Both the position numbers and the translations under genes were made by a program. From the NCBI GenBank assembly GCA_035221665.1, contig CM069140.1, forward strand, positions 38,874,001 through 38,938,000: 64,000 nucleotides of DNA. Direction: 5' to 3'. The stretch is from Okamejei kenojei (Eukaryota). The notes below the pieces were generated by a model. It was not told the origin of the DNA and searched no databases. It saw only the letters and a program-made list of their open reading frames with translations. This document shows positions 1 through 64,000 of the stretch, one piece after another; positions within the stretch are counted from its first letter, which is position 1; every line of letters starts with the position of its first letter.

Positions 1-190
1 AGTTAGAGATGGTGATTGGATCTGGAAGCGGACCAATACATCTGTAAATAAAACGAGACAGACATCTTTTCATTTGCACAATTGATTTTATTGTATTAAT
101 TTTAAGATATTAATGTTTAAAATCCATGCATTGAAGGAAGAATATTTTACAGCGCATCTGTGGTACCTGACCCCAACCCTAACCCTAACC

Positions 191-420
191 GGTTGTCACC
201 CGCAGGACAGCATACGTCAGCGTATGACAATGCGAATGACATTATGAGCCATCCAGATGTCGCTCCTGGATTTTGAACATTCCAAAATCCAGAGGTGACA
301 GGGAGTCACCGCGCGTCACTACATGCGTCACCATGCATCAGGCCGCGTCATGACCCGACCACGACTCGACAATCTTTTTTCAGGCGGTCGCCGGAAATAT
401 CACCCAAGTGGGACAGGCCT
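191..420. mobile_element. Harbinger/PIF-like non-autonomous DNA transposon, right end (may extend left beyond 191)
   Basis: Ends in AAGTGGGACAGGCC (406-419), the reverse complement of the terminus GGCCTGTCCCACTT of the element at 49438-50311. Superfamily assignment is inferred from the TIR style. Confidence 0.5.
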
Positions 421-1449
421 TTCACGCTGCGAAACATGAGGGCAAGGCTTTCGAAGGTGGCGTCGGCGGCAAACTTCACCCTGGCCAGGTTCTCGATCAC
501 CTCAGGCTTGAGTCCGCAGTGCTCGAAGAAACTGTCCAAGCCCGAGCAGGCTCGATAGAAGCGGCAGCTGAGGTCGGAGTGCGAGCGCCATAATCCGCCT
601 TCACCAACCTGCCGCTTGAGCGGTTCCTTGAGGCGACCCGCTGCTGCTTCTCGTGGCGCTGCTGGCGTGGTTATTTGTGCAACCTTGGCTGCTGCTGGCG
701 TGGCGACTGGTGCTTCCTGGGGCGCTGCTGGAGTGGTTACTTGTGCATCCTTGGGTGCTGCTGGTGTAGTTACTTGTGCACCCTGCGGTGTTGCTGGCGA
801 GGCTGCTGTTTCTCCCTGGAATGCTACTCGTGTGGTTACTTGTGAACCCTGGAGTGCTGCTGGTGGGGTTACTTGTGCACCCTGGGGTGCTGCAGCCTCT
901 GTACCCTCTGCTAATTCTCCCCCTTCCGACGTTGCTGCTCCCATTGCCAGCCCCTGCTGTTTGTCGCCCCGGCCGCTAGAGCCGGGCAGCAGCCAACGGA
1001 CCAGGCTGCCAGTGCTCTTGAAACTGCAGGCGCTGCTGGTGACCGCCGCTCCTCGCACAAACTCGCACTTCTGCCAGTGCATGACCAGCGAGTCGGGCCT
1101 GAGCTGACTCTTGGAGCTGGAGCGACGCACAATGTCAGGCGGGAGCCCCAGCTGCCTGCTCTGCTGGGGGTTGCCGGAGGCCAGGTAAGTCTGCTGCTGC
1201 TGGCCCCGCTGCCACTGCCTTCCTCGGAGGCAGAGCTGCCCGAACCAGCTGCTGTTGGCCCCTTGCCGTCTGGCTCTTCAAGTGATTGGCCTTGTCGGCA
1301 GCCAGTCTCTCCACAGCGCTCTGCCGACCCCGCCTGGGCCCTTCCATTTGACTGTGGAGGTAGCCGGGACCCTTGGACATGAGCCTGAGCGGCAGAGAGA
1401 CGCTCGCCTCGAGCGGCATGCTTGCAGTGGGCGCGATCTTGCTCGGCAT
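421..1449 (-). pseudogene. FAM110C: FAM110C-like pseudogene copy (frameshifted, 3' truncated), antisense inside the CYP4 locus
   Basis: Frame 1449-1135 gives LPLRLMSKGPGYL..SAVERLAADKANHLKS (FAM110 N-terminal motif SAVERLxADKAKY). Frame 1130-421 gives LRPDSLVMHWQKCEFVRG..SLVRWL and RSHSDLSCRF..DSFFEHCGLKPEVIENL..FRSV, matching recalled FAM110C motifs LRPDSLIIYRQKCEFVRG and RSQSDLS..FFQYCGLDPEVVE. The two parts are out of frame, and the ERNARIIKWL C-terminus is absent at the transposon junction. Confidence 0.8.
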
Positions 1450-1499
1450 CTTACTTTGATCCAGCCAACGAGGATAAACACTTTTTCACATACTCAAAG

Positions 1500-1990
1500 A
1501 AGGAAAGACCAGGACTTCCATGAGCAATGACAGGCTGTCTGCAATTGCCTTAATCAACATTCACTATAACTTTGCCCAAAACTTGGACAAAGTCGTGGCT
1601 AGGTTTGCGCAGTTACATTCGTGGAAAATGGAACTGGAAAACATGATTTATGGCTAAATGGCAATATATGCAGGCGTGCCACGAGTGTCCGTCACCTGCA
1701 TCACTATGCCAGGACTTCCATGAGCAATGACAGGCTGTCTTCACTCGCCTTAATGCACATTCACTATGACTTTGCTCATGACTTGGACAAAGTGGTGAGT
1801 AGGTTTGTACAGTTACATTCTCGGAAAATGGAACTACTTCATCTTGCAGTTGGTGTGATGTGAAGTTGTTAGGTCAGGAGGACATTAAAGGTGCACTGCA
1901 CACACTAACACAGTCTAACTTTGGTGCAAAAAACTCCAAAATAAGTCTCAGAATGCACCAGAGAGCATCTAAAACCCCAGAGCTCTTTTA
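1500..1990 (+). mobile_element. hAT transposase C-terminal (dimerisation domain) remnant, locally duplicated
   Basis: RTSMSNDRLSSLALMHIHYD..DLDKVVSRF resembles the hAT C-terminal R-S/T-M-x-x-x-RL-x-x-LAL motif. It is present twice (about 1508-1635 and 1709-1836). Confidence 0.6.
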
Positions 1991-2209
1991 ATAGTACAAG
2001 CCACTCATCCCTGGAGTTAGATTCATCAAATTATTTTGTTGCTTAATAAAAGTTTCTGGGCTATAAAACTATTGTCGTTGTCACTAATTTTCCTACTCTT
2101 AATTTTCCAATTTCCCTTATGATGAGTATGCCTCATTCTGAGTGTTTTTTTCATTGGTAGTTAGGTGTCCTTCCTGACGAGCTCAGTGTGTGCACTGAGA
2201 GGTTGGTTA

Positions 2210-2908
2210 TGGTACAGGTCAACGGAGGATGCCATCTCACTGGCTCTCCACTCCGCATTGGACCACTTGGACAATAAAAACACTTATGTCAGGCTGTTGT
2301 TTATAGACTACAGCTCGGCGTTCAATACCATCATGCCCTCCAAGCAGGTTACCCCCCGGTTAGAAGATTACGGAGATTTGGTATGTCAGAGAGGACTCGC
2401 TTGAACTTCTACAGGTGTACAGTAGAGAGCATATTGACTCGTTGCATCATAGCCTGGTTCGGTAATTTGAACGCCTAAGAGCGAAAAAGACTGCGAAAGG
2501 TTGTGAACACTGCCCAGTCCATCACACGGCTCTGATCTCCCCACCATTGAAGGGATTTATCGGAGTCGCTGCCTCAAAAAGTCAGCCAGCATCATCAGAG
2601 ACCCACACCATCTTGGCCACACACACACTTAACCCCTGCCATTGCGAAGAAGTTACAGGAACTTGAAAACTGTAACTTCCAGGTTCAGGAACAGCTTCTT
2701 CCCTACAGCCATCAGGCTATTAAACACTGCAACCTCATACGTGTGTGTGTGTGTTTTTGAGCGTATGTGTTTGAGCGTATGTGTATATATATACTTTTTT
2801 TTCTCATTTATTATATTGTTTATAGTGTACTATGTTTACATGTATATGCTGCAGCAAGTAAGAATTTCATTGTTCTATCTGGGACATATGACAATAAAAC
2901 GCTCTTGA
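2210..2908 (+). mobile_element. Rex1/Babar-like non-LTR retrotransposon fragment
   Basis: [35 protein letters not shown] (Rex1-type RT) and RFRNSFFPTAIRLLN C-terminus, internally deleted, followed by a 3' UTR. Confidence 0.75.
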
Positions 2909-3218
2909 TGGTGTGAATTATTGTAGATTTCACTGCTGCTATGTTAGCAACTATCACATGAAGAAAAATGAACTGTGTGACCTGCTGAGGGATAATAACT
3001 GGAAGTTTTAGAGGAATTATAAATGATTTACATGTAATAACTGAAAGGAGTTGGCTAAATTCCATCACAAATGGTTTAAAAGAAGGTACAAAGAAAATCA
3101 TACTTCCTTGGTAAAATCTCAAACATCTTTATGCTGTATACTTGACAAAGCACGACCATAAGAGTGTTAATCACTGATTTTTTTTTTTGTCTGTTCAATA
3201 TCATTTTTTACACTGCAG

Positions 3219-21279
<18,061 letters not shown>

Positions 21280-21867
21280 ATTTGAAAAACATTAAAATGG
21301 TGATACTAATTTGGTTAGACATATCAATCTATAAGAAAATGCACAGAATAATCATGAAATAATTAAGGAGTAATTTTTAAGCACTTGAATGTCTATGTTG
21401 AAGTTGCTCTTTTCCAGTTGCAGCAATATCACCTCATAAATGTGTTATTCGTGGAATGTCATGAAACATAAAATAATTTCTTGAGATGCAAAACTCCTAA
21501 TAGTGCGCCATCCTGACTTGAAATTATATTGTTGATCCCTCATCCTAAATCCGGGAGCTCCCTGAATCCCTGCACTGTGGGAGCACTTCACCTGAAGGAC
21601 TCAGGCTTCACAAGGGCAATAAATGTCAGCCTTGTTGGTGATGCTCAGAACCCAAGAATTATTACTGCATCATATATATATTTGAATATAATATATATGG
21701 ATATAATATACATGTTATGCTTATATATACACATATATATTCCAGGTTTTCACTGGAGACAACTTTATTCAATTTTCAATTATTGGTGCACTGGGTTGCC
21801 AGACAATTTCATATAAGTAATATGTCACAATACCTCTTCTGAACCTTTTGTGATTTAATGAATGCAC

Positions 21868-21873
21868 AATAAA
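21868..21873 (+). promoter_or_regulatory. Candidate polyadenylation signal of CYP4 gene A
   Basis: AATAAA about 590 nt after the stop codon. A weaker ATTAAA lies at 21291. Confidence 0.45.
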
Positions 21874-22004
21874 CAAAATTAGCATAAAATAACATTACTT
21901 AACACCCTGGGTTAATTAATAGTGTCTAGTGAGTATCTGATCAGAGTTATAAAAAAGAGGCTATTTTTATTTGAGTAATTCTATACTTTTTTATTAATTA
22001 TAAT

Positions 22005-22625
22005 GTTCCAAGAAATGGTAGCCATCATTGCAAACCCGGAATGGAAAGGGCAATTAACCGCCATTGCTCAGCGTGACTTATTTCCTCAATAGTAGCTTTT
22101 AGTTATCTCCTGAGTGCAGGCCCCGTGGCTGGGAGTCAGGAATCAAGGGGTTAAGGGCTCCTGTACCCGATTGGCCAAGCTGCGTGAGGTGACGGGTGAC
22201 TCATCGAAAGCTTAAATACCAGGAGTCTCCTAGAACTCTCTCTCTCTTCGTCGACCCTGACTCATGAACAGACTGTGGTTTGAACTGCAGGAGGCCTGGC
22301 CACATGGCATAGAACATTGTGTATTATTACCTACATTTGTCAATTAATATTGAATTGGGACGGATAAGGGCTGACCTGAGGATTTTCGTGTATTTTGTTT
22401 AAGGGTTATTTCCATTTAGGCAGGTTAGAGACTCTAGTTCGACGGCCCATTGCGAGGTTGGCTGGAGCACTGTTATCTTTGTTTATTAGTTTATTCTTGT
22501 CCTTGACTGGGTTGTTTGAATCAGGTTTGGGTTTTAACAAAATAAAATACTATTTTCTTGAACTTGAGCCTGGTTTTTGACTATGTTACGCGGCTCTGAA
22601 GTACCTGCATTCGGGAGTCGTAACA
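22005..22625 (+). mobile_element. Possible solo LTR
   Basis: TGTT...TAACA ends, inverted CCAAT (about 22170), TATA-like TTAAATA (about 22212) and AATAAA (22541). No TSD found. Confidence 0.35.
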
Positions 22626-24255
22626 GCCACAACATCATATTTCCAGGTGGCAATCCAGGCTCTAAGTTCATCCACCTTTCTTACAATGCTCCTAGCATTA
22701 AAATATACACATTTTAGAAACCTACCATCCCTTATTCTCTGTCTATTATCTTTTTCCTCTTTCTAGCCTACATTTTGGGTCTGAGTACTTTCCTTCTCTG
22801 CCTCTTGCCCCACACCCTGTCCCGTAGCCCCCTCTACCCGAGTCCCTCCCCCCAGCCTTTCTAGTTTAAAGTCTCCCCAGCAGCCTTTGCAAATCTCCCT
22901 GCCAGGATATTGGTCCCCCTGGGGTTCAAGTGCAACCCGTCCTTTTTGTACAGATCATGCCTTCCCCAAAAGAGGTCCCAGTGATCAAGAAACTTGAATC
23001 CCTGCCCACTACACCAGTCCCTCAGCCACGCATTTATCCTCCACCTCATTCCATTCCTACTCTCACTGTCACGCGGCACAGGCAGTAATCCTGAAATTGT
23101 TACCCTTTTGGTCCTTCTCCTTAACTTTCCCCCCAACTCCCTAAATTCTTCTTTCAGGACCTCTGCTCTTTTTCTGCCTGTCATTGGTACCTATGTGTAC
23201 CACAACATCAGGCTCCTCTCCCTCCCTTTTCAGAATCTTTTGGACACGTTCCGACACATCCGAGACCCTGGCACCAGGGAGGCAAACTACCATCCGGGTC
23301 TCCCGACTGCGTCCACAGAATCACCCATCCGACCCCCTAACAATAGAGTCCCCTATTACAATTGCCCTCCTCTTTTTGCTACCCTTCTGAGCATCAGGGC
23401 CAGTCTCTGTGCCGGAGGCCCGGCCGCTGTTGCTGCCCCCAGGTAGGCTGTCCCCTCCAATCGTACTCAAACACGAGTACCTATTTTCCAGGTGTACAGT
23501 CACAGGGGTACTCTCTAGCCCCTGCCTCTGCCCCTTGCCCTTCCTAACTGTGACCCTCAGTGTCTGCCTCCTGTGGTCTGGGAGTGACTACCTCCCTGTA
23601 GCTCCTCTCTATGACCTCCTCACTCTCCCTGACCAGATGGAGGTCATCGAGCTGCTGCTCCAGGTTCCTAACACAGTCCTTTAGGAGCCCCATCTCGACA
23701 CACCTGCCGCAGATGTGGACGTCTCGAGGGCTATCAGATTCCCTGACCTCCCACATCTGACATCCACAACAGTACACTGCCCTGGCCTTCATACTCCCCC
23801 CCCCTTACACAGGATACAATATCAACACAATACAAAGTACACTACAAACTGCTGGAATCTGACTGCCAATCAGCTGCTTACCCTAGTCCACTTCCCACCA
23901 ATCAGCGTATTCCTCAAAAAAAACCCGAAAAAAAACACTTCTCCGAATGGAACGTTATGGATTTCGGCGAGCCCCGCGCTGGATTTTAAACCTTACCGGT
24001 CGGGTGTCGCTCCTCCCCCTCCTCTTCCAACGGCTCCTGTGGGCCTCTGAAAAAAACAAGCCACATGCTGGATTTTAAACCTTACCGGTCGGGTGTCGCT
24101 CCTCCCCTTCCTTCTCTTCCAACGGCTCCTGTGGGCCTCTGAAAAAACAAGCCCCGTGTGGATTTTAAACCTTACCGGTCGGGTGTCGCTCCTCCCCCTC
24201 CTTCTCTTCCAACGGCTTCTATGGGCCTCTGAAAAAACAAGGGCTCCTGTGGGCC
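22626..24255 (-). mobile_element. CR1 LINE 5' portion: tandem-repeat 5' UTR, ORF1 (Zn finger plus SGNH esterase) and start of the ORF2 endonuclease
   Basis: YCCGCQMWEV..HICGRC, AIVIGDSIVR and DGLHLNPRG. ORF2 begins NARSIVRKVDELRAW..YDVVA and is then truncated. Confidence 0.85.
23979..24241. repeat. 3 x ~89-bp tandem monomers at the CR1 5' end
   Basis: GGATTTTAAACCTTACCGGTCGGGTGTCGCTCCTCCCC recurs at about 23981, 24070 and 24160. Confidence 0.9.
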
Positions 24256-24264
24256 TCAGGAGCC

Positions 24265-24560
24265 GTTGGAAGAGTCTTTTATCCAGAGTAGGGGAATCAA
24301 GAACCAGAGGACATAGGTTTAAGATGAGAGGGGAAAAATTAATAGCAACCTGAGGGGCAGCTTTTTCACACAGAGGGTGGTGGGTATAAGGAACCATCTG
24401 CCACAGGAGGTAGTTGAGGCAGCTACTATACCAATATTTAAAAGACATTTGGACAGGTACGTGGGTAGGAATGGTTTAGAGGGATATGGGCCAAACACAG
24501 CAGGTGAGACTAGATGGGGGCATTTTGGGCAGCATGGACAAGTTGGGCAGTCCTTGCTGT
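24265..24560 (+). mobile_element. CR1 3' fragment
   Basis: SRTRGHRFK..FFTQRVV..LPQEVVEA..FKRHLD. Confidence 0.75.
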
Positions 24561-25660
24561 ATGAATGAATGAATAGTTTATTTCGGTCATACATTAAAAA
24601 GAACAAAACTTTACAATCTGTGAATATGAATTAACACTGTATCTAGTTCACACGACGTTCACATAATCAATGACCGAAAAAGGAAAAGGCTGATGCCACA
24701 AAGCTTATTTTTGCCTATCCTATACAATCCATAAGATAACCTGAATATCAGCATTACAAAGGGGAAAAAAAAAATTACTCTAAATTGTAATCCTTACTTA
24801 TTTTACATTATAATCCTTAATTATTTTACATTTTAAGGCTTTTTTGATACTCTACAGAGAGCTACAAAATGTCAACTCATCACTAACCAAGTTCCATAAT
24901 TTGACTCCCAAAACTGAGACACATCTATATTTTACATTGGTTCTCACTTTACATGTTTCAAAAATACACAACCCTCTTAAATTATAATGTCCTTCTCTTC
25001 ATTTAATTTTTGTTTGAATACTAACAGGAAGGCTTTTTTTCCTAACTCGGAAAAGTATTTCTAATGTTTTTATATGCACAATATCCAAAAATTTTAAGGT
25101 ACCAAACTTTATGAATAATGGATTTGTGGTTTCACGGTAAGAAGGTTTATGTATTATTCTAATAGCTCTTTTCTGTAGTTTAATTATAGGGTCTATATTT
25201 GTTTTATATACATTTCCCCAAACTTCAACACAATATGACATATAGAGCATTATAAGTGAGCAATACAATATATACAAACACTTCTTATTCAACAGATCCT
25301 TTGTTTTGTAAAGAATAGCAATGGATTTAGATCATTTCCGTTTGATGTATTCTATATGTGGCTTCCAACACAGTTTATGATCTACAATCACTCCCAGGAA
25401 TTTTGTTTGATATACTCTTTCAATTTCAACTCCATTTAAATTCAATTTTATTTCACAATTAACCCCGTCACCACCAGACACCATAAATGTTGTTTTATTT
25501 TCATTTAGGGATAATTTATTAATATCAAACCATTTTTTTAGCACTATCAATTCTCTTTCTGCTGTTTTCAATAGTTCTTTTTATACAATTCCCTGAACAA
25601 AATATATTTGTATCATCCGCAAACGTAACAAACTTCAATGTTGATTATAAATATGGAGTA
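24561..25660 (-). mobile_element. L2/Crack-clade LINE 3' portion
   Basis: WFDINKLSLN..KFLGVIVD..W and YCVEVWG..LQKRAIRII, with a (TTCA)n tail at 24561. Confidence 0.7.
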
Positions 25661-27021
25661 TTGATACAACGGGTTCTCCCAGGTTACGGCAGTGTGCCAT
25701 TCCTGAGACCTGTTCATAACCCGAACAGTTCGCAAGTTGTAAATGCAGCTGCATGGCAAATGTATTGAAATAAGCACATAGGCTAACCATGAGTACCATG
25801 TAGTTAAAGCAGGTCATTTAACTGAACACATTCAAATATCGCCATGAATCAAAGTTGGACTGGGCAGTGATTCCCAAAGCCCTGCAGCAGCCAGCAAATC
25901 CTGCTAAATGCTCATTCATATGTACGAGCTGTACATAGGTTGGGCATTTGTAATCTGGGAGGACGTGTACATTCATTCTTTACATCGATATGAGTTAGCG
26001 CTATCCCACTTGTAGAGTATTATATTGTGCTAATCGGCTTGTTACAAAAAATATAGAACTTGAAATGGCTGACCATCAGAAGGGCAAGCAGCGGAAATGG
26101 TGGTACATACTAGTAGCAGCTTCAAAACACTACCTAAAATTATTTTATGACATTATCCAAAATCAAAGCCTTTTCTGAATGGAATGCTGCATGTAATTAA
26201 AAATGGGAACTTTGTATTTGTAATCATGCTTACATTTTTTTGTGATTGTAACTTTTTAAATTGCTTTAAGGAATTAAATCAAAATAAAATTCTGTTGTTT
26301 TTAATTTAAAATCTGGAGAAAAGTTCGCTTGTCCTGGAATTAATCTAACAGTCTCAAAGCAAGGGTCTGGCTTTGACCAGAAGATAAGTGATTTAGGTTG
26401 TGTAAAAGAAGAAAAACAACATCACAACTTTACTCTTTGTCAATTGAGCAAATCTATCAAAAAACAGTGAGATGTTTTTGCCTCAAATTATACCATGTGT
26501 CCTATATTATTAGTTTTAATTGGTTTATAAAGCAGCCAATTTGTTAAGAGTCCTTGTATATTATGTTACTGGGATTACAAATACTAATTTTAATATTAAC
26601 ACCTTCCAAAATATGAAAAGTGTGAAATAGGGCTTGTGATAACCATAGTACAAAAAGTAAGTTTAATTAGAATGTCAAATATTATGTAAATAAGATGCAC
26701 AAACACTTTTGATACCTAGTTAACCAAGCAGCATAACTAAGGGAAGCCGATCTGCAAAATGTTATAGAACCAACAATTGAGGAGACCAAAGCAGAGGTCA
26801 CACATCAATGAATGTGTGACCTCTGAGAAAAGAAACGAGAGAGAAAATAACAAGCTATTTCTGCATAATAAAGCTTCCTTCATTGTGGAAACTGTCACAT
26901 CAATGTCCAATGGGGTTCATTAACAAATCCAAAAAAAGGCCTTGAGTTTCTGGACCCTTGTTTTTACAGCAGTAACATGCTTTGGGTTTGTTCACAGTAA
27001 CTCCACTGCCAAAAGGTTTCC

Positions 27022-27120
27022 AGTCTGAAGAAGGGTCTCGACCCGAAACGTCACCCATTCCTTCTCTCCAGAGATGCTGCCTGTCCCGCTGAGTTACTCC
27101 AGCTTTTTGTGAGTGTCTTC
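27022..27120 (+). ncRNA. Minimal hammerhead ribozyme motif in a Penelope-derived repeat (best-preserved copy)
   Basis: CTGAAGA (27025-31), A, stem II GGGT-CTCG-ACCC, GAAA (27045-48), then CGTC with a putative GUC cleavage triplet ending at 27052. Confidence 0.55.
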
Positions 27121-28652
27121 AGCTGGTGAGAGTTCAGGCACAGTGGGTAGTTTATTGGAGAATCACAGAACATCCTACCATTTTCATGATAGCAATAACA
27201 GGATTATGAGGTGATTGCATAAATTGGACAGTCCTGGAGATGCATGCATGGATTTTATGTCACAAATGCATTGATTTAAGCTCTTGCCCATCGCTGGGAC
27301 ATACATCAATAGAGCAAAGGCAGCACAAAGCGTGTAGACGTTCCTTGAGCCTTTCGGCTTGGTATGTTGTCATCTAATACAGTTCACATTAATTCAGCTC
27401 ATCACTCTGTGATGAACAAAATGCTTTATGGAGCATCATAAATGGCTCCTGGAGAATAGGTTTCTCAACAGGAAACATAAATTATGCTATACCGTGTTTC
27501 GTTGCTTTAAATAAATTCACAAGATGAAGATGTTCATCAGAGATATTGGCTGGTACACCAAAGCATGTTGCCAATACTTCAGGTCCTGGAAAGACCCAGG
27601 ACATGGACTGGCATGTATTCAAAGTATCACTGCTCCCTACTCCATATTTGCAGATTTCAAGCCACTGAGGTGAACCAACAGAGTCACAAGGGAAGAAAGC
27701 AAAGAGGCGTGAAACATGCAGATTCATGATAAGCAACATACACTCATCTGAGAAGGAGTAATGTTTTCCTCAGAGACGTCAGCAGTTCTTGGACCCCTCG
27801 AATAACTGTGGACCTCCAATTCTGCCCAACATAGGCTCAATGGTGTTTTCCTAGCCGTGCACTTCATTGTTCTTGGAGTCCAGTGATAGGATGTGGAACA
27901 GTACAGCAGAGAAAGAGGACCTTCAGCTCACAATGTGCCGAACATGTTGCCAAGATCAACCGTTACCTGCCTGCAGATAATCCATATCCCTTTATTCGCT
28001 GCACATATATGGATGTGCCCATCAAAAAATCTATTAAATGCCACTATTGTATCTGCCTCCACCATCAGCCCTGGCAGCACATTCCCGGCACTCACCACCC
28101 ACAGTGTAAAATAACCTGCTCCACTCATCACCTTTAAACTTTGCCTCTCACACCTTCACCTGCACGATTAATTTTTCATATTTCTTAACATTTCTGTATA
28201 TTAGAGTCAGCTACATCCAGGTTGTGGCTGCCATGGATGAAGGCAGACATCATGTTTTCACGTTCTATATCCTTGACAGATACAAAATGAATCAGAACAG
28301 CAAAGGGATGGTTTGCAGCCAATGTTGTTTTCTCCAAAATACCCAGAGCTGGTGACAATTTAACCTTGTTCATTGCCTGCAACATGTGTCTTGTCCTCTG
28401 CCCATTTCTCTATTTGGCCACCTTTCCTTTCACAATAAGACCCTTCAGATTTCATATATGTGAAATGACTAAATGCTTCCAGAAAATACATATTGTATGT
28501 GTAACATGCGCTTCATTCCCTTAATCTATGTTCAATTCAATCAAGTTACCCAAGATGGGTCTGTTTTTATGGTTTGGTGGTTCCTCTGGCTCGGAGGATT
28601 AATTTCCCTCCAGATAGTTATCTGCAGTTGAGACCAACTACTTTTATAATGT

Positions 28653-28850
28653 GTGGGAATGAACTGCAGATGCTGGTTTAAACTGAAGATACACACAAAA
28701 GGCTAGAGTAACTCAGTGGGACAGGCAGCATCTCTGGAGAGAAGGAATTGGTGACGTTTCAGACAGTTCTTCAGACTGTAGAAGGGTCTCGACCTGAAAC
28801 GGCACTGAGGTGCTGCCTGTCCTGCTGAGTTACTCCAGCTTTTTGTGTCT
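28653..28850. mobile_element. Palindromic Penelope-derived insertion (inverted plus direct copy)
   Basis: Minus then plus copies of the same repeat, flanked by a 16-bp duplication ACTACTTTTATAATGT (28637-28652 and 28851-28866). Confidence 0.75.
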
Positions 28851-28971
28851 ACTACTTTTATAATGTACTGTCTTATTTATTTGGCCTTTTGAAAGAGGAC
28901 AGACTTTCTACGATACAATACAATAACATTTTATTCATCCCCGGAGGGAAATTGGTCTGCTGACACAATAA

Positions 28972-29480
28972 CAACCATATAACCATATAACAATTACAGC
29001 ACGGAAACAGGCCCTCTCGGCCCTTCCAGTCCGTGCCGACCATTTGTTTTCCCCTAGTCCCATCTACCTGCACTCAGACCATACCCCTCCATTCCCTTCC
29101 CGTCCATATACCTATCCACTTTACTTTTAAATGTTAAAATCGATCCTGCCTCCAGCACTTCTGCTGGAAGCTCATTCCACACAGCCACCACCCTCTGAGT
29201 AAAGAAGTTCCCCCTCACGTTACCCCTAAACTTCCGTCCCTTAATTCGCATGTCATGCCCTCTTGTTTGAAACTTCCCTACCCTTAATGGGAAAAGCTTA
29301 TCCACGTCAACTCTGTCTATCCCTTTCATCATTTTAAAGACCTCAATCAAGTCCCCCCTTAACCTTCTGCGCTCCAAAGAATAAAGACCTAACTTGTTCA
29401 ACCTTTCCCTGTAACATAGTTGCTGGATCCCAGGCAACATTCTAGTAAATCTCCTCTGTACTCTCTCTATTTTGTTGACA
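28972..29480 (-). mobile_element. CR1 3' fragment with open C-terminal frame
   Basis: IERVQRRFTRMLPG..LERRRLRGDLIEVFK..TRGH..FFTQRVV, with a (TATATGGT)n tail. Confidence 0.85.
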
Positions 29481-32400
29481 AGGTACACAAAAACTTGAAA
29501 TTGAAAACAAAAAGAAAAAGACAAGCAACTATTGGTTGGCTGCCGTGTGCAGAGCACCTTCACCGGAACAAATCATCAAACAAACAAACCTAGACTTATC
29601 CCCTGCACCGGGTCCGCATTTGTTCTGCCACCGTCCCTCACAGCGGTCCCCCCATATCAGGTCCCCCATTATTCTTCACGGCGTTCCCCCCACACCGGGT
29701 CCCTATTGTTTTCCCCTCACGCTCATCGACAGCGAGGTTCTACCGCCACCAAGGCTCCCGTTGCCTTCTAGGCCCACGTGGCCATCAAGGCCCAAGTTGC
29801 CGCAAGTACTACAGACTTCTGAAAAATGATTTGCTCATTTTTATAATATTTTGTTGTTCTGGGATGCTTACCATCTTGTGGTATTTTTATTTTAGTGCTG
29901 TTAACTTTTGTTGATGAAGTACCCATTAGAATATATGACTATTATTTGTTTTACCTGTGAGTTTGCAATGGAACACGATTACATAATATAAAAACAAATA
30001 ATGTAAATGCTGGAAATCTGAAATTAAAACTGAAAAATGGTGGGAATAATCAGCAGGTCAGGTGCCATTTTTGGACAGGTTTTATGTTGAAGGTTAGAAA
30101 TGAAACAAGCAGAGAGAAATGTGGAAGAAATGTGCTCAGGAGTCGAGAATGCCTGGAGAAGATGTAAATAGGAAGAGACAAATCGTTTTCTCAAAAGAAT
30201 GCAAAAAAAAGGAAATGTGAGGAACAACAGGAATAGCTAATTAGTTGACTTAATCCAAAAGCTGTGAAGTGCCAAGTTAGACAGTGAACGGGGTGCTGCT
30301 ACTTGAGCTTACATTGAATTTCATTGAAACAGTGTAGGAAGCCAAGAATTGATTTCAGATTGGAATGGGAGGGATAATTAAAATGACAACCACTTGGAAG
30401 TTCAGGGCATGCTTGTGCGCTGAATGAAGATGTCCAATTAATAAATCATTTAAATTCTCTTAAATTGAGGAATGGGCATACATTGTGCATCCCCAGCACT
30501 TTTTAACTCTGGTTTTCTCTTTTTTCTCTCTCATTTTCTCAGATAATAGAATCAAAATGCAAGCATGGGTGGTAGAGGGAAGTGCTTCTAAATATTTCCC
30601 CAATTACAAGATTTGAGGACACCCCACTATTGGTCTCTGCCTCAGCAAGAGCATCAATTGTGTCACCAATCCTCAGTCTGCTGTTAATGGGCTTGAACAG
30701 ATTGACCCAGGGGTCAGTCTGGAACTGGAAATGGATCAGGGTTGCTGGATTGGGGGGAGAGGAGGAGGAGTTGAATCAGGCAAGAGACCGAGTAGGGAGT
30801 TTCAGAAACTTAGCAGGGCAGAGAGTGGGGGAGGTCAGAAGCTGCTTGGGGAATATCAGGAACAGGATGGGGTGGTAGGAGTGTCAGATACCCATTGAGT
30901 GGGAGAAGGGTCAGGAGCTGGGTGGGTGTGCCAGGAGTTAGAAACATAGAAAATAGGAGCAGGAGGAGGCCATTCGGCCCTTCGAGCCAGCACCGCCATT
31001 CATTGTGATCATGGCTGATCGTCCTTCTTCATAACCCGTGCCTGCCTTCTCCCCATATCCCTTGACTCCACTAGCCCCTGGAGCTCTAAATAACTCTCTC
31101 TTAAATCCATCCAGTGACTTTGCCTCCACTGCCCTCTGTGGCAGGGAATTCCATAAATTCACAACTCTCAGTCTTAAATGAATTCCCCTTTATTCTAAGA
31201 CTGGCCCCTGGTTCTGGACTCGCCCAACATTTTCCTGCATCTAGCTTGTCCAGTCCTTTTATAATTTTATATGTTTCTATAAGATCCCCATCATCCTTCT
31301 AAACTCCAGTGAATACAAGCCTAATCTTTTCAATCTTTCCTCATATGACAGTCCCACCATCCCAGGGATCAATCTCAAGAACCTACGTTGCTCTGCCTCA
31401 ATCACAAGGATGTCCTTCCTCAAATTAGGAGACCAAATACTCCAGATGTGGTCTTACCAGAGCCCTATAAAACTGCAGAAGAACCTCTCTACTCCTATAC
31501 TGAAATCCTCTTGTTATGAAGGCCAATATTCCATTAGCTTTCTTCACTGCCTGCTGTAATTGTAAGCCAACTTTCAGTGACCGGGGTACAAGGACGCCCA
31601 GGTCTTGCTGCACCTCCCCCTTACCTAACCTAACCCCATTGAGATAATAATCTGCCCGCCTGTTTTTGCCGGCAAAGTGGATAACCTCACATTTATCTAT
31701 ATTATACTGCATCTGCCACGCATCTGCCCACTCACTCAACCTGTCCAGGTCACCCTGCAACCTCCTAACATCCTCTTCACAGTTCACACTGCCACCCAGC
31801 ATTGTGTCATCCACAAACCTGCTAGTGTTGCTCCTAATTCCCTCTTCCAAATCATTTATATATATGGTAAACAGTTGCGGCCCCAACACCGAGCCTTGCG
31901 GCACTCCACTCACCACTGCCTGCCATTCTGAAAAGGATCCGTTCACTCCTACTCTGCGTCCGGTCTGCCAACCAATTTTCTATCCATGTCAACACCCTAC
32001 CCCCGATACCATGTGCTCTAATTTTAGTCACCAGTCTCCCGTGCGGGACCTTATCAAAGGCTTTCTGAAAGTCTAGATACACTACATCCACTGGCACCCC
32101 TTCATCCATTTTACTTGTCACATCCTCAAAAAATTCCAGAAGATTAGTCAAGCATGAATTTCCTTTCATAAATCCATGTTGACTTGGACTAATCCTTTTA
32201 CTGCTATCCAAATGCCCCATTATTACCTCTTTAATAATTGACCCCAGCATCTTTCCCACCACCGAAGTCAGGCTAACTGATCTGTAATTCCCCGTTTTCT
32301 CTCTCGCTCCTTTCTTGAAAAGTGGGATAACATTAGCTATCCTCCAATCCACAGGAACTGATCTTGACTCTATTGAACATTGGAAAATTATCACCAATGC

Positions 32401-33438
32401 GTCCACTATTTCTAGAGCCACCTTCCTGAGGACCCTGGGATGCAGACCATCAGGTCCAGGGGATTTATCATCCTTCAGTCCCATTAGCCTACCCAATACT
32501 ATTTCTCTTTTAGTTTTATTCTATCCCTAACTTCTCTTGTCAGCCACGGTTGCCTCCTACTCCCTTTAGAATCTTTCTTCCTTTTTGGAATGAATTGATC
32601 CTGCGTCTTCTGGATTATGCCCAGAAATTCCTGCCATTGCTGTTCCACTGTAATTCCTGCTAGGATCCCTTTCCAGTCTACCTTGGCCAGCTACCCTCTC
32701 ATGCCTTCATACTCCCCTTTGTTCAACTGCATCACTGACACTTCCGATTTAACCTTTTCCTACTCAAATTGCAGATTAAAACTATTCATATTATGATCAC
32801 TACCTCCAAGCGGTTCCTTTACCTCGAGTGCTCTTATATTATCTGGTTCATTGGACAACACTAAATCCAGAATTGCCTTTTCTCTGGTCGGCTACATTAC
32901 AAGCTGCTCTAAGAATCCATCTCGGAGGCATTCTACAAACTCTCTTTCTTGGGGTCCTGAACCAACTTGATTTTCCCAGTCTACCTGCATATTGAAATCC
33001 CCCAGAATCCAAAGAAAACATTTGTGCAAACCAAAAGACATTGGGGGACTTTCACTTCCGAACTTTTTGTATTATTATTGGGCAGTGCATATTAAGAATA
33101 TAATTTACTGGTTGGACAGTTCTACCCAACAGACAGAATGGATAAGAATGGAGAAAGAGGACTGTTCTCCTTGTAATATAGGAGCGATCCTCTTCTCCCC
33201 GATAAAACTGAAGAACACAATATATAAGAATAACCCAATTGTACATGATACAATAAGAATTTGGAAACAAATAAAATTATCCTTAAAATTAAGAAACCTA
33301 TCATTGTTAATGCCAATAGTGAATAATCCTTCATTTAAACCATCTCTGATTGATAAAACATATAATCAATGGGAAAGAATGGGAATTAAAAGGATCTGTG
33401 ATATGTATGAAATGGGAAATCTGTTATAATTCCAACAA

Positions 33439-34046
33439 TCTATCTGTATATACTTTTAAAACTGTGTGTGTGTGTCTGCCGACCACCGTCCGGCCGGCTA
33501 GCTGTCACATTCCGTTTTTTTTTCAGATAAGATTTTCGCCCTTTGATTCCCTGCTCCGCCAAAACCAGACCCTCAGAAGCCGCCGTTTTTTCCATTTCGC
33601 CAGACGTTATGCTTGTACATTACCAAAGGCGCTACTCATTACATTTAGACATCTTTAAGTACACAATTTTTAATAAAATCCTTCCCCCCCCCCCCCCCCC
33701 CCCCCCAATTTTTCAAGTTCCATTGTGTGATGTCACAATGCCCAATGCTCACAGATGTCCAATTGGAACGGATCTCATTTACATCTGCTCTTGCACCAGC
33801 CCCGCCCCCCCCCCCCACCTGATGTTCCAGCACGTTCCATTGTGTGATGTCACAATGCCATCCCTCACAGATGTCCAATCAGAATTGATCTCATTTACAT
33901 CTGCCTTTGCCCCAGCTCCAGCCTCCCCCCGCCTGTGTCGCAGCATGTTCCATTGTGTTATGTCACAATGCCATCCCTCACAGATGTCCAATTGGAATGG
34001 ATCTCATTTACATCTGCCTTTGCCCCAGCCCCAGCCCCAGCCCCCG

Positions 34047-34078
<32 letters not shown>

Positions 34079-35784
34079 ACCGCAGCTCCACAATGATCAT
34101 GTCGAAGTGCATGATCATTTGTGTGGGAATAGAGAAAGATGATTGGGGGTGATAGGGAGTGGGGAATAGATGGACTGTCCCTATCCCTCCCCCTCCCTCA
34201 CTACCTCCCCACTCTTTCCCCTCTCTCCCCCACCCCTCTCCCCCTCTCTCCACACTCTTTCCCCCTCCCTCCCCTCCCTCCCCACACCTCTCTCCCCCTC
34301 CCCCTCCATCTCCCTCTCCTCACCCCTCCCCCTCCCTCCCCATCCATCCTTCCCTCTCTTCCCCACCCCTCTTCCCTCTTTCCCCCTCCCCCTACCCCTC
34401 TGTCCCTCTTCCACCACTCCCCCTCCCTACTCTTTCACCTCTCCCCCTTCCCCGCTTAGTGTGTGACTAGAGATTACGCTTTTACATTCACTAATACACT
34501 CCTCATTACATTTAGACAATGTTACGTACACATTTTTAATAAAATCCTCCCAGCCCCCAACCAATATTTCAAAATCTTCAATAAATCAAACTGCTCTCAC
34601 CCATAGAACGTTGGTAAACATTCCATCGTGTGATGTCACAATGCCAAATGCTCACAGATGTCCAATCGGAATGGATCTCATTTACATCTGCCCTTGCACC
34701 AGCCCCCCCGCAGCCTGTGTCGAAGCGCTTGATCACGTTTGTGGGAATAGAGAAATTGGATTGGGGGTGATAGGGAGTGTGGAATAGATGGATTGCCCCT
34801 ACCCCTCCCCCTCCCTCTCTACCACCCCACTCTTTCCCCTCTCTCCCCCCACCCCTCTCCCCCTCCCTCCACACTCTTCCCCCTCCCTCCCCTACCCCAT
34901 CTCCCTCCTCCCCTCCCTCCCCCCCACACCTCTCTCACCCTTCCCCACCCCTCTCTCCTCCCCACCCCTCTCCATCTCCCTCTCCTCACCCCTCTCCCTC
35001 TCCCTCTCCACCCCTCCTCCTCCCGCCCCATCCCTCTCTCCCACACTCCCCTTCCCTCTCCCCCACCCCATTCCCTCTCTCCCCCACCCACTCTTCCCCC
35101 TCCCTCCACATTCTTCCCCTCTCTCCCCTACCCATCTCCCCCCTCCCTCCCCCCTCTCCCACACCTTTTTCTCCCTCCCCTCTCTTCTCCCCCTCTCCCT
35201 CCCTCATCTCACCCCTCTCCCTCTCCCACCCTCCTCCTCCCACCCCTCTCACCCCCACCTCCCCTTCCCCACCCCTTTTTCCCCTACCCCTCTCTCCCTC
35301 TTTCACCACTCCCCACACCCCTCTCTCTCCCACTTCCACCACTCTCCCCTGCACCTCTCACCCTCCCTCCATCCACTTCTCTCTCCCCATCCCCCACCCC
35401 TTCCCCACCCCTCTCTCTCCCCCCTCCCTTCCCTCTCCCTCCCCACTCTTCCCCCTATCTCTGCTCTCCCCCTTCCTCCCCACTCTTCCCCTCCCCTACC
35501 ACTCTCCCCCTCCCTCCACACTCTTCCTTCTCTCTCTCTCCTACCCCTCTCCCTACCCCTCTCCCCCTCCCTCCACATTATTCCCCCTCTCTCCCCTTCC
35601 CTTCCCCACCCCTCTCACCCCCTCCCTGAACCCTCTCACCCCCTCCCCACCCCCTCTCCATCTCCCTCTCTCCTCACCCCTCCCACCCCTTCTCTCCCCA
35701 CCCCTCTTCACCCCATCTCCCCCCCGCCCCTTGCACCACTCCCTGCTACCCCTCTCCCCCTCCCTCCCCTTTCTCTTGGTCTAG
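33439..35784 (+). mobile_element. Non-autonomous Helitron-like element inside the L1
   Basis: Starts A|TCTATCTGTATATAC and ends CTTGGTCTAG, like the Helitron at 16098-17017. The L1 frame (FQQ|LQLKFN) resumes exactly, with no TSD. Contains ~115-bp repeats and C/T tracts. Confidence 0.7.
34795..35775. repeat. ~1-kb polypyrimidine (C-rich) low-complexity tract; a second lies at 34180-34450
   Basis: Almost exclusively C/T with CCCCTCTC-type units. Confidence 0.95.
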
Positions 35785-36096
35785 CTACAATTAAAATTTA
35801 ATCTGAAAAATAACCAATATTTTAAATATCTTCAGATATGTGACTTTATGAAGAAATACATACAAAGATATCAAAACATAACTTCAGAGCCATTGGAAGA
35901 AGCAATTAACATTAAGGTTGACTCACATAAATTATTATCACATTTATATAATAGTATTTTAAATATAGATTTACCATCGACAGAGATACTTAGAGAAGAG
36001 TGGGAATGAGAATTAATGATAAAATTTAAGAAGGAAACATGGGAAAAGTATTTGATATATATACACAAATGTTCGATTAATGTAAGACATAATTTA

Positions 36097-36182
36097 GAAA
36101 CATAGAAAACATAGAAATTAGGTGCAGGAGTAGGCCATTCGGCCCTTCGAGCCTGCACTGCCATTCAATATGATCATGGCTG
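36097..36182 (-). mobile_element. Very short CR1 3' tail insertion within the L1
   Basis: CR1 tail/UTR flanked by a 6-bp TSD AATTTA (36091-36096 and 36183-36188). Removing it restores L1 RHNLIQF. Confidence 0.85.
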
Positions 36183-38701
36183 AATTTAATTCAATTTAAA
36201 ATTTTACATAGATTATATTACTCAAAAACTAGACTGAATAAATTCTATCCAAATACTTCCCCCATTTGAGATAAATGTCTATCCCAAAATGCAACTATAA
36301 CACACTCTTTTGTCTCCTGCATAAAACTTTATAAATTCTGCAGTGATATTTTTGAAATATTTACAAAATTATTTAAGATTAAAATGGACCCTAATACTGA
36401 AATGATTATATTTGGAGTAATGGAAGATGGGAATGAACTGAACTCATCTTAAAATTTATTTTTTAATTATGGGTTAATAACGGCAAAAAAATTTATCCTT
36501 AACTTTTGGAAAAATACAACCATACCAACGCTTAAAATGTGGATTTCAAACATGTTGGACACTGCACATCTTGAGGAAATGTGATTCCTCCTAATAGATA
36601 AATCAGACCAATTTTTAACAAGTTGGTCTCCATTTGTCGATTTTTTGGAAGCATATGGTGCAACAAAACCGTAGAAGCTAACTGTTTCAGGATTGGGTGA
36701 GGGATAGTCAAGGATATAGATAACGATCTCCTTAATCTCTTACTTTCTACTCTTCTTTTCCCTTTTTCATTCTCAACTTTCTTTTTTCACACTTTTTTCT
36801 TTCTCACACACTATATATCACATGTTTCTCTATGTTTTATTATCTACTCTCTTTTTCTTTTTCATTATTAAAAAAATTTAAAAATAAGAAGCTGTACATA
36901 AAAAGTAATATGTCAATATATATTAGGCACCATGGTGCCATATTCCTGTACTTCTAATAAAATAAAAAATAAAAAATTAAAAAATTAAAAAAAAAAGAAA
37001 TCCCCCATCACCACAGTGGCATTACCTTTGTTACATGCCAGTTTTAACTCCTGCTGCAACTTACACTCTACATCCGGGCTACAATTTGGGGGTCTGTAGA
37101 TAACACCAATTAGTGTCTTCTTGCCTTTACAATTCCTCAACTCAATCCACAGTGACTCTACCTCATCAGTCCCTATGTCTTCCCCCGCAAGGGACTGAAT
37201 TCCATCCCTCACCATCAGAGCTACCCCACTCCTCTGCCCACCTGCCTGTCCTTTCTATAGGATGTATAACACTGAATATTATGTTCCCAGGCCCGATCCT
37301 CCTGCAGCCACGTCTCAGTAATCCCCACAATGTCATATCTACCAACCTGAGTAGAGCCTCAAGCTCATCTACTTTACTTCTTATACTTCACGCATTCATA
37401 TACAATACTTTTAATTCCTTACGCATCTCACCTTTCACATCGATCCCTATTACACGTGGCCATACACTCCTATCCCTTTGTGAGCTTCCTTTCCCATTAA
37501 TTCTGGGGTAATTAACTATCCCTTTACTCTCTTTCCCTTTAACTCTGTCCTCGACTATCCCATTTGACACCCCACCCCCCTTATTCAGTTTAAAACCACC
37601 CGTGTAACAGTGGCAAACCTGCCTGCCAGAATGCTGGTCCCCCACCTGTTAAGATGCAATCCGTCCCTTTTGTACAGTTCTCCCTTACTCCAAAACAGAT
37701 CCCAGTAATCTAAGAATTTAAATCCCTGCCCCCTGCACCAGTTCCTCAGCCACACATTCAGGTCCCGTATCTCCCTGTTCCTGCTCTCGTCAGCACAAGG
37801 AACTGGAAGCGAACCGGAGATAACAACCCTGGAGGTCCTTTTCAGCATTTTTACGAGCTCTCTAAAGTCACGCTGCAGAATATTCATCCCTTCATTCCGA
37901 CATTGTTTGTGCCGACATGCACTACCACTTCCGGCTGTTCACCTTCGCCCTTGAGGATTTTCTGCACTCTGTCCATGGCATCCTGGATACTGGCACCAGG
38001 AAGGCAGCACACCATCCTCGAATCCTGTCTGTTGCCGCAGAAACCCCTGGCCGTACCTCTCACACTGGAGTCTCCAACTACAATGGCGTTGCCTGACGTT
38101 GACCTCTTTGGTTTTGGCTCAACAGCCGTTTTTGTTTCGCAAGCCAGTCCGCCACTCAGTGTGATAACGTCTTCTGTCCCGACAGCTTCTAAGTGGGTGA
38201 AACCTGTTCACAAGAGGTACAACACCCGGGGACCTTTGCATTCCATGTTTCCCTCCCTTTCTATCACCCACCTTCTCTCTTCCAGTATCTTAGGTGTAAC
38301 AATCTTACTGTAGGACTTGTCGATTAACGACTCAGTTTCTCGGACGAATCCGAGGTCATCCACTTGCTTCTCCAGTTCCTCAACACGGTCCTTCAGGAGC
38401 TGTACCTGGATGCACTTCTCAGATTTGTAGCAGCCAGAGGCACCAGCAGTGTCCTTGACCTCCCACATACTGTGAGTATCAAACTGAATCAGCTTGCTTG
38501 ACATCTCCTTCTTTCGTCTCTCCCTCTCCAGTGTTTTGCGTAGCCTCCTCTCCTCAGCCTCCTCGCCAAAGACTCTCGAGCCAAACTCGTACTTTTCTCA
38601 CAAGGCCGCTCCCTCACTGCTGCTCCCCAAGAGCCGTCCTGCTTATATTGACTGATAAATTGCCTAATTTACCAATTTACAAACCATACTCCTCAGTTTT
38701 A

Positions 38702-39120
38702 AACTGTTTTCCCCCTCTGACTCACTTCTAACTCTCCTCCCACTCAGGGTAGAGCCAATCAGTGCTTTCTCTTGCTTCTCTTTGTTGCTGTTGCTTCAAA
38801 ATCCACGGGAGCTCTGAGTAAAGTCTTCCCGTGCTTTGCCTCTCCTTTTCAACTGTTTCCCCCCTCTGACTCACTTCTAACTCTCCTCCCACTCGGACTA
38901 GAGCCAATCAGTGCTGTCTCCTGCTTCTCTTTGTTGCTGTTGCTTCAAAATCCACGGGAGCTCTGAGTAAAGTCTGCCTGTGCTTTGCCTCTCCTTTTCA
39001 ACTGTTTTTCCTCTCTGACTCACTTCTAACTCTCCTCCCAGTCGAGCTAGAGCCAATCAGTGCTTTCTCCTGCTTCTCTTTGTTGCTGTTGCTTCAAAAT
39101 CCACGGGAGCTCTGAGTAAA
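38702..39120. repeat. 3 x ~149-bp tandem monomers in the CR1 5' UTR
   Basis: AACTGTTT..CTGACTCACTTCTAACTCTCCTCCCA..GAGCCAATCAGTGCT..GAGCTCTGAGTAAA repeated three times. Confidence 0.9.
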
Positions 39121-40523
39121 AAAAATGTTTTAAAAAAAATTGGCAGGGATAAAGCACGGGGAGTCAGGGACTCAGCTGGTGACATCGGACTAACATTCTG
39201 AACCCTAAATGTTGGATTTATGGTGGCAACTGCCTTAGGGCAAACATGATTGGGTTTCCTATTAATGTAAGCAATGTGTAAACATCACTTTCAGGCCTTG
39301 GCACAATCTGTTTTTTTCCCCATTTCCAACATGACAGATTGCACATCTGGACAGAAGCCCCAGCTGCTGTCCTCACCTATATTGTAGTCCATCTGTCTGT
39401 TCCCCACACAGAAGAGCTCTGCACATCTATATTGATGCACCTGTGGACCAATAAGAGAGACAGTGCATTACAAGTTAGGCTTACAAGTTAGGAGAAAATT
39501 ACATTCGACATTTTTACAGTAGAGGTACACGTATTCTACCCTCTATAACAGAATGTTTTAGGGGGCTGGACAACAATTGTCCAAAGTTTATATTCAAATA
39601 CCTTGTGAGATCCGACTGATCTCCAGCCCGAGTTTTGCAAATTTATGTGACAATGTTGTGCCCTTGATAACACTGCCCAATGGAAAGCCTAACATGTTCT
39701 GAAAGAAGAAAGGTGCCTGAATTATTAGAGGTTGGCGATCAGACTATATGCCATGACTCAAACAAAAGACCTATGACCAAAACAATAACCCAAGGTACAA
39801 AGTATTTAACTGATATCTCACACGCAGTCCTCCATACCCTCCCCAGTTATGATGTCTCACGCCCTAATAGTCCCGCAGTCCTCAATTACTAATTACTTCA
39901 CCGTTATCTTATCTTGAAATGAGTCAAACTGCTTCCCCATTCCACATAATAGCAGGGTGAGCTATTCCATGCACACTGTACAGTCCAAAGTGCCTAGCAT
40001 GAATGTGCTGTCCAAAGTGCCTAGCATATCCCTGATACCATAACAAAAAAATAGTCTGCTTGCAGTAATCCTTTTAACAAGAAGTTTGATTCTACTTTTA
40101 CGGTATAATTGCTGTAGTTTGAGAGGTACATCTAGAAGGCCATTCTGAATGTTGTTCAGACATGTGTTTTGAGCAGTGTTGTTGGCCTTCCAATGCTTAG
40201 TTCAATGAGTTCCTGCTGCAACTCCAAAACTCAGGAACCATCAGGCTTTTAGGTATTTTTCTGTTTATTATTTCATGGGTGAGGCAGAAGAACAGAAGTA
40301 CAGAAACCCGTGAGAGGGATTCTTTCCCTCTTGCTGAGAGGTTATGGGTGATGTATCTTACTTGGAGATCACTCTTTAATCGGTCCATCAGTTCCTCTGA
40401 GGTGAAGCAGACTCTGAAACAGTGAGTTTGAATGGGAGGCAGGCAAGTTTGCATCGCAACCAGAATGGATGATGACATAGATTCCTGCTGTGAGGCTCAA
40501 TGTGCAGTGAACCTGGAGAGGTT

Positions 40524-43354
40524 AGAAACATAGAAACATAGAAAATAGGTGCAGGAGTAGGCCATTCAGCCCTTCGAGCCTGCACCGCCATTCAATATGA
40601 TCATGGCTGATCATCCAACCCAGTATCCTGTACCTGCCTTCTCTCCATACCCTCTGATCTCTCTAGCCACAAGGGCCACATCTAACTCCCTCTTAGATAT
40701 AGCCAATGAACTGGCCTCAACTACCTTCTGTGGCAGAGAATTCCAGAGACTCACCACTCTCTGTGAGAAAAATGTTTTCCTCATCTCGGTCCTAAAGGAA
40801 TTCCCCCTTATCCTTAGACTGTGACCCCTTGTTCTGGACCTCCCCAACATCGGGAACAATCTTCCTGCATCTAGCTTGTCCAACCCCTGAAGAATTTTGT
40901 AAGTTTCTATAATATCCCCCCTCAGTCTTCTAAATTCTAGCAAGTACAAGCCGAGTCTATCTAGTCTTTCCTCATATGAAAGTCCTGACATCCCAGGAAT
41001 CAGTCTGGTGAACCTTCTCTGTACCCACTCTATGGCAAGAATGTCTTTCCTCAGATTTGGAGACCAAAACTGTACGCAATACTCCAGGTGTGGTCTCACC
41101 AAAACCCTGTACAACTGCAGTAGAACCTCCCCACTCCTATACTCAAATCCTTTTGCCATGAATGCTAACATACCATTTGCTTTCTTCACTGCCTGCTGCA
41201 CATGCATGCCTACTTTCAATGATTGGTGTACCATGACACCCAGGTCTCGTTGCATCTCTCCTTTTCCTAATCTGCCACCATTCAGATAATAGTCTACCGT
41301 CCTGTTTTTGCCACCAAAGTGGATAACCTCACATTTATCCACATTATACTGCATCTGCCATGCATTTGCCCACTCACCCAGCCTATCCATGTCACCTTGC
41401 AGCCTCCTAGCACCCTCCTCACACCTAACACTACCTTCCTGCTTAGTGTCATTCACAAACTTGGAGATGTTGCATTCAATTCCCTCGTCCAAATCATTAA
41501 TATATATTGTAAATAGCTGGGGTCCCAGCACTGAGTCTTGCGGTACCCCACTAGTCACTGCCTGCCATTCTGAAAAGGACCCGTTTACACCTACCCTTTG
41601 CTTCCTGTCTGCCAGCCAGTTCTCTATCCACATCAATACTGAACCCCCAATACCGCGTGCTTTAAGTTTGTGTACTAATCTCTTATGTGGGACCTTGTCA
41701 AAAGCATTCTGAAAGTTTAGATATAACACATCCACTGTTTCTCCCTTATCCACTCTACTAGTTACATCCTCGAAAAATTCTATAAGATTCGTCAGACAAG
41801 ATTTACCTTTCGTAAATCCATGCTGACTTTGTCCAATGATTTCACCACTTTCCAAATGTGCTGCTATCCCATCTTTAATAACTGACTCTAGCAGTTTCCC
41901 CACTACTGATGTTAGACTAACTGGTCTGTAATTCCCCGTTTTCTCTCTCCCTGCTTTTTTAAAAATTGGACTTATATTAGCTACCCTCCAATCCTCAGGA
42001 ACTACTCCAGAATCTAAGGAGTTTTGAAAAATTATCATTAATGCATCCACTATTTCTGCTGCTACTTCCTTGATTACTCTGGGATGTAGACTATCTGGCC
42101 CTGGGGATTTATCGGCCGTTAATCCGTTCAATTTACCTAACACCACTTCCCAGCTAACCTGGATTTCACTCAGTTCCTCCATCTTATTTGACCCCCGGTC
42201 CCCTGCTATTTCCGGCTGATTATTTATGTCTTCCTTAGTGAAGACGGAACCAAAGTAGTTATTCAATTGGTCTGCCATGTCCTTGTTCCCCATGATCAAT
42301 TCACCTGTTTCTGACTGCAAGGGACCTACATTTGTTTGAATTAATCTCTTTCTCTTCACATATCTATAAAAACTTTTGCAGTCAGTTTTTATGTTCCCTG
42401 CCAGTTTTCTTTCATAATCTATTTTCCCTTTCCTAATTAAGCCCTTTGTCCTCCTCTGCTGGACTCTGAATTTCTCCCAGTCCTCTGGTAGGCTGCTTTT
42501 TCTGGCTAATTTGTATGCTTCATCCTTTGTTTTTAAACTATCCCTAATTTCCCTTGTTATTCATGGATGCACTACCTTCCCTGATTTATTATTTTACCAA
42601 ACTGGGATGAACAATTGTTGTAGTTCATCCATGCAGTCTTTAAATACCTTCCATTGCACATCCACTGTCAACCCTCCTGGCCCTTGCCAGTCTATCTTGG
42701 CCAATTCACGTCTGATACCTTCAACTTACCTTTGTTTAAGTTCAGAACCCTTGTTTCTGACTTAATTATGTCACTCTCCATCCTAATGAAGAACGCAACC
42801 ATATTATGGTCACTCTTGCCCAAGGGACCATGCACAACAAGACTGTTAACTAACCCCTATTCATTACTCAATACCCAGTCTAGAATAGCCTGCTCTCTCG
42901 TTGGTTCCTCTACATGTTGGTTTAGAAAACTATCCCGCATACATTCCAAGAAATCCTCTTCCTCAGCACCCCTGTCCATTTGATTCACCCAATCTATATG
43001 TAGATTGAAGTCACCCATTATAACTGTTTTACCCTTGTTGCACGCATTTCTAATTTCCTGTTTGATGCCATCCCCAACTCCACTACTACTATTAGGTGGC
43101 CTGTACACAACTCCCACTAGCATTTTCTGCCCCTTAGAATTTCGCAGCTCTACCCATATCGATTCCACATCCCCCAAGCTAATGTCCTTCCTTTCTATTG
43201 CATAAATCTCCTCTCTCACCAGCAACGCTACCCCACCTCCTTTTCCATTCTGTCTATTCCTCCTGAATATTGAATATCCCTGGATGTTCAGCTCCCAGCC
43301 TTGGTCCCCTTGGAGCCATGTCTCAGTGATCCCAACTATAGCATAGTCATTAAT
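40524..43354 (-). mobile_element. Young CR1 LINE, 5' truncated in the endonuclease, with a 582-aa open RT frame (40611-42359)
   Basis: IVGITETW..RPP..GDFN and a complete RT C-terminal frame, but the catalytic FADD reads FVND. (TTTCTATG)n tail; possible TSD AGGTT. Confidence 0.92.
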
Positions 43355-45559
43355 AGGTTCACAAGGTTCAGCGTGTTTAGCAGTCGAATAATACTCGGCA
43401 CCTGTTGGAAGTGGCTCCTGCTCCCCTTCTGCCTGGAGCAAAGGTTTTTAAAGGCCGGCTAATGACTCGAATATCCATTCCGCCTGGTTCTGTCTCATGC
43501 CAGGAGCCCATATCTCTGTTGTGCTAACTAGAGCTGATGGCAATGAGACTCACTGGCAACCTATACCCTGGCAGAGACACCTGAAGGTGCAAGGAGAAGA
43601 TACTGAATATACAGATATTCTGACTAAAGAATATACTGATATCTCACGGACAGTTCTTCATATCCTTCCCATTACCCTGCACCTCTGGTAACAGGTGCTG
43701 CGTAACTAATGAGCTGCCCCCCCTTCCCCCACTTCACCGAGCAATTAATACTGGCAATTAATACTGTTGCAGCTGCTACTCAGTAGGAACATGGGACTTG
43801 GTGTTTGATCTTCTGGAAGGATACTTACCTCTGTAGTGCCTGTGCCAATGAAGACAATTGTTGCCGCAGAGGCACTACAGCACAGGAGCAGGCCCTTTTA
43901 GCATAGCGTGTACATGCCAGCCATCAAGTACCTATCAATGCTATTTCCAATTTCTTTCATTTGGCCCATAGCCGTCTATGTCATGGCATTTCAAGTGCTC
44001 ATCTAAAGACATTACAAGTTGTGCGAGTTTCTACCCCCGCCACCAATCCAGCAGACTCGAAACGTCATCCATTCCTTCTCTCCAGAGATGCTGCCTGTCC
44101 TGCTGTGTTACTCCAGCATTTTGTGTTTATCTTCAGTTTAAACCAGCATCTGCAGTTCCTTCTTAAGCATAAAAAAATGTCTGGCTCAGAGACAGCAAAT
44201 GCACAGGCAAGGATGTCAACATCTGATAAAGAAAACCAGGCTCAGAGGCAGCAATAATGGCAGTAATGGAGCTAATCCCGGGTCCAAATGGATACATGAA
44301 ATGGCTAAGGAGAAAACAATAATAGGGATCTAAACTAGAGTGTAAGTTTGTGTATGCCCACTAGACATTGGGCAAGAAGCATGATAAATCTAACAAAATG
44401 GAACGGTCGAAGAAAGTGGTGGCAAGGTTGATCTGGCTGATGCCAGCACGTCGGTGAAACCTGGACTTTTAAAAAAAAGTATCGTCAAGGGAGAGTGTGT
44501 AGATGGGAAATGGAAGAGATCAATTGAAATCCTTTAGTGCTCCAGAAGTTACAACGCAGGAGAGTGGAGAAGATAGCTGAGGTAAGGCAGAAACCAACCA
44601 GAAGATAGGTAGTGCAGGAAATGTTGCTGAATTAATTCTGCAACAAAGATATTCATGTATGAAGAAAGATTTTGTAGATTAGGCCTCTGCTCTCATGTGA
44701 AGATAAAAACGAATGTTGGTAATCTTAATGAAGGATATAAGGCTCTGGCCTGTGTGTGACTCCAGACCTAGAGCAAGGTGTTTGACCTCCAATTGCCCTC
44801 TGAAATGGCTAATTAAACTGCTGTCCAAGAGCAGCCACGGAAGGGTGAAAGAAACCCTGGCTTTGCCAGCAACGCCCAGAACCCATGAATGCAATAGCCT
44901 TGCTTTTGTGTAAAGAGAAGAAAGCAGATAAATAAAACTTTTACTTTCTAAAACAACCTCAAAAAGCGAGTATATCTGAATTATTTTAAAATGTCAGCTT
45001 AAGCAGGCTTCGTAACTGAGCTACTTGTTTGATTTATTTCTGGCTGAATCACTATGTCATTATGAAGTTGCAGTTCTTGACTTGTTGGGAAACAATAAAA
45101 ATCACACAGTTGTAGCAAGGTAGCCTTTCCAGGTTTAAGGTGGTTTGTCAAGATTATCTAAAAAGAACTTTACACTGTATTCAGCCTGATCTGGGAGTGT
45201 CAGAGGTAATTGTATGTGGATATTTTTGTTAGATTTATTCAGGACAACACCTTTAGATTATTTTCTGAATAATGTCTAATAAATAACTTCAAGACACTGC
45301 CTCCTTGTTATACAATATTTGGACAGCGTGTGTATATTGACTATGGAAGATTGCAGCATGCCATTGCAATATTTCCATGGAATGGTTATTTGTGTTTTAC
45401 AATTTACTATGCTTTGAGAATACGTTAATCAGGGAGGATATCAAGTTTTTGCCATGATGATGTATGTCAGGAAGGCTGTGTTTCACAACAGCAGCCAACA
45501 AAGCAGCTACAAATTTCACAACATTTCTGGTACAAAACAGAAATTAAAGATAAAAATCA

Positions 45560-45695
45560 AATCTAGGCCACAGGTAACTGATAAAATAGTAACTTGCGAA
45601 ACTGCAGAATGAAATGAGATATGTTTGAGAGTTGGAGTATTTGTGTTTGATTGGTTTTTAGTACATAATTAATCGGAGGGGTGGCTATTAAAAGG
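45560..45695 (+). promoter_or_regulatory. Putative proximal promoter of CYP4 gene B
   Basis: TATA-like TATTAAAA at 45686, inverted CCAAT (ATTGG, 45650), FOXA-like TATTTGT (about 45638), C/EBP-like TTGCGAAA (about 45594) and DR1-like AGGCCA-C-AGGTAA (45565-45577). Confidence 0.5.
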
Positions 45696-45791
45696 GAGAT
45701 ACAGCATGAAGTTTCTCAGTTCAGACTCGAGTGTTTGGTCGCCACATTGAATATTGTCATCCAAGTAGCAGCGTTTGAACAGTTACAGAAA

Positions 45792-61322
<15,531 letters not shown>

Positions 61323-62989
61323 GTAATTTCCTTTTCCATATATAGGTGCAAAATTATTAAATTAATGCCATTCCAGCAGTCTATTAATGCCATACATTGC
61401 ATCGGTGTCTGTGAATAGGTTCCTAAATGCTGTTCTAGGAGTTCCATTAGGTTAGCTGCCATTTATCTACCATAATTCCTGATAGTGCGATTTTGCTTTT
61501 CACAAAAGTGATGATTTTGAAACATTTGTTTGAAGGTTCACGTTTTATGTGATGTTATTGCTTCACATAGCTTTGATGTTTAGGAAAGCGCATAATATTC
61601 CTTGATTCTGAAAACTCTGGAAAAGTTCCAGTGCATTGGAAAACATTACTACTCAAGAAAGGAGCGAGGGATGCAATAGGGAAGTATGCACCATTGAGGC
61701 AAACACTAATCATCGGGAAAATGTTGGAATGTTGGAATGCACTATTAAGGGAATTAGGAAATGATGAAAGAGCATTTAGTAAAACATGATGGTACTTTAT
61801 TGTCACATATATCGAGGTACAGTACAAATTTTTTTTTCATACAGTTCAGTCCAAGTATTACTACACATATGCCCATGTCACATAAAGTACAAGTATATAG
61901 AAATAGTACACTGAGATAGTATACAAGAGTCACCAGGTTTGGCACCTTTTTCAAGTTCTAGTTGTACCTGCAGAATTCTTAACCTGGCCATGAAAGCCCG
62001 TTGTCCTGGTGGTGTTGCAGAGTTGGATTGTTTAAGCATAGCTGTAAGTGTCTTCCACTGCTTCAGGTCACATCCGGTCTGGACGCTTGGCCTCTCAGAT
62101 CAATGCCCGATCCAGCCAAGCCCCAGGCTGCTGCAGGGCCTCCAGTAGCCCACTCCACCATCTGGATCAACTGGGCAAGTGGGCTGTGGAATGGCTAATG
62201 GAATTTAATGCAGATAAATGCGAGTGTTGCATTTTGGGAAGTCAAACCAAGGCATAACCACAGCGAATGTCAGAGCTCAGGGGAATCCTATGACAATATC
62301 CTTCCCCTCAACCACACTATCAGTTAATTGTTATCTGAGCCCACCCACTGATGACCTGACAGATCTTTGTAGTACAATTCCCCCACTGTTGTTTATCATT
62401 ATACAGCATATGTCACTATTTATTAATAATTTGTTAATCTTTACATACTTATATTCTAGTAATTTCCAGTTATTTTGGTAAAAGCTTTGCATTGGTAAAA
62501 GCTTTGCTTTTACAGATTATTATCTAATTATGTTTTTATTGCCTTGATTTTTTTGTAATGAATACATATAATCATAAGTACGGTTTTATTTTGGTCTCAA
62601 CAATTCAAAAGTATTACAGAAACACTTAAACTTCAAATCCAGTTCCGCATACCAACAAGTAACTTTGTGGTTGTTGAAGGTCATTCTCACAGTCTGTGAT
62701 GGTGATAGACATATATATCCTAATTTAGATTGCTTTATTTAAACAAGTGTGATGTTCCTTAAAACAGAGAAATATTAAAATATATTTCACCATGTGTTGC
62801 AGTCAAATATAATCGATTGCATCCATTATTGAAATAAAAATGTTAATATACTTGCAACCCAGGTGTGATGCATGTAAACAGAATTTTAAATTGGCCTCAG
62901 CTGTGAGAGAAACATATGCATCTGATCTACTTGTCATGCAACAACTATTTGACCTCGTCATTTGCAAAGAATTTCTTGTAAATAACTTT

Positions 62990-64000
62990 CAACATAGAAC
63001 AGTACAGCACAGGAACAGGCCCTTCAGCCCACAATGTTTGTGCCGACATGACGCCTAGCTAAACTGATCTAATTTGCCTTTTCCTGATCCATATCCCTCT
63101 ATTCCCTACACTTCCATGTGCCTATCTAAAAACCTCTTAAACATTGCTATCATATCTTCCTCCACCACCACCCCTGGCAATGTATTCCAGACCCCACCAC
63201 CCTCCATGTAAAAAACTTGCCCCACCCATCTCCATTAAACATTCCCACTGTCACCTTACAGCTGTGCCCTCTAGTAATGGACCTTTCCACCCTGAGAAAA
63301 AAGATTCTGACTGTCTACCCTATCTAATTTCTTGCCAAATCCTGCTGGATCTCTGCTAGAACCATTGCATTAACTTTCCCAAGCACACCGTAAAGTGCCG
63401 AAAATCCTGGCAGGTCAGGCAACATATGTGGAGAGAACAGATAATGCTTCAGATGGGGACACCTTATGCCTGAAGACATCTGAGTCTGATGAAGGATCCC
63501 AGCCTGAAACATGGCATTTCCATTCCCTCCCCAGCTGCTGCCTGAGTGGCTCCAACACTTTGTGCTTTGCTCAAGTTTCCAGCATCTGCAGTTCCTTGTG
63601 TCGCCATAAACTTTCTCATCCTCCACATTGCAGATCTTGTCTCAGGGTATCATAAAACATAGAACAGTACGGCACAGGAATGGGCACTTCAGCCCACAAT
63701 GTTCGTACCGAATCTGATGCCTAGCTAAACTGCTCTCATCTGCCTGCACATGATCCATACCCCTTGCACTTCCATGTGCCTATCTAAAAGCCTCCTAAAC
63801 ACTGCTATGGTATCTGTGTCCACCAACATCCCTGCAATGCACTCCAGGCCCCCACTTGCCCTGCATATCTTGCACTGACTTGCCCTGCATATCTCCATTA
63901 AACTTTCCCCCTCATTTTTTAGCTATGCTCCTCTATTGTTGGACATTACCACCCTGGGGAAAAAAAAGTTCTGAATCTCGACCCTATCAATGCCTCTCGT
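62990..64000 (-). mobile_element. Two CR1 3' fragments (about 62990-63330 and 63655-64000) around a Penelope-derived insert (about 63400-63605)
   Basis: Repeated ACATAGAACAGTAC..CACAGGAA..TTCAGCCCACAATG CR1 3' ends, and a degenerate hammerhead CTGATGAAGG..GAAAC at about 63486. Confidence 0.6.

Follow-up and report, generated by a model that had tools for sequence, protein, structure and literature searches.

Within a stretch of 64,000 nucleotides from the skate Okamejei kenojei (contig CM069140.1, positions 38,874,001 to 38,938,000 of the forward strand), referred to here as the window, a short repeat begins at 27022 and carries the boxes of a hammerhead ribozyme. The motif CTGAAGA-A-GGGT-loop-ACCC-GAAA-CGTC is present at both 27025 and 12898 in the window sequence. 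The locus raises the question of whether such copies form a separate SINE-like family, some members of which could cut the pre-mRNA of CYP4 genes from within their introns, as the first-pass annotation proposed, or whether they are parts of a larger mobile element.

Anatomy, conservation and copy number of the hammerhead repeat

The predicted minimal hammerhead lies at 27025..27052 on the + strand, as judged from sequence, pair counts and the consensus presented in PMC4209133. It consists of the CUGAAGA box (27025-27031), an extra A (27032), a helix II of 4 bp (27033-27036 with 27041-27044), GAAA (27045-27048), the palindromic ACGU (27048-27051), and C17 (27052), while helix I has 2 bp only (27023-27024 with 27053-27054). 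When 27022 is taken as position 1, core residue C3 is position 4 (27025) and the predicted cut falls between positions 31 and 32 (27052/27053); the first-pass placement of the cut after C27052 is correct. The core of CUGANGA, GAAA and NUH is intact at 27025 and at 12898.

The consensus of minimal hammerheads in PMC4209133 includes an extra nucleotide after A9, a G10.1-C11.1 pair and a palindrome, and these motifs are reported there both as scattered single copies and within Xena, Poseidon and Neptune elements of fish. The skate repeat shares with the minimal hammerheads of metazoan Penelope-like element (PLE) pLTRs the core boxes, the unpaired nucleotide between 9 and 10.1, the G10.1-C11.1 pair, and a palindromic 15.2-16.2 region without helix III, as well as an occurrence mostly as single dispersed copies with few in full elements. 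The extra A and the ACGU palindrome, pointed out earlier, are thus present but do not set the repeat apart; since both belong to the published consensus, the ribozyme is of a known kind. As a ribozyme finding it is ordinary, because PLE minimal hammerheads with these traits were described in 2014. Helices II and I measure 4 and 2 bp here, compared with 7-8 and 4-5 bp in schistosomes and 6 and 2 bp in the D. virilis variant, the latter being the only one that the 2-bp helix I matches. The same source reports no cleavage of a monomer and low cleavage of dimers.

Across copies, the unpaired nucleotide is A in 190/198, the 10.1-11.1 pair is G-C in 132/195 and G-U in 37/195, and the third pair of helix I is A-C in 73/84. 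The palindromic 15.2-16.2 region, which offers no stable helix III, reads CGTC in 46/78 motif matches, and the remainder is mostly CpG decay. In 201 aligned copies, core columns without CpG are 91-97% conserved, and non-CpG columns average 94% conservation in the core versus 87% downstream, where the subfamilies differ. This difference is weak evidence, from the alignment, that fits selection in master elements. Helix II was said to vary while keeping its pairing, which could not be upheld: its four pairs in the 201 copies of this genome show 7 double changes where independence predicts 6.2, and broken pairs number 104, with 104.0 predicted. The commonest helix II changes represent CpG decay. 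Two of the three stem II variants cited earlier differ in the loop only and the third is a one-sided change from U-A to U-G, and between subfamilies the helix change is limited to one-sided U-A/U-G as well.

The hammerhead fold is predicted to be less stable than the minimum-energy fold in four of four contexts, by 6.2-11.8 kcal/mol. Shuffled versions of the 27022 copy fold as well as the copy itself (z 0.4-0.5), and the z values are -2.9 for the 12895 copy and about -1 for L064, a complete element described below; these values do not establish that a fold of the entire unit is conserved. Predicted folds of window 12895-13024 and L064:2650-2778 have the tail paired to the unit's middle part, and in L064 to the core as well. 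In this model, the tail-core pairing may hold the ribozyme off, and the structure may be bound by the reverse transcriptase (RT).

A profile built from three copies gave 376 matches in 1.064 Mb and none in the reversed control, 23 matches within the 64-kb window, and 311 in 80 evenly spaced 10-kb samples. The extrapolated genome load is roughly a million profile matches, with arms and fragments counted separately. An exact 28-mer occurs 48,215 times in the 2.76 Gb searched (control 0), against about 4,000 motifs in coelacanth and 9,000 in Xenopus in PMC4209133, where the methods differ. After the removal of 7 duplicate rows, 369 matches remain, 215 of which cover the ribozyme; core, helix II and cleavage triplet are all intact in 36 of the 369, and the same holds for 2/23 copies in the window. 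The hammerhead search suggested as a check came out negative, as none of the 17 matches of an Rfam scan at E<=10 was a hammerhead, for which the near absence of helices I and III is the likely reason.

All ten degenerate sites listed by the first-pass annotation proved to be copies of one repeat of 95-130 nt. The 27022 copy is an intergenic solo pLTR stub without a tail (27022..27122, +) that begins 3 nt upstream of the hammerhead core, and the 12895 copy is a solo tailed stub with an intact core (12895..13024, +); no target-site duplication was detected at either. The other solo copies are a tailed stub with a 14-nt duplication and a broken core (18383..18498, -), a short stub with a 12-nt duplication and a broken core (14021..14121, +), a tailed stub that starts inside helix II (44054..44165, +), and an old tailed copy with a CUGAUGA core that has lost the cleavage triplet (63483..63597, +). 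Four decayed copies lie in 8999..10092, at 9086(-), 9511(+), 9962(-) and 10057(+). Head-to-head pairs are found at 28655..28852, with a 16-nt target-site duplication, a tailed arm on the - strand and a short arm on the + strand, and at 20266..20423, with a 15-nt duplication, a short - remnant and a tailed + arm. Two decayed pairs of a tailed and a short arm are located at 20810..21012 and 14528..14672.

The parent Penelope-like element

Upstream of the motif, seven of the first ten loci run into the 3' UTR of a PLE or the end of its GIY-YIG open reading frame (ORF), and one reaches an RT domain. In a search with that RT piece, 150 of 59,479 first-look candidates were scored and 20 with long open frames were examined. 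L063 and L064 are complete and are arranged as partial tandems, namely a truncated copy, the repeat, a frame of 1197 codons, the 3' UTR and the repeat again; L063 has a 13-nt target duplication. The hammerhead repeat is on both flanks of L063, L064 and L066, and is the pLTR of the element. The protein of the intact element, 1185 aa from its first Met, is encoded by a single ORF and has an RT with a YIDD motif and, at its C terminus, a GIY-YIG domain; the Pfam models RVT_1 (E 5e-6) and GIY-YIG (E 0.004) match it, neither reaching its curated cut-off.

The L064 protein has a C-x4-C-x2-C linker ahead of its endonuclease, and a CX2-5CxxC linker in this place is the criterion of the Neptune clade given in 10.1101/2021.04.23.441226; this points to a Neptune-like element. 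Besides the linker, Neptune-type PLEs as covered in that source and in PMC3846280 share the single ORF of RT and C-terminal GIY-YIG, CCHH-type residues, partial tandems, an inverted 5' arm, an optional tail at one end, target duplications, and 5' truncation. In contrast to them, the ORF here is long and includes about 300 aa rich in Pro and Ser, copies with an ORF are far fewer than stubs and two-arm hairpins, and the target duplications range from 10 to 18 nt as opposed to 8-10 in Adineta. No description of this PLE family in skates was found in the literature searched, and the supplements of PMC4209133 or 10.64898/2026.07.22.740005 may list it.

The window itself holds a decayed, 5'-truncated PLE at 54633..55448 on the - strand, made up of a broken GIY-YIG end (55448-55062; tblastn E 8e-17 to the end of the L064-type protein), a pyrimidine-rich 3' UTR, and a degenerate pLTR (54723-54633). 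This agrees with the earlier remark that the repeat terminates a GIY-YIG fragment at 54635-55420. A second GIY-YIG fragment at 53874..54065, related to 55206-55393, had been listed on the - strand; by blastn and tblastn it is on the strand (+) opposite to the element at 54.6-55.4 kb.

Six subfamilies of the repeat were distinguished, and every one of them has copies that run on into the shared 3' UTR; the ORF is within 900 nt in 13/52 UTR-linked or pyrimidine-flanked copies. The 27022 copy belongs to a sister subfamily, with 5/41 copies UTR-linked and the ORF end within 900 nt in 1/6 of the UTR-linked or pyrimidine-flanked copies tested. By its testable sequence features, the repeat belongs with the minimal-hammerhead pLTRs of endonuclease-bearing PLEs, its cleavage being predicted. 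The proposal of a very-high-copy, PLE-derived minimal type I hammerhead family was borne out by the 28-mer count and by the pLTRs of intact PLEs, whereas a separate SINE-like family is not supported, as the repeat flanks intact ORFs and all six subfamilies include long copies. The dispersed repeats are very probably 5'-truncated pLTR stubs of the autonomous PLE, likely inserted by the element itself from RNA that the hammerhead had not cut.

Ends of the copies and their replication

The 3' ends form two peaks at columns 92-98 and 123-129 (about 96 and about 129). Direct repeats of at least 10 nt flank 99/340 copies, some of the 99 being internal to the element, against 25.7 in shuffled pairs. 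There are 64 head-to-head pairs, with three arms entered in two pairs each; of the 51 that could be classified, 44 join a short and a tailed arm, 5 two tailed arms, and 2 two short arms. Unpaired copies are short or tailed at 108:108, and the discordance within pairs has p=6e-8. Long copies with an inverted arm agree with the short-plus-tail pattern in 6/6 cases. The 44/51 pairs of unequal arms fit priming at two sites. Two adjacent RT start sites explain the tail of the Anolis Poseidon element PAc in PMC11167929, where the template is uncut RNA and the ribozyme requires protein. That element shares two 3' end points past the hammerhead, the tail between them, and an apparently uncut template with the skate element. 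It differs in that its ORF starts within helix II and here about 165 nt after the core, and a pile-up of 5' ends at the ribozyme edge, which is seen here, is not described for it in the available part of PMC11167929. Head-to-head palindromes are attributed to self-priming instead in PMC3846280.

Of the young-subfamily copies, 21/32 sampled and 18/30 further ones (39/62) have their 5' end at -3..+14. Another 17 extend into the UTR or ORF, 5 begin at 15-28, 1 begins beyond 35, and none of the 62 begins at the cut site (29-35); the 62 include both arms of some pairs and are not fully independent. Since no 5' end lies at the cut site, the template was likely uncut RNA, as found in vitro for the anole element. 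The stop at the 5' edge of the ribozyme could be an RNA start, and the chances of this against a stall or a template switch are about even. Positions -1 to +5 match an initiator consensus, the sequence upstream of position 1 differs between subfamilies, and an RNA start at the ribozyme edge would fit with the 2-bp helix I, which it would explain. However, 17/62 copies continue past position 1, and with an RNA start at that point they would call for template jumps that leave no seam, or for longer RNAs. The 5' stop would also fit a stall, or template switching at a quasi-palindrome centred on position 3.

A cap-derived G at the 5' junction was tried as a sign of the RNA start, and the test gave no positive result, with 42 A, 36 G and 22 T in 100; several of its loci are duplicates of larger repeats, with at least 10/30 in three groups of duplicated segments. 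A few extra nucleotides, rich in G, separate position 1-2 from the target duplication in three solo young copies (L100, L139 and L085). In most subfamilies, a pyrimidine tract and CAG precede the core (L064:2600-2650), and a donor-like site is located at the ORF start, about 2810. From these sequences an intron or a back-splice is conceivable; no GT..AG intron ending at the CAG was found among the 15 joints listed (90 further) from four contig runs, whose RNA nature is guessed and one of which is probably DNA. At five places in C1 (L157, L159, L163, L171 and L172; 93-98% identity), a PLE hairpin insertion is embedded in a larger segment, which measures at least 1.7 kb and contains an internal repeat of 107 nt.

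Among other origins, it is improbable that solo stubs are themselves transcribed and copied again in trans as a SINE-like non-autonomous family. In its favour, 103/219 ribozyme-covering copies are solo, both RT start sites and possibly a promoter are contained in a tailed stub, an internal promoter (along with an intron) is reported for the D. virilis Penelope pLTR (PMC2377424), and pLTRs suffice in trans according to PMC3846280. Against this origin, none of the six subfamilies is solo-only, young solo copies resemble the pLTR of intact elements, and their 5' junctions are heterogeneous. An origin as retrozyme-like monomers from self-cleaved, circularised RNA is less probable still. Non-LTR retrozymes, which occur in one chondrichthyan, share with the skate copies a derivation from pLTRs, a non-coding nature and a type I hammerhead (10.64898/2026.07.22.740005), and a few short partial tandems exist here (L008). 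Yet retrozymes in that source form tandem arrays in which every unit has its hammerhead, whereas the copies here occur solo or head-to-head, and their limits are not set by cut sites: the window's 62 TRF rows contain no tandem array of the unit, sequence is kept on both sides of the cut site, where no young 5' end falls, and only 6/36 intact copies have an intact neighbour on the same strand within 2 kb.

Under the favoured origin as truncated pLTR stubs, the element's own RT and GIY-YIG endonuclease would insert the stubs from RNA uncut by the hammerhead. Reverse transcription would be primed by each of two staggered nicks, at one or other of two neighbouring internal sites, in the way shown in vitro for the anole element, and copying would often halt at the 5' edge of the ribozyme, with an RNA 5' end there as the most likely cause. 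Hammerhead cleavage apparently has no part in making the copies here. The ribozyme would likely be selected in master elements only, its cutting there depending on a dimer or on the help of protein, and in dispersed copies it would be a passenger in neutral decay, predicted not to cut alone.

A further step, held tentatively and somewhat more apt to fail than to hold, is that the stubs document how PLEs replicate in vivo, with an RNA start 3 bases before the core, a strong-stop-like cDNA and a jump to the 3' repeat. Both target strands, once nicked, would be primed by the protein at the two internal sites that lie side by side, and each cDNA would at first extend for just 95-130 nt to the RNA 5' end, like retroviral strong-stop DNA. 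A jump to the 3' repeat would be needed for copying the ORF, failed jumps would leave solo stubs, and annealed twin cDNAs would give hairpins of a tailed and a short arm. By titles and abstract openings, no account of twin priming or strong-stop DNA in PLEs was found in the literature searched. PLE replication is still poorly understood, and the value of the finding lies there: hundreds of thousands of sharp-ended insertions offer a test of the RNA start, of two-site priming on both strands, and of the role of the hammerhead.

CYP4 genes and other repeats in the region

Two tandem CYP4-like genes on the + strand, mapped by exon motifs, extend from about -75.4 kb to 21.2 kb (gene 1, last exon near 21091) and from 45.9 to 67.6 kb (gene 2, first exon near 45924). 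Gene 1 begins about 75 kb upstream of the window and has very long introns. The 27022 copy lies between the two genes, unless the 3' UTR of gene 1 exceeds 5.8 kb. The statement that several copies are sense within CYP4 introns is right for ten copies in the window; the 27022 copy is not among them, being intergenic.

That CYP4 pre-mRNA is cut by the sense copies in its introns, with an effect on expression, a notion raised with that statement, is unsupported and most unlikely. One intact sense copy does exist, at 12895 in intron 9 of gene 1 (the 20266..20423 pair is in intron 11 of the same gene), and it is the only one among 34 intragenic copies, of which two are intact, one per strand. There is no strand bias, as 20 sense and 14 antisense copies (p=0.39, a small sample of 34) indicate neither depletion nor a significant excess. 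The same transcript holds no intact dimer partner for the 12895 copy, helix I has 2 bp, and the hammerhead fold of this copy is predicted at 11.8 kcal/mol above the minimum, the top of the range given above. A single schistosome minimal hammerhead, moreover, showed no cleavage in vitro in PMC4209133.

The span of gene 1 includes two copies of a segment about 20 kb upstream of the window (L014/L016 and L015/L017), which is either a local duplication or an assembly duplicate. Decayed LINE copies, presumably CR1-like, whose RT and endonuclease-like frames lie on the minus strand, occupy window positions 10478-12655, 30939-32469 and 40522-43296. Minisatellites are found at 641-893 (period 33 nt), 23970-24241 (90 nt), 33717-34038 (113 nt), and 38697-39120 (149 nt).
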